Assembly (NCBI GenBank): GCA_963699545.1 | Contig: CAVOUE010000005.1 | Location: 448,001-512,000, forward strand | Origin: Nitrospirota bacterium | Lineage (GTDB): Bacteria > Nitrospirota > Thermodesulfovibrionia > Thermodesulfovibrionales > UBA9159 | DNA: 64,000 nucleotides | Direction of reading: 5' to 3' | Part shown: positions 1 through 64,000 of the stretch, piece by piece | Numbering within the stretch: the first letter of the stretch is position 1 | How the letters are laid out: each line of letters starts with the position of its first letter | The notes under the pieces: generated by a model | Told to the model about the DNA's origin: nothing | The model's database searches: none | The model's input: only the letters and a program-made list of their open reading frames with translations | Translations under genes and position numbers: made by a program

Positions 1-550
1 CGAGACCTGCAGGGGGCATCTCCTCGAAGAGGCACCGGTAACAGTGGCCCTTTCCCGGTACAATGGTGGTGACCTGCCCCTCAAATTTCAGGATGGCACC
101 GCTCACAAGAGGTTTCTTGAGCAGGACGCATGCATCATTGACAAGATACCGTGTCGGGAAATTATCGCTGCCGTCCACCACGATATCATAGTCCCTCATG
201 AAATCCATGATATTGTCCTTATTCATCCGCTCCTTTATTCCCACCACTTTTATGTCGGGATTCAGGGCTTCAAAGGTGGCCTTCGCTGAATCCACTTTCA
301 GCATGCCGAGACGGCCGGTGTTATGGGCGATCTGGCGCTGGAGATTGCTCAACTCCACAGAGTCGTTGTCAACCATCCCGATGATCCCCACACCGGCGGC
401 AGCAAGATAATATCCCACCGGGCAGCCCAGACCGCCGGCCCCGATGATAAGGACCTTCGCCTGGAGGATCTTTTTCTGACCCTTTCCGCCGACCTCGGGC
501 AGGATGATATGCCTGCTGTATCGCTGGAGCTGATCCTCCGTGAATTCCAC
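1..550 (-). CDS. moeB: HesA/MoeB/ThiF family adenylyltransferase (partial, runs off window start)
   Basis: Manual translation from GTG at 550: MEFTEDQLQRYSRHIILPEVGGKGQKKILQAKVLIIGAGGLGCP..., the typical MoeB N-terminus; start overlaps the tusA stop. Confidence 0.9.
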   Translation of the reverse strand, partial: MEFTEDQLQRYSRHIILPEVGGKGQKKILQAKVLIIGAGGLGCPVGYYLAAAGVGIIGMVDNDSVELSNLQRQIAHNTGRLGMLKVDSAKATFEALNPDIKVVGIKERMNKDNIMDFMRDYDIVVDGSDNFPTRYLVNDACVLLKKPLVSGAILKFEGQVTTIVPGKGHCYRCLFEEMPPAGL

Positions 551-795
551 TACTCCTTCTCCTTCCTGACCTGGATGATCCAGTCAGTGTCATTGATCTT
601 CTCCACCTTCAAGACACGCTGACCATGATCTTCCATGGATTTCGGAATGCTCCTGGATGCTTCCTCATAGTCAAGAAGGATCTCAATGGTCTGGCCGACC
701 TCCAGATCTTCGACAGCGAGCTTTGATTTCACAAACGTGTAGGGACAGACAAGCCCCTTAATGTTTATCTTTTTGTCGATCTTCAGATCTTCCAT
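550..795 (-). CDS. tusA: TusA/SirA family sulfur carrier protein
   Basis: GLVCPY motif, 81 aa from ATG at 795 with upstream GAGGAGG. Confidence 0.88.
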   Translation of the reverse strand: MEDLKIDKKINIKGLVCPYTFVKSKLAVEDLEVGQTIEILLDYEEASRSIPKSMEDHGQRVLKVEKINDTDWIIQVRKEKE

Positions 796-927
796 CCCGT
801 TTCCCTCCTCGTCATTCAGCTGAGCCTGTGGGTATATATTAGCTAACCTTATTGACACATAAGCGTTACTTATTATGACCGAACGAGAGAAGAAAAGCAA
901 CAGGTCCGGGACGACAAGGGGCCGGCC

Positions 928-2235
928 TCATTCCTCTTTTCCCTCGACTCTTACAAACAGGGTCTTATCAGAGACGACCGGAAGGTTGTCGATCTCCCTG
1001 ACGGCGTTCAGGACGTCACGTTCCTTCGCCCTATGGGTCAGAACAACCAGGGGAACCGAACCACTGATGCTCCTCCCTTTCTGGATCACCGACGCAATGC
1101 TTATATTGCACTTACCGAGGATCCCTGATATGTTCGAAAGGACCCCAGGCTTGTCCAGGGCAGAGAACCTGAAGTAGTACATGCTCTCGACCTCTTCCAT
1201 TTTCCTGATCTTCCTCGTTCCCGCCCCTTCCGAGATCCACGGTATCCTCCTGACACCGCCGGAGATGATGTTCCTCCCGATGTCAACGATGTCCGCTATC
1301 ACAGCACTGCCCGTCGGCAAATCGCCGGCCCCTCTTCCGTAGTACAGGGTCGACCCTACAGCATCGCCCTCAACATACACCGCATTAAATACGCCGTCCA
1401 CCTTCGAGATCAGATACTCGCTGGGTATCATGGTCGGATGGACTCTCAGCTCGACCTCCCCGTCTGTAGCCTTGGTTATGGCAAGAAGCTTCACCTTATA
1501 TCCCAGTTCCGAGGCGAATTCGATGTCCTGTGAGGTTATCCTTGTAATCCCCTCCTTATAAACACGATCCAGCGAGAGGGGAATCCCGTAGGCAAGGGAG
1601 GAAAGGATGGTAAGTTTATGGGCCGAATCGATGCCCTCGATATCGAAGGTGGGATCCGCCTCTGCATAACCGAGCCTCTGCGCGTCCTTCAGTGCATCGG
1701 AAAATTCAACTTTTTCCTCGGTCATCCTGGTGAGGATGTAATTGGAGGTCCCGTTGATAATGCCGTAGATCGCAATCATATTGTTCGCCACGAGCCCCTC
1801 GCGTATGACCTTGATGATCGGTATCCCCCCTGCCACAGACGCCTCGAACCCAATCTCAACGCCCTGCTTCTGCGCCTCGCTGAACAGCTCGTTGCCCTCA
1901 GTGGCAAGGAGAGCCTTGTTCGCAGTCACCACGTGTTTCCTTCTCCGGATAGCGTCAAGGATAAACTCTTTCGCCGGATGGATGCCTCCCACGAGTTCAA
2001 CAACAATATCTATGTCAGGATCATTAAGGACTTCCCCGGCGTCAGGCGTAAGAACGCCTCCCGGCAGGGTAATCCCCCTGTCCCTCTGAAGGTCCCTGTC
2101 CGCAACTTTCTTGAGGACGATATCGAAACCGGTCCTTTCTGAAAGAATGTTTCTGTTTTCAAGAAGGATCTTCGCGGTGCCGCTCCCGACTGTGCCGAAA
2201 CCGATAACGCCGACGCTTATCTTGTTCTTTCCCAT
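928..2235 (-). CDS. hom: Homoserine dehydrogenase with C-terminal ACT domain
   Basis: GFGTVG Rossmann motif, VVTANKA, FEASVAGGIP, GIINGTSNYIL, EADPTFDIEG, GRGAG, ACT DKPGVL; start re-set to MGKNK. Confidence 0.96.
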   Translation of the reverse strand: MGKNKISVGVIGFGTVGSGTAKILLENRNILSERTGFDIVLKKVADRDLQRDRGITLPGGVLTPDAGEVLNDPDIDIVVELVGGIHPAKEFILDAIRRRKHVVTANKALLATEGNELFSEAQKQGVEIGFEASVAGGIPIIKVIREGLVANNMIAIYGIINGTSNYILTRMTEEKVEFSDALKDAQRLGYAEADPTFDIEGIDSAHKLTILSSLAYGIPLSLDRVYKEGITRITSQDIEFASELGYKVKLLAITKATDGEVELRVHPTMIPSEYLISKVDGVFNAVYVEGDAVGSTLYYGRGAGDLPTGSAVIADIVDIGRNIISGGVRRIPWISEGAGTRKIRKMEEVESMYYFRFSALDKPGVLSNISGILGKCNISIASVIQKGRSISGSVPLVVLTHRAKERDVLNAVREIDNLPVVSDKTLFVRVEGKEE

Positions 2236-2363
2236 CCTTGGCTCCCTGTCATCCGTATTGGCATATCGTATATTATGCTCCAAAAGGATGAAGTACTTCA
2301 ACACGTCTGCAGGTGCAACGCCCCGTCCGCGCGACAGTCGGACACTTACGGTATAATAGAACA

Positions 2364-4265
2364 ATGTCGGAATACGGACAGATCCATAATCGAAGGGACC
2401 GGCCCCAAAAGTCCGGAGGCACATCGGGCACTGATGGGAGAATGCCCCGAGGGGTGCGCCTGCCCTCATTTCTTTCGAAATGGATGCTGCTGTTCTGCGC
2501 ATTCTCTCTCCTCGCAGGGGCGGTTGCCGGGTTCGTCTACTGGAGCATTTCAGACCTCCCTGCCCTTAAATCCCTGGAGGAGTATTCCCCGGCCGAATCC
2601 TCCCTGGTATACTCATCTGACGGCGAGATCCTCGCAGAACTCTACCTCGAAAGAAGGACATTCATCCCCTATTACAAAATCCCCGACCACGTGAAAAAAG
2701 CCTTCATCGCCATAGAGGACGTACGTTTTTACAGTCACCCCGGCGTAGACTTTATCGGCATTCTCAGGGCCCTCTATCAGGACCTCAAGACCAGAAGCAT
2801 TGCCCAGGGCGGGAGCACCATCACGCAGCAGCTTGCAAAAATGGTCTTCCTCAAGCCTGAGAGAAGCGTGAAGCGGAAGTTGAAGGAGGCGGCCATCTCT
2901 ATCCAGATAGAGAAACGCTACACGAAGGACGAGATACTGGGGCTTTACCTGAACCAGGCGTATTTCGGGACGCGCGCCTACGGCATCGAGGCGGCGGCGC
3001 AGACTTACTTTGGCAAGTCAGTGGGTCAGCTCACCGTGGGTGATGCCGCAGTCCTGGCCTCTCTGCCCAAGGCTCCCTCCCAATACTCACCCTTTAGGAA
3101 TCCCGAGAAGGCGAAGGAGAGGAAAACCACGGTACTGAGACTGATGCTGCAGGACAAATTCATCACAAGGGCACAGTACGAAGAGGCAGAAAGCGACCCC
3201 ATGCCGGTAACCCCGCACTACCGTAAATATGAGGCGCCCTATTTTGTCGAGATAGTGAGACAGGAACTGGAGGCGAGATTCAATCATGAACTCTATACCG
3301 CCGGATACAAGATTTACTCCTCCATAGACTCCTCGATGCAGAAGGCGGCGGAGGAGGCCGTGACGAACGGAATCATCGCTGTCGAGAAAAGGGCAAAGAA
3401 GGGGGTGCAGGCCGCGCTCATCGCCGTAGAGATAAAGACCGGCCAGATCAGGTCAATGGTGGGAGGCTCTGACTTCTGGAAAAACCAGTTCAACCGGTCG
3501 ACGCAGGCGCTGCGGCAGCCCGGTTCCGCCTTCAAGCCCTTTGTGTATCTCACGGCCATCGAACACGGGATGACTTCCACTGATACGATACTGGACGCCC
3601 CTATCTCCTTCAAAGGGGCCAGGCCGGGTCACCCATGGAGCCCGAAGAACTATGACGGGAAGTATCATGGCACAGTCACCCTCAAGACCGCCCTTGCAAA
3701 GTCCCTGAATGCCGCCACCGTACGGCTTGCGGACAGGGTGGGAGTCGACAGTATCATCGAGACTGCCCAGAGGCTCGGCATAAGGAGCACCCTCCAGCCG
3801 TATCTTCCCATCGCCCTGGGCGCCTCGGATGTGACCCTCATGGATATGGTGTGTGCGTACAGTGCCTTTGCCACCGGCACTCAGGTGAAGCCCGTGTTCT
3901 ATGAATGGGTGATGAACAAGGACGGAATGCCGGTGAGCGAGATGAAGGAGGAAAGGACCGATATCATATCCCAGGAGGATACGGAGGAGATGAGAAAATT
4001 GCTCCGGGCCGTTGTGGAGGAAGGGACGGCCATGAGGGCTAAGGAACTCAAGAGAACGCTCTACGGAAAGACCGGTACCACGAACGATTACTCAGACGCA
4101 TGGTTCATAGGCTTCGATGACCGTCTTGTGGTGGGTGTCTGGGTGGGAAGGGACGACCACACGCCCATAGGGGTAAAGGAAACAGGCGCCAGGGCGGCTC
4201 TCCCCATATGGATGGAGTTTATGAAAAAAGTGCCTCAACAAACTCTTTCGAATCAAAATCCCTGA
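2364..4265 (+). CDS. Class A penicillin-binding protein (PBP1A family)
   Basis: TM anchor, EDVRFYSHPG, GGSTITQQL, RKLKE, SAFK (SxxK), SLN, KTGT; start uncertain (2364 or 2442). Confidence 0.95.
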   Translation: MSEYGQIHNRRDRPQKSGGTSGTDGRMPRGVRLPSFLSKWMLLFCAFSLLAGAVAGFVYWSISDLPALKSLEEYSPAESSLVYSSDGEILAELYLERRTFIPYYKIPDHVKKAFIAIEDVRFYSHPGVDFIGILRALYQDLKTRSIAQGGSTITQQLAKMVFLKPERSVKRKLKEAAISIQIEKRYTKDEILGLYLNQAYFGTRAYGIEAAAQTYFGKSVGQLTVGDAAVLASLPKAPSQYSPFRNPEKAKERKTTVLRLMLQDKFITRAQYEEAESDPMPVTPHYRKYEAPYFVEIVRQELEARFNHELYTAGYKIYSSIDSSMQKAAEEAVTNGIIAVEKRAKKGVQAALIAVEIKTGQIRSMVGGSDFWKNQFNRSTQALRQPGSAFKPFVYLTAIEHGMTSTDTILDAPISFKGARPGHPWSPKNYDGKYHGTVTLKTALAKSLNAATVRLADRVGVDSIIETAQRLGIRSTLQPYLPIALGASDVTLMDMVCAYSAFATGTQVKPVFYEWVMNKDGMPVSEMKEERTDIISQEDTEEMRKLLRAVVEEGTAMRAKELKRTLYGKTGTTNDYSDAWFIGFDDRLVVGVWVGRDDHTPIGVKETGARAALPIWMEFMKKVPQQTLSNQNP

Positions 4266-5124
4266 GATCTTCTCCTCCCTCGCCAACACCGATGAGACGT
4301 ATGGGTATCCCGAGTTCCTTCTTTATGGCAAATACGATCCCGCCCTTGGCAGTGCCATCCAGCTTCGTGAGGGCGATACCGGTCACTCCCACAGCGCTGT
4401 CAAATATCTCTGCCTGCCTGAGGGCATTCTGTCCTGTGGTGGCGTCCACCACGAGAAGAGTTTCGTGGGGAGCCCCCGGCATGGCTTTGTCGATCACCCT
4501 CCTCACTTTCTTCAGCTCTTCCATGAGCGGACTTTTTGTATGAAGCCTTCCGGCAGTATCGATGATCACCACATCCACTTTCCTGCTCCTGGCTGCGGAA
4601 AGCGAATCAAAGGCGACCGCAGCAGGATCCGAGCCGCTCTGATGTTTCACGATCTGGGCCCCGGTTCTCCTGGACCATATCTCGAGCTGCTCTGCGGCTG
4701 CGGCACGGAACGTGTCACCGGCTGCCAGAAGAACCGATTTCCCTTCAGAGATAAAACGGCCTGCAAGTTTTCCGATGGTGGTGGTCTTCCCGACCCCGTT
4801 CACACCCACAGTGAGGATAACAAAGGGCCTTTCTCCTGATACAACGAGAGGCAGGGACGGCCCGAGCAGCGTCGTCATCTCCTGTTTGAGGAACTCCCTG
4901 ACGTCTTCAGTATTGCGGATCTCGCCCTGCTTCGCCTTGTCCCTGAGGAGATCCACGATCTCCCCTGTGGCCTTGACGCCGACATCCGACGCGATAAGGG
5001 TCTCCTCAAGTTCATCGAGGGTCTCGTCATCGATCGCTCTTCCGGTGAAAAGCGCCTCCACCTTCCCGATGAAGCCCTTCCTCGTTTTTTCAAGTCCTTC
5101 CTTTAACCTGTCAAAAAAACCCAT
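4219..5124 (-). CDS. ftsY: Signal recognition particle receptor FtsY
   Basis: GVNGVGKTTT, DTFRAAA, DTAGR, TKLDGTAKGG; 3' end overlaps the convergent PBP gene by 47 bp. Confidence 0.97.
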   Translation of the reverse strand: MGFFDRLKEGLEKTRKGFIGKVEALFTGRAIDDETLDELEETLIASDVGVKATGEIVDLLRDKAKQGEIRNTEDVREFLKQEMTTLLGPSLPLVVSGERPFVILTVGVNGVGKTTTIGKLAGRFISEGKSVLLAAGDTFRAAAAEQLEIWSRRTGAQIVKHQSGSDPAAVAFDSLSAARSRKVDVVIIDTAGRLHTKSPLMEELKKVRRVIDKAMPGAPHETLLVVDATTGQNALRQAEIFDSAVGVTGIALTKLDGTAKGGIVFAIKKELGIPIRLIGVGEGGEDLRDFDSKEFVEALFS

Positions 5125-5741
5125 TAGCTCTCCTTCTCAAGTAAGATGATGCCATCATAATAACCCTTTGCTTTTTCCTTTTTCCAGTTTAAAGGATTTT
5201 CGATATCCTCTTCCCATCTCACAGAATTGCTGATAACGTACTGTCTGATGCGATTCAGCTGATCTTCGCCCCGGATGACATGTTCATAGTAGTTGCGCTG
5301 CCATAATCGACCCGAGAGTTCGCTGTTGTTCTGATTTATCCATTTTAAGTACTCCGTTGAAACCATTGATTTAAATGCACCCACGACATTCCCTAAGGTA
5401 GGGGCAGGGCTCGCCCCTGCCCTCTTCACCTTTTCATCATCAGGGTTAACAGGGATTTGACCCTCCGCATGCCGGGCAACCGCAAGGGTTGCCCCTACAT
5501 GAATCCATAAAATGCAGTGGATGTGGTTCGGCATTATCACAAACTCATCCAGTTCAATGCTGGAGAACCTTTTGGGCAGATTCCGCCACTGTTCCTCAAT
5601 TATCGACGCGACAATGGCATCTTCAAAAATGCATTCTTTCTTATATGCGCATATCGTGGCAAAATATGCCCCTTTACTGGAATAGTCGTAACCCTTCAAT
5701 CTGATCGAACGGCGATGATGGATTTCAGGATTATATTTCAT
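5124..5741 (-). CDS. REP-associated tyrosine transposase (RAYT, IS200/Y1 HUH family)
   Basis: HHRRSIRLKGYDYS N-terminus, MPNHIH HUH motif, WQRNYYEHVIR...YVISN. Confidence 0.9.
   Translation of the reverse strand: MKYNPEIHHRRSIRLKGYDYSSKGAYFATICAYKKECIFEDAIVASIIEEQWRNLPKRFSSIELDEFVIMPNHIHCILWIHVGATLAVARHAEGQIPVNPDDEKVKRAGASPAPTLGNVVGAFKSMVSTEYLKWINQNNSELSGRLWQRNYYEHVIRGEDQLNRIRQYVISNSVRWEEDIENPLNWKKEKAKGYYDGIILLEKES
5398..5498. repeat. Inverted pair of GTAG-type REP palindromes inside the RAYT gene
   Basis: GTAGGGGCAGGGCTCGCCCCTGCCC at 5398 and GGGCAACCGCAAGGGTTGCCCCTAC ending 5498. Confidence 0.75.
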
Positions 5742-5831
5742 CTTCCCCCACTGTCTTACAAGAAACGGGGCAGAAAGACATTTCCTGGCAAATTGTCGGG
5801 GGCTTTTCTTGCGGGTTTCTTTATCCCAAGC

Positions 5832-5927
5832 CTATACATACAAGCGGGATTTTCTCCTGCGGCTGTAAGACTCGTAGTCTTCTTCAGGTTCAGCTATCCT
5901 GCGGGTATAAACAAGGTTATAGCTCAC
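5832..5927 (-). pseudogene. Truncated RelE/ParE-like toxin start fused to unrelated sequence
   Basis: GTG overlaps the antitoxin stop; MSYNLVYTRR resembles a RelE N-terminus; stops after 31 aa. Confidence 0.5.
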
Positions 5928-6121
5928 TCTCCAAAAAGCTCTTTATGTGATTTTGTCCTGCCTGTTTTATATTCGGCTCTTGCCTCCTTGATACTTTGAA
6001 GATAATCAGGGGAAGTCATGGCAAGCAAATCTTCAATAAAAGCCTCTCTTTCATATTTCTTCATTTTCTTAACAGCTCCGATAATATCGTCTGATGAAAT
6101 AGGCACTTTTACTTCTATCAT
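5924..6121 (-). CDS. Small putative antitoxin
   Basis: ~65 aa, C-terminal SIKEARAEYKTGRTKSHKELF typical of RelE-partner antitoxins; GGAGGTG RBS. Confidence 0.65.
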   Translation of the reverse strand: MIEVKVPISSDDIIGAVKKMKKYEREAFIEDLLAMTSPDYLQSIKEARAEYKTGRTKSHKELFGE

Positions 6122-6155
6122 GAATAGCACCTCCCTCTAAGTGTTATTTTAACAT

Positions 6156-6233
6156 TCATTCCTTCCCCGCCACAATCTCAATCTCCTCATCGGTCAAACC
6201 ATACAATATGCAAACTATCTCATCTATCAGTTT
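6156..6233 (-). repeat. Remnant 3' end of type IIG-like RM gene, copy 1 (KLIDEIVCILYGLTDEEIEIVAGKE*)
   Basis: Manual translation; contains GAGATTGAGATTGTGG shared with 6799-6818 and 7871-7890. Confidence 0.75.
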
Positions 6234-6262
6234 GACGTTTCTGTTTGGTCCTATATTATCGT

Positions 6263-6454
6263 TTACTGCGGGTCTGGAATTCCAAGCTGTCTGCAAATCT
6301 TCATCGCCAAGAGATCGGCGATATCTGTGTGTCTTGGAATTGTGGTTGATTTATCCGTACTGGCAAGATTTATATAGCGGGAGTGCTTTGCACCTTCTCT
6401 CAAAAGAACACATCCATGGCGTTCCAGGTGCCTGATCAGCTCCTTTCTCTTCAT
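6263..6454 (-). CDS. hicA: HicA family toxin
   Basis: MKRKELIRHLERHGC...REGAKHS...TIPRH...ICRQLGI. Confidence 0.9.
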   Translation of the reverse strand: MKRKELIRHLERHGCVLLREGAKHSRYINLASTDKSTTIPRHTDIADLLAMKICRQLGIPDPQ

Positions 6455-6651
6455 ACCTCAATTTCTTCCAGCACGACCTCACGTTTTGGCAGGGAAGAAA
6501 TATCAACCGGTTTCTGCATTTCACGCACGGCATCGATCAGGTTTTCCTTCGCCTCTTCAATCGTTTTTCCCTGAGTGAGCGCCCCCGGAACATCATCGGC
6601 CCACGCCACCCACCACTTGCCGTCTTTGACAAAAGTGGCTTTTATCTTCAT
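6451..6651 (-). CDS. hicB: HicB family antitoxin (short, no DNA-binding domain)
   Basis: WWVAWADDVPGALTQGKTIEEAKENLIDA; overlaps hicA by ATGA. Confidence 0.9.
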   Translation of the reverse strand: MKIKATFVKDGKWWVAWADDVPGALTQGKTIEEAKENLIDAVREMQKPVDISSLPKREVVLEEIEV

Positions 6652-6785
6652 AGCTTACCTCCTTTGAATCCAACTCCTTTTCTCAACGGCCTTTCCCGCC
6701 ATTTCACCGTCACAGAGGCTGTGCCGCTGTGGGCAAGAGACCGGACCTCCGAAAAGCCTTCCTGAGTTATTATATAACACTTTTA

Positions 6786-6955
6786 TCACTTTACCCCTCC
6801 CTCCACAATCTCAATCTCTTCCTGTGTGAGGTCATAGAGCCTATATACTATCTGGTCTATCAGATTATCTGTTGCTTTTATCTTCTCCTTCAACGGCTCA
6901 AGAACGGCACTGCTCTTTATGAAATGTTTCTCCAATAATTCCTGAGTCTTTCGAC
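6786..6955 (-). repeat. Remnant 3' end of type IIG-like RM gene, copy 2 (...LKEKIKATDNLIDQIVYRLYDLTQEEIEIVEGGVK*)
   Basis: Manual translation, ~55 codons with no in-frame start; IDxxVYxLYxLTxEEIxIVE is the common C-terminus of Eco57I/TaqI-like fused RM enzymes. Confidence 0.8.
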
Positions 6956-7018
6956 CCGGCCTTCAATTCCTCTTCAACCCACCTTGTCGTTCCCTGAAAA
7001 CTCATGTTGTTTCCTCTC

Positions 7019-7846
7019 CTATGATGCTTCCGAAAGTCTTTCCATCCATATTCCGTTCAAATACGACAAATCTCCCGCATCAGCGTCATGGAGCGCCTTC
7101 AGGTACCGCTTCTTCCCTTGAGGGTCAACTGACGCAGTCTCAGCGGTCGGAAGCCTTAGCCTGAAAAGTATTGCAGACAATAAAATCCTGCCGACACGGC
7201 CATTGAAATCCTTAAACGGATGAATCCACTGAAACCGCCAGTCGGCATAGGCAAGAGTCTCTGCAAATTTTTCAATGTCCCTCTTTTGCAGGGCCCCTGT
7301 GAGCCGAACGGCAAGATCGTCGCAATACAAGCGCATGTGAACAGGGACTTCGAAATATGGCGGAGGGATATGTGAGCCTACCTGGACATTCACATCTCTG
7401 AACCTTCCCGCCCAGTCAGGGAACAATGAGCCTGCTATGTCGCTGTGAAGTTTGCATATCCACTCCGGGGTAATGTGAATATCTTCAGGAATCCCATTAG
7501 TGATCTGCTCCACGCTTATTGCGACGGATACGGCGAGGATTTCTGCTACTTCAGAATATGTCTTTATACCCTGCGCTGTTTCAAAATAGCGGGTTGAATC
7601 TATCGGACGTGTGCTGCCTTCTCCCTTTCGAGGAGCTCCTTCAGGCGGCTCATACTCACTGGCTCCTTCTCGAACTCCATGGACTTCACCACCCAGTCCA
7701 GTATCTTCTCCTGATATGCCTTCCTGAGCACGTTTATATCTGCGTGACTTTCCTGCCACTTTTCGAGCCTTTGCTGGGCCTTCTTTATCTCTGCCTTTGT
7801 CATCTTGTTCTTCCTTGCTTTTATTTTGACATTTATTAGTTTTCAT
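7019..7846 (-). CDS. Fic/DOC family protein (true start uncertain)
   Basis: Fic motif HPFKDFNGRVGR; first ~80 codons overlap the 7600-7803 ORF in another frame. Confidence 0.85.
   Translation of the reverse strand: MKTNKCQNKSKEEQDDKGRDKEGPAKARKVAGKSRRYKRAQEGISGEDTGLGGEVHGVREGASEYEPPEGAPRKGEGSTRPIDSTRYFETAQGIKTYSEVAEILAVSVAISVEQITNGIPEDIHITPEWICKLHSDIAGSLFPDWAGRFRDVNVQVGSHIPPPYFEVPVHMRLYCDDLAVRLTGALQKRDIEKFAETLAYADWRFQWIHPFKDFNGRVGRILLSAILFRLRLPTAETASVDPQGKKRYLKALHDADAGDLSYLNGIWMERLSEAS
7600..7803 (-). CDS. Small protein upstream of Fic, putative antitoxin
   Basis: 67 aa, charged and helical; VVKSMEFEKE loosely resembles the (S/T)xxxE(G/N) Fic-inhibitory helix. Confidence 0.6.
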   Translation of the reverse strand: MTKAEIKKAQQRLEKWQESHADINVLRKAYQEKILDWVVKSMEFEKEPVSMSRLKELLEREKAAHVR

Positions 7847-7870
7847 TGCAATAGTTTCGATTTTCTTTTC

Positions 7871-7890
7871 CCCTCCACAATCTCAATCTC
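7871..7890 (-). repeat. Copy 3 of the GAGATTGAGATTGTGGAGGG motif, overlapping the S-subunit stop
   Basis: 20/20 identical to 6799-6818. Confidence 0.85.
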
Positions 7891-9271
7891 CCAATATCAT
7901 CCCCTCAACCCGATGTTTGGCTTCCTCAATGATCCTTGTCGCCTCTGCCTTCAGCCTTTCGGCTTCAGAGATTCGTCTCTTAACTTCATCGGAGATTTTG
8001 TTCTGGATTTCGAGAGGGGGAATGGGGACTAGAAAATTCTCTATTGTCGATATTGTTATATTCCCTTGTATTGCCCCTATCTTTTCTCTTTCTGTAAAAA
8101 GCTTTGAAATCTTGTTGTTCAGCCATATTGAAACATATTCTTTATTAACTTCATCATTAACACAAAATTTAATCATAAACGAGCCAAAGGCAAACCCATC
8201 TGCCTCTTTTGGAACGACTGCAACAATTCCAACGGAACCGCTTCTGGAAACCAATAAATCCCCTTCATAAACAAACCCACTTCCAATTTCTTTTCTCTTT
8301 GATTCTTCAAGATGGGCTATTTCTGTTAGGTCTATCTTGTTAGGTTCTATATTTAATATTCTAAGCAGAGGTATTCCTTCATCAACATAAACATTCTTAA
8401 TAGAAACACCATAATGGATTTTTGTTACAAATTCTTTCAGCTTCGCTATCCTGTATTTCCCTTTCTCTAATGCCTTCTCAACTTCTTCAAACTTCGGCTG
8501 ATAATACGCAACATCCGCTCTGCTGTTCTGCACTTCTGCAGAGGTGACAACAAAACACATCTCGTCCTCAACCTCCGGAAGTTTTATGCCCAGGTCATCA
8601 AGCACATAACCATCAATCGAATCCAATAGCCTCTGTGCCTTAACTTTTTTTTGTTTCTTCTGGTTGTACGCCGATTGCATGATATCAACGATTTGGGTTT
8701 GGATTTCTATAGATGGAATGGGAATTAATATCTTCTTTACTTCTTCCGTGTTTAATTCGGGGCGAGTAGATTTGTTTCCCCATCTATAAATTTGCTGACT
8801 ACCAACATCAGAAAGCAAATAAGTCTTAAGGTAATATGGATTAACCTCTGGCTTGCAGGTGATTGTTACTAAGTGAGAAGTTATATTCCCCTCTATTAGT
8901 CGGTCAGGAAAGACCGCCGAGTATCCCAAAATTGCTCCTGCCTTAGTTAAAAGAACATCATTTGGCAAGACTCTACTTCTTTTTAATTCGGCGTGTTTTT
9001 CCGGAGATATTTTCACTAGATTATTTTCTGAGATTTCTCCAGTTTTAACATTTGAAACCCTTACAACCGGAATGCCTTCTGTAGTATAGTCTTCGACTTT
9101 TAATTGTGTTCCAAATGGCCCATCGACAATTCTACTGCATATATCACCAATTCTCTTTATTTCATACTTAGATTTTTGTAGCTTATGAATTAACTGCAGA
9201 TATTTAGGGTCATAAAACAGAGGGTCTATTCGTCCCTCGATCTCGTTACTCAAAACCGTAAAACACTGCAT
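7883..9271 (-). CDS. hsdS: Restriction-modification specificity (S) subunit, two TRDs
   Basis: DGPFGTQLK, IPIPSIEIQTQIV and VPIPPLEIQNKI repeats, two-TRD architecture; AT-rich. Confidence 0.9.
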   Translation of the reverse strand: MQCFTVLSNEIEGRIDPLFYDPKYLQLIHKLQKSKYEIKRIGDICSRIVDGPFGTQLKVEDYTTEGIPVVRVSNVKTGEISENNLVKISPEKHAELKRSRVLPNDVLLTKAGAILGYSAVFPDRLIEGNITSHLVTITCKPEVNPYYLKTYLLSDVGSQQIYRWGNKSTRPELNTEEVKKILIPIPSIEIQTQIVDIMQSAYNQKKQKKVKAQRLLDSIDGYVLDDLGIKLPEVEDEMCFVVTSAEVQNSRADVAYYQPKFEEVEKALEKGKYRIAKLKEFVTKIHYGVSIKNVYVDEGIPLLRILNIEPNKIDLTEIAHLEESKRKEIGSGFVYEGDLLVSRSGSVGIVAVVPKEADGFAFGSFMIKFCVNDEVNKEYVSIWLNNKISKLFTEREKIGAIQGNITISTIENFLVPIPPLEIQNKISDEVKRRISEAERLKAEATRIIEEAKHRVEGMILGD

Positions 9272-9272
9272 C

Positions 9273-11096
9273 TTATTTACCCTTCAAGAACTTTTTATAT
9301 TCCGCATAAATCGTATTGAAATCATTTTCTGGGACTTCCCTGCCAGTAGCGTCGTACCCGATGTGGTCTGCTATTGCCATGAAGATTGGATACTTTGCTA
9401 ATCTTTCGTTTTCGCCTTTCCTTCTCAGAAACACAAGCGAAGATTTAACGCCCGCGCCGTAATGGGTGAAGGCGAATTGAGGTAAGGAGACGACTGCTAA
9501 TATCTGGCACTTTTCCATAATAAAGTTCCGCACATATTGCAAAGAAGAATTGGTCAAAATCCCGTCAGGCAATACGATGCCGATTCTGCCGGTCTTCGGT
9601 TTCACAAAATCAATACACCGCTCAATGAACATTACCTCTGTTTTCTGATTCTTCTTACCTTTACCGAGGTCGTATTTCTCCAAATAGTTTTTCTCTGTTG
9701 ATTTGACAGACGCGCCGAATGGGGGATTGGTAAGGATGATGTCGAAATAATCCTTCTTGAAGCCTTTATGTATATCCGTAATCTCTTTAACATCTCTTAG
9801 CGAATCCGTGCTGATCACGTTTGTATGTCCGTCATCGTGTATGATCATGTTCATCTTGCAGACCCTTGCGATCTGGTCGTTAATCTCAATGCCATAAAGA
9901 TTATTCATGGCGAAATTATGCCAGTGCTCCCATGCCTCTTTTTCATCATAATTATCTTCAGCAAACTTTTTCACCAAATCCATTGCGTTCAGTAGAAAGC
10001 CGCCGCTTCCACAGGCGGGGTCTAAGATCAAATCAGTCCTTTCAGGATTGAGCATCTTCACGGCAAATTCAACAATCGGGCGTGGCGTAAAGAATTGCCC
10101 CATCTTGCCTTTAAAAAAGTCCTGCATAAACCGCTCGAATGCAACCCCTTTGGTGTCCAGGTCAATCTTGTTTATAGCCAGCTCTTGCAGGTGCTCAACC
10201 ACATTGTAGACAATCTTTGCGTCTAATCGGATATCTTCCCTGAAAACTTCCGAGTCTTCTTTCTTTGCCTTCTGATATATGGAATCAATCCTATCGTAAA
10301 CCTCGTCTGCCGATTCATGAGTGCCGATCTGGAATTTGTACGTATCGCCCTTCTTCGTGCCTTTTTCGTCTTTCAGTTTACAGAACAGAAGCTTTGATAC
10401 TTCGTCAAAAGCTGTTGTAGGCGCGAGCCTGCCGCCCTGCCAGACAGTATCGTGGGATTTCTCCAGTGCCCTGATGAGTTCTTCTCTGGAGACGATCTTT
10501 AAATCCCTTGCCGGATCGCCCTTGACGAATCTGTATTTCGGCGTTTTTCCATATCTTACAGAAACATCAGAGATTACATTTCGTTCTCTTTCGCTAGGCT
10601 TGAATCCTTCAACATCAAATACTGTCTTTGTAGTGCCAGCGACAACAGCTGCGAACTTTGACCTTAAACTGTTTGCATTTCCAAAGGCTTGTTCAATAGC
10701 CTGCTTGAATTCAGCATCTGAAATGCCATCTTTTTTACACTCAACAACTAAATAAGGTTTCTTTAGCTCCTCGTCTTCATAAATAACAATATCAGCTCTG
10801 TCTTCGGGCTTTCTTCTCGGAACAATGACCTCTAAATCTATCTTTTTACTCGGGTACTCATAGTCCAGAACCAGCTCTGCAAAATAGGAGGCCCTTACTT
10901 TTTCCTCTGGTTTTTTGTAACCCGACGTATAGTCTCGGCTGCAGTGATAGGTGATTTTGGAGTTGTCGTCAGATAAGGAAATGAAACCTTTCTCGATGGC
11001 TCTCTGGATATTTCTCTCAAAGATTGATTCGTGATTGGTTGTTTTTTGTCGTGTCACATCTCTTTCAGGCATACCGTAAGGTATCAGGATTTCCAC
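9273..11096 (-). CDS. Fused HsdR-N-like endonuclease / N6-adenine methyltransferase (type IIB/IIG-like)
   Basis: N-terminal RADIV...VVECK PD-(D/E)xK motif, GQFFTPR, ILDPACGSGGFL, NPPF; start may be ATG at 11072. Confidence 0.9.
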   Translation of the reverse strand: MEILIPYGMPERDVTRQKTTNHESIFERNIQRAIEKGFISLSDDNSKITYHCSRDYTSGYKKPEEKVRASYFAELVLDYEYPSKKIDLEVIVPRRKPEDRADIVIYEDEELKKPYLVVECKKDGISDAEFKQAIEQAFGNANSLRSKFAAVVAGTTKTVFDVEGFKPSERERNVISDVSVRYGKTPKYRFVKGDPARDLKIVSREELIRALEKSHDTVWQGGRLAPTTAFDEVSKLLFCKLKDEKGTKKGDTYKFQIGTHESADEVYDRIDSIYQKAKKEDSEVFREDIRLDAKIVYNVVEHLQELAINKIDLDTKGVAFERFMQDFFKGKMGQFFTPRPIVEFAVKMLNPERTDLILDPACGSGGFLLNAMDLVKKFAEDNYDEKEAWEHWHNFAMNNLYGIEINDQIARVCKMNMIIHDDGHTNVISTDSLRDVKEITDIHKGFKKDYFDIILTNPPFGASVKSTEKNYLEKYDLGKGKKNQKTEVMFIERCIDFVKPKTGRIGIVLPDGILTNSSLQYVRNFIMEKCQILAVVSLPQFAFTHYGAGVKSSLVFLRRKGENERLAKYPIFMAIADHIGYDATGREVPENDFNTIYAEYKKFLKGK

Positions 11097-11129
11097 TATT
11101 TTTCAAGTAACGCTTGATATAATACCCCC

Positions 11130-12614
11130 ATGAATTCTTATGCCCGTCTTATTCCCCGGCTAAACGGTGGAGAGATTGAGGAGAAGTTCTCCTATTATCT
11201 CGACCTCGTAAAGAAAGGGGTCGCCGGTTTCATCGTGTTCGGCGGAGAGCTTGAGACAGTCCGGGCGAGACTGGCAGAGCTTCAGGCAGCTTCTCATTAT
11301 CCGCTCATCATCGCCTCTGACCTGGAGCAGGGGCTGGGTCAGCAGATAGAAGGCGGCACGGTTTTCCCTCCTGCGATGGCGATCGCGTCTGCAATCACGC
11401 CCCCGTCGCCCCCCCTTGCCAAGGGGGGGAATGAGAGGGGGGTGAGTTCCAAGTTAAACCTACTGAGAAAAACATTCAAGGCTATTGCGCTTGAGGCCCG
11501 GTATGCCGGAATCAATACGATATTCGCCCCTGTTCTGGATATCAATACGAACCCGGATAATCCTATCATCGCCACGAGGGCATTCGGCGAAGACCCCGCA
11601 ACCGTCTCCTTTTTTGGGTGCGAGATGATCAAAGTGCTGCAGCGCAACGGGATCATCGCGTGCGGGAAACACTTTCCCGGACACGGCGATACAGAGGTCG
11701 ACTCACATATCAGCCTCCCTGTCGTCAGGAAGGGTCTCCATTCCCTGGAGCAGAACGAACTCGTCCCCTTTAAGAAAGCGGTCGGCGAGGGAGTGGACAT
11801 GATAATGCTCGGCCATCTGAGTGTCCCCGCCCTTGACCCTTCAGAAAGGCCCGCGTCCCTTTCAGATAAGGCGGTCGCGTACCTGAGGGACAGAATGGAG
11901 TTCGGTGGAGCAATTATTACCGATGCGATGAACATGGGAGGGATTGGTCGGTATACGGAGAAAGAGGCATCCCTTATGGCCCTCAACGCGGGTGTTGACA
12001 TCATCCTCCATCCCTCAGACCCCGATGCCGTGGCAGCGTATCTGTTGGAAAAGAATTGCTTCACGAGTAAGACCACATCCTTGTCATTCCCCGGCTTGAC
12101 CGGGGAATCCAGAAACGCTCTGGATGCCCGATTAAGAACTTCGGGCATGACATATGAAGAAATTGATTTCGCCTCACACCAGAGGCTTTCTGATGAGCTT
12201 GCGGGCATGGCTGTCACTATAGAAGGGAAAAGTGATCTGAGGCTAACGAAGCCTTTCATGATCATCCTGAAGGAGGACAAGGTCGAGAGGGGCGGGCACT
12301 TTGCGAATGCATTGAAGAAGAGATACGCGGGTTTTCGTTATTGCTCCGTCATGCCCGGAGATGAGATACCATGGTCTGCACTTCCGAGGGGCCATGACCT
12401 TTTGGTCGGCGTGTTCTCACAGGTGAAGGCGTGGAAGGGTCAGACTGGCGCATGGGTTCGAAGAGCAGTTGAAAGCCTCGATGGCAGGGCAAGGCTTTTC
12501 ATATCCTTCGGGAACCCCTATGTCCTCAGGAACGTGAGGGATGCCGCCAGGATATACGCCTATTGGGATTCCCGGTCAGCCCAGGAGTCAGTGGCCGAAA
12601 GACTGCTGATGTAG
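11130..12614 (+). CDS. nagZ: Glycoside hydrolase family 3, beta-N-acetylhexosaminidase
   Basis: APVLDIN, KHFPGHGDTEVDSH, IITDAMNM. Confidence 0.9.
   Translation: MNSYARLIPRLNGGEIEEKFSYYLDLVKKGVAGFIVFGGELETVRARLAELQAASHYPLIIASDLEQGLGQQIEGGTVFPPAMAIASAITPPSPPLAKGGNERGVSSKLNLLRKTFKAIALEARYAGINTIFAPVLDINTNPDNPIIATRAFGEDPATVSFFGCEMIKVLQRNGIIACGKHFPGHGDTEVDSHISLPVVRKGLHSLEQNELVPFKKAVGEGVDMIMLGHLSVPALDPSERPASLSDKAVAYLRDRMEFGGAIITDAMNMGGIGRYTEKEASLMALNAGVDIILHPSDPDAVAAYLLEKNCFTSKTTSLSFPGLTGESRNALDARLRTSGMTYEEIDFASHQRLSDELAGMAVTIEGKSDLRLTKPFMIILKEDKVERGGHFANALKKRYAGFRYCSVMPGDEIPWSALPRGHDLLVGVFSQVKAWKGQTGAWVRRAVESLDGRARLFISFGNPYVLRNVRDAARIYAYWDSRSAQESVAERLLM
11395..11445. repeat. GC-rich palindromic element translated in frame inside nagZ (ITPPSPPLAKGGNERGV)
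   Basis: CCCCCCCTT-GCC-AAGGGGGGG hairpin within outer TCAC...GTGA. Confidence 0.65.
12082..12152. repeat. 71-bp palindromic element translated in frame inside nagZ (SFPGLTGESRNALDARLRTSGMT)
   Basis: TGTCAT...ATGACA termini, inner hairpins ATTCCCCGG/CCGGGGAAT and ATGCCCGA/TCGGGCAT. Confidence 0.7.
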
Positions 12615-12667
12615 TGCGGGTATCGGAAATAAGTCTACATTCTTTTGCACAGCCTCACCTCCCGTTC

Positions 12668-13378
12668 TCACTTCCCCGTCTGTTTCTGCATCTCCTCGGC
12701 AGCTTTTCTTGCCTCCTCAGCCTGCTTCTGTAACACCTCAGCCTGTTTCTGAATCTCCTCTGCCTGTTTCTGCATTGCCTTTGATGTCTCTTCCATCTGC
12801 TTCTGGAATTTCACCGCCTCCCGCGAAAACCTCCTGGCTGCGAACTGTGAGCTGATGCTCGCGAGTATCAATAACCCACCGATAATACCGAACACAAGCC
12901 TCGCTTTTTGAGAAGGGATGGCATGCACCTCCACACTGGCAATGATGATCAGGCATGTCGCAAGGACGATACCTATCGCAGAGCCCGCATAAGGGATTAT
13001 GCCGAGCACCGCATTGATGGGAGCTATGGCCGAAATATATGCCCCGCACCGATAGGCGGTTTCATACGATTCCTGGGATCCCATGAGCTTCCAGATCACA
13101 AAGAGTATTGCGGCCCCGACAAAGCCGAATACCGCGACCGCGACCGGAACCACAATTATTGATCCCGCAGCAGCGGCAACCCCCATACTGAACCCCAGAC
13201 CGATGATGCTGAGCACTGCGTGGATGAGACCTCCGATGAGGCCCATCACCACCATGAATATGAGAGGCCCCACAAAGCCCCCTGTCTTCGGCATCTCTCT
13301 GAAAAAGGCGGACGGGGAAGTCAATACCCTGATCGCATTCTGCGGGATACCGGAAAGATTAACACCTTTTGTCTCCAT
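12668..13378 (-). CDS. YIP1 family membrane protein with C-terminal coiled coil
   Basis: VLTSPSAFFREM, five hydrophobic segments, QKQAEE repeats; start re-set to METKG. Confidence 0.8.
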   Translation of the reverse strand: METKGVNLSGIPQNAIRVLTSPSAFFREMPKTGGFVGPLIFMVVMGLIGGLIHAVLSIIGLGFSMGVAAAAGSIIVVPVAVAVFGFVGAAILFVIWKLMGSQESYETAYRCGAYISAIAPINAVLGIIPYAGSAIGIVLATCLIIIASVEVHAIPSQKARLVFGIIGGLLILASISSQFAARRFSREAVKFQKQMEETSKAMQKQAEEIQKQAEVLQKQAEEARKAAEEMQKQTGK

Positions 13379-13568
13379 CGTTACTCTCCCTTCTTTCATT
13401 ATGGAATCGCTCGCTTGACAATACATGGCAGAGAACACCTTGTCAAGGTGAATCTCATACTGAAACTTGAGGTTTGGAGGAAGTTGACATGACTTTCTTA
13501 AATGCTCTATTCTTTCTCAGACGTCATGGTGTGATACTCTCAACTTTTTGACAGTAGCTAAGGAAGTA

Positions 13569-13832
13569 ATGCATACGGATGAATATGAGATCTCCCTTTC
13601 CAGAGAACTGGATGTCTGCAAAAAGACTATCGGGAAATTGCAGAAATCCCTCCGCATAATAGAAAAAAAATATAATACAACGACAGACAAGTTCGTTGAA
13701 GAGTACCCGAGTAACCGATTCCCGTCTCAGGACAAGGATTTCATTAACTGGCACAGTGATTATGAAGCGCTCAGGAGATGGGAAGAGAGGCAGAGGCAAT
13801 TTGAGGAAATATTTCACCGCATGAAGATATAA
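13569..13832 (+). CDS. Hypothetical protein
   Basis: 87-aa ORF with AAGGA RBS, helical, ends at the shared terminator. Confidence 0.6.
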   Translation: MHTDEYEISLSRELDVCKKTIGKLQKSLRIIEKKYNTTTDKFVEEYPSNRFPSQDKDFINWHSDYEALRRWEERQRQFEEIFHRMKI

Positions 13833-13847
13833 AGGGATTCTATTATC

Positions 13848-13878
13848 CTCTTCCCTCCCCGAAACGGGGAGGGAAGAG
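13848..13878. terminator. Hairpin terminator between convergent genes
   Basis: CTCTTCCCTCCCCG-AAA-CGGGGAGGGAAGAG perfect 14-bp stem. Confidence 0.8.
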
Positions 13879-13886
13879 TTTCTCTC

Positions 13887-14048
13887 TCAGTGTCCGCCGG
13901 GGAAGAACGTGTAGCTTACCCACACAAGGATTCCCAACAGAGCGGCTCCGATTATGAGACTGTAGCTGATGAGCTTCTTCTCCACAGGAAGTAGTGGCTC
14001 ATACTCCATTTTTTTAAGTTCTTCTGCTAATTTTGGTTCATCAGGCAT
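13887..14048 (-). CDS. 53-aa single-TM protein accompanying the transporter (not in ORF track)
   Basis: Manual translation MPDEPKLAEELKKMEYEPLLPVEKKLISYSLIIGAALLGILVWVSYTFFPGGH; AAGGAGGT RBS. Confidence 0.8.
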   Translation of the reverse strand: MPDEPKLAEELKKMEYEPLLPVEKKLISYSLIIGAALLGILVWVSYTFFPGGH

Positions 14049-14064
14049 ACATACCTCCTTTCTT

Positions 14065-15870
14065 TTACCCGGTGATTATCGGCGGTTTTACTCCATGGAA
14101 GAATATCCATGAGATAACCAACCCTATCCATATGATGAAACCAAACAGGCAGAGAACGTACACAGCTGCCAGTTTCCCGATGCCTTCTTCCCATAGTTTC
14201 TTGAAGTTGGAAACAACTCCAATAGCAAAGAAAGTGAGGAGGAAGAACATCACCCTGAACGAATTGCTTCCGTCTGTTGCTATCTTGGCATTTGTTAAAG
14301 TTGCCTTTTGGTCCTTGATCTGGTCGCTTAAGCCTTTCAGCTTGTCTTTCGCAGCAGTGATTTTTTCGTTTAAGGCCGCCAGCGCTGCCGGGTCTGTTGT
14401 TGTTGGAAGCTGTTTGTCCGCCTTGGAAAGCTCCTCTTTCAAGGTGCCGATCTCCTTTTCAACAGGTTGCACCGTTCTGGTAGCAGGCAAACAGACTATC
14501 AGCAGCAGCACGAACGTCATGACATACCCTAATACAAACTTCGGGAACCTGTTCCATATCTCGCCTGCCCCGATCTTTTCACCCGGTTTGCACTCAATCT
14601 TGGCGCACCATATATAGGCAAGTATGAACGCCCACACCCCGATAAAGATATCGATGAACAGCTTTACCGTTGTGGCGGTCATAGTCAGCCAGCCTTCCTT
14701 GTAATTCACGCCTTCCATTGCCATTGCCTTTGCCCTCACAAGGGCATCAGTAACTGCACCGCTTGCAACTGCTGCGCCATCGGTCTTTACCGCAAGACCC
14801 ATCCACGCGCCTGCCACCAGCGGCTCTTTCCATAAGAAGGTCTGCGCCATGAAGGGGAGAACAATAAGCTCAATCACGGCAAAGATAACGACCAGCGAAG
14901 ATACCATTATCGGCACTATGGGCCTCGCCCTTATGGCGCCTCCTGTTGCGATGGCCGCCGAAACGCCGCAGATCGATATCCCAGAGGCTAGAGGGGCAGC
15001 CCACTCCCTGCTGAACTTAAAGTACTTCCTGGCGACAAAGTATACCAGCGCCCAGTAGATCAGGTAGGCCTCCACAATGGCGCAAAGACCCCTGAACATC
15101 ACCGCAGTCGCCAGCCCGAAGGACTCAGCCGCCTTAACACCGAGCAGCGCACCCATCAGGACGATGCCGGTTTTGATATACAGCTCAGGTCTTATGACAT
15201 CTTTCAGATACTGTGAGAATTTAGGGAAAAAGTTACCGACAACGAGACCGGTAATAAGCGCGACAATAAAACCTGCCTCGCCCGTCAGTTTCAGTGACCA
15301 CGGAATTCCTGCTTTCTTGGCATCTGTTGCTGCTATATATACGTAGTGTCCAATAAGCCAGCACGCATAGCTTATCCAGAAGACAATGGTGAACCCCACA
15401 ATGAACTTGCCGATATTCACACGCAATGCTGCTGCGCCAACCAACATCACGACAAGCATGAAAAGATAGGTGAGGAGCAAAGACGTGAACCCGGTTATTC
15501 CCGATTCATATTTGTCGCCGACCTTAAGTCCTGCGGTATCCTTTACCGTGATGGTATCTTCTTTTCCATCCGCCTTCTTGAGAGTCACCTTCTGACCCTC
15601 GATCTTTGTAATCTCTCCCTTTACCAAGGCATAGTTCTTCGTTGTTGCAGAGGTCGCTTTTGAAATGTCAGCCCATGGTTTTGTTGCTATTCCCCATCCA
15701 AGGATATCCGCTCCTCCAAATGCAAAAAGCGAAAGGACAAAGATGAAGAGTCCAAGCCACAGAGAGAGCCAATCCTCGCTTATTCCCTTTTTCTTTTCCG
15801 GTGCACAGGTCGCAGGGGTATCACATTTGGCCCCGGTCAGCTTGTCTTCATCTATTCTTTCTTCTTCCAT
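14065..15870 (-). CDS. Putative sulfate exporter (PSE/YeiH) family transporter
   Basis: SEDWLSLWLG, ASGISICGVSAAIATGGAI, FPKFVLG; many TM segments. Confidence 0.85.
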   Translation of the reverse strand: MEEERIDEDKLTGAKCDTPATCAPEKKKGISEDWLSLWLGLFIFVLSLFAFGGADILGWGIATKPWADISKATSATTKNYALVKGEITKIEGQKVTLKKADGKEDTITVKDTAGLKVGDKYESGITGFTSLLLTYLFMLVVMLVGAAALRVNIGKFIVGFTIVFWISYACWLIGHYVYIAATDAKKAGIPWSLKLTGEAGFIVALITGLVVGNFFPKFSQYLKDVIRPELYIKTGIVLMGALLGVKAAESFGLATAVMFRGLCAIVEAYLIYWALVYFVARKYFKFSREWAAPLASGISICGVSAAIATGGAIRARPIVPIMVSSLVVIFAVIELIVLPFMAQTFLWKEPLVAGAWMGLAVKTDGAAVASGAVTDALVRAKAMAMEGVNYKEGWLTMTATTVKLFIDIFIGVWAFILAYIWCAKIECKPGEKIGAGEIWNRFPKFVLGYVMTFVLLLIVCLPATRTVQPVEKEIGTLKEELSKADKQLPTTTDPAALAALNEKITAAKDKLKGLSDQIKDQKATLTNAKIATDGSNSFRVMFFLLTFFAIGVVSNFKKLWEEGIGKLAAVYVLCLFGFIIWIGLVISWIFFHGVKPPIITG

Positions 15871-16040
15871 ACCTGACCTCCTTCCTTAACGTATTTCTCA
15901 CCCCAAAAAACTTCCTCAGACATCTTTTCTGAAAGGACTATTCTCCTAACTTTCCACCTCCTTCCGACAGATCTTCCGCCGTCATCAGAACCTATTATGA
16001 ATCATAGGGATTTTTTCGGGAAAGTCAAATGATCCTCCGC

Positions 16041-16313
16041 TTAATAGCCCCCTGTTTTCGGCTTGACCTCTTTCGTTACCTTGCCGTCCTTTACCGCTAC
16101 GCCCTCGCCGACCTTAACACCGCCGGTGTCTTTCACTTTGACTTTCGTTTCTTTTCCCTTGTCGTCTTTTATGGTAATCTCATATTCGGACGGTACGATT
16201 TTCGTTACGGTGCCCTTTATGGCACCCTTCTCTTCTTGATGTCCGCAATGACCCACGCCTGCAACGCTGAAAGTAAATACAAAAACCATAAGAAATGCCA
16301 AAACGGTTCTCAT
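16041..16313 (-). CDS. Small secreted beta-barrel/OB-like protein
   Basis: Signal peptide then IKGTVTKI...KVKVKDTGGVKVGE. Confidence 0.7.
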   Translation of the reverse strand: MRTVLAFLMVFVFTFSVAGVGHCGHQEEKGAIKGTVTKIVPSEYEITIKDDKGKETKVKVKDTGGVKVGEGVAVKDGKVTKEVKPKTGGY

Positions 16314-16338
16314 TCTCTTCCACCTCCTTTGACTCTTG

Positions 16339-17310
16339 TCATTTTTTTAATTCCTCCACCGCCTTTTTCAGTTCATCCACAGCCTTTATCGCGTCGTTCA
16401 CCCTTACAAAATCATACCAGTTCTCGTTGGCGGCAGGGTAATCCACGTTGCTCCCGTAAATGATCCATGAATCATCATAATTGGCGGGGTCCTTGAAACC
16501 CATCAGCCTCAATTCCAGATAGATAAGGGTTGAGCGTGTCCCCGTCTGGCAGTATGGTATGGTGCGCTTGCTCTTGTCCAGCTTGTCAAAGATCTTCTCC
16601 AGTTCGTCCATGGAATGGATCTTCCCCGACTGGACATCGTAGGTCTTTATATGGGAGACATTTTTCGTGGTATTCGGGATATGGCCTCCCCTCAGTGCAC
16701 GGATATCGTTCCCACCATACTCTTTTTCGGTCCTCGAATCAATGACCTGCGCTCCCTTGCTTTCACCCTTTGCGATCTTTACCATCTCATCAGTGGTGGC
16801 GATCCTGCTCTTTGCGACCTTCGCCTTGAAGGATGCGGGAGAGACTTGCTTAGCTTCCTTTTCGATGGACTTGCCGCCCTCTTTCCAGGCTTCTATCCCG
16901 CCGTCCAGGAAAAAGACCTTATCGTGGCCGAGATATTCAAGTATCCAGAAGGCTACGGAGGCGCTCGTTATGAGCCTTGCGTCGGCATAGACCGCGACAG
17001 GTTTATCCATGCTGACTCCCGCATTGCCCAGGAGCTTTTCAAGGTCTTCAGTCTTTTTTGCCCTCAGCGTAGTATCCCTGAGGACCTTGCCGCATGCCCC
17101 CCCGAGGGTTATCGCACCGGGAATGTGACCGGCTGCATAGGCCTTGTCATCCCTGCAATCGATCACGACCCACTTTCCCATGTTCTTCTGCACATCCGAC
17201 GGCGATACCAGTAACTGCGGATTTGCATAGTCTGCAGCAAACACTGACGCGCTCATGAACAGAGAGATAACGATTAGTAGCGCTGTAGTTAGCCTGCCTG
17301 TCTGTCTCAT
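16339..17310 (-). CDS. Exported two-domain rhodanese / sulfurtransferase
   Basis: Signal peptide (VFA), GHIPGA, LDGGIEAW, active-site YCQTGTR, NYDDSW. Confidence 0.92.
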   Translation of the reverse strand: MRQTGRLTTALLIVISLFMSASVFAADYANPQLLVSPSDVQKNMGKWVVIDCRDDKAYAAGHIPGAITLGGACGKVLRDTTLRAKKTEDLEKLLGNAGVSMDKPVAVYADARLITSASVAFWILEYLGHDKVFFLDGGIEAWKEGGKSIEKEAKQVSPASFKAKVAKSRIATTDEMVKIAKGESKGAQVIDSRTEKEYGGNDIRALRGGHIPNTTKNVSHIKTYDVQSGKIHSMDELEKIFDKLDKSKRTIPYCQTGTRSTLIYLELRLMGFKDPANYDDSWIIYGSNVDYPAANENWYDFVRVNDAIKAVDELKKAVEELKK

Positions 17311-17447
17311 CTTACCTCCTCTATGGGTTTTCTCGTGTGAATTTCACAATCTCCTTTTGATACTCGAAAAGTTTCTTGAAGTGCATTATGTAAAAGGCGG
17401 GTCAGAATCATGCACGTATCTGTTCAGGCCGTCCATGCTACGAAAGA

Positions 17448-17463
17448 AGCAAGGGAGATGCCA
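17448..17463 (-). promoter_or_regulatory. Sigma-54 -24/-12 promoter of the rhodanese operon
   Basis: Minus strand TGGCAT-CTCCC-TTGCT vs consensus TGGCAC-N5-TTGCW. Confidence 0.85.
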
Positions 17464-17514
17464 CTCTTATTACCCATGAAGTATATGGTTTATTTTCGAA
17501 AGCGTGTGAGAAGC

Positions 17515-17564
17515 TGTTACCATAAGGGAACACGGAGATCGTTGTATGTTCCCGGAAGGGAGCA
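17515..17564. promoter_or_regulatory. Tandem enhancer (UAS) palindromes
   Basis: TGTTACCATAAGGGAACA (17515-17532) and TGTTCCCGGAAGGGAGCA (17547-17564), 32 bp apart. Confidence 0.7.
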
Positions 17565-17569
17565 TATCC

Positions 17570-18943
17570 CTAATTTCCTATATCATACTCTTTCATCTTT
17601 TTCCAGAGAACTTTCCGGCTGATCCCCAGCCGCTTCGATGCCTCGACCTTCTTCCCGTTGGACTCTTTCAGTGCACTAATGATCATCTGCCTCTCGAGCA
17701 TGTCTACACTGGCCTGGAGCGTAACGTCATCCGCCTCCGATCCTCCTTCCACCCTTGTGACCCCTGAGAACTCTTCGGGAAGATCCCTCAGGTCGATCGA
17801 CCTGTTTTTTGAGAGCAGCACCGCTCTTTCCACAGCGTGTTTCAGTTCGCGGATATTCCCCGGATAGGAGTATGAGAGCAGGGCTTCATACGCTGACGGG
17901 GCTATTTTCAGCTCCGCTTTGGAAAAAGCTTCTCCAAAATACTTGATGAAATGCTCTATGAGATAGGGGATGTCCTCTTTCCTTTCCCTGAGCGGCGGTA
18001 CGACGATAGGAACCACGTTGATCCTGTAAAAAAGGTCTTCTCTGAACCCTCCTGTCCTGATCACCGCCTTAAGGTTCTTGCCCGTTGCGTAAATCCCCCG
18101 GGCATCAATCCTGATCGCTTCAGCGCCCCCGAGGCGCGTCACGGTATGCTCTTCAATGACCCTCAGCAGTTTTGCCTGGAGTCCTAAAGGCATTTCGCCT
18201 ATCTCGTCGAAGAATATACTTCCGCCGTTGGCGATCTCGAATTTCCCTTTCCGCGTCTCGGTCGCACCGGTGAAGGTTCCCCGTTCGTGTCCGAAGAGTT
18301 CAGATTCAAAGAGAGTCTCGGGGATAGCGGCACAATTAATTTTGATGTAAGGATTACTCTTTCTCCTGCCGAGATTATGGATAGCATTCGCGACCAGTTC
18401 CTTTCCCGTGCCGCTCTCTCCCTGGATCAGAACAGGCACGTCGGTCCCGGCCACCGATTCGATACGGTCAAAGACGCCCCTCATCGCGTTGCTTACCCCG
18501 ATGAGATTTTCGAAACCTGTCTTCTCGCTGAGGGAGTTCCTCAGGCGGTGGATTTCCCTCTCAAGGTTCCGAAAATTCAGAAATCGGTCGATGGTTATCA
18601 GTAGTTCCTCAGTTGAGAACGGCTTCGCGATGTAGTCAAAGGCCCCGTCTTTGATCGCCTGTACCGCGGTCTTAACCTCAGCGTGGGCGGTCATTATGAT
18701 GACGCCCGTATCGGGGGAAACTGACTTTATCCGGTTCAGTATCATAAGCCCGTCATAATGCGGGAGCTTGAGGTCCGTAATGACGAGAGCGAATCCGCCT
18801 GAGGCGGACTCTTTTTCTATCGCGGATATGCCTTCTGCTCCATCCTCGCACGTTTTGACGGCATACCCTGAGGACAAGAGGGCATGGCTCATTCCGAGCC
18901 TCATGGACGGTTCGTCCTCGATGATGAGTATCGTATTCTTCAT
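17570..18943 (-). CDS. Sigma-54-dependent response regulator (NtrC family)
   Basis: REC domain, GESGTGKE, GTFTGA (GAFTGA), FREDLFYRINV, C-terminal Fis HTH. Confidence 0.96.
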   Translation of the reverse strand: MKNTILIIEDEPSMRLGMSHALLSSGYAVKTCEDGAEGISAIEKESASGGFALVITDLKLPHYDGLMILNRIKSVSPDTGVIIMTAHAEVKTAVQAIKDGAFDYIAKPFSTEELLITIDRFLNFRNLEREIHRLRNSLSEKTGFENLIGVSNAMRGVFDRIESVAGTDVPVLIQGESGTGKELVANAIHNLGRRKSNPYIKINCAAIPETLFESELFGHERGTFTGATETRKGKFEIANGGSIFFDEIGEMPLGLQAKLLRVIEEHTVTRLGGAEAIRIDARGIYATGKNLKAVIRTGGFREDLFYRINVVPIVVPPLRERKEDIPYLIEHFIKYFGEAFSKAELKIAPSAYEALLSYSYPGNIRELKHAVERAVLLSKNRSIDLRDLPEEFSGVTRVEGGSEADDVTLQASVDMLERQMIISALKESNGKKVEASKRLGISRKVLWKKMKEYDIGN

Positions 18944-20880
18944 GATGCAACAGGCAATCGCACCGTAAATGTCGTCCCCTGCCGGGAACTCCGGACAACG
19001 ATCCTGCCGCTGTGCTGCTCAACAATGGACTTGCTCACCGACAGACCGAGGCCGGTCCCCTCACCCACCGGCTTCGTCGTGAAGAACGGCTCAAAGACAT
19101 GCGGCATGACCGTCTCGGGGATACCGGCCCCCGAATCCGAGAAGGACGCAATGCAATGACCGTCTTCAGAAAAGGTCTCGATCACCAGTTCCTTTGGTCT
19201 GCCGTCATTCATTGCATGGATCGCATTCAATATGATATTGAGGAACACCTGTTCCATCTTGTTCTGGTCCACCATGATCTCCGGCGCGTCAGGAGCAAGC
19301 TTCCTGATTACCTTGATATCCTGTTTTGCTATGAGATACTCGGTGAGTTTCAGCACATTCTCGATCAGCGTGTTGACGGAGACGCTTGAGACGCTCAGGG
19401 CGGATTTCTTCGAGAAGTCCAGCAGCTGCCTGATAATGTCCTGTATCTTCACCAACCCGGAGTTGATCACATCGATATGCTTCTTTTTCGTCTGCCCGTC
19501 CATCTCGGTCGTCATGAGATTGTGGAAACAAAGCCTCACTCCGCCAAGGGGGTTGTTGATTTCGTGGGCAATTCCTGCGGAGAGCTGTCCCATGGCGGCC
19601 AGTTTGTCCGCCATGCGCATCTGCTCCTCGACGTTCATTTTGTCGGTGATATCCTTGACATAATGGACGGCCTTGACGACATTCCCGCCTTCATCAAAGA
19701 GGGGATAAAAATGAACATAGTAGAATTGCCCATCCCCACCTTCCCAATATTCCGAAACGGCCCTCTTTTCCCTTTTGGCCTTATCAAGAAAACAAACAGG
19801 GCAGTGCGTATCTGAGTCACAGTCTTTAGAATGACACTCCTTCGCGAAAACGGCACTTATACCCTTTGCTATCCATTCGCGGTAGGTGCTATTCGTTATC
19901 TCCAGGGAACAGTCGGGGTTCACAAGGGCAAGGGGATCACTTATGCCCTCGAAGATCGAGTGCAGCGTTTCTGCATTCTTTCTCAGATCCTCCTGGGCGC
20001 TGAAGAGATGTTTCGCCATCTGATTGAACGATTCCATCAATTCTCCAATCTCATCCTTTGAGGTAATGGGAAGGTCCTGGTTAAGCGGCTCCGTGCCCCT
20101 GACGATTCCGTCGAATATGGTAGTGAGCTTTGTCAACGGCCTGCTGACTAAACTCCAGAAAGCCCCTTGCAGCGAGAAAAAGAGAAAAAGGAGAGATCCA
20201 AAACCGAATACAAAGGTGGATATGGCGATTCCCTTTATCTGCCCAAGGGTAACTGCCAGAGGGATCATTACCGACTCTGCCCCCATTATCTCCCCCTCTT
20301 TCCATCCGAAACCACCCTGAGTTCCGTATTTCTTCACCAACCCCCGGGGCGCGCGCATGGGATCACCATGACATTTCAGGCACCCATCTTTTGCCTTTAT
20401 CGGCCTCGCCCTGACAAGATACTCCTGCCCTTTCACCGCCACAATACCGTTCCAAGACGTCTTGTCCGGATCCTTTTGGAAAGAGAGTATCATTTTCTCG
20501 TGGAGGGCGTCGGCCTTGTTGACCTGGTTCAGCGGGTTCAGTGACATCCTATTGTAAACGTAGTCCTTCAGTTCCCTGTTGAAGCGTGCCATGACCTCGT
20601 GTCTCACATGGGTCGTAGACATGGCCTCAACAATAAAATCATCCTGATCATTCAGGTGTGGAAGTATTTCAAACATCCTGGGACGGAGCACCTCGTTGAC
20701 ATAGCTGCCCACCGCCCCAATCTGGGTCATTATGATAAGGGTCTTTTCACTGGCATCTTCAACCACCCTGTCTTTCAAGTTCGTGTAGAGCAGGAAGGAA
20801 AAGATGACGCAGAAAATGAGAAGGATGAAAACTACGGCGAGGGTAAACTTCGTGCTAAGCCTTAGGTTCTGTATTTTCAT
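18940..20880 (-). CDS. Sensor histidine kinase with periplasmic heme-c (DUF3365-like) domain, HAMP and Cys-rich PAS
   Basis: Two TMs, CLKCH, AHEINNPL, FFTTK, GTGLGL. Confidence 0.92.
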   Translation of the reverse strand: MKIQNLRLSTKFTLAVVFILLIFCVIFSFLLYTNLKDRVVEDASEKTLIIMTQIGAVGSYVNEVLRPRMFEILPHLNDQDDFIVEAMSTTHVRHEVMARFNRELKDYVYNRMSLNPLNQVNKADALHEKMILSFQKDPDKTSWNGIVAVKGQEYLVRARPIKAKDGCLKCHGDPMRAPRGLVKKYGTQGGFGWKEGEIMGAESVMIPLAVTLGQIKGIAISTFVFGFGSLLFLFFSLQGAFWSLVSRPLTKLTTIFDGIVRGTEPLNQDLPITSKDEIGELMESFNQMAKHLFSAQEDLRKNAETLHSIFEGISDPLALVNPDCSLEITNSTYREWIAKGISAVFAKECHSKDCDSDTHCPVCFLDKAKREKRAVSEYWEGGDGQFYYVHFYPLFDEGGNVVKAVHYVKDITDKMNVEEQMRMADKLAAMGQLSAGIAHEINNPLGGVRLCFHNLMTTEMDGQTKKKHIDVINSGLVKIQDIIRQLLDFSKKSALSVSSVSVNTLIENVLKLTEYLIAKQDIKVIRKLAPDAPEIMVDQNKMEQVFLNIILNAIHAMNDGRPKELVIETFSEDGHCIASFSDSGAGIPETVMPHVFEPFFTTKPVGEGTGLGLSVSKSIVEQHSGRIVVRSSRQGTTFTVRLPVAS

Positions 20881-20970
20881 CTCTCCCCTCGAGAGTCCGA
20901 AAGAACCCTCTCCGCTAATTGTATAAAGAGCACGGGAGAAAATGCAATGAAAGAAGCAGGCCCAATGGCC

Positions 20971-21453
20971 TTATGGGATAGGCAGGACCTCTCCTTCCAT
21001 ACTCTGGAGATCTACCAGGGCAATAGTGGACTCCCCTTTATGCAGCCGGGCGGCCTTTCCGGGATTGACAATGAGGGCGTCCTTCCTCCTTCTCACATCA
21101 GGCCTGTGGGTGTGTCCGTGCACGATGAGGTCGAAATGTCCGCAGTCGGCGAGCGCGTCTGCCAGATCAGGCTCATGCACCACCACGATCTTCTTCCCGT
21201 CGAGGGTCATGACGAGGGGCTGAGAGGAAAGATTCCCCTCCGACCGCTGCCTGAGGAGCAGCCTGTCCCCATCATTGTTCCCGAAGACACCGGAAATCCC
21301 GCAGTTCAGCTCATCCAAAACATCAAAGGTAAAGGGCGATACAAGGTCTCCTGCATGGACCACATGGGAAACTCTGCGGGCATTGAAGATGTCCACTGCC
21401 GTCCTTATCGCAGACATGTCATCGTGAGTGTCCGATAGTATTCCGATCAGCAT
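20971..21453 (-). CDS. YfcE/MJ0936 family metallophosphoesterase
   Basis: SDTHD, HAGD, GNND, GHTH, NPG. Confidence 0.92.
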   Translation of the reverse strand: MLIGILSDTHDDMSAIRTAVDIFNARRVSHVVHAGDLVSPFTFDVLDELNCGISGVFGNNDGDRLLLRQRSEGNLSSQPLVMTLDGKKIVVVHEPDLADALADCGHFDLIVHGHTHRPDVRRRKDALIVNPGKAARLHKGESTIALVDLQSMEGEVLPIP

Positions 21454-21519
21454 GCATTTAACAAAAACGGGTGAGGGAATATCCCTCCGTTCCCTCACCC
21501 GCCGCACTATGAACTGTGA

Positions 21520-21723
21520 TCAGATCTTTACCACATTTGCGGCTTTCAGGCCCTTTTCATCCTCCACAATATCGAACTGGACCCTCTGACCCTCTGCCAA
21601 CGTCTTAAATCCATCGGTGGTGATGGCTGAAAAATGGACAAAGACATCAGGACCGTTATCCTGCTGGATAAAACCATAGCCCTTTGCTTCGTTGAACCAC
21701 TTCACCTTTCCTTCCAGTGACAT
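21520..21723 (-). CDS. cspA: Cold-shock protein
   Basis: [23 protein letters not shown]. Confidence 0.97.
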
Positions 21724-21891
21724 ACTTCGTAAATCCTCCTTCGTGCTCCTGCAAAAAATACCGAAACGTCCAGGACATTTCAGGTTCTGTCTCTTCCTTT
21801 ATACCATTCATTTCCCCCTATGTCAACTCAAAAAAGAGAGGGGACAGGTTGACAAAAGAGAGCGGGCTGTATTTAAATAAAAGTCTCATTC

Positions 21892-21967
21892 GGGCGGATA
21901 GCTCAGCTGGGAGAGCAATGCCCTTACAAGGCATGGGTCACAGGTTCGATCCCTGTTCCGCCTACCA
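21892..21967 (+). tRNA. tRNA-Val (TAC)
   Basis: 76-nt cloverleaf, ATGCC-CTTACAA-GGCAT anticodon arm, GGTTCGA, CCA end; TTGACA at 21849. Confidence 0.96.
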
Positions 21968-22057
21968 TACGTCTTTGAAATGGAGTGATGAGTGAGGGCT
22001 TCCCTCCTCTTTCACTCTGAACTTTGAACTCAAGAATCTGCCTTGCAGGTTTTTGCT

Positions 22058-22134
22058 GGGGTGGTAGTTCAGCTGGTTAGAACGCCTGCCTGTCACGCAG
22101 GAGGTCGCGGGTTCGAGCCCCGTCCACCCCGCCA
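22058..22134 (+). tRNA. tRNA-Asp (GTC)
   Basis: 77 nt, CCTGC-CTGTCAC-GCAGG anticodon arm, GGTTCGAG, CCA end. Confidence 0.96.
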
Positions 22135-22425
22135 GTTTTTCCTTTATATTTCAATAGCTTAGTTCCGCCTAAATTGCCCATTTGCACCAATCTGTGCACC
22201 ATCTGCAACGCTTCTGAGCATCGTAAAGATTTACGGGAGAAGTCCGCAGTAACGTATGCCTCACCGGCGCGGCGTAGCTGCGTCCTGATGCAGGCAATAG
22301 TTAAAGACTACCAGTAATTACGGACCAATTGTCTTTGTGATCTGGCAAATTGTAACCTTTCACTTGGCCTTGGCGTCTCAATAGCAGGTATAACGATGTA
22401 ACACACAAATGGAAGAGGAGGATTT

Positions 22426-22794
22426 ATGAGAAAGATTCTTGTAACTCTTATCGTTGCAGGTCTTCTATCATTAACATACGCAGAACCGGTGTTTGCCCAC
22501 GGATGGGTCATTCCAGCGGCCATTATCGGTACGGTGATCAATCTTGCAGCCACAGCAGCCACAGCACCAGCGACATACGGTTATGCACCTGGAACATACT
22601 ACGCTCCTGGAGCATATTATGCGCCAAGAGTATATGCAGCACCGACGGGATATTATGCGCCAACGGTATATGCAGCACCGACGAGATACTATGCGCGGAG
22701 AGCGTATGCAGCAGCGACGAGATATTATGCGCCAAGAGTATATGCAGCACCGACGAGATACTATGCGCGGAGAGGGTACTATCCCGTCAGATAA
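22426..22794 (+). CDS. Secreted Tyr/Ala/Pro-rich tandem-repeat protein
   Basis: GAGGAGG RBS, signal peptide, ~4.5 copies of a 12-aa (36-nt) unit YYAPRVYAAPT(G/R). Confidence 0.75.
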   Translation: MRKILVTLIVAGLLSLTYAEPVFAHGWVIPAAIIGTVINLAATAATAPATYGYAPGTYYAPGAYYAPRVYAAPTGYYAPTVYAAPTRYYARRAYAAATRYYAPRVYAAPTRYYARRGYYPVR

Positions 22795-23121
22795 TTGGCT
22801 TTTATACAGATATGATTATTCAAGCCCAGAAGGAGAGGGTATTTAGGGAACTCGGAATATCAGTGCTATCTGATGCAGTGAAGATGGAAAAAGTAGAAAC
22901 GCTGTTTCCCGCTGATTTCAGTTAGGAGATTTCGGAAAAAGAATAAATACTATCAGATACCCATCGCGGCTTAAACAACTATCTTAAGGTGGGCTTGATA
23001 TTGAGTACACCGACTACCTGATAGTTATAACAAGTTGAAACAGGTGAAGATTACAGCTTGACCTTTCCCCGAATTGATGGACACACCTAAAGATTTGTAA
23101 GATGGAAGAGGAGGTGTGTGT

Positions 23122-23424
23122 ATGGGGAAAGAGGATAAACGGCGGCATTTCACCGGTGAGTTCAAGAGGAATGCAGTGCAACTGGTCACGGAAAAGGGGA
23201 TGCCAGTAGGTAGGGTAGCGCGGGAGCTTGATATTCATCCAAATTTGCTTCATCTGTGGAGAAGGAGATTGCTGAAAGATGGTGAGAAGGCCTTTGTGGG
23301 CAAAGGGCATTCAAGTCCTGAGGGAGCGGAGATAAAGCAGCTCTGTAAGGAATTAGAAAAGGTGAAGGAAGAGAGGGATATTTTAAAAAAAGCCTTGGCC
23401 GTATTCTCCAAACAAAGCAGATGA
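23122..23424 (+). CDS. IS3 transposase OrfA
   Basis: HTH RRHFTGEFKRNAV...VARELDI, ERDILKKA. Confidence 0.93.
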   Translation: MGKEDKRRHFTGEFKRNAVQLVTEKGMPVGRVARELDIHPNLLHLWRRRLLKDGEKAFVGKGHSSPEGAEIKQLCKELEKVKEERDILKKALAVFSKQSR

Positions 23425-24278
23425 AGTATGGGTTTATGGAAGAGCACCGGGAGAAGTACAAGGTGGGAAGCATGTGTGAGGTGTTGAAGGTATCCAGGAG
23501 CGGGTATTATGCGTGGCGCAGTCGTCCGGTCAGCACGAGGGTAAAAGACAATCGTGAGCTGCTGGGGCACATACGGGAGGTCCACACTCAAAGCAGAAAG
23601 CTGTACGGTAGTCCCCGGATCACCGTTGAGCTCAATGAACAGGGTGTCAAATGCGGGAAGAACCGGGTAGCCAGGATCATGAAGGACCATGCAATATGTG
23701 GGGAAGTGAAAAAGAGGAGATTCAGGCGGACTACCGATTCACGGCATGATTATGCCCTGGCGGCAAACCTGCTGATTGAAAAGAGACAGACAGAGGGGGT
23801 ATGGGCATCAGATATAACATTTGTTCCCACTTCCGAGGGCTGGCTGTATGTGGCGGCAGTGATGAATGTCAGAAGCAGGAGGATTATCGGGCTGTCCATG
23901 AGCGCCAAGCTCTCTCAGGAACTCGCCTCTGATGCGCTGAAGGCGGCAGCAAGCAGGCAAACCCCTTCCGAGGGGCTCATCCACCATTCTGATCGAGGCA
24001 GACAGTACGCGAGCTATGCATATCAGGAGCTTCTCAGAGAATACGACATTACCCCGAGCATGAGCAGAAGTGGCAATTGCTATGATAATGCCTATGCCGA
24101 GTCGTTCTTCGGTACCCTCAAAACGGAATTGGTCCACGGTGAGAAGTACCGTTCAAGGCTGGAGGCAAGGCTCAGCATATTTGAGTACGTGGAAGTGTTC
24201 TATAATCGTCAGAGGAAACACTCGGCATTAGGGTATAGGAGTCCGGAGCAATATGAACGGCTCCTTGATGAAACTTAA
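23421..24278 (+). CDS. IS3 transposase OrfB (DDE)
   Basis: WASDIT, HHSDRGRQY, DNAYAESFFGTLKTE. Confidence 0.95.
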   Translation: MKYGFMEEHREKYKVGSMCEVLKVSRSGYYAWRSRPVSTRVKDNRELLGHIREVHTQSRKLYGSPRITVELNEQGVKCGKNRVARIMKDHAICGEVKKRRFRRTTDSRHDYALAANLLIEKRQTEGVWASDITFVPTSEGWLYVAAVMNVRSRRIIGLSMSAKLSQELASDALKAAASRQTPSEGLIHHSDRGRQYASYAYQELLREYDITPSMSRSGNCYDNAYAESFFGTLKTELVHGEKYRSRLEARLSIFEYVEVFYNRQRKHSALGYRSPEQYERLLDET

Positions 24279-24324
24279 CTGGGTGTCCACTTTTTCGGGG
24301 GAAGGTCAGATTGTATTACACAAT

Positions 24325-24353
24325 AAAAAAGGGCGAGATTTCCGCCTCGCCCT
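24325..24353 (-). terminator. Intrinsic terminator of the IPTL-CTERM gene
   Basis: Minus strand AGGGCGAG...CTCGCCC-TTTTTT. Confidence 0.8.
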
Positions 24354-24383
24354 CGACCATTTAATTTTATGAACCTCTATTAA

Positions 24384-25058
24384 TTAATTTTCTGTTCTTC
24401 TCCGTTTCCTCAGGTAATATAGAGAGCCTATTCCTGCAAGTGCCATAAAGATTATCATACCCCACTCATTCATGGTGGGGACATTAGTAGCCATCTGTGC
24501 AGGTCCGCCTGCGTCAAGAATTACACCGTCTGCCATCATGTCATCATCGCCCCGCTGACCATCACGGAAATGCACCATGACTACATTGCTACTAATCTCG
24601 GCACCTGTCATTGTCATCATGTCATACATAAAATCATACCAATGGGGCATAGAGTCCATAGCGGTAGGACCATGCCTCCTATACATTAACCCCATAAGAG
24701 AAAGAGGCATGTCGTCTGAATGTTTAAAGAAGGTCAAAGTTACCATAGGTGAGAAAAACATTCCTGCTTTAGAGGTCCGTTCCGCAGATGCCGGGTTCAT
24801 CATCGAATCGCATGGGTCAAGTTGGACTTTAAATGATATAAGTCCGTAGGGATAATCAAAGAAATGGTCATTTCCAACGGCTTCCTCTGTGGTGACAGAA
24901 ACATCACAAACATAGCCAACATCTGCGGAAATAGTAAATTCACAATCACCCGTAGCACATGGAATGGCGGCTGGTTGTGCTTCGCTATCCGATATGCCGA
25001 AAGATATGAGGAGAACTGCCATCAGCAATGTTCCGATAATCATTTTCCTGCAAAACAT
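24384..25058 (-). CDS. Met-rich exported protein with choice-of-anchor-U-like domain and IPTL-CTERM sorting signal
   Basis: Signal peptide; PYGLISF...DGQRGDDD...DGVILDAGGP; C-terminal VPTMNEWGMII-TM-RKRRR. Confidence 0.8.
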   Translation of the reverse strand: MFCRKMIIGTLLMAVLLISFGISDSEAQPAAIPCATGDCEFTISADVGYVCDVSVTTEEAVGNDHFFDYPYGLISFKVQLDPCDSMMNPASAERTSKAGMFFSPMVTLTFFKHSDDMPLSLMGLMYRRHGPTAMDSMPHWYDFMYDMMTMTGAEISSNVVMVHFRDGQRGDDDMMADGVILDAGGPAQMATNVPTMNEWGMIIFMALAGIGSLYYLRKRRRTEN

Positions 25059-25531
25059 AGATTGCTCCTTTCATTGCGAGGTTAATAAATTGAAGTCCTT
25101 TTAGTAATGAAAGTTTATCAAGCAGAGTGTCGGATGTCAACACACACGCTATATTAATTGTGCATATATTGCCCACTAAAAAAGGGGCTTGGTTATCCAG
25201 GCCCCTTCTGCTTGTTACCGACTACCTGAGAGTTATAAAAAGACGCAACTGGTGCGAATTAGCATTTGAAAGAAACAAAAAAGGGATGTATTGTTTCACA
25301 CACCCCTCTAAAACCAGCAACGCCATTTATGTTCGGCTTTAGCCCGTTTCCTTAGGACACGCAAGGGGTCTCAATGGCATTTTTTTGTGCGGAATGAACA
25401 TTTCACGCAGAAAGACGCATGCGCATTTAACGACTGACAGCGTGTGAAGAATGTGGCGACATTTTGGGGTTTCAAAAATCCATGGTACGATTGACACAAG
25501 GATAGAAGCGAAAGGGTAAGGAGGGGAAGCC

Positions 25532-27238
25532 GTGGAAGAGAAACCTGGTCTCGCAGATTTAAGTGTCAAGACAGAGCTGAGTCAGAATCCAAAAAAATCC
25601 CGCAAACAAACCTGTGATGGAGCTGATTTGGATCGCCGTTCTTTTCTTTGGCGGCTTGGTGTCGGGGCCACAACTGTGGTCGGTCTCAGTTCCGTAAAAC
25701 TTCTGAATATGGAATCCGTGGCAGAGGCAGAGGATCTCGGCCCACTGAACGATTCGAGACGCAGAAACGTTGCGGAAATAATTCGCTTTGATGCAGCCAA
25801 ACTGGCTAAGAATCGTCCTCCTGTCACACATCCTACCAATGGCGAGGAAGAGCTTTATCGTAATAAGATCGCAAACTATTCCAAGGGCTTACCCCACAAC
25901 AAATTGGGCGAAGTGAATTTGAAGGCATACAATGCCTTGCTCAGGGCACTGTCAACAGGAAGACCGGAAGACTTTGAAGCGATCCCCCTGGGCGGCAGCC
26001 GCAAACTGACGAATCCTCAAGCCGGGTTGGCATTTGATTTGGAAGGCCCTGATTCGCATCACCTGTCGACTCGACCCTCGCCCAAAATCGCCGGCCCGGA
26101 GGCAGCGTCCGAGTTGGCCGAGGTATACTGGATGGCGCTTGTGCGGGACGTGCACTTTATGGATTACGACGCTGATCCGACGATCGACGCAGCAGCATCC
26201 GAGCTTTCGGCGTTTAGCGATTTCCGGGGGCCGAAAATCAACGGAAATGTTATACCCGACACGATCTTCAGGGGCAATACCGAGGGAGACCTTTTCGGGC
26301 CTTATATTTCCCAATTCCTCTGGCTCGATATCCCCATGGGTGCGCTCAGTATTCCACAGATGATGCAGACTGTCATGCCTGCCATAGACTACCTGACGGA
26401 CTACAATGAGTGGCTGAACATTCAGAATGGTGCTGCGGCCATGCCCTATATGCATGACCCAGTACCCCGTTATATTCGCAACCTGCGTGATATGGCTGAG
26501 TGGGTACATATGGATGCGCTCTACCAGGCTTATCACCAGGCATGCCTGATTTTGCTGGGAATGGGTGCCCCAGTGAATCACGGTAATCCTTACGTACGCT
26601 CACGCACGCAAGTCGGCTTTGGCACATTCGGTGGACCACACGTTTTAAGTCTCGTTACCGAAGTCGCTACACGTGCGCTCAAGGCAGCATGGTTCCAGAA
26701 GTGGTTTGTTCACAGAAGGTTAAGACCTGAGGCCTTTGGAGGGCTGGTTCATCATACAAGATATGGCACCGCCAAGTACCCCGTTAACCGTGAGATTTTG
26801 GATTCCATGACCTTGGATAGAATCTTCTCCACGCATGGCACTTATCTTCTTCCTGTGGCGTTTCCGGAAGGATCGCCCGCCCACCCATCATATTGCGCCG
26901 GGCATGCCACGGTAGCAGGTGCCTGCGTGACGATTTTGAAGGCGTGGTTTGACGAGTCTTTTGTTATTCCCAACCCGGTCGTGCCAGATGCTTCAGGCAC
27001 ATCGCTCTTGCCTTACAACGGTGATGACCTGACAGTCGGTAACGAACTCAACAAACTCGCTGCCAACGTGGCGCTTGGGCGCAATGCTGCAGGTATACAC
27101 TACCGCAGCGACTACACGGAATCCGTCAAGGTGGGTGAGAATGTCGCCATCGGTATCCTCCAGGAACAGAGGGAGACCTATAATGAAGATGTCAGTTTTA
27201 CGTTCACCAGATTCGACGGCACTACAATCACAATCTGA
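25532..27238 (+). CDS. Tat-exported vanadium-dependent haloperoxidase
   Basis: DRRSFL twin-arginine signal; vanadate motifs KWFVHRRLRP, HPSYCAGHA, GRNAAGIHYRSD. Confidence 0.9.
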   Translation: MEEKPGLADLSVKTELSQNPKKSRKQTCDGADLDRRSFLWRLGVGATTVVGLSSVKLLNMESVAEAEDLGPLNDSRRRNVAEIIRFDAAKLAKNRPPVTHPTNGEEELYRNKIANYSKGLPHNKLGEVNLKAYNALLRALSTGRPEDFEAIPLGGSRKLTNPQAGLAFDLEGPDSHHLSTRPSPKIAGPEAASELAEVYWMALVRDVHFMDYDADPTIDAAASELSAFSDFRGPKINGNVIPDTIFRGNTEGDLFGPYISQFLWLDIPMGALSIPQMMQTVMPAIDYLTDYNEWLNIQNGAAAMPYMHDPVPRYIRNLRDMAEWVHMDALYQAYHQACLILLGMGAPVNHGNPYVRSRTQVGFGTFGGPHVLSLVTEVATRALKAAWFQKWFVHRRLRPEAFGGLVHHTRYGTAKYPVNREILDSMTLDRIFSTHGTYLLPVAFPEGSPAHPSYCAGHATVAGACVTILKAWFDESFVIPNPVVPDASGTSLLPYNGDDLTVGNELNKLAANVALGRNAAGIHYRSDYTESVKVGENVAIGILQEQRETYNEDVSFTFTRFDGTTITI

Positions 27239-27487
27239 CACAAGGCCGGAGAACGCACACGTCGTGAGCTCTTATTTGATCTTGGAGAGGGTTAGGTTTG
27301 CGATTGAAATCCTCACTCCGCCAAAGCACATCAGGACGCTGAGTTACAGGAAGAAAGAGTGCACTCTTCGACGAATGTCCCGCTATTTCGACATGATAGT
27401 ATCTCCATCGACAACGCGTGAAGCTGGATGTCCACGCCATTCGAAGCATACAGCGTGCTGAGGTCGATCTATTGCTCTTTCACAGAC

Positions 27488-27781
27488 TCAAGGCAGCTTC
27501 TTGACAGCCGCCGCGAATTCCTCCTTTGTGAACGCCCTGAGTGTGACTGTCTTTACATTTCCAACTGCTCCAATGCTAAGCAATTGCAGTAAACCAGCTT
27601 CGTCACTTGGAACGTCTGCGATCGCCACATAATCGTATTGACCCAGTACCGTATAGAAGTCAATCATCTTTCCACCTGCAGCTTCCAGTGCCTTGGCAGC
27701 TTCTTGGATTCGTGTTGGTCCTTCTTTGATATTCTTGGCGCCCTGTTCCGTTAAGTTCATCAGAATTATGTATCTCGGCAT
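27488..27781 (-). CDS. GYD domain protein
   Basis: MPRYIILMNLTEQG...YTVLGQYD...GNVKTVTLRAF. Confidence 0.88.
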   Translation of the reverse strand: MPRYIILMNLTEQGAKNIKEGPTRIQEAAKALEAAGGKMIDFYTVLGQYDYVAIADVPSDEAGLLQLLSIGAVGNVKTVTLRAFTKEEFAAAVKKLP

Positions 27782-27837
27782 AATCTCACCTCCTTGTTCT
27801 GTGCCCGCAATTCACCGAAAAAAACCTACCTCATCAA

Positions 27838-27932
27838 AAGGTTCGTCCTTCGGCAACTCGGCCGTCTCTCTCTGTAGACCCGCCGCTTTCCGCCCCTTCC
27901 TCGCGAAAGGTTTGGCTTTATCGGGAACCTTT
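27838..27932 (-). ncRNA. Cyclic di-GMP-I (GEMM) riboswitch upstream of the GYD gene
   Basis: Minus strand CGATAAAGCCAAACCTTTC-GCGA-GGAAGGGGCGGAAAGCGGCGGGTCTA...GACGGCCGAGTTGCCGAA: GNRA-capped P2, AAAG junction, P3. Confidence 0.88.
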
Positions 27933-28772
27933 CCCTCTTAATTACCTTTTATCATAAAAAATGCGTCTGTCAAGTTGTCATTCTAGGGTTCTAAGATCAA
28001 TATCATAAGGCTACTTGCCCAATTGATTCCATTTGAAATAGGTACTCGCAATTTGGAGGTCTAAGGTTTTTGGTTCAGGAAGGACACTTGCGTATAGCCC
28101 TTCTTTCATTCACGTTGCGTCTTTCGCCCCATACAGAGAAGTTACTTTCGTGTCTCAGGCAGCCATCACAACCAGAAGCAGGCCCATCATGCTGCTTTCT
28201 GTCCCCCTCACGAAGGGTTAGACTTCTCTCCTTTCGCGCGTCAGCGTTGTCATCTCTGCCATGAGGACATCGACAGACCTCTTGATCGACGTCGGATGCT
28301 TTAGTTGCTCCATCAGAGCCCGGAGACTTTATTCTTTTGGGGTTATCACACCTTTCAGGCGTACAATCGGGTGTTTTCCCGTGCCGGACGATAATTTATT
28401 TGAATATATTGAAGCCTTTTCGAAGAGGCTGACCGTGGCACAGAACCTGCTAGCTCATCTGCATATTTCTGATGGCAAGGAGGTCAGATGGGAAAGTGCG
28501 CAGACTGTATCTTCTTTCTTCCTCATAAGTGCAATGGTTTCAATTGCGGTTATCTTTATAAGAGAGTGGGTGAAAGGGACAGGTGCTGCTGTTATTTCAG
28601 ATCTGTCGATACGTCAGCGAATACCGGGTAGTATTGAATTCCCTTGCCCGACCGGTCACAGGTATGCCTTCAGCCTTCCGGTGTTGACCACGGCATCCCC
28701 TTCGTTGCATAATTATCCTTGTGGAGTCTGTGTGTCCCAACTGTCCATACGGTACATTAGCGGGAGGGTGAT

Positions 28773-29081
28773 ATGAGAACATTCATGGTGGTCGTTTTGT
28801 CATTTGCCATGTCTCTGCTCTTCTGTCCGCCGTCACTTGCCCTTGAGTGCTACACGGACCTGGATTGTACCATGGGCAACCGGTGCGTGAAGCAGGAATA
28901 TGAAGAGAAAGGCACCTGCCGTGAAGGCAGCCGGCAATTGAACCCAGGCCAGAACTATAGGCCGGATCCTGAGAGGCCTCAAGGGGACACAAAGGGCAAG
29001 ATGTGCTGGAGCAACAAGGACTGTGAGTCCGGATTGGAATGTATCATGAAATCGGGGCAGATGTACGGGATCTGCCGGTAA
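28773..29081 (+). CDS. Secreted Cys-rich protein with two CxxxxDCxxGxxC modules
   Basis: Signal peptide, CYTDLDCTMGNRC and CWSNKDCESGLEC. Confidence 0.75.
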   Translation: MRTFMVVVLSFAMSLLFCPPSLALECYTDLDCTMGNRCVKQEYEEKGTCREGSRQLNPGQNYRPDPERPQGDTKGKMCWSNKDCESGLECIMKSGQMYGICR

Positions 29082-29097
29082 TGCTCAGGATACCTTC

Positions 29098-30219
29098 ATG
29101 GACACCATCGAAAAGCTGAAGGTACTGTCCGAAGATTCGCAGTATGACCTGGCCTGCGCATGCGGCACAAGGAACGACGACCGGCGCAAGCGGGGGCTGG
29201 ACGGCAGATGGCTCTATCCGGTCGCCCTGCCCAGGGGCGGATACTCCGTCCTTCTGAAGACGCTGCTTTCAAACTCCTGCTCGAACGACTGCAAATACTG
29301 CCCCCTTCGTTCAGATACGGACACGAGGCGATGCACCCTTCAGCCGGAAGAAGTCGCACGGGTCTTTATGGATTATCACAGAAGGAAAAAGGTCTTCGGC
29401 CTTTTCCTGAGTTCCTCCGTGATACAGAACGCCGACCACACCATGGACAAGATCAATACGGTTGCCCGCCTCCTCAGGACCAGGCACGATTTCAGGGGGT
29501 ATATACACCTGAAGGTCATTCCGGGAGCTTCGGATGCAGCCGTCGAGGACGCCCTCTCCCTTGCAAGCGCCGTGTCACTGAACATCGAGACGCCGGGGAA
29601 GAAACATTTTTCTCTGCTCTCGAACAAAAAGGACTTCGACAGGGACATCCTCCGTCCCCTCAGGCTGATGGGCAGGCTCACCGGGAAGGGCATGAGGTTT
29701 TCGGGGGTAAAATGCACGACTCAGTTCGTCGTGGGAGCCTCTGACGAGACGGATTCAGAGATCACGGAAACTATGTTCGGTCTTTACAGGCGCATGAACT
29801 TCAAACGCGTTTATTTTTCTGCTTACCAGAAAGGGCTCGGGCATCCCGACATCCCCGGTGAAAAGAAGTTCCTCCGAAACGCGGGGGAGGCCTTTCTGCG
29901 TGAGCACCGTTTATACCAGGTTGATTTTCTCATCCGCAGATACGGTTTTGACAAAGAGGACATCATCTTCGGCAACGACAACAATCTGAGCCTGGACAGG
30001 GACCCAAAAGAAGTCTGGGCTGAGCGCCATCCGGAGTGGTATCCGGTCAGGCTCAATACATCCGAGAGGGACGTGCTCTTGAAAGTGCCGGGTCTGGGCC
30101 CGGAGACCGCAGCAAGGATACTGAAGATGCGGCGGGAGAAAAGGATCTCCCGCCTGGAGGATTTGGGACTGAAGGGGAAAAGACTCGACAAGATCAGAGA
30201 CTACGTGATCTTCGAGTGA
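29098..30219 (+). CDS. Putative DNA modification/repair radical SAM protein with HhH (TIGR03916-like)
   Basis: YDLACA, CSNDCKYC, YIHLKVIPG, REHRLYQVDFLIR, LLKVPGLG. Confidence 0.88.
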   Translation: MDTIEKLKVLSEDSQYDLACACGTRNDDRRKRGLDGRWLYPVALPRGGYSVLLKTLLSNSCSNDCKYCPLRSDTDTRRCTLQPEEVARVFMDYHRRKKVFGLFLSSSVIQNADHTMDKINTVARLLRTRHDFRGYIHLKVIPGASDAAVEDALSLASAVSLNIETPGKKHFSLLSNKKDFDRDILRPLRLMGRLTGKGMRFSGVKCTTQFVVGASDETDSEITETMFGLYRRMNFKRVYFSAYQKGLGHPDIPGEKKFLRNAGEAFLREHRLYQVDFLIRRYGFDKEDIIFGNDNNLSLDRDPKEVWAERHPEWYPVRLNTSERDVLLKVPGLGPETAARILKMRREKRISRLEDLGLKGKRLDKIRDYVIFE

Positions 30220-30284
30220 GTGCCCTCCGCTCTTTTCCTGCATGAAACGCCGGCCCCGGCTGATCAGGCCCTCGACGCGTTTCT

Positions 30285-31046
30285 TTATCTCTTGCCCGGT
30301 TTCGTTTTTTTTCGGGAAACAGCCTTCTTTCTCGCCAGAGGTTTTGTCGGTACCGCCTTCTTTTTCACGCCCGTCTTCTTTGCGACCGCCGCGCGCGGAG
30401 CGGACTTCGTCCCTTTTCCTCGGGCGGTTTTTCCTGTCGTTTTCTTCACCGCCTTTTTCAAGGCCTTCCCGGCTGCCGTCTTTGCCTTTCCGGTCTTTTC
30501 CTTTTTCTTCTTCACGGCGCCCTTCCCGCTTTCCGTCTTCTTCCGGACAGGAGGCCTGACCGCCTTCTTTGGCGTCTTCTTTCCTGTTGCCTTTTTCTTC
30601 CCGGAGGCCTTGGAGCTGACAGCAGCTCCGCTCCTGGGCTCTTCAAATACCGCGGACTTCCCTGAGGTTCTTTCGGGGATGAGGGGCGGCCGTTCCTTCC
30701 CTACTGAAACAGGATGGGATTCCTTCCGGACAAGATGCCCGCCTCCTTCATATATGCCGAGGATATCTTCTTCCCTGACAAGGGTGACCTTCCTGCCCTC
30801 AACTTCCACGTCCTTTGCCATAAAGTCGGTGAACACAACCCGCTCCCCGGGTTTAACAACGGTCGGAACGAATTTTCCCTTCTTCCTTTCGCCCTGGGCG
30901 CTGTATTTCCCGGGACCGATGGCCTCGACAACGCCATCCGCAGGTTTCTCCCTTGCCATAACAGGAATGATGATTCCTCCGGCGGTCTTTTCTTCTGAGT
31001 CGACTCTGTTGATCACTGCCCAATCATGAAGCGGTCGTATCTTCAT
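30285..31046 (-). CDS. groES: GroES-family co-chaperonin fused to a Lys/Ala-rich histone-H1-like tail
   Basis: MKIRPLHDW...EEKTAGGIIIP...REEDILG, then ~150 aa low-complexity basic tail. Confidence 0.8.
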   Translation of the reverse strand: MKIRPLHDWAVINRVDSEEKTAGGIIIPVMAREKPADGVVEAIGPGKYSAQGERKKGKFVPTVVKPGERVVFTDFMAKDVEVEGRKVTLVREEDILGIYEGGGHLVRKESHPVSVGKERPPLIPERTSGKSAVFEEPRSGAAVSSKASGKKKATGKKTPKKAVRPPVRKKTESGKGAVKKKKEKTGKAKTAAGKALKKAVKKTTGKTARGKGTKSAPRAAVAKKTGVKKKAVPTKPLARKKAVSRKKTKPGKR

Positions 31047-31247
31047 CTCTGATGCCCTCCTGAACAAAGTATACCGTATGAGTAATTATACTGCATCCCG
31101 GACCGGGGGGAAAGGTTCCCCGGGAAAGGACAGGCAGCCTGCAAAGAATCGAACGCAAGTAACGATCTGGGATGTGTGCGTTCAGGATTGTCAGAAAGGA
31201 CGGGGACGTAACGAGCACATTCTCTGGAGAAAAATCCGCTTCCGGGA

Positions 31248-32840
31248 TTATTTGGCTTTTGCTTTCCTTTGATTGGCAGGCTGGACCCGCACCCGTCTGC
31301 CGTGAAGCATCATATCGTTGAGGGAGCTGATGACCCTGTCAGCAAGGTTGGCGGGCACTTCCACGAAACTGAAGGCATCAAAGATAGCGATATTGCCGAT
31401 TTTCTTGCCCGGGATATTGGTTCCTTCCGAGATGGACCTTACAAGGTCGCCCACTTTTATTTTGTCCTTTTTGCCGATGGTAAGAAAGAGCCTTACCGTT
31501 CCCGTACCGGAAGAGAGGCCTGCCCTCCCCCGTTCTTCGATATCAGCCACTTCCAGGTCCCCCGCTATGAGACTGAGGGCAGCTGCAGCAACGTCCTGAG
31601 GTGAATACCGTTGGAAAAGTTCACCGGCCAGGGAGAGGTGACCGCTATGGTTCCCGGCTGCGATTATGCCCTCGATGTCGTCAATGAGTTCCTTTTCCCT
31701 CGCCTTCTTCACCTCTTCTTTTGTGGGTAACTTTGCCTTGCTTATGACGGTCTTTGCAGACCTCTCGATCAGCCTCAGCTGGTTGTATTCCCGGGGGGTC
31801 ACAAAGGTTATGGCGATGCCTGATTTCCCTGCCCTCCCGGTCCTGCCTATCCTGTGGATATAACCGTCGGGGTTCTGGGGAATGCTGTAGTTGATAACGT
31901 GCGTCACGTCGGGGATATCCAGCCCCCTTGCTGCCACATCGGTAGCCACAAGGATATCGATCTCCCCGCTCTTGAACTTATCCATCATCTCATCCCTGAA
32001 AGACTGGGTGAAATCGCCGTGTATGGCCCCTGCGCTATAGCCCATCTGCTGGAGCTTTCCTGATACGTCATCCACATCTCTTTTTGTATGGCAAAAGACA
32101 AGTGTCAACGAGGGGTCTTCCACATCCAGCAGTCTCGTCAACGCATTGATCTTGTCTTCCTCCCTCACCTCATAGAACACCTGCTTGATCTTCGCAACGA
32201 CCATCTTCTTGGGATCCACGAAGACCTTCTCAGGCTCATGCATATATTTACGGGAGATGCGGAGAATCTCCTCGGGCATGGTGGCGGAAAAGAGCATGGT
32301 CTGCCGCTCCTTCGGGATCTCTCCCAGTATCCTTTCCATGTCTTCAATAAAACCCATATTCAGCATCTCGTCGGCCTCATCAAGAACGACCGTTGTTATA
32401 TCCTTGAGGATAAGGGTCTTCCTCTGTATATGGTCGATCACACGTCCGGGAGTACCCACCACCACATCAACCCCTTTTTGGAGGCCCCTGAACTGCCGCT
32501 CTATCGACTGGCCGCCGTAGACCGGCAGGGATACAACACCCTTGTTTCTGCCGATCCTGTTCAACTCCTGAGCCACCTGGACCGCAAGCTCACGGGTCGG
32601 GGCAAGGACAATGGCAAAAGGGTTTTTCCCCTTACCCCTCCTGCCCTTCTCAATGATCGGTATTCCGAACGCAGCGGTCTTTCCGGTCCCCGTCTGTGCC
32701 AGTCCAATAATGTCGCGCCCCTTAAGGGCATGACTGATGGCGATCTTCTGTATCGGGGTAGGCTCTTCAAATCCCATGTCGGAAAGGGCCTTCAGCACCT
32801 CGTCCGAAAGTCCGAAGTCATAAAATTTCTTATACTCCAT
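31248..32840 (-). CDS. deaD: DEAD-box RNA helicase with DbpA-type RNA-binding domain
   Basis: AQTGTGKT, PTRELA, DEAD, SAT, HRIGRTGRAG. Confidence 0.95.
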   Translation of the reverse strand: MEYKKFYDFGLSDEVLKALSDMGFEEPTPIQKIAISHALKGRDIIGLAQTGTGKTAAFGIPIIEKGRRGKGKNPFAIVLAPTRELAVQVAQELNRIGRNKGVVSLPVYGGQSIERQFRGLQKGVDVVVGTPGRVIDHIQRKTLILKDITTVVLDEADEMLNMGFIEDMERILGEIPKERQTMLFSATMPEEILRISRKYMHEPEKVFVDPKKMVVAKIKQVFYEVREEDKINALTRLLDVEDPSLTLVFCHTKRDVDDVSGKLQQMGYSAGAIHGDFTQSFRDEMMDKFKSGEIDILVATDVAARGLDIPDVTHVINYSIPQNPDGYIHRIGRTGRAGKSGIAITFVTPREYNQLRLIERSAKTVISKAKLPTKEEVKKAREKELIDDIEGIIAAGNHSGHLSLAGELFQRYSPQDVAAAALSLIAGDLEVADIEERGRAGLSSGTGTVRLFLTIGKKDKIKVGDLVRSISEGTNIPGKKIGNIAIFDAFSFVEVPANLADRVISSLNDMMLHGRRVRVQPANQRKAKAK

Positions 32841-32948
32841 GCCTCTCCTGTTCTTCTTCGTGTATCATTCCGGTTTCATTGAAAATGAATATGCTGCAGA
32901 TATGAGGGATGCTCACAGCGGACAATTGACGGGACCGTGCGTCCCGGC

Positions 32949-33155
32949 CTAACTGACGGGTCTGTTCTGCCTTGCCTGTCGTGCGGACCTGGCTCTCCTC
33001 TTCCGTGCCTCCCTCTGCTTCGATTTCTCCTTGACAGAGGGTTTCTCATAGAAACGCCTTTTCTTGAGCTCCTTGAGAAGGCCGTCCTTCTGGAGTTGCC
33101 GTTTGAGTAATTTTAGCGCCTTTTCGACGTCATTGCCGTTTACCCTTATCTCCAA
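32949..33155 (-). CDS. rpsU: 30S ribosomal protein S21
   Basis: VEKALKLLKR...RRFYEKPS; TTG start. Confidence 0.93.
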   Translation of the reverse strand: MEIRVNGNDVEKALKLLKRQLQKDGLLKELKKRRFYEKPSVKEKSKQREARKRRARSARQARQNRPVS

Positions 33156-33442
33156 TTACCTGGTTTCCTTCCTCCCCTGCTCTCGTTCCGGTCCTTCTGG
33201 GGCCTCGCCTCGCTCACGGTCAGGGCTCTGTCCATAAGGGTGGTTCCGTTGAGACTGGAAATCGCTTTTTCACCCTCTTCATCGGAAGCCATCTCCACAA
33301 AACCGAACCCCTTTGAGCGGCCCGTGGCAGTGTCGGTGATTATCTTCACGGACTGAACCTCTCCGTTCTGCGCAAAGAGCTCTTTCAGTGTCTCTTCATC
33401 TACCTTGTAGGAAAGGTTCCCCACATAGATCTTTTTCGCCAT
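33146..33442 (-). CDS. RRM RNA-binding protein
   Basis: IYVGNLS (RNP2), KGFGFVEM (RNP1). Confidence 0.95.
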   Translation of the reverse strand: MAKKIYVGNLSYKVDEETLKELFAQNGEVQSVKIITDTATGRSKGFGFVEMASDEEGEKAISSLNGTTLMDRALTVSEARPQKDRNESRGGRKPGNWR

Positions 33443-33487
33443 CTTCTCCTCCTTCTCGATAAAGCGCTTCATGCGCCCTATGCAAAT

Positions 33488-33523
33488 AAAAAAGGCCGCA
33501 TTGTTAAAAGTTCTTGCGGCCTT
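33488..33523 (-). terminator. Terminator-like hairpin in the leader of the RRM-rpsU-deaD operon
   Basis: Minus strand AAGGCCGCA...TGCGGCC-TTTTT, ~45 nt before the RRM start and downstream of a TTGACA. Confidence 0.6.
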
Positions 33524-33747
33524 CATCTGACAAAAACTTCCAAGCTGCTCTACTTTGCCACAGGATAACAGGAAATGTCAAACGTTATTTTCCCCCTGCC
33601 GCAGGCAAGCGCCCTCTGCGCACCAGCTTGAGCCCTTCAAACCACAGGATGCTCCCGATGCCTCCGGCAGGACACCGCACATTATTGACTCTTAGGAATA
33701 TTCCTGATAAAGTTAAAGGAAGAAAGACCTTCAGAAAGGAGAATATC

Positions 33748-34089
33748 ATGAGTGATGATACTAAAGCCATTGCCGGTGCATTCTTACTGGGAGGAATGAT
33801 CGGTGCGGGCATCGCCCTCCTCTATGCTCCCAAGTCAGGCCGTGAAACGAGAAGGGATATATCCAAGGCTGCCCGACGCGTACAACGTGATGCGGTGGAG
33901 CTGGTGGAGGATACGATACAGAGCGTGGACGAATTCGTGGGCACGGTGAAGGACCAGGCTTCGGACATCATCGAGAGGGGCGTTGAGCTTTCAGACAGTG
34001 CCAAGAAGGAAGTGATAAAATCCCTGGAGTACGGACAGAAGGTCATGGAGAAGCAGAAGAAGAGGATCATGGAGGGTCTCGGTCTTTAA
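33748..34089 (+). CDS. YtxH domain protein
   Basis: FLLGGMIGAGIALLYAPKSGRETR. Confidence 0.9.
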   Translation: MSDDTKAIAGAFLLGGMIGAGIALLYAPKSGRETRRDISKAARRVQRDAVELVEDTIQSVDEFVGTVKDQASDIIERGVELSDSAKKEVIKSLEYGQKVMEKQKKRIMEGLGL

Positions 34090-34104
34090 ATTTGATCTGA
34101 CGCG

Positions 34105-36474
34105 TTGATGATAGCGGAAAACACCCTCAATCTCCTTGAGTTTCCGAAACTCCTCCGGATAATCTCGACCTTTTCCCACTGCGATGCCTCGGGAAAAGCG
34201 GTACTTGATATCTTTCCCCTTAGTGAGCGGGAGGAGATAGAGACGAGGCTCGGTCGGATAGCCGAGATCAGGAGGATATCTCACGAGGGGAGTCCTCTTA
34301 AGCTCTCGCAATTCTCGGATGTCGCTCCCCTCCTCCGTACGATAAGGCCTGCTGGTGCTGTCCTTGAGTCAAGGGAACTTTCTGCCTTCAGGCCCTTCCT
34401 CGACATCGTGCATGACATATCCTCGCAAATGAAGGAGCAGGAAACCCTTCCCTTTCTCATGGAACTCACAAGGTACCTCACCGGCTTTCCTCATATCCTC
34501 GCCCTTCTCAAGAAGTCTATTGACAGCGAAGGCACTATCCTTGACAGCGCCTCTTTGGCCCTTTCTGAACTGAGGGGACAGGTGAGACGTCTCGCAGGGA
34601 GGATAACAAGGAAGCTGGAGGAGATGACGAGGGACGAACGGATCTCGGTCTTCCTCCAGGACAGCTTCATCAGCGAACGGTCGGGACGGTGGGTCATTCC
34701 GGTCAGGATGGACTCCAAGGGACAGGTGCCGGGCGTGGTCCACGACATCTCACGATCAGGAGAGACCGCATTCATCGAACCCCTTGCCGTCATCAGCCTT
34801 TCCAATGAGCTGGAGAACCTCATCGCTGAGCAGAAGGCCGAGGAGATACGCATCCTCAGGGATATCTGTTCCCAGATACGTGCCGTGGCTGATGACATGG
34901 ATGTCCAGCATGGGATCCTCGTTCACCTCGATCTCCTGAACTGCATTGCGCGCTTTGCCGATGAGCTTCACATGGAGAAGCCCGAGATCAATGATGCAGG
35001 TTTTGTCCGTCTCGCGAACGGCCGCCATCCCCTTCTCATGCTCAGCTTCCGGAGGTCGGATGCCGCACAGGAAGTGGTCCCCCTTGATGTTCATCTGGGA
35101 GAGGAAACCACGGTGATGGTGATTACCGGCTCGAATGCAGGTGGGAAGACCATCGCCATTAAGACGATCGGCCTGCTCCAGCTCATGGCCCTGTCGGGCA
35201 TGCCTGTTGCTGCGGACTCTTCATCCAGCTTTCCGCTCATCCATAATCTCCTCATCGACATCGGAGATGAACAGTCCATCGAGAATAACCTCTCCACCTT
35301 CTCGGCCCACGTATCGAATATCTCTTCGATCCTGAAGAAGGCGGATGCCGGATCCCTCGTCCTCATCGATGAGCTCGGCACCGGCACCGATCCTGAAGAA
35401 GGGGCTGCCCTCGCCTGCGCTGTCCTGAAGGAGATACGGAGCAAAGGCGCTCTTCTCTTCGCCACCACCCATCTGACGGACATAAAGGGATTCGTGCACA
35501 GGACAGAGGGCATGATCAACGCCTCAATGGAATTCGACCGGAACACCCTCACCCCACTTTATCGGTTGCGGGTGGGAGAGCCCGGTCAGTCACACGCCCT
35601 GGAGATAGCAAGGAAATACGGCCTGCCTGACACGATCATCGACTCCGCAAAGGCGATGCTGGGGGGCATCCGGGTGGAGTTCGACAACCTGATCGCAGAC
35701 CTGAATGCAAAGAGGACGCAATATGAAAATGCCCTTGGTAAACTCAGGAAACAACAGAGGGAGTCGGACGAACAAGGCAGGGTGCTGGAACTGCGGTTGA
35801 AAGAGGCAGAGGCCCGGCAGAAGGAGCTGCTTGCAAAGGCGTACAGAGACTCTTCTGAGATAATCTCCGGGACAAAGAGGCAGATGAATGCGCTGCTGGA
35901 AGAGATCAGAAAAAAAGGCAGGGAAAAGAGCCGTGAGGTCATGAAGCGGGTCGAGGCAAAGCAGGAAGAGGTGTGCAGAAGCTCAGGGAATATGACGTCG
36001 CTGATCATGGTGCTCCTTCCCTGTCAGACCTAAAGAAAGGGGACATCGTATTTGTGAGGTCCTTCGGCTATGACGCATCCGTGATGGAAGTGGATGCGAA
36101 GCATAATCGCCTCAGAGTGAGGTCCGGGAGCGTGGAGATCGAAATTCCTGCGGCTGATATAGGATTCAGGAGGGGGAAGTCCGCCGAGACAAAGGGAGGA
36201 ACGGTAACCCTCGGAGCAGGGAGATGATACGCTTTCATCCCGGCTGAACCTGGTGGGAATGAGAGTGGATGAGTCGCTTTCAAAACTGGAACCGTTCCTG
36301 AACCACGCGTCACTGGCCGGACTCTCAGAGGTCACCATCATCCACGGCTTCGGGACCGGCGTTCTTGCAAAGACGGTACGCGAGCACCTCGACAACCACC
36401 CTCTCGTAAAGCACTTCAGAAAGGGAGAGCAGTCCGAAGGCGGGGCAGGAGTGACGGTGGCGACACTGGTGTGA
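34105..36474 (+). pseudogene. mutS2: Endonuclease MutS2, split by two frameshifts (~35973, ~36220); possibly assembly error
   Basis: ITGSNAGGKT, DIGDEQSIE, DELGTGTDP in ORF 1; KOW segment in 35973-36227; Smr domain IIHGFGTG in 36253-36474. Confidence 0.88.
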
Positions 36475-36602
36475 TTGAAAAATCAAAGATTATATATTTA
36501 TGAGACTTGTTGCCAGTTAAACTAAGCAATCGAAATCTTGTTCTTCACAAACTCCTGATACGCATATGAAGTCCAACAATGCCGAGGAAGTGCCTATCTC
36601 TT

Positions 36603-37394
36603 TTAGAATAAAGCTCCCCCAGCCATCCAAATCCCCCATGTGATGAGCAAAAGACCGGCGATACGGCTTACCCAATAACCTGCAGGGACAATTTTCTCAA
36701 GAAGGACGAAGACAGTGATAATGGCCATCCACAGGAGGTTCATCAGTCCTGTTACAAACAAAAGACTCATCAGAAGCCAGCAGCACCCAATGCAGTAAAT
36801 ACCATGCCTGAGGCCCATAATGAGGGCACCTCGTGTTCCCTCCCGCCATTCATTCATAAGAAACCCCAGAGGTGAGCGGCAGCGAGTGAGACAGGCATAC
36901 TTGAGGGGAGACCACTGAAATACCCCGGCGGCAAAAAGGAAAGCCCCTCCCAGAACAGGATTATTGATCACCAACATATGGGAAAGTAAGGTTGCAGTCT
37001 GGAACCCCCATTGTACCAGGGTGGCAAGAGCACTGAATACCGTCCAAGCCACCAAATAACCCGCAAGGAACGTCCCCGTCGATACAAAAGGATCTTGTTC
37101 TTTGCGTCGCTCCCGATTGATGGTAGCAAACAACAAGATGAGTGGCGACGCAGAGGGGATCATCATGGCAGCCATCATAACTGCCCACATGACGAATGTC
37201 AGGACAAGATTCAAGGGATCCCACGCATGGATATGGGGCTCCGCCATCGCCATCCCCATATCCATGTTCTTCTCCCGCAATGCACTACTGAACATATATG
37301 TCCAGGACAACACCGTAATCCCCGCAAGACCGAGCACAATAATGGCACGATCTCTCTTCTGCAGTGACTCTTTCAACGGTTTCTCGTTCATCAT
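36603..37394 (-). CDS. DUF2182 predicted metal-binding membrane protein
   Basis: WAVMMAAMMIPS, YQ/FQWSPLKYACL-type motif, CIGCCWLLM, LLEK. Confidence 0.9.
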   Translation of the reverse strand: MMNEKPLKESLQKRDRAIIVLGLAGITVLSWTYMFSSALREKNMDMGMAMAEPHIHAWDPLNLVLTFVMWAVMMAAMMIPSASPLILLFATINRERRKEQDPFVSTGTFLAGYLVAWTVFSALATLVQWGFQTATLLSHMLVINNPVLGGAFLFAAGVFQWSPLKYACLTRCRSPLGFLMNEWREGTRGALIMGLRHGIYCIGCCWLLMSLLFVTGLMNLLWMAIITVFVLLEKIVPAGYWVSRIAGLLLITWGIWMAGGALF

Positions 37395-37406
37395 GAGATG
37401 TCCCTC

Positions 37407-37997
37407 TTAGTCACTGTGATACTCAAAGGTCGTTGACAGGGCATTTTTATTGTGGTGATCGAATTTCATCTTGCCGTCATCGAACCAATCTTCCTCGGCA
37501 GTTGCTGCGATACCGTGAATATTCGGAATACGGCACAGCTTCGGGCCTTCATCCAGCTTCAGCATGCCGATCGCCAACCCCAATTTCCCAATAATAGACA
37601 TCCGATGCCGCCATCCCTCGCTCTTCATCTCAATTGTCGCGCGTTCTACACTTTGCACATCCCATAACGCGTGGAATATCTTTCCGAGATGTCCACCACT
37701 TGCTGCCGTAAAAATTTGTTTCAGTGCATCAAATTGTTCTCTCGTTGCACGATCGTCGATGTAAAATCGGCACTTCCATTGGTTCTCGCGCATATGACCG
37801 TCACAACGCACCGCCATAATTACGTTTAATCCTTCGATCGACATATCGCCGTATTGTCCCTGCGTGATGTGCCACGCGCAGTTACCTTCGCAGAAGCCAT
37901 ATGTCGGGGCATGCCCGGACCAGCATGGGCAAACCGACTCGCAGTTGCATGCTTCAAAGTAGTACCCTGAGACTTTCCATGGTACTGTCTCACTCAT
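37407..37997 (-). CDS. DUF1326 domain protein
   Basis: WKVSGYYFEACNCESVCPC...PTYGFC. Confidence 0.9.
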   Translation of the reverse strand: MSETVPWKVSGYYFEACNCESVCPCWSGHAPTYGFCEGNCAWHITQGQYGDMSIEGLNVIMAVRCDGHMRENQWKCRFYIDDRATREQFDALKQIFTAASGGHLGKIFHALWDVQSVERATIEMKSEGWRHRMSIIGKLGLAIGMLKLDEGPKLCRIPNIHGIAATAEEDWFDDGKMKFDHHNKNALSTTFEYHSD

Positions 37998-38109
37998 TAT
38001 TCACCTCCATTCACATTTCCAATAACATTTCTGAATGAACCGCTCTCAACTCTATTGCCTTTCAAGATGCTCATCATGCCTTTCTCGTACACCGCCCTAT
38101 GGAATCCCT

Positions 38110-39293
38110 TTATCCCCTTCCTTCGATGGGTTCGTAAGAACAGCCCATGAGTCCGCAATAGTGGCCGACATATTCCGTTGATCGGCCGGTAGAGCATCGG
38201 CTTTTCCTGGGCTTCGGCGAACTTCTCTTCTATGATATGGGCAGCACCATCCCGCTATCCTCGACATGGCAAAGATCGGAGTAAAGAGGTCGGCCGGTAT
38301 CCCCATGAGGTGATAAACCGGGGCGCTGTAGAAATCCACGTTGGGTTTGATGGTCGTCTTCCCCCTCTGCTCAAATTCCCTGACCGCTGCCTCCTCTATC
38401 TCCGCTGATAGCTGGTGCCACCTCGCCTGTCCGAACTTCTTTCCCAGACGGTATGACATCTCCTTCAGAAATTGTGCCCGGGGGTCGGTGGTCTTGTATA
38501 CGGCGTGCCCCATGCCCATTATCTTCTGTCCCTGGTCCAGCCGGCCTTTCACCCACCGTTCGATGTCCTGCTCCGATTCGAGTTCCAGGAGCATCTTCAT
38601 CACCTCGGCATTGGCACCGCCGTGGAGACTCCCGGAAAGAGCTCCCGCGCCTGCAGCAACACCTGCATACATATGCGCCTTTGTGGAAACAACCTCACGG
38701 CACGCAAAGGTGGAAGCATTGAAGGTGTGGTCGGCGTGAAGGATCAGGCAGATGTCCAGGTCGCGGGCCATGTCTTCATCCGGTCTCACACCGGTCAGCT
38801 GCCACAGGAAATTCGCGGCATGGGAAAGAGTATCATCAGGCGGGAGAGGCTCTCTGCCATTTCTTATCCTGTGCCACGCGGCGATAAGGACCGGAATCCT
38901 GGCGATAAGCCTGATCGCCTTCCTCACATTGGAATCCCTTGTCTCAACAGAAAGCTCAGGATCAGCCATTCCGAGGAGCGGTATGGACGCCTGGAGCACG
39001 TCCATGGGATGTGACTCTCCGGGCCACCGTTTCAGGCTATGAAAGACGAAATCCGGCACTTCTCTCGCCCCGGCAACTTGACTGCTGAAGGCCTCAAGCT
39101 CAGATGCGTTCGGCAACGAGCCGTTCAGAAGAAGGTAGGCAGTTTCCGGAAATGATGACTTCTCGGCCAGTTCCTCCACACGATATCCCCGGTAAATGAG
39201 GACACCCTTCTCCCCATCGATGAAGCTGATCTTTGTGTCTGCTACGGTCACGCCGCGCAGCCCGATATTCTTGACACGGATGGGCTCAACCAT
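38110..39293 (-). pseudogene. gltA: Citrate synthase with two 1-nt insertions near the 3' end; possibly assembly error
   Basis: LHADHTFNASTF, LHGGAN, MGMGHAVY, PNVDFY; correcting frames at ~38244 and ~38181 restores GWCAHIIEEKFAEAQEKPMLYRPSTEYVGHYCG... Confidence 0.88.
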
Positions 39294-39435
39294 AGTTTCA
39301 TGACCCCCGGTGCATCATCGGGAAGTATAGCAGAAACACAAAGACCGAGTCATCTGTTTTCCCGGTTTGTTGCCACCGGGCAAGAGATTCTGATAAACTC
39401 AATGACAGACACCCCTCAGCAAAGGAGTGACAACG

Positions 39436-40179
39436 ATGAAGAAGCTCCGGTGGCAGCTACTTTTAGGCAGCGCCCTTGTCGCGCTTTCCGCCCTTCTCTA
39501 TATCGCGGAGATCAATATCTTTCACTCTCCACGGGACACGTTCTTTTACCTCTTTCAGGATCTCGCCTTCGTCCCCATTCAGGTCCTTCTCGTAACCCTC
39601 ATCATCAACCGGCTGCTGAGTGTGAGGGAGAAACGGTCGCGGCTGGAAAAGCTGAATATGGTGATCGGCGCCTTTTTCAGTGAGGTCGGCACGCACCTCC
39701 TGACGTATCTTTCAGACTGTGATCCCCGCCTTGAAGAGATCAGGGGGAACCTCATGGTTACCAATAGCTGGTCGGATGAGGAGTTCACACGGGTGAGCCG
39801 GCGTCTCAGGAATTACCCCTACGGGATCGAGATGAAGAAAATAGATCTTCAGTACCTGCAGAGTTTTCTTGCTGAAAAGAGGGGCTTCCTTCTCCGTCTT
39901 CTCGAAAATCCAAACCTCCTTGAGCATGAGACTTTTACCGAACTCCTCCTTGCGGTCTTTCATCTGGTAGAGGAACTCACCTGCAGGGAAGATGTTCGCC
40001 ATCTCCCTCATACGGACATCAACCACATAGCAGGGGACACAAAACGGGCGTACGGCCTCCTGGTCAACGAATGGCTCGACTACATGAGACATCTGAAGGA
40101 CAGCTATCCTTATCTTTTTTCCCTGGCCATGAGACTGAATCCCTTTGACAAGGACGCATCACCGCTGGTAACTTCGTAG
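39436..40179 (+). CDS. Conserved hypothetical membrane protein
   Basis: Two N-terminal TMs, AAGGAG RBS, typical codon usage. Confidence 0.75.
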   Translation: MKKLRWQLLLGSALVALSALLYIAEINIFHSPRDTFFYLFQDLAFVPIQVLLVTLIINRLLSVREKRSRLEKLNMVIGAFFSEVGTHLLTYLSDCDPRLEEIRGNLMVTNSWSDEEFTRVSRRLRNYPYGIEMKKIDLQYLQSFLAEKRGFLLRLLENPNLLEHETFTELLLAVFHLVEELTCREDVRHLPHTDINHIAGDTKRAYGLLVNEWLDYMRHLKDSYPYLFSLAMRLNPFDKDASPLVTS

Positions 40180-40188
40180 AAGGTGGTC

Positions 40189-41097
40189 TCATGAGCGCTC
40201 CTTCTTCCCGAGCAGAAATCCTTTGACGAACAAATACGTCCTGGTTGGTGCCAGGAATACTGTCAGCGCCTTCAGGAACATTCCCATGTTAAGAATGCCT
40301 ATCCTATATTTCAGCAAATATCTCAGTGCCATCTTTCTGTCTCCCTGATAAACAAAATGGCAAAAAAGTCTCAGGTGGTATTGATTCACCGCTCGATTAT
40401 AAGAGGGCTCATTCTTATACCGAGAGAGCGTTCGTTGTACATTTTCAATGATGAGCTCCTTATTATTATGAAGATTAGAATGGTGAACTCTATAATACCC
40501 CAGCACATCATCGAGCAATACGATCTTGTACCCCTTGTGAGCGATCTTTAACCACATGTAAAAATCTTCCACTGCGAAATCCGGATCATACCAGCCGACA
40601 TCCGCCAATACGGCGCGTCTGATCATCGCCGTAAAAGCGGGCGGCTGCTCCCCGTGAACAAAGATTCTCTCGAAGGTGAGCACACCGGAAGCTCTAAACC
40701 AATCTACCTTTGTTATCTCACTCTTTTCATTCATAAGATTCGCATCGCCACCGCAGACAGCAACATCCGGGTTGTTTTCCATAAATGTCACCTCTATACC
40801 AATCTTCTCTTTCGTCCAGACATCGTCGGACGAAGTAAGGCAGATATATTCTCCTTTCGACAGTGATATCCCCAAGTTGAAGGTACGTGCAATACCGCTA
40901 TTGTCCTGACGTATCACCCTCAACCCATACCTGGCACTTAATTCAGATAAGATAGCTGGACTGTTGTCTGTCGAGCCATCATCGATAACGATGACTTCTA
41001 AGTGAGGATACGATTGGTTAACGATGGACAGGATGGAATCTGAAACATATTGAGCGTGATTATAGCTTGCCACAATCACGGATACTAACGGCATCAT
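40189..41097 (-). CDS. GT2 glycosyltransferase
   Basis: [23 protein letters not shown] motif. Confidence 0.92.
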
Positions 41098-42227
41098 ACC
41101 GCGCTCGCACCCCTGGTCGCTCCTCGAATCACAAATTCCTCTACGCTATCAGCAATCCGGTCAATTTCGGAAGACTTTATGTGCGGTCCTATCGGAATGC
41201 TCACTACTGATTCAGCAATAGATTCCGTAACCGGCAGGTCATACCGACCACTGCACATAGACCTATATGCATCCGATAAGTGAGGAGGAACCGGATAGTG
41301 TATCAATGTTTCAACGTCATTCTTGTCCATAGACTGCCGAAGCCCGTCGCGATCGCGCAGCCTGATCACAAAGAGGTGCCATACGGGGTTCACACCGTGC
41401 ATTACCTCGGGCAGGGTCATTCCTGCAGCGCCACGAAAGCGGTCTAAATAGCGGGAGGCAATTTCAGATCTCCGCTTGTTCCATTCGTCCAACTTATGAA
41501 GCTTCGCCCGCAGAAAAGCGGCCTGCAACTCGTCAAGCCGTGAATTGAAGCCCCGAACTTCATTGTAGTACTTGACTCTGGAGCCATAGTTGCGCAATAT
41601 CCGGACCTTATCAGCCAGCGTGTCGTCATTTGTGGTGACCGCACCACCGTCACCAAGAGCACCAAGGTTCTTTCCAGGGTAAAAACTGAACCCCGCAGCA
41701 TCGCCTAGGCTGCCGACCTTTCGCCCTTCGTATGTCGCGCCATGCGCCTGAGCCGCATCCTCAATGACCCTCAGACGATACGTATTCGCAATATCTGCAA
41801 GAGGGTCCATGTCAGCCGGTTGCCCATAGAGATGAACCGGGATTATCGCCTTCGTCTTGCTGGTTATCGATCTTTCAACTCGGTCGGGATCAATGTTATA
41901 CGTCTTTTCGTCCGGTTCTACGGGAATGGGAACAGCCCCCGCGCATGAAACCGCCAACCATGTCGCGATGTAGGTATTGGAAGGAACAAGGACCTCATCG
42001 CCCTCACCGATACCGTATCCTCTCAAAATCAAGTGCAGCGCATCGAGACAACTGCCGACTCCTATGCAGTGTCTCACTCCGCAATAGTCTGCAAATTCTT
42101 GCTCAAAAGCGGCTACCTCATGACCTAGGACATACGACCCCGATGCCACCACACGCCGATAGGCCGCGTCGAGCTCATCCTTTAACTCAACATATGGCGC
42201 CTTCAAATCAAGGAATGGTATCTTCAT
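41094..42227 (-). CDS. DegT/DnrJ aminotransferase (FdtB/QdtB-like)
   Basis: [40 protein letters not shown]. Confidence 0.93.
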
Positions 42228-43168
42228 CGGTTTTGATTAGTGACCACCTCCAGAAAAGTGTCGTAGTCGCGAATATAGTCATCGGCATTGTACACATCCG
42301 AGGCGAGGCCCAATAACACCGCATCGGGAGAATATTTATATTGAATGCACCAGATCAACGGCGGGACATGAATCCCCCGTGTGGGACGATCAAGCAGTAT
42401 TTCTTCCCTATATCTCCCGTCGTCCACAACAACGGAACATGAGCCCTTCACGCACACAAGCAACTGATGTAATGTCCTGTGCGCATGCTCCCCCCGCACG
42501 TCCGTGCTGGGAACATCAAAAACTATGAAGTACCGCTTCGGGATAAAGGGGAGTATCCGACCGTATTCGGCAAAAGACAGACTGCCGCGCATGTCTTTAA
42601 TCAACGGCAAATCAATAATCGCAACTCCCGAGACGCGGGAGCCTGGATTCTGCCTTGTCTGATCCACAGAGCTTTCGGCATCGTTCACTTTGGCATGCTC
42701 AAGAGAATCAACATACCTTTTGATCAGAGCAGGGGTTCCCGCAACGACCGCATTCGGCGGGACATCTTTGGTTACTACAGCACCTGCTCCGACCATTGCT
42801 CCCTGTCCTATCGTTAATCCTGCTAATATCGTCGCATTTGCTCCTATGGATGCCCTCTTTCTCACTATAGTCTTCAGTACCCTATCACGGTATTCCTTGC
42901 TCCGGGGAAAGTTGTCATTCACAAAAGTGACATTAGGTCCAATAAACACATCGTCTTCTATCCTCATACCATCCCGAAGTTGCACGCCGCACTTGATGGT
43001 GACCCTGTCTCCGACAATTACGTCGTTCTCAATGAAAACGTGGTCGCAAATATTACAGTCGGCTCCAATCCTGGCGCCTGACAGGATGTGAGTACATGAC
43101 CAAATCCTGGTATCGTCACCTATCGTTTTCGATTCAACAAGCGCTTGTGGATGTTGAAAAAAACGCAT
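42224..43168 (-). CDS. WxcM-like bifunctional hexapeptide N-acetyltransferase / sugar 3,4-ketoisomerase
   Basis: Left-handed beta-helix repeats, then cupin RGSLS...RGEHAH. Confidence 0.9.
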
Positions 43169-43201
43169 CCGCTTTCCCTCGTCTTCCTAAAGCAGTATTT
43201 C

Positions 43202-44005
43202 CTATCTCTCCACCGAAAAGAATACAAGTCGATAGCGCGCCAGGGTCATAAAATCCCGCTTTTTCCCCAGCTCAAATTCCATTGTCAGCATTTCGTTGTA
43301 GTTTGAGTCCACAAATTCCCTCGATTTGAAGTCGGATATACATCGGATACCGTATTCCTCTACCGGAATAATGCCCCTTTCTGCAAATGTCCTACTCATC
43401 GAATCGGCAGCGAGCGCACGTGCTTTACCGAAATATACCATATCAAGGGCGCGGCTTTTTAGCTGCCTCAGGACCCCTTGTACTGAGTTCTTCAGCATAA
43501 GTTGGCGAAACGCCTCATGGGAATTATTGAGATACATTATCCCGAAGAAGGCTCCTTTTGGAAGGCACGAGGTGAGGGTCTTTAGCGTCGCCTTTTGATC
43601 ACGAACATATTCGATCGCGTGATTAAAGGAAACCAACAGAGTTTCATTGTGGCATTTCGAAGATGCATAAATACGTGGAAAATCCGAGTCCGTACCCTGA
43701 CAGACGCACACCCGCTTCCCCCTGAGAAAGGGCGCTAAATTATGCTTTGCCCGATCAATCATAGTGGCGTCGCAATCGACCAAAATCACTCTTAAAGCAC
43801 GAAATTCATCAAGCAGGCTCCTGAGCAGCAACCCCGATCCGCCGCCTACGTCGTACAGCAGCGTAATACCCCTCGTCTTAATAAACTCGGCGTAATACCT
43901 GAAAAGAAGATCATGACGGAGTCTTCCATGAGGTGAACGCGCGTGCTCCTCGTATTGATCGACCACCGCTGATCCCATCGGCCTTTTGAATATTGTGTCA
44001 TTCAT
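43202..44005 (-). CDS. Class I SAM-dependent methyltransferase
   Basis: YDVGGGSG motif I. Confidence 0.8.
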   Translation of the reverse strand: MNDTIFKRPMGSAVVDQYEEHARSPHGRLRHDLLFRYYAEFIKTRGITLLYDVGGGSGLLLRSLLDEFRALRVILVDCDATMIDRAKHNLAPFLRGKRVCVCQGTDSDFPRIYASSKCHNETLLVSFNHAIEYVRDQKATLKTLTSCLPKGAFFGIMYLNNSHEAFRQLMLKNSVQGVLRQLKSRALDMVYFGKARALAADSMSRTFAERGIIPVEEYGIRCISDFKSREFVDSNYNEMLTMEFELGKKRDFMTLARYRLVFFSVER

Positions 44006-44339
44006 GGCTGTTCTTTGCTTATCTCGTTGCTCGCTGTGCGCTAGCCGATGTCGCCGCGATGCTCAGGGGCCAACAGCTTAACCGTGGAACGACCGCGCCT
44101 TTTCCCGCAATGACTCCCCCAACTCCTAAAGTAGGCATCCCACTTCATAGATCGTCGGTTGTACTACACGTCATTATATCACGCTGAGGAACTGTTTAGG
44201 TCGGAACCCCCCTCGCAATGCAGCAAAAATCCAGCCTTGCATAGCCGGGTCTGGAATGGAGAGCATGTGCAGTCTCCACATCTCGCTTTTCTCGTTTGAA
44301 AGCTCTTCACTGCTTAAGGTATAGTAAAGAGTTGCCATC

Positions 44340-46896
44340 ATGCAGGACCGTATCATCATAAGGGGCGCACGGGAGCATAATCTCAAGAACATCGACGTGA
44401 CCATACCCAGGGAGAAGATCACCGTGATCACAGGACCCTCAGGCTCGGGAAAATCTTCACTTGCTATCGATACGGTCTACGCAGAAGGACAGCGGCGGTA
44501 CGTGGAAAGCCTATCAGCATATGCGCGACAGTTCCTCGATCAGCTTCAGAAGCCGGACGTTGATTTCATCGAGGGTCTCTCCCCCTCTATCGCCATCAAC
44601 CAGAAGACCGTTACGAGGAGTCCCCGCTCCACCCTCGGTACTATCACCGAGATCTACGATTACCTGCGCGTCCTTTACACGAGGATAGGGAAACCGTTCT
44701 GCTATAACTGCGGCGGGCCCATATCCACCCGGGACGTCAGAACCATCATCGAGTCGGTGATGGCCATGCCCCAGGGGACCAGATTACAGGTCCTTGCCCC
44801 GATCGTGCGGGACAGGAAGGGTGAATACAGAAAAGAACTGGCGGAGATGAGGAGTGAAGGCTTTGTAAGGGCCAGGATCGACGGCACGATGATTGACCTC
44901 ACCGAGGAGATAACCCTCAGGAAACAGAAACGGCACACCATTGAGATCGTGATCGACAGGCTTATCATAAAGCACGGCATCGAAAGCAAGATAAAAAACG
45001 CCATCGACGTGGCCCTCGGCTATTCGGACACGGTCATCATTAACCTCGTGGAGGAGAAGAAGGACATTCCCTTCAGCAAGGCCATGGCGTGTCTGAACTG
45101 CGGCACAAGCTTCCCCGAGATAAACCCAAGGCTCTTTTCCTTTAACAGCAGCTACGGCGCGTGTCCCGACTGTCACGGGCTTGGGGTCGGTGGAGTGGAG
45201 AAGGGCATCGACCCCTTCAGGACGGGATCTGACGGCGATGACCTCGACCTTTCGCCTGAAATGCTGAAGCCGTGTAAGTCCTGCGGCGGCATGAGATTGC
45301 GGAAGGCCGCTCTGAGCATACAGATACAGGGGATGAATATCGGGGAGTTTTCGAGGCTCACCGTTGAGGGGGCCTCCTCCTTCGTGAACGGACTTGTCCT
45401 GACAGAGAGGGAAAGGACCATCGCTTCCCGTGTCCTGAAGGAAGTGGCGGACAGACTCTCCTTCCTGATGAAAGTCGGCCTGGGGTATCTCACCATTGAC
45501 AGGATGTCCCTCACCCTTTCGGGGGGCGAGGCGCAGAGGATCCGTCTGGCGACCCAGATGGGTTCTTCCCTCACCGGAGTCCTCTATGTCCTTGATGAAC
45601 CGAGCATCGGCCTCCACCCCCGGGACTGCACGAAGCTCCTGGAAAGCCTTTCCTCCATCAGGGATGCAGGGAATACTATCCTCGTGGTGGAGCATGACGA
45701 GGAGAACGATACGGTGGGCGGACCATGTCATCGACATAGGTCCGGGAGCAGGAGCAAGGGGCGGCTGGATCGTTGCCGAGGGCACCCCGTCGGACATACA
45801 GGACAATGGGCGTTCGGTAACGGGGAAGTACCTGAAGGGAGAACTTGCCATTCCCCTGCCGCGTGCGAGGAGGAAACCGGCGGACTTTATCCATATCGCA
45901 GGCGCCCAGGAATTTAATCTCAGGAATATCGATGTCAATATCCCGCTCGGAACGTTCATGTGCGTGACCGGTGTCTCGGGCTCGGGAAAGAGTACGCTCA
46001 TCATCGAGATACTCTACAAGGCATTGATGAAAGCCATACATAAGAGTGTTCTGACGCCGGGGAAACACCGCGCTTTAACGGGAGCTGACAAGGTCGACAA
46101 CGTCATCTGCGTGGACCAGTCTCCCCTTGGAAGGACCCCGAGGTCCAACCCCGCTACCTACGCAGGTGTTTTCACCCTCGCAAGGGAGCTCTACGCCCAG
46201 GTCCAGGAATCGAGGATCAGGGGTTTTTCTTCGTCGCGGTTCAGCTTCAATGTCCCCGGCGGCAGATGTGAGAAATGCCATGGGGGAGGACTCCTGAAAG
46301 TCGCCATGCACTTCCTCCCCGATGCATACGTCCAGTGCGATACCTGCAAAGGCCGAAGATATAACAACGAGACCCTGAATATACAATTCAAGGGCAGGGA
46401 TATCTCTGAAGTCCTCAGCATGACCGTGTCAGAGGCCCTGGAATTCTTCGCTTCCATCCCTGCAATAAAGCAGAAGCTTGAGATACTGGAAGATGTGGGT
46501 CTCGGATATCTCCAGCTGGGTCAGCCTGCACCAACACTCTCCGGAGGTGAAGCCCAGAGGCTGCGCCTTTCCCGGGAACTTGCCAAAAGGGCAACAGGGA
46601 ACACCCTTTATATCCTGGACGAGCCTACCACAGGTCTTCATTTCGCAGACATCCAGAGACTCCTTGATGTCCTGAACAGCCTTGTGGACAGGGGGAACAC
46701 GGTCATTGTGATCGAACACAACCTGGACGTTATAAAATCCGCAGATTACCTCATCGACCTTGGCCCTGAGGGGGGCGAGAATGGCGGACGGTTGATCGCC
46801 ACCGGGACACCCGAGGATGTATCCCGCAATCCTCAGTCGCATACGGGCAAATTTCTGAGAGAGAAGCTTGCCCGGGACGTGGCGAGGGTGGCGTGA
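44340..46896 (+). pseudogene. uvrA: Excinuclease ABC subunit A, split by one extra A at ~45705; possibly assembly error
   Basis: [26 protein letters not shown] twice, GVSGSGKST; removing one base restores VEHDEETIRWAD. Confidence 0.92.
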
Positions 46897-47957
46897 GGAA
46901 GCAGTTCCACGTCCGAAATTCCATGTTTAAAATTCAAAAAATACTTTTGGTTCTTTTGCTTGCCACCTGCCACTTGTCACTTGTCACCTGTCTCTGTTCC
47001 TGCTCCCCGAAGAAGGAGAGCCTCTACAGGAAGACGATGATACTCATGGACACCCTTGTCACTATTCACGTGGTTGCCGATTCAGAGGAGACCGCTGACC
47101 GGGCAATGGCAAAGGCCTTTGAAGAGATCGGCAAGCTGGATACGCTGCTTAACTTCTTTTCGGACAAGAGCGAACTGGCATCGATCAACCGGAATGCCGG
47201 CATCTCAGGAGTAAGGGTCTCCCCGGAGACCCTTGAGGTGATCGAGAAGGCCGTGTACGCGTCAGAGAAGTCAGGCGGCGCTTTCGACGTCACCATCGGT
47301 CCTGAGATCTCCTTATGGGACTTCTTTGCGAAAAAGAAACCCGATGATACAGCGGTAAGAGAAAGGCTCGCCCTCGTGAATTATAGGCTCATAGTCCTTG
47401 ATCAGAAGAAATCCACTGTGGAACTTAAGAAGAAAGGAATGCTCATAGACCTCGGCGGTATCGCAAAGGGATATGCAGCTGATAAGGCGGTAGAGGTGCT
47501 GAAAGGGCAAGGGATAAGGTCAGGGCTTGTGGCAGCGGCGGGAGACATCAGGGCCTTTGGACTGAAACAGGACGGAAAACCATGGAGGGTCGGCATACGG
47601 AACCCGAGACAGAAAGGAAAGGACGACGAGATACTGGCTACCATAGAAATCCGTGACATGGCCATTTCGACAGCCGGTGATTACGAGAGGTTTTTCACCA
47701 TCGACGGGGAGAGGTATCACCACATCCTCGACCCCGCGACAGGGTTTCCCGCCCGTGGCTGCCAAAGTGTCAGTATAATGGCAAAGGACGGCGTATCCGC
47801 GGATTCTTTTTCCACGGCGGTCTTCGTGCTCGGCCCTCAAAAGGGGATGGAAGTGTTGCAGCGGCTGGGGTTTGAAGGCATGATCGTGGACGGGGAGGGG
47901 AAAATACATGTCACCGCCGGACTGAGAGAAAAGATTGAGCTTAAAAGAAACAATTAA
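46893..47957 (+). CDS. apbE: FAD:protein FMN transferase (ApbE) lipoprotein
   Basis: [34 protein letters not shown]. Confidence 0.95.
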
Positions 47958-48327
47958 CGGCACGACCCCCGGAGACAGAATACTCTTCGTGCTCCTGCTC
48001 ATGGTCTCCTTCGTCGGCATCCTCTTCATGAAAGATGTTCTCCCTCAGCAAAGGGATGTGACGATCGAGATAGAAGGGAAACTCACCCACCGGTATCCTC
48101 TGGATACCGACAGGAAAGTCCTTGTGGGAGGCCCCTATGGTCATCTCACGCTGGAGATAAAAGATAAAAAGGCACGCGTCACCGGGGCGTCCTGCCCCAA
48201 TAAGCTCTGCGAGCTCCAGGGCTGGATAAGCAGGGGAGTGATCATCTGCATGCCCGCCAGGATCACCATAACAGTGGGAGGTCCCGGAGGATCAGAGGAC
48301 AGAAAGATAGATGCAATTACAGGATAG
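47935..48327 (+). CDS. NusG domain II-containing membrane-anchored protein
   Basis: TM then ASCPNKLC...IICMPARI. Confidence 0.88.
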   Translation: MSLKETINGTTPGDRILFVLLLMVSFVGILFMKDVLPQQRDVTIEIEGKLTHRYPLDTDRKVLVGGPYGHLTLEIKDKKARVTGASCPNKLCELQGWISRGVIICMPARITITVGGPGGSEDRKIDAITG

Positions 48328-48838
48328 ATACCGGATCGCGATCCTTTCGGCGTATGCCCTTGCCCTTCATGGTCTAGAGAGTCTCATCCCGATGCCTATA
48401 CCCTGGATCAGGGTCGGCCTTGCAAACATCATAGCGGTCACCACCTTCATCCTCTTCGGGTTCAGGGCGGCAATGATGGTTACGCTGGTAAGGGTCTTTA
48501 TTGCCTCTCTCTTTACGGGTTCATTCCTCGGGCCGGGATTCATCCTGAGCCTGGGAGGAGGCGCAGCAGGAATGCTCGCCATGGGCATCGTCTTCTCTGT
48601 CGTCCCCGGACTCTTCGGACCTGTGGGGTTGAGCCTGACAGGCGCCCTCTTCCATAACCTTGCGCAGCTCTTCCTCGCATACGTCCTGTTCATCCAGAAG
48701 ATAGAGCCGGTACTCATCATAACACCGGCCCTCGTACTGATAGGGACGGTTACCGGCCTTGTGAACGGCCTGGTGGCAGACCTCCTGGTCAAAGGCTTGA
48801 AAAATGGTGAGGTCACCATACACAATACTCCACAATGA
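48311..48838 (+). CDS. Gx transporter / heptaprenyl diphosphate synthase component I family membrane protein
   Basis: LESLIP...[16 protein letters not shown]. Confidence 0.85.
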
Positions 48839-49014
48839 AGATCACCTGTCCCCTGTGCAAGAACATTACAACGTGGGAGGAGAATCCCTGGAGACCTTTC
48901 TGTTCCGAACGGTGCAGGCTCATCGACCTGGGTAAATGGGCATCAGGGGAATACCGGATAGAAGGAAACGAGGATGACAAAGAAGAGGAAGAGAGCAAAA
49001 AAGTAGACGAATAA
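48835..49014 (+). CDS. yacG: DNA gyrase inhibitor YacG (not in ORF track)
   Basis: Manual translation MKITCPLCK...[26 protein letters not shown], 59 aa. Confidence 0.93.
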
Positions 49015-49150
49015 CTTCGTGGTACGTTACGAGTTACGGCTTGAGGTGTGTTTTGTCTGTCTAAGAACGGAATAAAGAGTGGCTTCCAATAATTTTGTCG
49101 TACCCCTCCGGACAGTTCCCATTGGCATGCATCTCCTCGGAAAATGACAG

Positions 49151-49178
49151 TTGACATAGTTATGATAGTTGCTATAAC
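49151..49178 (+). promoter_or_regulatory. Sigma-70-type promoter of the TA pair
   Basis: TTGACA-16 nt-TATAAC with extended TG, overlapped by inverted GTTAT...ATAAC (possible operator). Confidence 0.65.
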
Positions 49179-49205
49179 CTAGTATTAAGAATAAGGAGGT
49201 GCATT

Positions 49206-49478
49206 ATGGCAAAACAAATAGGCGCTCTCGATATAAGGAAAAGTCTTGGGTCGATCCTCGAAGAGGTCTACTACAAGGGGGAGGAGTTCGTTATTAAGCG
49301 GGGCCGTAAGCCTATGGCCGTGCTGATACCGGTCGCCGAGTTTGACAACTTCAAGAAACAAAAGCAACAGGATATGCAGGTCTTCAAGACTATCCGGGGA
49401 AGAGCTAAGGGCATTGAATCAAAAGAAGTTGAAAGGGATGTGGAAGAGGCAGTAAGAGCGGTCCGCAAACGTGCATAG
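49206..49478 (+). CDS. Phd/YefM family antitoxin
   Basis: IRKSLGSILEEV...FVIKRGRKPMAVLIP. Confidence 0.88.
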   Translation: MAKQIGALDIRKSLGSILEEVYYKGEEFVIKRGRKPMAVLIPVAEFDNFKKQKQQDMQVFKTIRGRAKGIESKEVERDVEEAVRAVRKRA

Positions 49479-49896
49479 GGTTGTGGTCGATACCAATGTT
49501 CTGGTGAGTGGTGCGATCCAGAAGAAGGGATTTCCTTATAAGGTTGTCAAGGCCTGGGAAGATGACGTCTTAGCTCTTGTAACTTCCGGGCCTTTAATTG
49601 ATGAGGTAAGCAAAGTTTTACACTATGATAAAATCCGGGTGCGATATTCTTTAAAGGAAGAAGAGATTAAGCAAATCCTTTTGAACCTTATGCGATATTC
49701 TCTCTTTATCAGTGACCCGCCAAAATTGAATGTTATAAAAGAAGACCCTTCTGATAATAGTATCCTGGCTGCTGCGATAGGGGGCAAGGCGGATTATATC
49801 ATCTCGGGGGATTCACATCTTCTGAATTTGGGAGTTTATAAAGGAATAAGCATTGTGACGCCAAAAGGGTTTTGTGAGATAACAGTGAAATTATGA
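49471..49896 (+). CDS. PIN-domain toxin (VapC-like)
   Basis: VVVDTNVLVS, DPSDN, IISGDSHLL. Confidence 0.92.
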   Translation: MHRVVVDTNVLVSGAIQKKGFPYKVVKAWEDDVLALVTSGPLIDEVSKVLHYDKIRVRYSLKEEEIKQILLNLMRYSLFISDPPKLNVIKEDPSDNSILAAAIGGKADYIISGDSHLLNLGVYKGISIVTPKGFCEITVKL

Positions 49897-49918
49897 AAAC
49901 GGGGAAGGAGATAAATCT

Positions 49919-50722
49919 ATGGTAAAGATCGCTGTGGCAGGGGCCATGGGGAGAATGGGAAACAGGATCGCCGCCCTTTCAAAGGAATATGAAGCCATAA
50001 AGCTCACAGGTGCTTTCGAAAGGAAAGGGCATAAGGATATGGGCAAGGATATCGGGATCCTTGCAGGTATCGGGGAAACGTGTGTCATCCTTGAGGACAG
50101 CATCGAAAAGACCGTTGAGGCAACGGATGTGGTCATTGACTTCACACGCACCGACTCAACCATGGAACACCTCCGGACCGCGTCTGCAAAAGGAAAGGCA
50201 ATGGTCATAGGGACCACGGGGTTCACGAAAGAACAGCTCGGCGAGATAGGGGCACTCGCAAAGAATATCCCCTGCGTGATGGCATCAAATATGAGCCTGG
50301 GAGTCAACCTTTTATTGAAGGTCCTGCAGGATGTGGCCAGGGTCCTGGGCGATGAGTATGACATAGAGATCATCGAAGCACACCACAGGATGAAAAAGGA
50401 CGCTCCCAGCGGCACCGCCATGAAGATGGCGCAGGTGATCGCCGAGGCGGTGAACAGGAACCTCGATGAAGTGGCGATCTACGCGAGAAAAGGAATAATA
50501 GGGGAACGGACAAAAAAAGAGATAGGCATCCAGACCATCCGCGCAGGGGATATCGTGGGTGAGCACACAGTCCTCTTCGGAGGGCTGGGTGAGAGGATAG
50601 AGATCACCCACAAGGCGTCCAGCAGGGATACCTTTGCCCGCGGTGCGTTGAAGGCGGCCATATGGGTCCATGGCAAAACAGCCGGACTTTATGATATGCA
50701 GGATGTGCTGGGGTTGAAGTGA
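49919..50722 (+). CDS. dapB: 4-hydroxy-tetrahydrodipicolinate reductase
   Basis: GAMGRMG, IGTTG, EAHHRMKKDAPSGTA. Confidence 0.97.
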   Translation: MVKIAVAGAMGRMGNRIAALSKEYEAIKLTGAFERKGHKDMGKDIGILAGIGETCVILEDSIEKTVEATDVVIDFTRTDSTMEHLRTASAKGKAMVIGTTGFTKEQLGEIGALAKNIPCVMASNMSLGVNLLLKVLQDVARVLGDEYDIEIIEAHHRMKKDAPSGTAMKMAQVIAEAVNRNLDEVAIYARKGIIGERTKKEIGIQTIRAGDIVGEHTVLFGGLGERIEITHKASSRDTFARGALKAAIWVHGKTAGLYDMQDVLGLK

Positions 50723-51072
50723 CAAATAAAAGAATTAATCAGTTAGATTGATTGGTCCTTCGCAACCTGAAAGGACCATAAAAGCTTCCCCTGTTCCCCT
50801 GGCGGAAGTGTAGGATTATGACAGGCGCAACGTTTGCGCTTCACCTGAGAACCAACACTTAGGATGAAATGTCAAAGATATCGATTTCTGGTAGAAATAT
50901 AGCATTTTTTGGTATTATGGGGACGGAAGGGAGCAGAACGTCTTCCTTTCAACGGTGACCGGGTAAGCAACCTCAAAACAGACATCCTGAAATCGTTACC
51001 GTGTTGCTTCCGTGACGTGCGGGTTTTTCCAGGTCGTGGGGACAGACGTTGCGAGGATGAGGTACTAAGCTA

Positions 51073-52335
51073 TTGAGACAAAAGGGCGTAAACACTAAAG
51101 ACGGAACTTTCAAAGAAAGCTTCAAGGATATTCAGTTTCGTCCCATTCATCCGTTTCCGGCTCGTATGACACCATCAATCGCATGGGACAGCCTGACGAA
51201 CTGTAGTCGAAAGCCCCTGAAAGTTCTCGATCCGATGACGGGATCAGGTACAACAGCTGTTGTCGCTAAATCCCTTGGGCACACCGTTATCGGCTTCGAC
51301 ACAGATCCCTTGGCGGTCTTGATAGCAAATACCTGGTGCACTGAAATTGATGGGGATAAATTATTAGAAAAAGCCTCTGAAGTATTGGACAGGGCGATAG
51401 AACGTTGCAGCCATTTACCTCTACGCGAAGCATACCCTCGACAGGCTGACGCCGAGACCCGCGCTTTCATGAGATATTGGTTCGATAGTTGTAATCGTCG
51501 GCAGCTCGCAGTATTAGCTGAGGCAATTTCACGGCTGCACGACAGAGCACTTAAGACTGCATTGTGGTGCGCCTTTTCGCGACTTATAATTACCAAGAAA
51601 ATCGGCGTATCTCTTGCTATGGACATATCTCACAGTCGGCCTCATCGGGTCTATGACAAAGCACCGATTAAGCCTTTTGACAAATTCTTAGCATCTGTTG
51701 AAACAATTTCAAGGAGATTACCGTTCACAAAGAATGGAAGCAGCTTGCCTGACGCGAGTATTCGATTAGGGGATGCCCGTAAGCTCCCCGTTAATGATCG
51801 AAGTATAGATATTGTCATCACCTCACCTCCTTATCTTAACGCTATTGATTACCTGAGGGGACATAAGTTATCTCTGATTTGGAACGGATATTCCCTCAAA
51901 GACCTCCGGCAAATTCGATCATCAAACGTCGGTGCTGAAAACTCTCTATCGGAGAATCATCTCAAAGATTGTGTTCACCACATTCTGGCAGAGATGGGAG
52001 CGGTTGAAAGGTTACCAGCACGAATAAGAGGCATTCTAAGAAGATATGTCCATGACATGGATTCAGTGCTCGGAGAAATAAGCCGCGTACTGAATATTCG
52101 AGGCCACGCAGTGGTAGTCATTGGTGATTCAACCATAAAGGGCACGTTCATCCAAAATTCGAAAGCACTGACTCTTCTTGGAAGACGACACGGTCTAAAC
52201 CTACAGTCTATTAGACGAAGAGAATTACAGGACAATCGGCGTTATCTTCCACCACCAACTTCAGTTGCCGCAGGTTCACAATTGCAGGGCCGAATGAGAG
52301 AGGAAGTTATAATGACTTTCAGCCTTTGTGCATAG
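51073..52335 (+). CDS. Amino-DNA methyltransferase (likely N4-cytosine)
   Basis: IHPFPARM, LDPMTGSGTT (motif I), ITSPPY (motif IV). Confidence 0.85.
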   Translation: MRQKGVNTKDGTFKESFKDIQFRPIHPFPARMTPSIAWDSLTNCSRKPLKVLDPMTGSGTTAVVAKSLGHTVIGFDTDPLAVLIANTWCTEIDGDKLLEKASEVLDRAIERCSHLPLREAYPRQADAETRAFMRYWFDSCNRRQLAVLAEAISRLHDRALKTALWCAFSRLIITKKIGVSLAMDISHSRPHRVYDKAPIKPFDKFLASVETISRRLPFTKNGSSLPDASIRLGDARKLPVNDRSIDIVITSPPYLNAIDYLRGHKLSLIWNGYSLKDLRQIRSSNVGAENSLSENHLKDCVHHILAEMGAVERLPARIRGILRRYVHDMDSVLGEISRVLNIRGHAVVVIGDSTIKGTFIQNSKALTLLGRRHGLNLQSIRRRELQDNRRYLPPPTSVAAGSQLQGRMREEVIMTFSLCA

Positions 52336-52420
52336 AACAGCGAGGCTCTGATCAATGATTATTATAATGGGTACGATATATGAGCGATGGGTAAATATTA
52401 AATAGGGACGAAAGACCTAA

Positions 52421-53047
52421 GTGCCAACAGAAGAATGGCTTGATGAAATACATGAACGACTCTTAGCAGACGACCCAGTTGCGCCGGCTGAACTCGCTGA
52501 AAACATCTTAGATATCCTCATAAAAAAACTTTCTGCAAGGTATTACTATCTCAATGATCCAGCCATAGTTATTGATGCAGTCAGTGACGCCATTCTTAGC
52601 TACATCAAGAATCCAAGACAGTTTAATCCGTCAAAAAGAGGACTTTTGGGCTATCTGCAGATGGCTGCTGAAGGTGACCTAAAAAATGCCCTCTCGAAGA
52701 TAAGCCGGCGCAACAAGAAAGAATTAATAAGCGATGATGTCGAACTTACCCTATTGGGTGGGAATATATCATTAAGAAAAGGATTTACTCATAACGATGC
52801 GATCTCCTCTGAGGATAAGCAAAACCTCAAGAAAGTGCGTGGTGCTATCAGCACATTGTTCAAGGACACGAAAGACCTGAAGATTGCAGAAATGATTATA
52901 GAAGGAGAAAGATCAACCCCGGCTTTCGCGACAGTCCTTGGCTTGCAAGGACTGAGCATTGAAGGGCAAAAAAGAGAAGTGAAACAGCACAAAGATCGTA
53001 TTAAGAAATGCCTGGAGCGTTATTTGAAAGGTAGCCATGAAAAATAA
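52421..53047 (+). CDS. Divergent ECF-like sigma-70 factor
   Basis: Sigma2-like DAVSDAILSY...FNPSKRGLLGYL...DLKN; sigma4-like C-terminal helix VKQHKDRIKKCL; no sigma3. Confidence 0.6.
   Translation: MPTEEWLDEIHERLLADDPVAPAELAENILDILIKKLSARYYYLNDPAIVIDAVSDAILSYIKNPRQFNPSKRGLLGYLQMAAEGDLKNALSKISRRNKKELISDDVELTLLGGNISLRKGFTHNDAISSEDKQNLKKVRGAISTLFKDTKDLKIAEMIIEGERSTPAFATVLGLQGLSIEGQKREVKQHKDRIKKCLERYLKGSHEK
52738..52768 (+). promoter_or_regulatory. Promoter-like motif copy 1, inside the sigma gene
   Basis: TGTCGAACTT-accctattgggt-GGGAATATA; 27/31 identical to 54217-54247. Confidence 0.6.
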
Positions 53048-53459
53048 ATACAGCTCTGACTTGATAGAACAACTTGCTTTCCGTGCAAGTAATGACATGT
53101 TTTTTCTTGGTAATATTATTGCTGACTTCAAAGCTCTTAATAAACTCAGCGGCTTGGATATGTCTGATTTCCTTGAATGCTCTCCCGATGCTATAAAAAG
53201 ACTCGCTTTATGTCGTCTGCCTGATGATCGAGACGAGCGGTTTAGGGATGACATCAATCGTATCTCAGGTTATGTGAAATGCAATGCCGATAAACTTATT
53301 ACCCTCATCCGCCAAGTGAATACTTTAAGAACCTTGCGTGGAGAAAGCGCAAAACATGCTGCGTCAAGTTTGCTAATGGCAGCCCGTGATCGTCGCCCCG
53401 AGAAGCAGACCAGGCGTAAGCATAAGAAATCTTCAAAAGATGAAGAAGAGACCACATGA
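53037..53459 (+). CDS. Small HTH-like protein, candidate regulator or peptidase substrate
   Basis: Coupled to both neighbours; LSGLDMSDFLECSPDAIKRL resembles an XRE HTH; LLMAARDR near the C-terminus. Confidence 0.6.
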   Translation: MKNKYSSDLIEQLAFRASNDMFFLGNIIADFKALNKLSGLDMSDFLECSPDAIKRLALCRLPDDRDERFRDDINRISGYVKCNADKLITLIRQVNTLRTLRGESAKHAASSLLMAARDRRPEKQTRRKHKKSSKDEEETT

Positions 53460-54214
53460 TGTTTGATAAAGAGATCGTTCGTTGTGCCGAGAAATTCTGG
53501 CGACTTGTCGGAAAGTACGAACCTTTTCCCCGCGCACTTGAGGCCCCGATATTATGGGCACTGCCTGTTGCCATTGTGAAACTGCCGCATCTTGGTTTGA
53601 AAGAAATCCAACAGTGGCTTGTGGAGCGCAACATTGTACTGGACTTCAGGACACCAAGTCGCGCAGTACGAGCTTGTCTCATTGCCAAAGCTGGTAAAGG
53701 AATTATTTTTCTTGATGGATGCGATACAAGTGACGAACAGCGCTTATCTTTGGCTCACGAGCTGGCACATTATTTAAAGGATTACTTAGAACCTCGCGAG
53801 AAAGCCCTTAAAACCTTCGGCGAAACAATCAATGAAGTTCTCGATGCTATCAGGCCTCCCACTCCAACAGAACGGCTGGCTGGAATTCTTAAGAGTGTGC
53901 CAATAGGAATATTTACAGATCTCATAGAAAGATCATCGGCAGGCGATATTCACCGCATGGCTATTCTGGAAGCAGAAGATTTTGCAGATCAGCTTGCAAT
54001 TGAGCTCTTGGCTCCAAATAAAGTAGTTGTTCGCCACTTGGAAGCTCAGGGGATTGTCTGGAAAAGTGATAATGCAAATGATTTATGTTGTCATATGCTG
54101 ATGGCTGTTTTTGGCCTTCCTGCCGATGTAGCAAAGGAATATAGCGATATGCTGATTATGGCTGGGAGCCAACCGAAATCATTTAGAGAATGGCTTGGGG
54201 TTCGGTCAGTATGA
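53456..54214 (+). CDS. ImmA/IrrE family metallo-endopeptidase
   Basis: QRLSLAHELAH (HExxH) and EDFADQLAIELLAP. Confidence 0.88.
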   Translation: MMFDKEIVRCAEKFWRLVGKYEPFPRALEAPILWALPVAIVKLPHLGLKEIQQWLVERNIVLDFRTPSRAVRACLIAKAGKGIIFLDGCDTSDEQRLSLAHELAHYLKDYLEPREKALKTFGETINEVLDAIRPPTPTERLAGILKSVPIGIFTDLIERSSAGDIHRMAILEAEDFADQLAIELLAPNKVVVRHLEAQGIVWKSDNANDLCCHMLMAVFGLPADVAKEYSDMLIMAGSQPKSFREWLGVRSV

Positions 54215-54216
54215 TT

Positions 54217-54247
54217 TGTCGAACTTAGTCTATAGGGCGGGAATATA
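54217..54247 (+). promoter_or_regulatory. Promoter-like motif copy 2, upstream of nurA-herA
   Basis: TGTCGAACTT-agtctatagggc-GGGAATATA, ~36 nt before the TTG start with AAGGAG RBS. Confidence 0.65.
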
Positions 54248-54283
54248 ATTGCAGAGAGCAAAATTTGCTATAAGGAGAATGAG

Positions 54284-55516
54284 TTGGAAATAGAAGACAA
54301 GAGGTCAGGGCAAGAGCAGGATGCAGATGAATCAAACCTGATGCCCATTTCAGAAAGTGACTACGAGATAGCAACAGGAGAACCCCTGTCCAAAACGCTA
54401 GATCTTGATACATGGCATCCGGGTGAAGACCTTGTCGAAATGTATAACCGCCTGAGACAAGAAATTGCAGATGCAGTAAAAGATGAAAAACGATTTCAAG
54501 AACAGATTCGAGAGCAAATATTTCCAATGCTGCGCACAAGACAGGATGCGCCCCCTGGTGCAGGCGTTTATAAAGTAACTGCAGATCAGTTACAAGACGT
54601 GCATCAAAAACTACTTTTTAACGGTGGGGTTGAGGCTTGCGATGGGACGGTTGTGCCTTATGACACCTTGCCCGTTACTATAACTCAAATAGGCGTCTGT
54701 TTAGTATCTTACAGAGGTGATCAGGGATCATGGGTTCATAGAGTATTTCGGAGGGATTTGAGAACAACTGGAAAGAATCCCATAGAAGAGACACTTAATC
54801 TCCTTGACCGCCGCCATCAACGCGGGGCAGTTGATCAGCAAAGCACGCGCGATCAGCTAAGCAGTCTTACACAGAGGGGAATCATGGCATATGCCGAGCG
54901 AGCTGTATTACTTGAAAAGTCACAGGCTGTTTGGCGAATGGGCCATGGCAATCCTACACCCTACGAGTTAGTAGCAGGTTCAGGGATGCCTGAGCTCTTA
55001 AAAGCCAGCTTGCCGCTCATGAGTCGCTTGGTTTTGGAACATAAGAAATTTGTTTATATCGCTAATAGAATTTCTGCTCGCGATTTAGTTACGATCGGGA
55101 ATGCATTACCCCCACTGCATTATGCAATCGTAGATACCAATGAAAGTATGTTAAAGAAGATTCTCTTGCGTGGTCACTATAGGGGGACTGTATGGGGGCC
55201 CCTCGGCGATGCTGTTCGCGATTTTGTGGGTGAGTGCGGCTCTAAGATTATCTGTGGCCTATATCGCGCGTCAAACTTCTCGCCATGTCAGGTTTTTTAC
55301 GCCCATGTTGATCATGCTCATGAAGCAGCGTTAATTGCCATCGCTGATAGTGTACTTCAGGAACATAGAGGGTTTCCCATGCTTATTGACCTGGCTGATG
55401 GCCTTTGCAGCACACTCTTCGGACCTGACATATTTTCTGCTTCGATTCAAATGGCATATGCTGAGGCCAATGAGCCTTTCCGTTATATGGCGGAAAGAAA
55501 GACTCGCAATCGTTAA
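54284..55516 (+). CDS. NurA-like (RNase H/PIWI fold) nuclease
   Basis: VEACDGT followed by beta strands, AER helix, C-terminal RGFPMLIDLAD; directly upstream of HerA. Confidence 0.65.
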   Translation: MEIEDKRSGQEQDADESNLMPISESDYEIATGEPLSKTLDLDTWHPGEDLVEMYNRLRQEIADAVKDEKRFQEQIREQIFPMLRTRQDAPPGAGVYKVTADQLQDVHQKLLFNGGVEACDGTVVPYDTLPVTITQIGVCLVSYRGDQGSWVHRVFRRDLRTTGKNPIEETLNLLDRRHQRGAVDQQSTRDQLSSLTQRGIMAYAERAVLLEKSQAVWRMGHGNPTPYELVAGSGMPELLKASLPLMSRLVLEHKKFVYIANRISARDLVTIGNALPPLHYAIVDTNESMLKKILLRGHYRGTVWGPLGDAVRDFVGECGSKIICGLYRASNFSPCQVFYAHVDHAHEAALIAIADSVLQEHRGFPMLIDLADGLCSTLFGPDIFSASIQMAYAEANEPFRYMAERKTRNR

Positions 55517-55530
55517 GGAGGTATAACCAC

Positions 55531-57345
55531 ATGGAGAATAGAGATGGAATTCTGAACACACCGGAGGAAGCTTTTAAAGCAATTGATGAGGACAGTGAGC
55601 GGGCAGGAGGACCATGGACACCTCCCGCAGACTTCGATGGCAGTATTGGCAGGACAATGTTTGATACTCCATCCAGCAAGGACGGAACCGTAACCGTTCT
55701 TATGCCTAATGAGAATATTGATGCTCTCCCCAGTCAGGCCTTAGTAAGAATAAAGAGTGAAAACCGCATCTATCTCGGAGCTGTGATAGAAGGACCTTTT
55801 GCCGAACCGGATGGACTTCGAGCTGATGCTACGCCAATGGTTATTTCAATAGTAAAGGGCGGTTTGCTTATACCGAAATACCATGGAAGAGTCCAGGTTG
55901 AAATCATAGGTGAGAAATTAGAAGGTGGTGCAATTGTTCCACCACGTCGTAGGCCAAAGCCTAATAGCCCTGTATTTCCTCTTGATGCTGCTGAAACAGC
56001 TGAGGTTCTTCGTATAGACGGGAACATGAGACTCGGCCTTGCAGATGGTTTTGATGATCTCGCTCTAAATATTCAGTCGGACAAGAAAAGTGTCTTTCCA
56101 CGGCATTTGGGAATTCTGGGAACTACTGGTGGCGGCAAATCGACAACGGTCTCCGGATTAGTTGATAAGGCTCAAAGACGGGGAATGTCAGTCATTCTCA
56201 TAGACACGGAGGGAGAATATTCCACCATAAATGAGCCAACAACCAACAAAGATATGATCGAGGCATTGTTACGTCAAAAACTAGAGCCTGCAAGCGTAGA
56301 AAATACACATGTTCATCATTTGGTTGGTCGCGAAACTGCAAATCCTCAACACCCGAGGGTATCTCCTTTTTCGTTGCGTTTTAGTGAACTATCTCCTTAT
56401 TCTGTTAAAGAAATTCTTGCAATTGAGGAAGAAGCGCAGGAGCGACGTTTTCTTAAGGCGTATGATATAACGAAAGCTGCATTAGAAAAATTCAAAATAT
56501 GGCCTCGAAATAAAGAAGAGCAAACAATGCTTGTTGAACTTGACGAGCTTGAGACAGGATATCCGATGATGACCTTAACACATTTATACGATGTAATTAG
56601 ACAGATTTCCGCAATGATTGGGGATGAGGATGATCCTTATCTTGTCACGCCTATTTTTAATCAAAATCGTGACGAATTAAAAAAAATCATAAAGAGCATG
56701 AAACCCGAGGCTCATAAATTTAGTTGGTGGTCGTTGCAAGGCAAATTGGGAAAGATTTATCGGTTAAAGATTTTTGATACACCTCAAGTTCCATCATTAG
56801 ACTATGAGGCAATGCTCCAACCAGGTCGAGTCTCGATCTTGGATCTCAGCGATACAGATTCTCCACAAGTGAATAATCTAGTTATTGCTCAACTTCTCCG
56901 TGGAGTTCAAAGTCAACAAGAGGAAAACTATAAAAAGGCAGTGGCAGAAAATCGTCAACCGACGCCAACTGTAATTTTTATCGAAGAAGCCCATGAATTT
57001 CTCTCAGTGCAGCGCATTAATAAGATGCAAATGTTATTTCAGCAGGTCGCTCGTATAGCTCGCCGTGGCCGGAAACGCTGGCTTGGTCTTGTATTCGTGA
57101 CACAGTTACCACAACACCTGCCTGATGAGGTTTTAGGACTCATAAATAACTGGATACTTCACAAGATCAGTGACACTGCTGTGATTACACGACTTAAGAA
57201 ATCGATTGGTGGCATTAATGAAGGGCTTTGGCGGCAGTTGCCGTCACTTGCTCCAGGACAGGCAGTCGTATCTTTTACGACGCAGGCTCGACCTCTCTTG
57301 GTGACTATAGATCCAACACCATGCCAACTTCTCATGGTGGAGTAA
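55531..57345 (+). CDS. HerA/FtsK family ATPase (DUF87) with N-terminal beta-barrel
   Basis: RHLGILGTTGGGKS, IDTEGEY, IEEAHEF, IARRGRK, VTQLP. Confidence 0.92.
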   Translation: MENRDGILNTPEEAFKAIDEDSERAGGPWTPPADFDGSIGRTMFDTPSSKDGTVTVLMPNENIDALPSQALVRIKSENRIYLGAVIEGPFAEPDGLRADATPMVISIVKGGLLIPKYHGRVQVEIIGEKLEGGAIVPPRRRPKPNSPVFPLDAAETAEVLRIDGNMRLGLADGFDDLALNIQSDKKSVFPRHLGILGTTGGGKSTTVSGLVDKAQRRGMSVILIDTEGEYSTINEPTTNKDMIEALLRQKLEPASVENTHVHHLVGRETANPQHPRVSPFSLRFSELSPYSVKEILAIEEEAQERRFLKAYDITKAALEKFKIWPRNKEEQTMLVELDELETGYPMMTLTHLYDVIRQISAMIGDEDDPYLVTPIFNQNRDELKKIIKSMKPEAHKFSWWSLQGKLGKIYRLKIFDTPQVPSLDYEAMLQPGRVSILDLSDTDSPQVNNLVIAQLLRGVQSQQEENYKKAVAENRQPTPTVIFIEEAHEFLSVQRINKMQMLFQQVARIARRGRKRWLGLVFVTQLPQHLPDEVLGLINNWILHKISDTAVITRLKKSIGGINEGLWRQLPSLAPGQAVVSFTTQARPLLVTIDPTPCQLLMVE

Positions 57346-57356
57346 AGTGAGGAATA

Positions 57357-57812
57357 ATGATGGATGCAAATAGACAAATACTTTATACAATTGGTTTTAC
57401 TGGAAAAAGCGCTGAGGAGTTTTTCTCGCTCTTGAAAAAAGCCGGGGTCAAGATTCTACTGGATATCAGGCTCAACAATGTCTCTCAGCTTGCCGGTTTT
57501 ACTAAGGGGAAAGACCTATCTTACTTTGTTCGGGCGATACTGGACGGCCAGTATTATCACATGACCGACCTTGCACCGACGAAAGAACTACTGAAAAAAT
57601 ATCAGGCAGATAAGGACTGGCAGAGTTATGAAAAAGAGTTTCTGTCTCTCTTGGAAAAGCGAAATGCAGAGGCTAAGATTAAACCTGAACTCCTCAAAGG
57701 GCCTACGGTTCTGCTCTGCAGTGAAAAGACGGCCGAAAAATGCCACCGCCGGCTTACCGCCGAATATTTGCAGAAAAAAATGTTGGCAGATTACACAATA
57801 GAGCACCTGTAG
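57357..57812 (+). CDS. DUF488 family protein
   Basis: LYTIGFT, LLDIRL, LAPT, LLCSE...CHR. Confidence 0.9.
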   Translation: MMDANRQILYTIGFTGKSAEEFFSLLKKAGVKILLDIRLNNVSQLAGFTKGKDLSYFVRAILDGQYYHMTDLAPTKELLKKYQADKDWQSYEKEFLSLLEKRNAEAKIKPELLKGPTVLLCSEKTAEKCHRRLTAEYLQKKMLADYTIEHL

Positions 57813-57817
57813 GGACT

Positions 57818-58543
57818 ATGCTTAAAAAGACACTCATAATTACCGACGTTACCAAAATGAGCGACGATAATGTTTGCATCGCCGGATATGACGACACTTT
57901 GACATGCATACGGCCCGTGCTGTCCAGAGGGCAGCTTAGGAAAAAGAATCTCTTTAAGGACGGTGAACTTATCATCTTCCCCGGTGCAAAGGTTGCGTTT
58001 ATTCTCAGCTCTGGAATATCTCAGCCGCCTCATGTTGAGGATATCATTTTCGAAGAAACCTCTATTGCAAGCATGAGAAGGGTATCAGTGAGAGAATGGA
58101 AGGAAATCTTAACACGGACTGCCACACAAAACGTTGGTGAACTCTTCAGTTATATTGAGGATCGCTGCGTGCCTCCTGGATCACCGGGGCCTTCGATCGG
58201 CACAATTCTGCCGGCTGAGATACCGACTCTCAGCTGTGATTATTACAAAGATCCTCCGCGCCCAAGAATGAGATTTGTTGATCAAGGTGGTATCATAAAG
58301 AACAATGTCCCGATAACCGACCTTGCATTTCGTAATATGTTTGATTTCTATCTGGCGAAGTATAAAGGCGACTGCGAAAAAACCGTAAAGCTTTTAAACA
58401 ATAAATTGGCGGACCATGATATATATCTTCGTCTCGGCCTGTCACGTTCCTTTCGAGGCTGTTGCTGGCTTCAAGTAAACGGAATCCATACATTTCCTGA
58501 TCTTTATGACAGAGATTATTGTGATTGGATACAGTTAGATTAG
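57818..58543 (+). CDS. Dual OB-fold domain protein
   Basis: VTKM...VCIAG...IRPV, PPHVED, ITD, LRLGLSR; start re-set to ATG 57818. Confidence 0.65.
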   Translation: MLKKTLIITDVTKMSDDNVCIAGYDDTLTCIRPVLSRGQLRKKNLFKDGELIIFPGAKVAFILSSGISQPPHVEDIIFEETSIASMRRVSVREWKEILTRTATQNVGELFSYIEDRCVPPGSPGPSIGTILPAEIPTLSCDYYKDPPRPRMRFVDQGGIIKNNVPITDLAFRNMFDFYLAKYKGDCEKTVKLLNNKLADHDIYLRLGLSRSFRGCCWLQVNGIHTFPDLYDRDYCDWIQLD

Positions 58544-58971
58544 AATAGATTTTGCTGCCGTTCAACAAGAAGCGGGTAGTCTTTGTCTCTGGTCTCTACT
58601 TCAGCTTCCTTAACCGGCAAGGGACGTTCACCTTCATTAATGACATTGACCCCGACTTTTTCACCCAATTTGATGAGAAAGTCTGCAAGCAGATAACGAT
58701 GGCAGTGGTCATCAGCCCGGCAGTAACAAAGAAGTGTTAAAACGCCTTTTTCGAGGATATCGTGCCATGCCTTTTGATTGCGCTTATAGCTTTGAAGCAT
58801 CAATTCACGGTAACGCTGCGAGTAGGTATCCCAACTTATTTCGCCTGCTTTCCACGCCTGCACGATATTCCAGGTAGGTGCAAAATTAATATCTCCACTT
58901 TTCACCGTGACATCATAGGCATCTTCGCCTTTATATTTCCCGATTTGGGCTGTATAAAGATGCAGTTCCAT
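58540..58971 (-). CDS. DUF488-like protein (second, divergent subfamily)
   Basis: FAPTW, ISWDTYSQRY, LTLLCYC...CHR. Confidence 0.75.
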   Translation of the reverse strand: MELHLYTAQIGKYKGEDAYDVTVKSGDINFAPTWNIVQAWKAGEISWDTYSQRYRELMLQSYKRNQKAWHDILEKGVLTLLCYCRADDHCHRYLLADFLIKLGEKVGVNVINEGERPLPVKEAEVETRDKDYPLLVERQQNLF

Positions 58972-59262
58972 GACTGACTATAGTATAACAACTGGCAATC
59001 TGTTTTTGTATCCTCTTTTTTTGCTTCAAACCGGGGGGGCTTGGCAGAGCGTTGCTGAGGCTCTCATTTCCCGCAAGGCGTGGCACCAGTTTGGAAAAGC
59101 TCAGTAATTGGCTTTCAAACGTGACGTTTTCCAACTCGAAACCGTCGGTCTTGAAGCCTTATATTAGTACTGTGAGAACTCAAAACCATTTGCACTCGCC
59201 ACCTATTGATCTCGCAGCGGGGATAAGGGCAGTTACGTTCCAACGTCTTATGAAGGAAGTCG

Positions 59263-59805
59263 CTACTCCAGCACCTTCCCCATCAGGACCTCATCGAAAT
59301 ACTCATTCCCCAGCCAGAACCTCTTCAGCCTTGTACCTTCTTCCTGAAATCCGGCGCGGCTGAAGAGATGGAGGGAACGCTTGTTCGTGGTAAAAATGCT
59401 GGCCTCCAGTTTCTTGAAGCCGTGCTCCTTTGCCCATGCATCCACATACTGCAGCATCTGAGAACCGATGCCGAACCCGCGGTATGTCTCAGCGAGATGA
59501 AGCCCGGTCTTGAGGATATGCGCGGTGCGGGGGTTGTCCCCTTCGTCCGCCTGAAAAGCAGCAAGGCTTCCCACCACCTCGCCTCTGGCAGTGGCTACCA
59601 GGAGAAGGCACTTCTTGCAATCTATCAGGCGGATATATTCCTTTTCCGAGTCCGCGCTCTTGCCATACTGCTCCATCAGGATATAGCTTCGCTCCACAGA
59701 CGTGGATTTGATCGTCCTGACGATCGCTGCAGCATCCTCCGGCACAGCCGGCCTGAGGGTGACCTCTTCATTGTTTTTCGCCAGGAACTTCTGAGCCTCT
59801 TCCAT
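59263..59805 (-). CDS. GNAT family N-acetyltransferase
   Basis: TLRPAVPEDA, YRGFGIGSQM, NKRSLHLF; start re-set to MEEAQ. Confidence 0.9.
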   Translation of the reverse strand: MEEAQKFLAKNNEEVTLRPAVPEDAAAIVRTIKSTSVERSYILMEQYGKSADSEKEYIRLIDCKKCLLLVATARGEVVGSLAAFQADEGDNPRTAHILKTGLHLAETYRGFGIGSQMLQYVDAWAKEHGFKKLEASIFTTNKRSLHLFSRAGFQEEGTRLKRFWLGNEYFDEVLMGKVLE

Positions 59806-59961
59806 ACCCAATCCTTCCTTTCGCTTCATTATACATCGAACTCGTGCTCCCCACAATAGGAGCAGCGGGAACGCAGGGAAAAACCTGTGGTAATGCTGCG
59901 AAGAAATTGATATAATCATTTCTACGATCAACGCATTCAGCCCGCGCTTGATATATATGCC

Positions 59962-61371
59962 ATGAACGAATACAGAATAGAAAAAGATTCCCTTGGAGAG
60001 GTCAGAGTCCCGAACGATGCCTACTGGGGTGCGCAGACCCAGAGGGCCGTGGAGAACTTCCCTGTGAGCGGCATCGTCTTTCCTCCGGTCTTCATCCGCT
60101 CAATCGGTCTGATAAAGCATGCATGCGCACGTGTCAATCAGGAGCTTGGTCTTCTGGAACCACGCATCGCGGACGCCATAATCCGTGCATGTGACGGGAT
60201 CATCGCAGGCACGTTCCATGACCAGTTCCCCCTGGATATTTTTCAGACGGGTTCCGGCACATCCACCAATATGAACGCCAATGAGGTCATCGCCACCCGG
60301 GCGAACGAGATCCTCACCGGCACAAAGCACACTGGGAAGCCCGTGCATCCTAACGACCATGTGAACATGGGACAGTCATCCAATGATGTCATCCCGACTG
60401 CGATCCACGTGTCTGCCTGTCTCCAGACAAAGGAACGCCTTATCCCTGCCATGAAGGTTCTCCATGCTGCCATCAGGGACAAAGAAAAGAAATATAGTGC
60501 TCTCGTAAAGACGGGCCGGACCCATCTCATGGATGCCATGCCGATAACCCTGGGACAGGAGATGTCGGGATGGGCTGCCCAGATAGAGTGTTCCATTGGA
60601 AGGATCGAAGGCGCGATTCCTGGACTTGCGGAACTGGCCATAGGCGGCACCGCGGTCGGCACAGGGATAAATGCGCAGCCGGGGTTCGGTGAAAGGGTGG
60701 CGAAGAAGTTGACCGGGCTGACAAAGATAGAATTTGCAGAAGCAAAGAACCATTTTGAAGCGCAGTCTTCACAGGACGCCGTGGTCGGGCTTTCGGGCCA
60801 GCTTAAGACGTATGCCTCAAGCCTTATGAAGATAGCCAATGACCTGCGATGGATGAACAGCGGCCCTATGGCAGGGCTGGGAGAGATACGGCTTCCCTCC
60901 CTTCAGCCCGGCTCATCCATAATGCCGGGGAAAGTGAACCCGGTGATCCCTGAAGCCGCACGGATGGTGTCCGTCCAGGTAATGGGAAACGATGTGGTCA
61001 TTACGCTTTCCAACGCCATGGGAGATTTCCAGCTCAATGTAATGCTTCCCGTAATAGCGCATAACATCATCCAGTCCGTCACTATCCTTGCAAACATCTC
61101 CCGCCTCATGGCAGAGAAAGCCATAGAAGGCTTCAGCGTGAATGAGGAGCATATCATCGAACTTGTCCACAGGAATCCCATCATCGCGACGGTGCTGAAC
61201 CCTATCATAGGCTATGATAAAGCAGCAGAGGTGGTGAAAAAGGCCTTAAAAGAGAAGAAGACCGTAAAGCAGGTGGTGCTGGAGCTGGGATATCTCACCG
61301 CAGAGGAAGCAGACAGGATTCTGAATCCCGGAATAATGACGAGACCGGGATGTTCAGGAAAAGGAGATTGA
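59962..61371 (+). CDS. fumC: Class II fumarate hydratase
   Basis: WGAQTQR, QTGSGTSTNMNANE, GRTHLMDA, GSSIMPGKVNP. Confidence 0.95.
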   Translation: MNEYRIEKDSLGEVRVPNDAYWGAQTQRAVENFPVSGIVFPPVFIRSIGLIKHACARVNQELGLLEPRIADAIIRACDGIIAGTFHDQFPLDIFQTGSGTSTNMNANEVIATRANEILTGTKHTGKPVHPNDHVNMGQSSNDVIPTAIHVSACLQTKERLIPAMKVLHAAIRDKEKKYSALVKTGRTHLMDAMPITLGQEMSGWAAQIECSIGRIEGAIPGLAELAIGGTAVGTGINAQPGFGERVAKKLTGLTKIEFAEAKNHFEAQSSQDAVVGLSGQLKTYASSLMKIANDLRWMNSGPMAGLGEIRLPSLQPGSSIMPGKVNPVIPEAARMVSVQVMGNDVVITLSNAMGDFQLNVMLPVIAHNIIQSVTILANISRLMAEKAIEGFSVNEEHIIELVHRNPIIATVLNPIIGYDKAAEVVKKALKEKKTVKQVVLELGYLTAEEADRILNPGIMTRPGCSGKGD

Positions 61372-61425
61372 CGGTTTTCTGGAACTGACATACCCCGGGG
61401 AAATCCCCGACGCGTTCTCCCCTGC

Positions 61426-62124
61426 CTATTTTCCGCCCCTGTTTTTCGCTTTCAGGACGGAAGTGATGTCTCCCATGATATTCCTGGCGTTGATCTTCAC
61501 TGCTCTATATGTTCGTTCCAGTTCGGACGCAAGCCCGCTGAAGTCACCCTTCCCCTTGGTCCTTATCACAACGCTCCGGTACCCTTCCCTCACTTTTTCA
61601 TAGGACGTTAGAATGCTCTGGAGCCGGAAGCCGCGATTCCTGATGATATCCGCCACATCTCGTATGGAACCCGGCCTGTCTTCGACGATGAGGTAAATCC
61701 GGTTTCCCCCGTGCCGCACTCCGGTGATGTCAACGAGGACACGGAAGATATCCCTGTCGGAGATGATACCCACGAGTGTGCCGTCCTCCAGCACCGGCAG
61801 GCAACCGACCCCGTGATCGTACATCACCATCGCAGCCTCTTCAACAGGAGTTTCACGTGAAGTCGTAATCACCCTGGTCTTCATGAGTTCCCTCACCTTT
61901 GTTTTTGCCAGGAGATAGTGGAGTTCGTACATGTCCAGCGTGGTGGCCCTGGAAGGACTGAATTCCTTTATGTCCCTGTCCGAAATGATACCTTTCAGCT
62001 TTCCCTCTTTCACGACAGGAACATGCTTTATTCCCTTTTCCCTCATCAGCCCCACTGCATCAGTAACACTGTCATCGGGGCTCAAGGTAAAAACCTTTCT
62101 GGTCATCCAATGAGATACATACAT
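61426..62124 (-). CDS. CBS-pair plus ACT domain protein (AcuB-like)
   Basis: Two CBS domains, EDRPG ACT motif. Confidence 0.88.
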   Translation of the reverse strand: MYVSHWMTRKVFTLSPDDSVTDAVGLMREKGIKHVPVVKEGKLKGIISDRDIKEFSPSRATTLDMYELHYLLAKTKVRELMKTRVITTSRETPVEEAAMVMYDHGVGCLPVLEDGTLVGIISDRDIFRVLVDITGVRHGGNRIYLIVEDRPGSIRDVADIIRNRGFRLQSILTSYEKVREGYRSVVIRTKGKGDFSGLASELERTYRAVKINARNIMGDITSVLKAKNRGGK

Positions 62125-62232
62125 ATAAAACCTCCTCCAGGGTTCAAGGACTCAAGGATCAGAGGGGTCAAGTGAAAAGACCTCGCTCACTCGAACCCCG
62201 GGACCCCCGGCCCCTTGAATCCTTCCTATAAC

Positions 62233-62937
62233 TTACACTCCCAGATACGCTGCCCTCACATGCTCGTCATTGAGCAATGCCTGCCCTGTCCCCTGAAGGG
62301 TTATTTTGCCGGTCTCGAGCACATAAGCCCTGTCAGCTATCGAAAGGGTCTGCTTCGTATTCTGCTCTACGACAAGAACCGTGGTTCCCTCTTCACGTAT
62401 TTTTTTTATGACATTGAATATCTCTCGGACAAGGATAGGGGCGAGGCCCAGAGAAGGCTCATCGAACATCAGCAGTTTCGGCAATGACATCAGCCCTCTC
62501 CCTATCGCGACCATCTGCTGCTCACCGCCGCTCAATGTGCCCGCAAGCTGCCTTCTGCGTTCCTTGAGCCTCGGGAAGAGCCCAAATACCATCTCTTTCG
62601 TCTTCTGTCTCTGTCTCTTCGCATCGCCTTTCAGGGAACCCATGTCAAGGTTCTCCTCCACCGTCATCTCCACAAAGAGTCTTCTCGCTTCGGGACAGAG
62701 GGCCATTCCCATCTCTATGAGCCTGTATGCCTCGACTTTGTGGATGGGAGTGCCTTCAAAGAGGATATCTCCCTTCCTCGGTCTCAATATCCCGGAAACC
62801 GTCTTCAGGGTAGTGGATTTCCCTGCTCCGTTCGCACCGATAAGGGCAACCACCTCCCCCTTCTTCACATCAAAGGAAACATCCCAGATCACCTGGACAT
62901 CGCCATAAAAGACGTCGATATTTCTTATCTCAAGCAC
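62233..62937 (-). CDS. livF: Branched-chain amino acid ABC transporter ATPase
   Basis: GANGAGKS, LSGGEQQM, DEPSLGLAP; GTG start at 62937. Confidence 0.95.
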   Translation of the reverse strand: MLEIRNIDVFYGDVQVIWDVSFDVKKGEVVALIGANGAGKSTTLKTVSGILRPRKGDILFEGTPIHKVEAYRLIEMGMALCPEARRLFVEMTVEENLDMGSLKGDAKRQRQKTKEMVFGLFPRLKERRRQLAGTLSGGEQQMVAIGRGLMSLPKLLMFDEPSLGLAPILVREIFNVIKKIREEGTTVLVVEQNTKQTLSIADRAYVLETGKITLQGTGQALLNDEHVRAAYLGV

Positions 62938-63652
62938 TTTTTTCCTCTCCGAGGTAGGCTTCAACAACGAGAGGGTTGTTTGCTATCTCATGTGGTGTTC
63001 CCTCGGCGATCTTTTCACCATAGTTGAGAACCACTATCCGGTCCGAAATGGCCATGATGACCTTCATGTGGTGCTCAATGATCATTATCGTTATCCCTCT
63101 TTCTTTTATCTTCCGTATGATCCCAATGGATTCATCAAGCTCATGCGGGTTAAGCCCTGCGAAGGACTCGTCCAGAAGAAGCATTTCGGGTTGCGTGGCA
63201 AGCGCCCTTGATATCTCGAGCTTCTTTCTCTTCCCGAGCGGGAGGCCCTTCGAAATAACATCCCTGTCATCAAGGAGACCGGTAAACGTGATCGTTTCCA
63301 AAGCTATCTCCACGGCCTGAGCCCTGCTCTTCACTCTCATGAAAGCGGAGGCGATGACATTGTCAAGGACGCTCATCCTCTGGAGCGGCTTTACCACCTG
63401 AAAGGTCCTGGCGATCCCAAGCTTGCAGATCTGATGGGGCTTCAGACCGGATATCTTCTTCTCCTGAAAAAAAACCTCTCCCTTTGTGGGCTTGTAGAAC
63501 CCGTTCACTACGTTAAAAAGGGTCGTCTTGCCCGCGCCGTTCGGTCCGATCAGTCCGAGGATATCTCCTTTCCTGATGTCAAATGAGACTCCGCTCACCG
63601 CAGCAAGGCCGCCGAAGAACATTGACACCTTCTCGACGTGAAGCAAACTCAT
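62930..63652 (-). CDS. livG: Branched-chain amino acid ABC transporter ATPase
   Basis: FGGLAAV, GPNGAGKTT, ARTFQ, IEH. Confidence 0.95.
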   Translation of the reverse strand: MSLLHVEKVSMFFGGLAAVSGVSFDIRKGDILGLIGPNGAGKTTLFNVVNGFYKPTKGEVFFQEKKISGLKPHQICKLGIARTFQVVKPLQRMSVLDNVIASAFMRVKSRAQAVEIALETITFTGLLDDRDVISKGLPLGKRKKLEISRALATQPEMLLLDESFAGLNPHELDESIGIIRKIKERGITIMIIEHHMKVIMAISDRIVVLNYGEKIAEGTPHEIANNPLVVEAYLGEEKSA

Positions 63653-64000
63653 GATGATGTCCTCCCCAAGCCTACCAGCCTTTTCAGCTTCTTAAAATCG
63701 CCCACTATACCGTTGGGCAGGAAGATGATGATCACGATCAGCAGTATCCCGAAGAACGTCTGGTGCGCTGCGCCGAGGCCGGGAATGGACCGCACCCATT
63801 CCGCGAGCAGGACCATGATCACCGCGCCCACAAACGGTCCCCAGAATGTAGCGACACCACCCACCATAACGATCATGATGGTGATGATCGATATATCGTG
63901 CAGGCCAAAGACAACATTGGGGTCAATATATCCCATGTAGTTCATATAGAACGCGCCGGCAATTCCGGTAAGAGCGCCGCTGATGCACAATGCTATCGTT
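63649..64000 (-). CDS. livM: Branched-chain amino acid ABC transporter permease (partial, 5' end outside window)
   Basis: VGGVATFWGPFVGA, FLPNGIVG. Confidence 0.9.
   Translation of the reverse strand, partial: TIALCISGALTGIAGAFYMNYMGYIDPNVVFGLHDISIITIMIVMVGGVATFWGPFVGAVIMVLLAEWVRSIPGLGAAHQTFFGILLIVIIIFLPNGIVGDFKKLKRLVGLGRTSS

Follow-up and report, generated by a model that had tools for sequence, protein, structure and literature searches.

A restriction-gene 3' end at the junctions of toxin-antitoxin cassettes in a Nitrospirota genome

Small toxin-antitoxin (TA) and defence cassettes of a Nitrospirota bacterium and its relatives are joined to a short junction block, which is constituted by the last ten codons and the stop codon of large single-chain type IIG Eco57I-like restriction-modification (RM) genes. 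The block, the conservation of its synonymous sites, the positions of the junctions, the modular reshuffling of the flanks and the content of the cassettes are all directly observed. On balance, we favour the reading that cassettes enter, are displaced and disappear at this block by short-homology recombination, either Campbell-like or by C-terminal displacement. The array described here lies in a stretch of 64,000 nucleotides (C5:448001-512000, called the window). The array is led by a two-subunit restriction system with an S gene that ends in the block; cassettes of the Fic, HicBA and ParE types follow, and RelBE remnants and a RAYT gene come last (Table 1). A preliminary description of the window had proposed that the repeated motif is a recombination or attachment site for TA cassettes. 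Comparisons of the island interval, of orphan tails and of synonymous positions support this proposal, and the way in which the site might act is treated below.

Table 1. Features of the array and of its flanks (positions counted from the first nucleotide of the window).
Feature	Position	Strand	Basis or remark
ftsY, conserved island flank	4219..5124	-	PF00448 E 3e-75; matched in relatives
RAYT (REP-associated tyrosine transposase) gene, 205 aa, distal island member	5124..5741	-	PF01797 E 3e-7
Inserted island, ~5,977 bp, missing from same-genus G001	5138..11114	.	G001 comparison
Composite remnant	5803..5927	-	translation; 89% match to G002 RelB-RelE locus beside ftsY
68-aa antitoxin-like ORF of ParE/RelE pair	5924..6130	-	92% identity to L029 cassette
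Orphan tail 2	6156..6296	-	~25 recognisable restriction-enzyme C-terminal codons, starting 17 nt past HicA stop
Block copy 2	6160..6186, core 6166-6185	-	a single A-to-C difference
HicA toxin gene, 63 aa	6263..6454	-	PF07927 E 1.2e-9, above cut-off
HicB-like antitoxin gene (DUF1902/HicB-like), 66 aa	6451..6651	-	PF08972 E 1.5e-5
Orphan tail 1	6786..7005	-	alignment to relatives' ORFs; internal-deletion derivative, junction near 6960/6959
Block copy 1	6793..6819, core 6799-6818	-	exact motif match
Fic-domain gene, listed 275 aa	7019..7846	-	PF02661 E 1.3e-14, residues 125-227
67-aa ORF 5' of Fic, candidate antitoxin	7600..7803	-	ORF; antitoxin role suggested by position
Block copy 3	7865..7891, core 7871-7890	-	joins S gene to Fic cassette
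S (specificity) subunit, 462 aa	7883..9271	-	PF01420 E 1.3e-22, 2 Methylase_S stretches
RM subunit, 607 aa	9273..11096	-	HSDR_N_2 nuclease-like N-terminus, then N6-adenine methylase / Eco57I domain
nagZ-like glycoside hydrolase family 3 gene, conserved island flank	11130..12614	+	PF00933 E 3.8e-67

The motif GAGATTGAGATTGTGG(A/C)GGG is present in three exact copies on the minus strand, as initially described, whereas its chance expectation is 0.01 matches and at least three copies appeared in 0 of 100 shuffles. Allowing up to one mismatch, the 16-mer core is found genome-wide (3.04-Mb assembly) in just these three copies of the array. They are spaced by 633 and 1072 nt, the spacing at other loci being 260-6246 nt. 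All copies within each locus are on one strand, and the orientation is the same in every array. The whole block has a length of 25-30 nt and reads roughly rGAGATTGAGATTGTGGAGGGGAArrrrTrA. It is non-palindromic, lacks dyad symmetry and is not flanked by inverted pairs. When 140-nt stretches around the three copies were folded on both strands, no long hairpin formed and energies ranged from -1.3 to -11.4 kcal/mol (z from +1.4 to -2.6). No attC-like or REP-like folding was seen at the sites, and their folding showed no useful excess over shuffled sequence. Searches for known RNA families were negative both for this array (E up to 1) and for nine further array loci (E up to 0.1), and the block together with a 45-nt "class 2" element found next to some copies showed no conserved RNA structure (consensus energy -0.42 kcal/mol, one covarying pair).

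Conservation of the block goes far beyond protein constraint, the codons for EIEIVEG being nearly fixed across the order (317 genomes). The identical 20-mer is present in 20 of 37 EEIEIVEG sites, the expected fraction being 0.0024 from the codon usage of G000; the binomial figure for this conservation overstates independence, since common descent and transfer link the sites. The codon background is that of G000 alone. ATT is used at 31/37 and 29/37 of these sites (background 0.21). The Glu codon immediately 5' of the block is unconstrained (22 GAG and 15 GAA in the 37 sites). Among 68 copies, 20 have a left flank that fails the tail test, and in these conservation sets in at about -2 and is gradually lost by about +30.

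The RM subunit of the island matches PF02384 (E 1e-45), PF07669 (E 4e-16) and PF13588 (E 5e-15). Its best NCBIfam match is the MADS protein MAD2, and the system falls outside MADS by the NCBIfam cut-offs (312 bits vs 720 for MAD2, 136 vs 400 for the MAD5 S subunit). Block copy 3 supplies the last two codons and the stop codon of the S subunit (...ATA TTG GGA GAT TGA), and its similarity starts abruptly, 1 nt before GAGATTGAG; both the overlap with the stop codon and the abrupt onset had been noticed in the preliminary description. Around this copy, homology with G002 is restricted to window positions 7867-7910. G002 and G009 also carry this junction of S-gene tail and block, in orphan form.

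The other two copies terminate orphan frames, as had been read from the window, which end in ...IDQIVYRLYDLTQEEIEIVEGGVK (6786-6935) and ...IDEIVCILYGLTDEEIEIVAGKE (6156-6296). The intact counterpart of orphan tail 1 is an ORF of 155-190 aa for a restriction-enzyme C-terminus, located behind Fic in G009, G012 and G017, and orphan tail 2 matches the final part of the G009 tail ORF at 90% identity. A six-frame scan for the L[YF]xL[TS]xxE[IV]x[IV][IV]-type peptide returned two genome copies, both outside long genes. The reported absence from the window of a full Eco57I-like gene ending in LYGLTxEEIEIVEG extends to the assembly (87% complete), in which the RM subunit of the island is the sole gene with an above-cut-off Eco57I domain. 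Intact Eco57I-like genes with the tail, longer than 1000 aa, are present in relatives, and duplications of tail plus block, 72-190 nt in length, are found downstream of intact genes.

Orphan tails are frequent elsewhere. In the 317 genomes of the order, 23 of the 37 EEIEIVEG sites are orphans rather than genes. The in-frame open stretch upstream of the block is shorter than 100 codons in 46/68 copies of the order set and 84/112 of the all-phyla set, and reaches at least 400 codons in 10 and 16 copies, respectively; many sites are near contig ends, so that some of these orphans may be cut genes, and contig-runoff cases were counted apart. The tail remnants that precede cassettes are of variable length (9-76 codons).

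Each copy in the window is followed by a different co-oriented module, in agreement with the preliminary description: a small ORF and Fic, HicB and HicA, and an antitoxin with a ParE/RelE stump. The second is a HicAB system, with a HicA domain and an adjoining small HicB-type gene that overlap by 4 nt; the HicB-like protein matches PF08972 above the cut-off and HicB_lk_antitox weakly, and the pair is also located behind a block in G053, G141 and G222. The 68-aa ORF of the third cassette has no Pfam family, and the cassette is 92% identical to that of L029 over 290 nt, starting 3 nt ahead of the block. L029 carries an intact ParE_toxin gene (E 5e-16) behind the homologue of this ORF. No intact ParE/RelE toxin gene is present in the window, where nine toxin codons are left, fused to other remnants. 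The gene first described as truncated RelE-like does contain a ParE/RelE N-terminal stump (5927-5901), but the stretch is a composite that continues (~5900-5803) with 22 C-terminal codons from a RelB-like antitoxin gene (5900-5832), behind which its RelE partner begins. In same-genus G002, this RelB-RelE pair lies beside ftsY, with RelB intact and a stop in the RelE frame.

The array is part of an island inserted between ftsY and nagZ, which are neighbours in close relatives. Matches with G001 break off at window position 5137 and are found again from 11115, the two ends being separated by 146 bp in G001, and homology with relatives is resumed at ~11115 on the nagZ side. The GC content is 0.38-0.49 in the island vs 0.52-0.57 in the flanks. 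The gain or loss of cassettes anticipated for this interval was found: it is cassette-free in G001 (146 bp) and G013 (48 bp), while G002 and G009 carry other sets of cassettes with breaks at the motif. In G009, the 5' end of nagZ is duplicated (target duplication).

Behind orphan tails and intact genes, the cassette content is diverse. The expected association with TA genes was recovered, TA family pairs following 31 of 66 evaluable motif copies (manual tally); about half of the copies thus precede TA pairs, and defence-like genes are behind most of the others. The downstream genes include HicBA, MNT/HepT, ParE/RelE, HigB, PIN, Zeta, DUF433/DUF5615, DUF2283, BrnT and PemK, and also UvrD-like, Piwi, nSTAND, KAP and AAA_15/DUF3696, among others. 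Homologous cassettes located outside arrays have the block upstream in 0 of 6 cases, so the block is not part of the TA operons themselves; the idea that it is the TA genes' own promoter was rejected on the same count.

Homologies between loci start or stop inside the 25-30-nt block. When 68 copies were compared all against all, upstream homologies, which lie in restriction-gene tails, stopped between +17 and +33 (counted from the start of the block), and those shared downstream start at -2 to -12 in most cassette pairs and at -21 to -58 in four listed pairs. For instance, the cassette of G000 copy 2 matches L029 over -3..+287, and L050 matches L051 over -4..+589. At least ten unrelated left flanks join the block at a distance of 1-6 nt from its edge, and the S-gene tail and the class 2 element join it at the same point. 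Joints of this kind are more precise than random deletion and would be expected of a site-specific enzyme or of an element terminus.

The flanks are combined in a reticulate manner. Clustering of 151 deduplicated copies gave 68 left-flank and 114 right-flank clusters, counts that depend on the threshold (the homologous S-tail flanks of G000 and G009 were split into different clusters). Of the right clusters, 21 are paired with at least two left ones (maximum 7), 17 left clusters are paired with at least two right ones, and all four combinations were seen in two pairs of left clusters. Direct repeats within arrays consist of tail plus block, with the right edge at +20 to +36, the left edge at -45 to -155 and 80-98% identity; L055, for instance, has a 138-nt repeat of 97.8% identity on either side of a 0.6-kb cassette. 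Microhomology-type deletion junctions are found elsewhere in the array.

Small TA and defence cassettes lie directly 3' of the block in this order and in some neighbouring phyla. In the reading that we favour, incoming DNA composed of tail, block and cassette would recombine with a resident tail or block through short homology, by Campbell-type integration of a circle or by C-terminal displacement. This would shove the tail and cassette already present further downstream, as an orphan, and repeated rounds would generate stacked cassettes; orphans would persist more readily because TA pairs are addictive. Recombination between copies, together with microhomology deletions, could account for cassette loss. 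When the next gene starts within ~15 nt, the GGAGG of the block may work as its ribosome-binding site, and in some cassettes TTGAGA or TTGTGG may work as a -35 box. A start codon lies up to 15 nt past the block in 39/153 copies, and a strong -10 box is present at 16-18 nt spacing in 25/153 copies vs 7.7 in control windows. This expression function, together with selection on cassettes for a matching handle, might keep the nucleotides constant. However, a recognisable use of either signal concerns only ~40% of copies, and the AT-rich promoter-like spacer first described was borne out in part, the consensus scan giving no strong promoter at the three window copies. Expression signals alone therefore fail to explain the conservation. 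Only a minority of copies fit a "-35/17 nt/-10" reading of the consensus. The joining would thus be driven by homology rather than by a dedicated enzyme, the joints being deduced from sequence comparison and not from an event witnessed directly. An identity of 20-30 bp is short for RecA-type recombination, which counts against a short-homology reading.

Different known systems resemble these arrays. Orphan toxin-immunity arrays of cdiA/rhs grow by C-terminal displacement downstream of the main gene; there, too, a coding piece of the main gene is repeated ahead of each displaced module, swaps occur by homology and older orphans are distal. The cassettes of the window are likewise preceded by a coding fragment of the main gene. 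However, the cdiA/rhs repeat is located 5' of a variable toxin domain whose reading frame it shares, and a swap therefore alters the main protein. The block is instead the extreme 3' end and leaves the enzyme unaltered, its 25-30-nt core is synonymous-identical across phyla, and the cassettes are separate operons past the tail stop, not in-frame C-terminal domains with immunity genes.

Islands at the 3' ends of tRNA and tmRNA genes restore the gene and displace its 3' fragment, and serial events give direct 3'-end repeats. Block arrays likewise repeat a gene 3' end between units, but those islands have their own integrase and are kilobases long, whereas the block units are of 0.6-3 kb, carry no recombinase gene and target a mobile restriction gene instead of a housekeeping RNA gene with a fixed place. 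In Helicobacter and Neisseria, RM units are inserted with long target duplications and "minimal mobile elements" are swapped by flanking homology. These share with the block arrays the small units, the fixed spot, the lack of an own mobility gene and the target duplications, as do TA islets, which are reported to integrate by homologous recombination at flanking core genes (PMC13617665). In all of them, however, the homology is in flanking core genes, while here it is a portable block with a restriction tail within the island.

Possible, though we consider it unlikely, is a dedicated site-specific system in which a cassette-moving enzyme would use the block as its site of attachment or cleavage. 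One candidate is RAYT (a HUH tyrosine transposase), which recurs at the distal end of arrays and could act in trans on single-stranded DNA. It would fit the two sharp edges of the block, with so many unrelated left flanks meeting it within a few nucleotides, and its constant orientation. The RAYT of the island (NCBIfam REP_Tyr_transpos, E 1.4e-19) also has counterparts close behind the block, starting 6 nt past it in L042/L077 and L052 and 108-1017 nt past it in L119, L124 and L041. In a contig of a relative from another metagenome (the one sequencing run found, 7% of sampled words, contigs only) the order is Fic cassette, ~110 nt, block and, immediately behind it, RAYT. RAYT homologues are present in 15/32 motif-bearing genomes vs 74/285 others (manual cross-tabulation), and REP-like palindromes are located 8-45 nt 5' of the block in several orphan tails. 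However, the lack of dyad and of a useful fold misfits both the core sites of tyrosine or serine recombinases and HUH hairpins, and tail duplications of long and variable length fit homology and not a fixed core site. As a required partner RAYT was discarded: 17 of the 32 motif genomes have no homologue at E 1e-10 or better, among them the array-bearing G009, G106 and G186 (completeness 56%-100%). The window is free of PF00589 matches, as the preliminary description had anticipated in finding no integrase. Those of the genome are in C10, C3, C6, C5:305144-305652 and C5:404532-405008, the nearest being ~49 kb from the array. With respect to REP/RAYT systems, the island includes a RAYT gene and REP-like hairpins occur in it (two inside the ORF) and near it, but the block is non-palindromic, has no inverted pairs and is present in only three genome copies.

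With comparable reserve, the block may be seen as the attachment site of an unrecognised exchange system for TA and anti-phage cassettes, functionally an integrase-less integron. Its site would lie in the last codons of restriction genes and would have been kept letter-perfect in at least four phyla since matching cassettes spread, the driver being an enzyme in trans (RAYT or other) or an unusually efficient short-homology pathway.

A more improbable explanation dispenses with special recombination: TA genes would often be located behind such restriction genes, the islands would have decayed by deletion, and tails would be kept for providing a ribosome-binding site or promoter to an addictive module. 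The variable length of the tail remnants and the internal deletions and fused stumps of the array agree with it, and so do the GGAGG and the -35-like hexamers, with the start codons and -10 boxes that follow at suitable distances in the copies counted above. However, decay without recombination leaves unexplained more than ten unrelated cassette families starting at a block that their homologues outside arrays do not have, the reticulate combinations of flanks, the common joining point of the S-gene tail and the class 2 element, and the near-identical tail duplications around single cassettes.

The cassettes might be thought an ordinary integron remnant, an attC cluster without integrase (CALIN), being short, co-oriented and each bounded by a repeat, but this is very hard to sustain: inter-cassette DNA contains no extended imperfect hairpin by free-energy folding, the element is a 25-30-nt non-palindromic coding block rather than paired inverse core sites, and the window has no tyrosine recombinase. 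Integron core sites are of the GTTRRRY type, and attC is an imperfect palindrome of 57-141 nt with inverse core sites that forms a single-strand hairpin. The term integron-like is thus appropriate for behaviour, since short co-oriented, exchangeable TA and defence cassettes are bounded by repeats and new combinations arise at the sites, and not for machinery, since neither IntI nor attC sites or an attC-like fold were found at the array, the core is not GTTRRRY-type, the site is coding DNA of another gene and many cassettes have their own leader. TA and defence cassettes are reported to be typical of chromosomal integrons (10.1101/2024.07.02.601686; PMC11023631).

Defence islands turn over fast, and the entry and exit of small systems without mobility genes are mostly unexplained. 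The block provides a concrete handle common to restriction genes and more than ten families of TA and defence cassettes, so that exchange can be read from genomes. As the preliminary description had presumed, no account of restriction-gene tails delimiting TA cassettes was found among open-access papers and bioRxiv. If the block were confirmed as a recombination site, it would explain the clustering of restriction and TA genes and would be a case of selection on the synonymous sites of one gene for the benefit of its neighbours. It would then also allow Nitrospirota, Nitrospinota, anammox bacteria and other groups to be searched for new defence cassettes, the gene behind each block being a candidate.

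Class I Fic proteins (VbhT/VbhA type) have a separate upstream antitoxin with an inhibitory (S/T)xxxE(G/N) helix. The Fic protein of the array has the active-site stretch HPFKDFNGR and matches NCBIfam "mobile mystery protein B" under the cut-off (E 1.6e-8); its true start is uncertain, since the 5' part of the gene overlaps the 67-aa ORF in another frame. This ORF, which has no Pfam or NCBIfam family, bears SMEFEK, whose last position misfits the motif, and it is kept together with Fic in G009, G012 and G017.

The junction sequence that delimits the toxin-antitoxin (TA) modules of this array is a real and general feature. It is a block of 25-30 nt formed by the last codons and the stop codon of Eco57I-like (type IIG) restriction genes; positions such as +17 or -2 are counted from its start, the left flank being upstream and the right flank downstream. 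Its 20-mer GAGATTGAGATTGTGG(A/C)GGG had been described three times on the minus strand (6166-6185, 6799-6818 and 7871-7890), and all three copies were confirmed; 0.01 matches are expected by chance and three copies were reached in none of 100 shuffles. Further copies of the 16-nt core, allowing up to one mismatch, are absent elsewhere from the 3.04-Mb, 13-contig assembly.

Features of the island between nagZ and ftsY, in the coding direction of the array (RAYT, REP-associated tyrosine transposase)
Feature	Position in the window	Remarks
nagZ	11130-12614	Strand opposite to the array
Restriction-modification (RM) subunit, 607 aa	9273-11096	HSDR_N_2 and N6_Mtase/Eco57I domains
Specificity (S) subunit, 462 aa	7883-9271	Final two codons and stop codon inside block copy 3
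67-aa ORF, then Fic-domain gene		After the S subunit
Orphan tail 1 with block copy 1		After the Fic gene
HicB-like and HicA genes		After orphan tail 1
Orphan tail 2 with block copy 2		After HicA
68-aa antitoxin-like ORF, then composite of gene stumps		After orphan tail 2
RAYT gene	5124-5741	After the stump composite; followed by ftsY

The nearest NCBIfam models for the RM and S subunits (7883-11096) are MAD2 and MAD5, of the methylation-associated defence system, both far under the cut-offs. The S-gene stop codon (TGA) and a 275-aa Fic ORF share one frame, with 36 nt between them (window 7846-7885). Since this frame contains no ATG, GTG or TTG from 7846 to about 7510, the true Fic start is uncertain and that of the 275-aa ORF is putative. 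In G012, a genome of the same order, a restriction ORF is stop-free through the small-ORF region into Fic (L019, 3273-6989).

Tails are C-terminal coding remnants of restriction genes, and are called orphans when the full gene is absent. In G012, the restriction-modification ORF that continues into the small ORF and Fic module exceeds 1238 aa, and the Fic stop codon is followed by a 155-aa ORF ending in ...LIDQIVYKLYGLSPEEIEIVESF; the same ORF, of 166-187 aa, lies behind Fic in the related genomes G009 and G017. Alignment indicates that tail 1 is this post-Fic ORF minus an internal deletion of about 236 nt, and tail 2 shares 90% identity with the end of the G009 tail ORF. Because of these matches, both tails are genuine C-terminal pieces of Eco57I-like enzymes; in relatives, intact genes with this ending encode 1086-1223 aa. 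According to the preliminary description, the window lacks a full gene with such an ending. This holds for the whole 87%-complete assembly, since a six-frame scan for the tail peptide returned the two window orphans and nothing else, and the sole Eco57I-domain gene passing the family cut-off is the RM subunit of the island itself.

The distance between ftsY and nagZ, computed from match coordinates, is 146 bp in the same-genus genome G001, 44-84 bp in four other relatives (G013, 48; G030, 44; G040, 84; G020, 84) and 243, 255 and 327 bp in G019, G012 and G014, respectively. Hence some 6 kb, window positions 5138-11114, have been inserted here; their GC content is 0.38-0.49 versus 0.52-0.57 in the flanks. 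Comparison of this interval among relatives, as the preliminary description had proposed, revealed other contents at the same spot in G002 and G009. In G002 (same genus), nagZ is followed by an S-gene tail of about 14 codons, the block, a RelB-like antitoxin gene, a frame-broken RelE and ftsY, and similarity to the window is confined to 7867-7910 (S tail, block and 4 nt) and 5803-5901 (RelBE remnant). The G009 array, spread across two contigs, starts with BrnT/BrnA enclosed by two copies of the nagZ 5' end. A ParE pair comes next, and then a restriction gene of which the first ~50 and last ~47 codons are left, together with the block. Behind it are a PIN pair and an orphan S tail joined to the block, then a small ORF and Fic cassette as in the window (90% identical), a 187-aa tail ORF that is intact and carries the block, and, before ftsY, an antitoxin gene. 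Another metagenome adds other orders of these parts: one of its contigs, 85-95% alike, has the Fic cassette, some 110 nt, the block and directly the RAYT, and a second, short contig has an S tail behind Fic. The two nagZ 5' ends flanking BrnT/BrnA in G009 (L018 on contig C187, 1185-1478 and 2124 onward) resemble the result of an insertion that duplicated a long target, on the opposite edge of this hot spot.

The block is conserved at the DNA level. A degenerate search in which only the amino acids EEIEIVEG were fixed found 37 sites in 32 of the 317 genomes of the order, and the reversed pattern gave no site in the same genomes. Conservation at synonymous positions, for which a test had been proposed, does exceed protein constraint: the identical 20-mer occurs in 20 of the 37 sites, the fraction expected from codon usage in long ORFs of the genome under study (GAG 0.54, ATT 0.21, GTG 0.35) being 0.0024, a binomial comparison that is indicative only, the sites being non-independent. 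The abrupt start of the constraint stands apart from that figure. The Glu codon directly before the block is free (22 GAG, 15 GAA) and the following six codons are nearly fixed; positions 8, 12 and 15-17 of the block are polymorphic. The exact 20-mer is found in 84 stretches of a one-genome-per-species collection; according to the record titles of the 80 matches listed, some of which overlap, 46 are Nitrospirae, Nitrospirota, Thermodesulfovibrio-type or Nitrospira, nine Nitrospinota, five Brocadia, Scalindua or Brocadiaceae, and five 'Deltaproteobacteria'.

Orphans and arrays are the rule. Ten of the 37 sites are in ORFs that have at least 1086 aa or run off the contig, four in tail ORFs of 173-197 aa and 23 in frames of 12-128 aa. 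With up to three mismatches, 68 copies were detected in the order. They fall into 40 loci, each with at most five copies, all of them on the same strand. The all-phyla loci contain 112; the upstream in-frame open stretch is shorter than 100 codons in 46 of the 68 and 84 of the 112. A Pfam run on 105 ORFs downstream of copies rendered two groups. The first comprises TA families, namely HicA/HicB-like, nucleotidyltransferase with HepT or HEPN, ParE/RelE, HigB, PIN, Zeta, DUF433 with DUF5615, DUF2283, BrnT, PemK and Phd; the second, larger defence-type genes (UvrD-like helicase, Piwi, nSTAND3, KAP NTPase, AAA_15/DUF3696, DUF3800, HNH, YhcG, HD and Lon-like). The association of tails with TA genes directly downstream was borne out by a manual tally, a TA-family pair following 31 of 66 evaluable copies (two contig-end copies excluded). 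At locus L023 (G022, contig C38, 3820-5856), a 678-aa Piwi-domain (prokaryotic Argonaute-like) gene lies after a block copy. Many copies are a few hundred bases from a contig end (L025, L029-L032, L038, L042, L045, L049 and others), as expected if assemblies break at repeats or strain-variable arrays.

The block also behaves as a seam. In an all-against-all comparison of the 68 sites (400 nt upstream and 1600 nt downstream of each, in-register alignments kept), similarities borne by the tail stop at +17 to +33, and those borne by the cassette, i.e. the downstream module, start at -2 to -12 in most pairs and at -21 to -58 in four listed pairs. Where the left flank fails the tail test (20 of 68), conservation sets in near -2 and has died away by roughly +30. 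Such flanks include the S-gene tail (the window genome, G002, G009 and L091), at least eight further contexts, and a 'class 2' element of ~45 nt, roughly A-rich followed by GGGACAGGyACATTATCy....GGGCAGArGGCAG, which occupies the left edge of 21 copies with at least eight different downstream cassettes (L071 at 732 and 1542; L037 at 297, 1102 and 4477; L046 at 3116; L062, L066, L096, L114, L122 and others). Clustering the flanks of 151 deduplicated copies gave 68 left and 114 right clusters; 21 right clusters pair with 2-7 different left clusters, 17 left clusters with at least two right ones, and all four combinations exist for two pairs of left clusters. For instance, the seven copies of a DUF2283 cassette have seven different left flanks. 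The HicBA pair is limited by its own ribosome-binding site and stop codon, and its leaders and following tails are unlike among four loci. Of six modules outside arrays that are homologous to the HicBA, antitoxin, or small ORF and Fic ones, none has the block upstream within about 1 kb (up to five mismatches). Some 'class 2' copies can be read as a mini-ORF, MKRKKGTGTLSRGQK. A third type of left flank that recurs, composed of short tandem units (cagaagtg...), adjoins the block in L062 (2501), L066 (2219) and L029 (101) and is joined to at least two different cassettes.

Within arrays, an intact or long restriction ORF and the orphan that follows it have tail and block in common. The repeat of L055, 138 nt at 97.8% identity, surrounds a 0.6-kb cassette; others measure 156 nt at 86.5% (L040), 190 nt at 80.5% (L084) and 142 nt at 81.7% (L089). 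Their right edge is always at +20 to +36 and their left edge varies from -45 to -155. This pattern is the footprint expected of integration by homology (Campbell-type or C-terminal displacement), not of a fixed core site alone. We favour, with some reserve, homology-driven exchange at tail and block as the likeliest mechanism. Upkeep of the block may be due in part to a role as an expression signal and in part to selection on cassettes to fit a common handle. Movement of cassettes by a dedicated site-specific enzyme is a serious rival because so many unrelated left flanks join a few nt from the block's edge, but the tail and block repeats with their variable left edge speak against a fixed core site alone, and we consider it rather unlikely. 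Decay alone fits poorly and is improbable. An ordinary integron remnant is scarcely credible: the sites do not fold as attC- or REP-like sequences and no tyrosine recombinase gene is present within the window.

The array is best filed among orphan-module or cassette arrays, distinguished by its unusually sharp, widely conserved junction sequence. The closest known pattern is that of cdiA and rhs genes, behind which orphan toxin-immunity arrays are found; integron cassette arrays are closest in behaviour, and tandem islands at tRNA gene ends in footprint. Searches of open-access papers and bioRxiv yielded no description of restriction-gene tails delimiting TA cassettes.

With respect to expression, 39 of 153 copies have a start codon (ORF of at least 50 aa) within 15 nt past the block end; this codon often overlaps the tail stop codon as ATGA. 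In these 39, the GGAGG of the block may serve as ribosome-binding site. The promoter-like spacers of the preliminary description were borne out only in part, none of the window's three copies scoring as a promoter. A -10 hexamer (at least 5/6) follows TTGAGA or TTGTGG at a distance of 16-18 nt in 25 of the 153 copies, versus a control-window mean of 7.7. Promoter or ribosome-binding use covers a minority of copies. Neither sites nor arrays matched an Rfam family, and the 'class 2' element plus block, considered as a structured RNA, had no Rfam match and no conserved structure.

RAYT genes start 6 nt past the block in L042/L077 and L052 and are near it in L041, L119 and L124, as well as being present in the window; in G014 a RAYT remnant adjoins ftsY. 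Since a homologue exists in only 15 of the 32 motif-bearing genomes (74 of the 285 others; manual cross-tabulation), RAYT is treated as cargo or possible agent, not as a requirement. Inside the RAYT frame of the window, two GC-rich, REP-like hairpins (GTAG plus stem ... stem plus CTAC) lie in inverted orientation at 5398-5422 and 5474-5498, in the stretch ...VGATLAVARHAEGQ...RAGASPAPT..., giving the impression that a REP doublet entered the transposase gene in frame. Several orphan tails (L025 at 111 and 1653, L042 at 290, L028 at 4504, L053 at 4504, L057, L132 and L134) also have REP-like palindromes, e.g. CCTGTCTGCGTGC....GCACGCAGGCAGG or GGGCAGGCACAGAGGCGCTGCCCCTAC, inserted 8-45 nt ahead of the block.

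Follow-up and report, generated by a model that had tools for sequence, protein, structure and literature searches.

To our knowledge, all described partners of M78 peptidases, namely DdrO, ImmR and CapH, are DNA-binding repressors. One published account likewise presents the M78 partner as a DNA-binding repressor (PMC12828697). NurA and HerA can be found in connection with CRISPR: in excerpts from Altae-Tran et al. (2023), "DUF87 + NurA" loci appear as CRISPR-linked loci in supplementary file 2, and a figure legend names both proteins as "putative CRISPR auxiliary genes" (PMC10910872). In Sulfolobus, according to an extract of a review, herA and nurA are co-activated by Csa3a along with cas1/cas2 (PMC10013973). 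The cassette reported here, which brings an M78 peptidase together with a sigma factor, a small protein, a NurA-like protein and HerA, appears to be a hitherto undescribed switch for inducible defence or repair, with representatives in many bacterial phyla. The view that it corresponds to no named system, already taken in an earlier sequence-only reading, is sustained by PADLOC, which gave no match to one, and by a literature search in which no paper describing the cassette was found.

The window, i.e., the whole 64,000-nucleotide stretch analysed, contains an island (50723..59961, no strand assigned) flanked by dapB and a fumarase gene. This low-GC insertion of 9.2 kb separates the two flanking genes, with a GC content of 0.39-0.49 between 51000 and 58999, whereas most 500-nt bins in the flanks reach 0.50-0.60. 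Its nature as an insertion is demonstrated by the empty site of a same-genus genome (G132), where only 170 bp, on one contig, separate dapB from the fumarase gene. The NurA-like profile matches one of the 151 genomes of the order, that of the window itself, and the island is horizontally acquired. Besides a GNAT gene, it carries nine genes confirmed at the coordinates given below. The ORFs, their spacing and the GC bins agree with the initial description of co-oriented genes and a convergent second DUF488 gene in an AT-richer island. The same is true of the overlaps within the sigma, small protein and peptidase genes, where the small protein gene starts 11 nt before the end of the sigma-like gene and is itself overlapped by the peptidase gene over 4 nt, and of the 5-14 bp gaps from nurA-like to dual-OB (14 nt from nurA-like to herA, 11 nt from herA to DUF488 and 5 nt from DUF488 to the DuOB-like gene). 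As had also been remarked, no mre11 or rad50 gene adjoins the cassette within the window. Rather than forming one system, the nine genes split into two modules: module 1, (methylase)-sigma-small protein-M78 peptidase-NurA-like-HerA, and module 2, DUF488-DuOB-convergent DUF488.

The conservation of module 1 was assessed by searching the window proteins against the best 80 of 100 confirmed stretches, taken at species level, with gene calls and start codons from a simple in-house script. The NurA-like protein is present in all 80 loci, the M78 peptidase in 77, HerA and the sigma factor in 76 each, the small protein in 72 and the methylase in 44. Gene order and strand are constant except where a few loci are rearranged (L038, L048, L071), and the median gaps are -8 nt between sigma and small protein, -1 nt between small protein and peptidase, and 76 bp between peptidase and nurA-like. 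Co-conservation of the sigma, small protein and peptidase triad with nurA-like and herA, as proposed from the sequence, is thus found across the set. Judging from the record titles, about ten phyla are represented, including Deinococcota (L038). Identity between phyla is 60-70% and therefore points to horizontal spread; module 1 is probably horizontally mobile. For the NurA-like protein, 2616 homologues were found. The phage and plasmid collections gave no match to it.

Module 2, which had been proposed as part of the same system, is found in none of these 80 loci and occurs by itself elsewhere as a separate three-gene module. It comprises a DUF488 gene (57357..57812, + strand; PF04343 2.2e-24, PADLOC PDC-M45C 4.2e-56), a dual-OB (DuOB)-like gene (57818..58543, + strand) and a convergent second DUF488 gene of the N3a subclade (58540..58971, - strand; PF22751 1.5e-16), Pfam DUF488 matches being above cut-off in both DUF488 genes. 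The DuOB-like ORF is listed from 57740, and an ATG at 57818 fits the 241-aa homologues. This protein has no direct Pfam match and was assigned from its nearest Atlas clusters, which are DuOB with a score of 0.97, and from homologue annotation, many of its 71 homologues carrying a precomputed PF22557 annotation. In metagenome loci, DUF488 precedes DuOB in six cases out of six, and the second DUF488 lies in the same convergent position in four of them, the other two ending before that point.

Regarding the regulatory genes of module 1, the first (52421..53047, + strand) encodes an ECF-like sigma factor, as the earlier reading had supposed. The protein belongs to the sigma-70 family and comprises a sigma-2 and a sigma-4 domain. 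The sigma fold is borne out by the AF2 model (pLDDT 88), by Foldseek and by VIA, every one of the best 50 Foldseek and 50 VIA matches being a sigma factor. In VIA, the model aligns with sigmaE (1or7_B) with a Z of 11.5 over 157 aa and with a sigmaE region 2 chain (4lup_A) with a Z of 11.3 (rmsd 2.1, 91 aa). At the family level, Sigma70_r2 is matched by 24 of 58 members (best 7.7e-9) and the top PDB match of the profile is the ECF factor SigE (2q1z, 1.2e-3); the window protein itself lies below the curated cut-offs (Sigma70_r2 6e-4, TIGR02937 1.9e-5), and no Sigma70_r4 match was seen.

The second gene (53037..53459, + strand) encodes a small acidic-tailed protein, predicted to be a sigma-binding, anti-sigma-like partner. 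Its N-terminal domain is helical and Xre-like, its linker is variable, and its C-terminus carries a conserved L-x-A-A-R-D-R motif. In an alignment of 51 sequences, C59 and A116 do not vary, and two motifs, LALCRRP and AARD, are nearly invariant; HTH_31 is matched by eight of these members (best 4e-5), and Pfam gives no match for the window protein. When modelled with the sigma factor, it reaches an ipSAE of 0.80 against 0.44 for the best control, a mark which 58 of the 80 solved complexes but just 2 of the 110 mismatched pairs attained. Contacts agree between runs by at least 96%, and the partner pLDDT is at least 73. The modelled interface brings sigma residues 17-34 and 51-63 together with small-protein residues 5-23, 55-62 and 72-80, which supports binding of the small protein to sigma domain 2. 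The control with 0.44 had an unrelated protein in place of sigma, and the small protein is therefore somewhat sticky in such models. The claim of a HTH-like protein is kept in so far as Xre-like signals are present, but the protein resembles a sigma-binding partner more than a plain HTH repressor.

The third gene (53456..54214, + strand) encodes a zinc metallopeptidase of the M78 (IrrE/ImmA/CapP) type, with a PF06114 match of 25.4 bits for a cut-off of 22. All 61 family members match Peptidase_M78; within the HExxH motif, both histidines (H101, H105) are fully conserved and the glutamate (E102) almost so. Matches of the family profile include IrrE (3dte, 2.6e-3) and CapP (7t5t, 0.011), and the PADLOC capP model matches the window protein (1.5e-6).

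A bipartite ECF-like motif, TGTCGAACTT followed by a spacer of about 13 nt and GGGAATA, occurs twice in the window against 0.04 matches expected. One copy (54217..54247, + strand) lies in the gap before nurA-like, beginning 3 nt past the peptidase stop and ending 37 nt before the nurA-like start; the other (52738..52768, + strand) lies within the sigma gene, in the stretch coding for the linker between its two domains. Together they form a 31-nt direct repeat with 87% identity. The strict pattern has seven matches in the 3.04-Mb genome, of which the full flanked form is seen, by eye, only at the two cassette sites. Across loci, the -35-like 9-mer can be found in the peptidase/nurA-like gap of 42 of 81 sources and inside the sigma gene of 31 loci, 27 of these at an offset of 314-389 nt. 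With the patterns used, the motif was not detected in about half of the loci, some of which have miscalled genes and some divergent motifs. At the aligned columns of the internal motif, valine is encoded by GTC in 46 of 46 cases (234/750 family-wide) and glutamate by GAA in 40 of 43 (559/1128 family-wide), a fixation of synonymous codons indicative of selection at the DNA level. In 29 of 31 loci the two sites have an identical 4-base -10 core, and of the eight loci with a minority core at the gap site seven carry it internally as well; by these counts, made by eye and without statistical test, the motif variants of a locus co-vary between its two sites. Further copies precede accessory genes; in L024 this gene is Mre11-like, and in L061 and L077 it is a divergent DUF2130 gene. 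The copy inside the sigma gene had been missed in the sequence-only reading, as had the frequent link to cas genes.

From the sequence, the cassette seems to contain two private promoters for its own sigma factor. CGT is typical of the -10 element of ECF promoters, and the -10-like element of the motif is devoid of it. Alternatively, the motif might serve as an operator bound by the Xre-like small protein, which would then be a DdrO/CapH-like DNA-binding repressor acting on both copies and removed by the peptidase, with sigma as a constitutive specificity subunit. Such an arrangement would match the described M78 partners and the capP hit of the peptidase, along with the weak Xre-type signals of the small protein (HTH_31 in 8 of 51 members, HipB chains at E ~0.4). 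It is nonetheless judged improbable, since the motif is asymmetric and bipartite, with fixed spacing and a free spacer sequence, as in a promoter and not as in the dyad of a Xre dimer, and since the LALC motif, the most conserved part of the protein, is predicted to pack on sigma-2 and would not be free for DNA. The proposal of a dedicated sigma factor switching on HerA-NurA fits the conserved promoter-like motif before nurA-like and the model of the sigma/small-protein complex.

The putative effectors begin with the NurA-like protein (54284..55516, + strand), which has a RNase H-like NurA fold and belongs to a family without a Pfam model, Pfam giving no match. The NurA fold is confirmed by the AF2 model (pLDDT 88.5, pTM 0.86) and VIA, with a Z of 18.0 to T. 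kodakarensis NurA (9x1m_G; 285 aa, 4.2 A), 17.5 to 2ygk, 14.9 to a TdpAB chain (8wfd_G) and 12.4 to the D. radiodurans protein (7f6d_G); the next fold, EndoV, has a Z of at most 10.8. D120, E205 and D355 show no variation among the 64 sequences compared, and the protein is a probable nuclease. The adjacent gene (55531..57345, + strand) encodes a HerA-type hexameric ATPase/translocase with a visible Walker A motif (GGGKST) and DUF87 (1.7e-20) and HerA_C (2.7e-11) matches above cut-off, its closest solved chains being HerA from S. solfataricus (4d2i, 1.3e-22) and T. kodakarensis (9x1l, 3.4e-20). Upstream of the sigma gene, a DNA amino-methyltransferase of the N6_N4_Mtase family (51073..52335, + strand; PF01555 5.9e-10, PADLOC MTase_II 1.6e-24) shows a SPPY motif in its translation. 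Its suggested membership of the system stands in part: it adjoins the core in the 44 loci counted above but is facultative. In the other 36, the upstream neighbours inspected are unrelated housekeeping genes, which weakens a restriction-modification logic.

The survey for cas genes covered the 58 loci in which 1.5 kb or more of sequence lies beyond herA. Of the other genes downstream of herA, Mre11-like and Rad50-like ones occur in L013 and L024; further loci have UvrD with a PD-(D/E)XK nuclease, RNase_T, WYL, HNH, NADAR or transposases. Many have housekeeping neighbours such as LeuRS, GreA or transporters, and a defence-island context is therefore not universal. Module 1 could be a damage-inducible repair module, i.e., a portable unit for end resection at double-strand breaks with an IrrE-type protease switch, in which NurA-HerA, sometimes with Mre11/Rad50-like proteins, is induced as in the IrrE/DdrO response of Deinococcus. 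The proximity of HerA and the NurA-like protein to end-resection structures, the Mre11/Rad50-like genes with their own motif copy in L024, the match of the peptidase profile to IrrE, the Deinococcota locus and the dispensable methylase speak for such a role. Housekeeping repair genes, however, are rarely so distributed: the cassette is very patchy in its order, lies within a low-GC insertion whose location varies, bears the mark of horizontal spread in its identity between phyla, and is frequently accompanied by the methylase and by cas genes (17 of 58 loci). A pure repair function is accordingly held to be rather unlikely.

In these 17 loci, cas genes of the same orientation as herA lie no more than 8 kb downstream of it, starting within 1.5 kb in 14 loci and within 120 bp in nine, and encoding Cas4-Cas1 fusions, Cas1, Cas3 or Cas6. 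Together with the published links of NurA and HerA to CRISPR cited above, they would fit a CRISPR accessory module in which processed DNA ends become prespacer substrates or arrays are repaired after integration, the cas genes being co-induced from the private promoter. Against this, 41 of 58 loci have no downstream cas gene, the sole Cas1 match in the present genome is on another contig (C3, the window being on C5), and no motif copy was found directly before any cas gene with the patterns used; moreover, defence genes generally cluster, so that adjacency alone is weak evidence. This role is considered unlikely, and more so than repair.

On balance, module 1 is probably a self-contained, mobile, inducible DNA-processing cassette with its own transcription switch, in which a protease-released sigma/anti-sigma pair turns on NurA-HerA. 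Gene order and conservation, folds, motif and co-variation, and island status are computed; the complex model supports the binding of the small protein to sigma; and we infer cleavage, signal, promoter and nuclease activities, and a defence role. Basal expression would yield the sigma-small protein-peptidase trio and, where present, the methylase, which possibly marks self DNA. The small protein would keep sigma inactive through its sigma-2 domain until a cue as for IrrE, ImmA and CapP, i.e., DNA damage or single-stranded DNA, possibly from phage infection, leads the peptidase to cut it, perhaps at or near the conserved C-terminal AARD motif. The freed sigma would then steer RNA polymerase to the two private promoters. 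The one before nurA-like-herA would also drive fused downstream cargo, DUF488-DuOB here and cas, Mre11/Rad50-like or exonuclease genes elsewhere, and the one inside the sigma gene would renew expression of the small protein and the peptidase in a feedback loop. The NurA-like protein and HerA may then translocate along linear or broken DNA and degrade it.

The nine ORFs of the island lie where the sequence-only reading had placed them. On the forward strand, the gene of a DNA amino-methyltransferase (51073-52335), with a Pfam match above the curated cut-off, is followed by a sigma-like gene (52421-53047) that has only sub-threshold sigma matches in Pfam and NCBIfam, the gene of a small protein without Pfam family (53037-53459), an M78 peptidase gene (53456-54214) scoring slightly over the M78 cut-off, the gene of a NurA-like protein without Pfam family (54284-55516) and herA (55531-57345), with a family match above the curated cut-off. 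Further along the same strand are found a first DUF488 gene (DUF488a, 57357-57812), also above the curated cut-off of its family, and a DuOB-like gene without Pfam family (57818-58543), for which the ATG at 57818 is the start that fits the homologues. A second DUF488 gene (DUF488b, 58540-58971), again with a family match above the curated cut-off, is convergent on the reverse strand. The sigma and small-protein genes overlap by 11 nt and the small-protein and peptidase genes by 4 nt, and the gaps separating nurA-like, herA, DUF488a and the DuOB-like gene are, in this order, 14, 11 and 5 nt.

The island is an insertion between dapB and the fumarase gene. Its GC content is 0.39-0.49 vs 0.50-0.60 in most flanking bins, and the two bordering genes, 9.2 kb apart in the window, are separated by 170 bp on one contig of a genome of the same genus (G132). 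In two genomes of the same family the junction measures 0.9 kb (G018) and 4.1 kb (G005), which points to a variable site (window 50723-51072 and 59263-59961; loci L088-L095). Regarding distribution within the order of the window, the NurA-like family profile finds a match in only one of 151 sampled genomes, namely the window's own, and in neither of the two other genomes of the same genus. The repeat finder detected no direct repeats flanking the island in the window. Carriage by a plasmid or phage was rejected, as neither the plasmid nor the phage collections gave a match to the NurA-like protein. Outside the island, a second low-GC stretch (0.42-0.46; 49000-49999) lies just 5' of dapB and holds only small ORFs of 90-141 aa, and a neighbouring pair of paralogous ORFs, each about 240 aa long, is found on the reverse strand at 62236-63652, clustering with ORFs in two of the compared loci (L002 and L056).

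In the database, relatives of the NurA-like protein are numerous, with 2616 at E <=0.001 among the 8000 candidates scored (90% clustering). The best 120, with 59-95% identity, are all without Pfam domains and, where named, are called hypothetical. For the comparison of loci, one genome per species was scanned, the best 80 of 100 confirmed stretches were kept, and the window proteins were searched against their six-frame ORFs. The record titles name about ten phyla overall, and include delta-proteobacterial and Thermodesulfobacteriota lineages, Planctomycetota, Chloroflexota, Acidobacteriota, Latescibacterota, Gammaproteobacteria, Deinococcota (Calidithermus), Firmicutes-type lineages, Bacteroidota, Chthonomonadaceae and Babeliales. 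The NurA-like protein is matched in 80/80 loci, the M78 peptidase in 77, HerA and the sigma factor in 76 each and the small protein in 72, several of the missing components being due to loci truncated at contig ends; the methylase is matched in 44. Order and strand are kept in nearly all 80 loci, the exceptions being L038, where the methylase gene is 3' of herA, L048, where it is inverted, and L071, where the trio of sigma, small-protein and peptidase genes lies 3' of herA. Median gaps are -8 nt from sigma to small protein, -1 nt from small protein to peptidase, 76 bp from peptidase to nurA-like and 18 nt from nurA-like to herA. From these presence counts and this order, the conserved unit consists of five genes and a facultative methylase gene, and the trio is indeed co-conserved with nurA-like and herA, as the sequence-only reading had supposed. 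Matches to DUF488a, DUF488b, the DuOB-like protein, DapB, the GNAT protein and fumarase are each absent from the 80 loci.

A single system of eight or nine genes was consequently rejected, since DUF488a, DuOB and DUF488b occur in 0/80 loci; the earlier proposal of one sigma-IrrE-NurA-HerA-DUF488-DuOB system was right as to its core and wrong as to its extent, and its mechanism is putative. DUF488, DuOB and the convergent DUF488 (window 57357-58971; loci L082-L087) form a conserved three-gene module of their own. The DuOB-like protein of the window is itself without Pfam match; many of its 71 relatives bear a precomputed PF22557 (DuOB) annotation, and its nearest Atlas clusters are DuOB. DUF488a lies directly 5' in all six metagenome loci that encode a DuOB-like protein, and the convergent DUF488b is found 3' of DuOB in four of them, the other two being cut off short of it. 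The DUF488a-DuOB pair stands 3' of herA in L087 alone, a locus closely related to the window, and in L084 the module is preceded by 3.6 kb of other genes, one of them for a NERD protein. This occurrence elsewhere and the count of 0/80 indicate a separate small module, which in the window's lineage has come to lie 11 nt behind herA. Among PADLOC candidates, component C of PDC-M45 is matched by DUF488a (4.2e-56) and DUF488b (1.2e-11), component B at 1.1e-6 over only 40 residues, and component A by nothing in the island. With regard to the methylase, the obligatory tie to a nuclease expected of restriction-modification was not found, the two adjoining in only 44/80 loci; 19 upstream genes were scanned in methylase-less loci, 13 of which belong to unrelated families and six of which have no match. 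What is peculiar to the window is its methylase-bearing form, its clean insertion site and the DUF488-DuOB genes fused behind herA.

The NurA-like protein has, according to its AF2 model (pLDDT 88.5, pTM 0.86), a NurA-type RNase H-like fold. Three archaeal NurA structures are matched with Z 18.0, 17.5 and 17.3, chain G of TdpAB (8wfd_G) with 14.9 and NurA of D. radiodurans with 12.4, vs at most 10.8 for EndoV and about 9 for Argonaute PIWI domains, the next folds. Since the Pfam search returned no family at E up to 0.01, the NurA model included, and the search of the PDB with the family profile found no NurA chain and nothing convincing, the protein is filed as NurA-like by fold and not as a member of the Pfam NurA family. 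Six residues (D120, E205, D355, Q135, D158 and H221) are invariant in 64/64 NurA-like sequences, from methylase-bearing and methylase-less loci alike. The herA gene, found 3' of nurA-like in 76/80 loci (median gap as given), encodes in the window a protein with DUF87 at 74.5 bits (cut-off 23.2), HerA_C at 43.3 bits (cut-off 22) and the Walker A sequence GGGKST in its translation.

Regarding the regulatory trio, the product of the ORF at 52421 can be assigned to the sigma factors by its fold. The window protein reaches 20 bits against Sigma70_r2, under the cut-off of 24, and 24 of 58 family members match this domain (best 7.7e-9); Sigma70_r4 from Pfam is matched by none of the 58. When the family profile was compared with the PDB, all seven matches were sigma factors, with the ECF factor SigE (2q1z, 1.2e-3) at the top. 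The AF2 model (pLDDT 88) has two helical domains, between which residues 108-124 form a disordered linker, and its C-terminal half is helical at pLDDT 82-97. In VIA, residues 3-207 align to full-length sigmaE (1or7_B; Z 11.5 over 157 aa), and the sigmaE region 2 chain 4lup_A is matched with Z 11.3 and rmsd 2.1 over 91/91 residues. The best 50 Foldseek rows and the best 50 VIA rows for the model are all sigma factors, and it is on this uniform match list that the assignment rests, a Z of such size not being decisive for helical proteins. The sigma fold proposed for this ORF, including the fold of a sigma-2 domain, is accordingly what the model displays.

The small protein has an N-terminal helical domain with a weak Xre-type HTH signal (HTH_31 in 8/51 members), followed by a nearly invariant LALCRRP, a variable linker, a conserved L-x-A-A-R-D-R and an acidic tail. 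Its profile found nothing convincing in the PDB, and no known anti-sigma Pfam family is matched among its members. A complex of the sigma factor and the small protein, modelled from the family alignments, reaches an ipSAE of 0.80 vs 0.44 for the best control; the ipSAE mark was reached by 58/80 solved complexes and 2/110 mismatched pairs, counts that apply here only approximately, own alignments having been used for the complex. Contacts agree by at least 96% between runs, with partner pLDDT of at least 73. In the modelled interface, residues 17-34 and 51-63 of the sigma factor, in sigma-2 helices, face residues 5-23, 55-62 (the LALC motif) and 72-80 of the small protein, which supports binding of the small protein to sigma-2 of its sigma factor. 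The C-terminal AARD motif lies outside the modelled interface and would therefore be available to another partner, for instance the peptidase. The latter matches PF06114 at 25.4 bits (cut-off 22) in the window, as do 61/61 members of its family, with H101 and H105 of the HExxH motif invariant and E102 nearly so. The peptidase family profile matches IrrE and CapP chains in the PDB, and PADLOC gives capP at 1.5e-6 on the peptidase, whose gene adjoins that of the small protein. A TAL effector, the top PDB match of this profile, was set aside as a repeat artefact.

Across loci, the gaps between the peptidase and nurA-like genes share an asymmetric bipartite element, composed of T-GTCGAAC-TT, a spacer of fixed length and free sequence, and (C/G)GGAATA, the two extracted blocks being 11 or 12 nt apart in 34/36 instances. 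In the window the pattern has two matches in 64 kb vs 0.04 expected, one in this gap (54218-54244) and one inside the sigma gene (52739-52765), and the repeat finder independently reports both copies as a 31-nt direct repeat with 87% identity. The strict pattern occurs seven times in the 3.04-Mb genome and, judged by eye, only the two cassette sites have the flanking T, TT and trailing A; a near-match on another contig (C12) was discarded as a regulon site and taken as chance, as it lies within or against a coding sequence and has no gene 3' of it. Among the 80 loci and the window, 42 sources have the -35-like 9-mer in the gap and 31 within the sigma gene, out of 137 matches in total where about 79 are expected at random (2.6 million positions, uniform base composition) and fewer than one in the gap regions. 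The internal 9-mer stands 314-389 nt from the called sigma start in 27/31 cases, and about ten more copies occupy the same two places in loci with failed gene calls.

The internal copy falls in the region coding for the disordered linker of the sigma factor, and codon usage there is evidence of its selection as DNA. In the aligned columns, Val is encoded by GTC in 46/46 cases vs 234/750 family-wide and Glu by GAA in 40/43 vs 559/1128, and the main alternative residue, Ala as GCA, recreates a variant -35 form that is also found at gap sites. By-eye counts show, moreover, that the two sites vary together: the four bases of the -10 core are identical at both in 29/31 loci, a minority core (GGTA or TGTA) at the gap site of eight loci recurs internally in seven, and the C-variant -35 at the gap site of six loci recurs internally in four. 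Not all of these loci are independent: L011 is a repeat of L009, and L045 almost one of L040. Being asymmetric, built of two blocks at a fixed distance and co-evolving with the linked sigma factor, the element looks like the putative cognate promoter of that factor. The -35 elements of ECF sigma factors typically contain AAC, as does the motif, and their -10 elements often contain CGT, which the motif lacks. A scan of sigma-70-type promoters and terminators stayed at chance level (14 found vs 14.0 expected, and 10 vs 9.0). Extra copies of the motif precede the Mre11-like gene 3' of herA in L024 and the sigma gene in L034 and L067; none was seen before cas genes with the patterns used. On the opposite strand, copies at about 7974 in L061 and about 7942 in L077 face a DUF2130 gene that lies divergently 5' of the sigma gene and, in Gemmataceae loci, may belong to the regulon as an additional member.

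Numerous different genes can be found 3' of herA. Co-oriented cas genes lie within 8 kb in 17 of the 58 loci with at least 1.5 kb of sequence after herA, starting within 1.5 kb in 14 and, in nine of those, at most 120 bp from the stop codon of herA. They encode Cas4-Cas1 fusions, Cas1, Cas3 and Cas6, with type I genes behind them, and three further loci have cas genes upstream; the only Cas1 match in the window's genome is on another contig. Besides these, UvrD with a PD-(D/E)XK nuclease, RNase_T-type exonucleases, Mre11/Rad50-like pairs (L013, L024), WYL regulators, HNH, NADAR, an ARPP-1 protein, DUF6119 and transposases are encoded there, and plain housekeeping genes occur too. In L024 (8136-8170 and 8200-11999) and L013 (13087-16844), an Mre11-like gene (Metallophos) and a Rad50-like gene (SMC/AAA_23) directly follow herA, an arrangement that recreates the archaeal four-gene set, in L024 with its own motif copy. 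A small RNase_T (DEDD) exonuclease gene comes directly after herA in L008 (12270-12797) and L051 (7281-7841); in L051 a UvrD gene comes next, and related loci have a PD-(D/E)XK nuclease gene there as well. In L007 (13786-14778), the ARPP-1 gene is preceded by a small beta-flower ORF and stands two genes 3' of herA. The name ARPP-1 (ARG and Rhodanese-Phosphatase-superfamily-associated) reflects, in Pfam, an association with the superfamily to which DUF488 belongs, and its place after herA is a second hint that such genes are recurrent cargo.

Taken together, the anatomy, folds, motif and insular position of the cassette and the modelled contact between its sigma factor and small protein suggest its most probable mode of action. 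In the basal state, the small protein would sit on sigma-2 and lock the sigma factor, until an IrrE/CapP-type cue leads the peptidase to remove it. The freed sigma factor would then fire the promoter of nurA-like and herA, with downstream cargo read through, and also the internal promoter, by which the small protein and the peptidase would be re-expressed. In the window, DUF488-DuOB would be such read-through cargo, as neither a gap nor a convincing terminator separates it from herA. Rival readings are a repair unit induced by damage, an accessory of CRISPR, and a version of the switch in which the small protein acts as a repressor; none of them is mutually exclusive with parts of this sigma-release scheme. 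The latter, in its full form, is put forward tentatively, as a new regulatory design that seems possible and somewhat short of probable: a mobile immune or repair cassette with its own sigma factor and a private promoter code, whose soluble, Xre-derived anti-sigma factor would be destroyed by an IrrE/CapP-type protease on a cue of DNA damage or infection. The switch would be a portable "ignition" for swapped cargo, always NurA-HerA and, in addition, cas operons, Mre11/Rad50-like genes, exonucleases or DUF488-DuOB, and would work in any host phylum because transcription would need only the cassette's own sigma factor.

If this reading is true, a widespread family, with more than 2600 NurA-like homologues in about ten phyla, would join an ECF-type sigma factor, an IrrE/CapP-type protease switch and a HerA-NurA motor in an undescribed way, and would offer the first example of a pair of sigma and anti-sigma factors that is the target of an M78 protease. 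It would also explain how a mobile cassette stays inducible in very different hosts, and connect DNA-end processing to the expression or adaptation of CRISPR-cas in a way that can be tested. The orthogonal pairs of sigma factor and promoter, with their natural specificity variants, may serve as a genetic tool. With the motif and the predicted interface in hand, every mechanistic step is directly testable.

The cassette is a new combination built from known kinds of parts. As the sequence-only reading had anticipated, it is unlisted in PADLOC, where no model covers it beyond generic matches to MTase, HerA and capP, and literature searches combining NurA and HerA with a sigma factor or COG2856 returned no description of it. 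Among putative CRISPR auxiliary genes, NurA and HerA have been named and "DUF87 + NurA" loci listed (Altae-Tran et al., 2023; PMC10910872). These loci share with 17/58 loci here a NurA and DUF87/HerA pair beside CRISPR-cas, a likeness drawn only from the legend and locus names of that source, which in these parts mentions no sigma factor, M78 peptidase or promoter link. In Sulfolobus, Csa3a is described in a review (PMC10013973) as co-activating cas1/cas2 along with herA and nurA. Regarding MADS, the methylation-associated defence system with its eight mad components, the methylase weakly matches mad2 (1.5e-10) and HerA mad8 (4.6e-24) in PADLOC. This system was rejected as an identity, since the other seven island proteins have no mad match and its nuclease module is of another type, an OLD-type MAD3-MAD4 pair of ATPase and nuclease as far as the consulted part of PMC13662399 describes it.

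TdpABC (8wfd, "TdpAB") is a phosphorothioate-based restriction-modification system, according to the portions drawn on of PMC13223576 and PMC12914056. It resembles the cassette in having a DNA-modification gene beside a HerA-like ATPase and a NurA-fold protein (8wfd_G, Z 14.9; TdpA vs HerA, 4.6e-5), and differs in its type of modification, which here is methylation and facultative; no phosphorothioate-synthesis domain was found in the island with Pfam. To our knowledge, TdpABC has neither a sigma factor nor an M78 switch. The anti-phage systems SIR2-HerA and DUF4297-HerA likewise pair HerA with an effector (PADLOC HerA models at 1e-30 to 1e-18; chains 8wiv, 8j4u and 8xau at about 1e-11). Unlike them, the cassette has a NurA-fold effector and a dedicated regulatory trio, and its HerA is nearer to archaeal repair HerA than to the defence HerAs. 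The HerA-NurA pairs of end resection (Sulfolobus 2ygk/4d2i, Thermococcus 9x1l-9x1n, Deinococcus 7f6d) share the NurA fold (Z 12-18) and the adjoining HerA, here with a 14-nt gap. In contrast to these, the NurA-like protein has no sequence match to the NurA model of Pfam or to any PDB chain, the genes lie in a mobile island behind sigma, small-protein and M78 genes and often a methylase gene, and there is no mre11/rad50 gene in the window.

The M78 switches CapP/CapH (CBASS and other defence operons), IrrE/DdrO (Deinococcus) and ImmA/ImmR (ICEBs1) also have an HExxH peptidase beside a small Xre-like protein, 5' of an effector operon. The cassette adds to this a co-translated sigma factor, its small protein is predicted to bind that sigma factor and not only DNA, and its sites are promoter-like instead of dyad operators. 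Proteolytic release of a sigma factor is known from sigmaE-RseA and sigmaW-RsiW, pairs of ECF sigma and anti-sigma factors that are released by regulated proteolysis. An ECF-size, two-domain sigma factor, a co-transcribed partner, here predicted to sit on sigma-2, and a -35-like element with AAC are common to both. However, the partner in the cassette is soluble and Xre-like, with an acidic tail and no known anti-sigma family, and the putative protease is a cytoplasmic M78 enzyme in place of site-1 and site-2 membrane proteases. The cassette furthermore bears a copy of the putative promoter inside the sigma gene itself, and its regulon would be the cassette.
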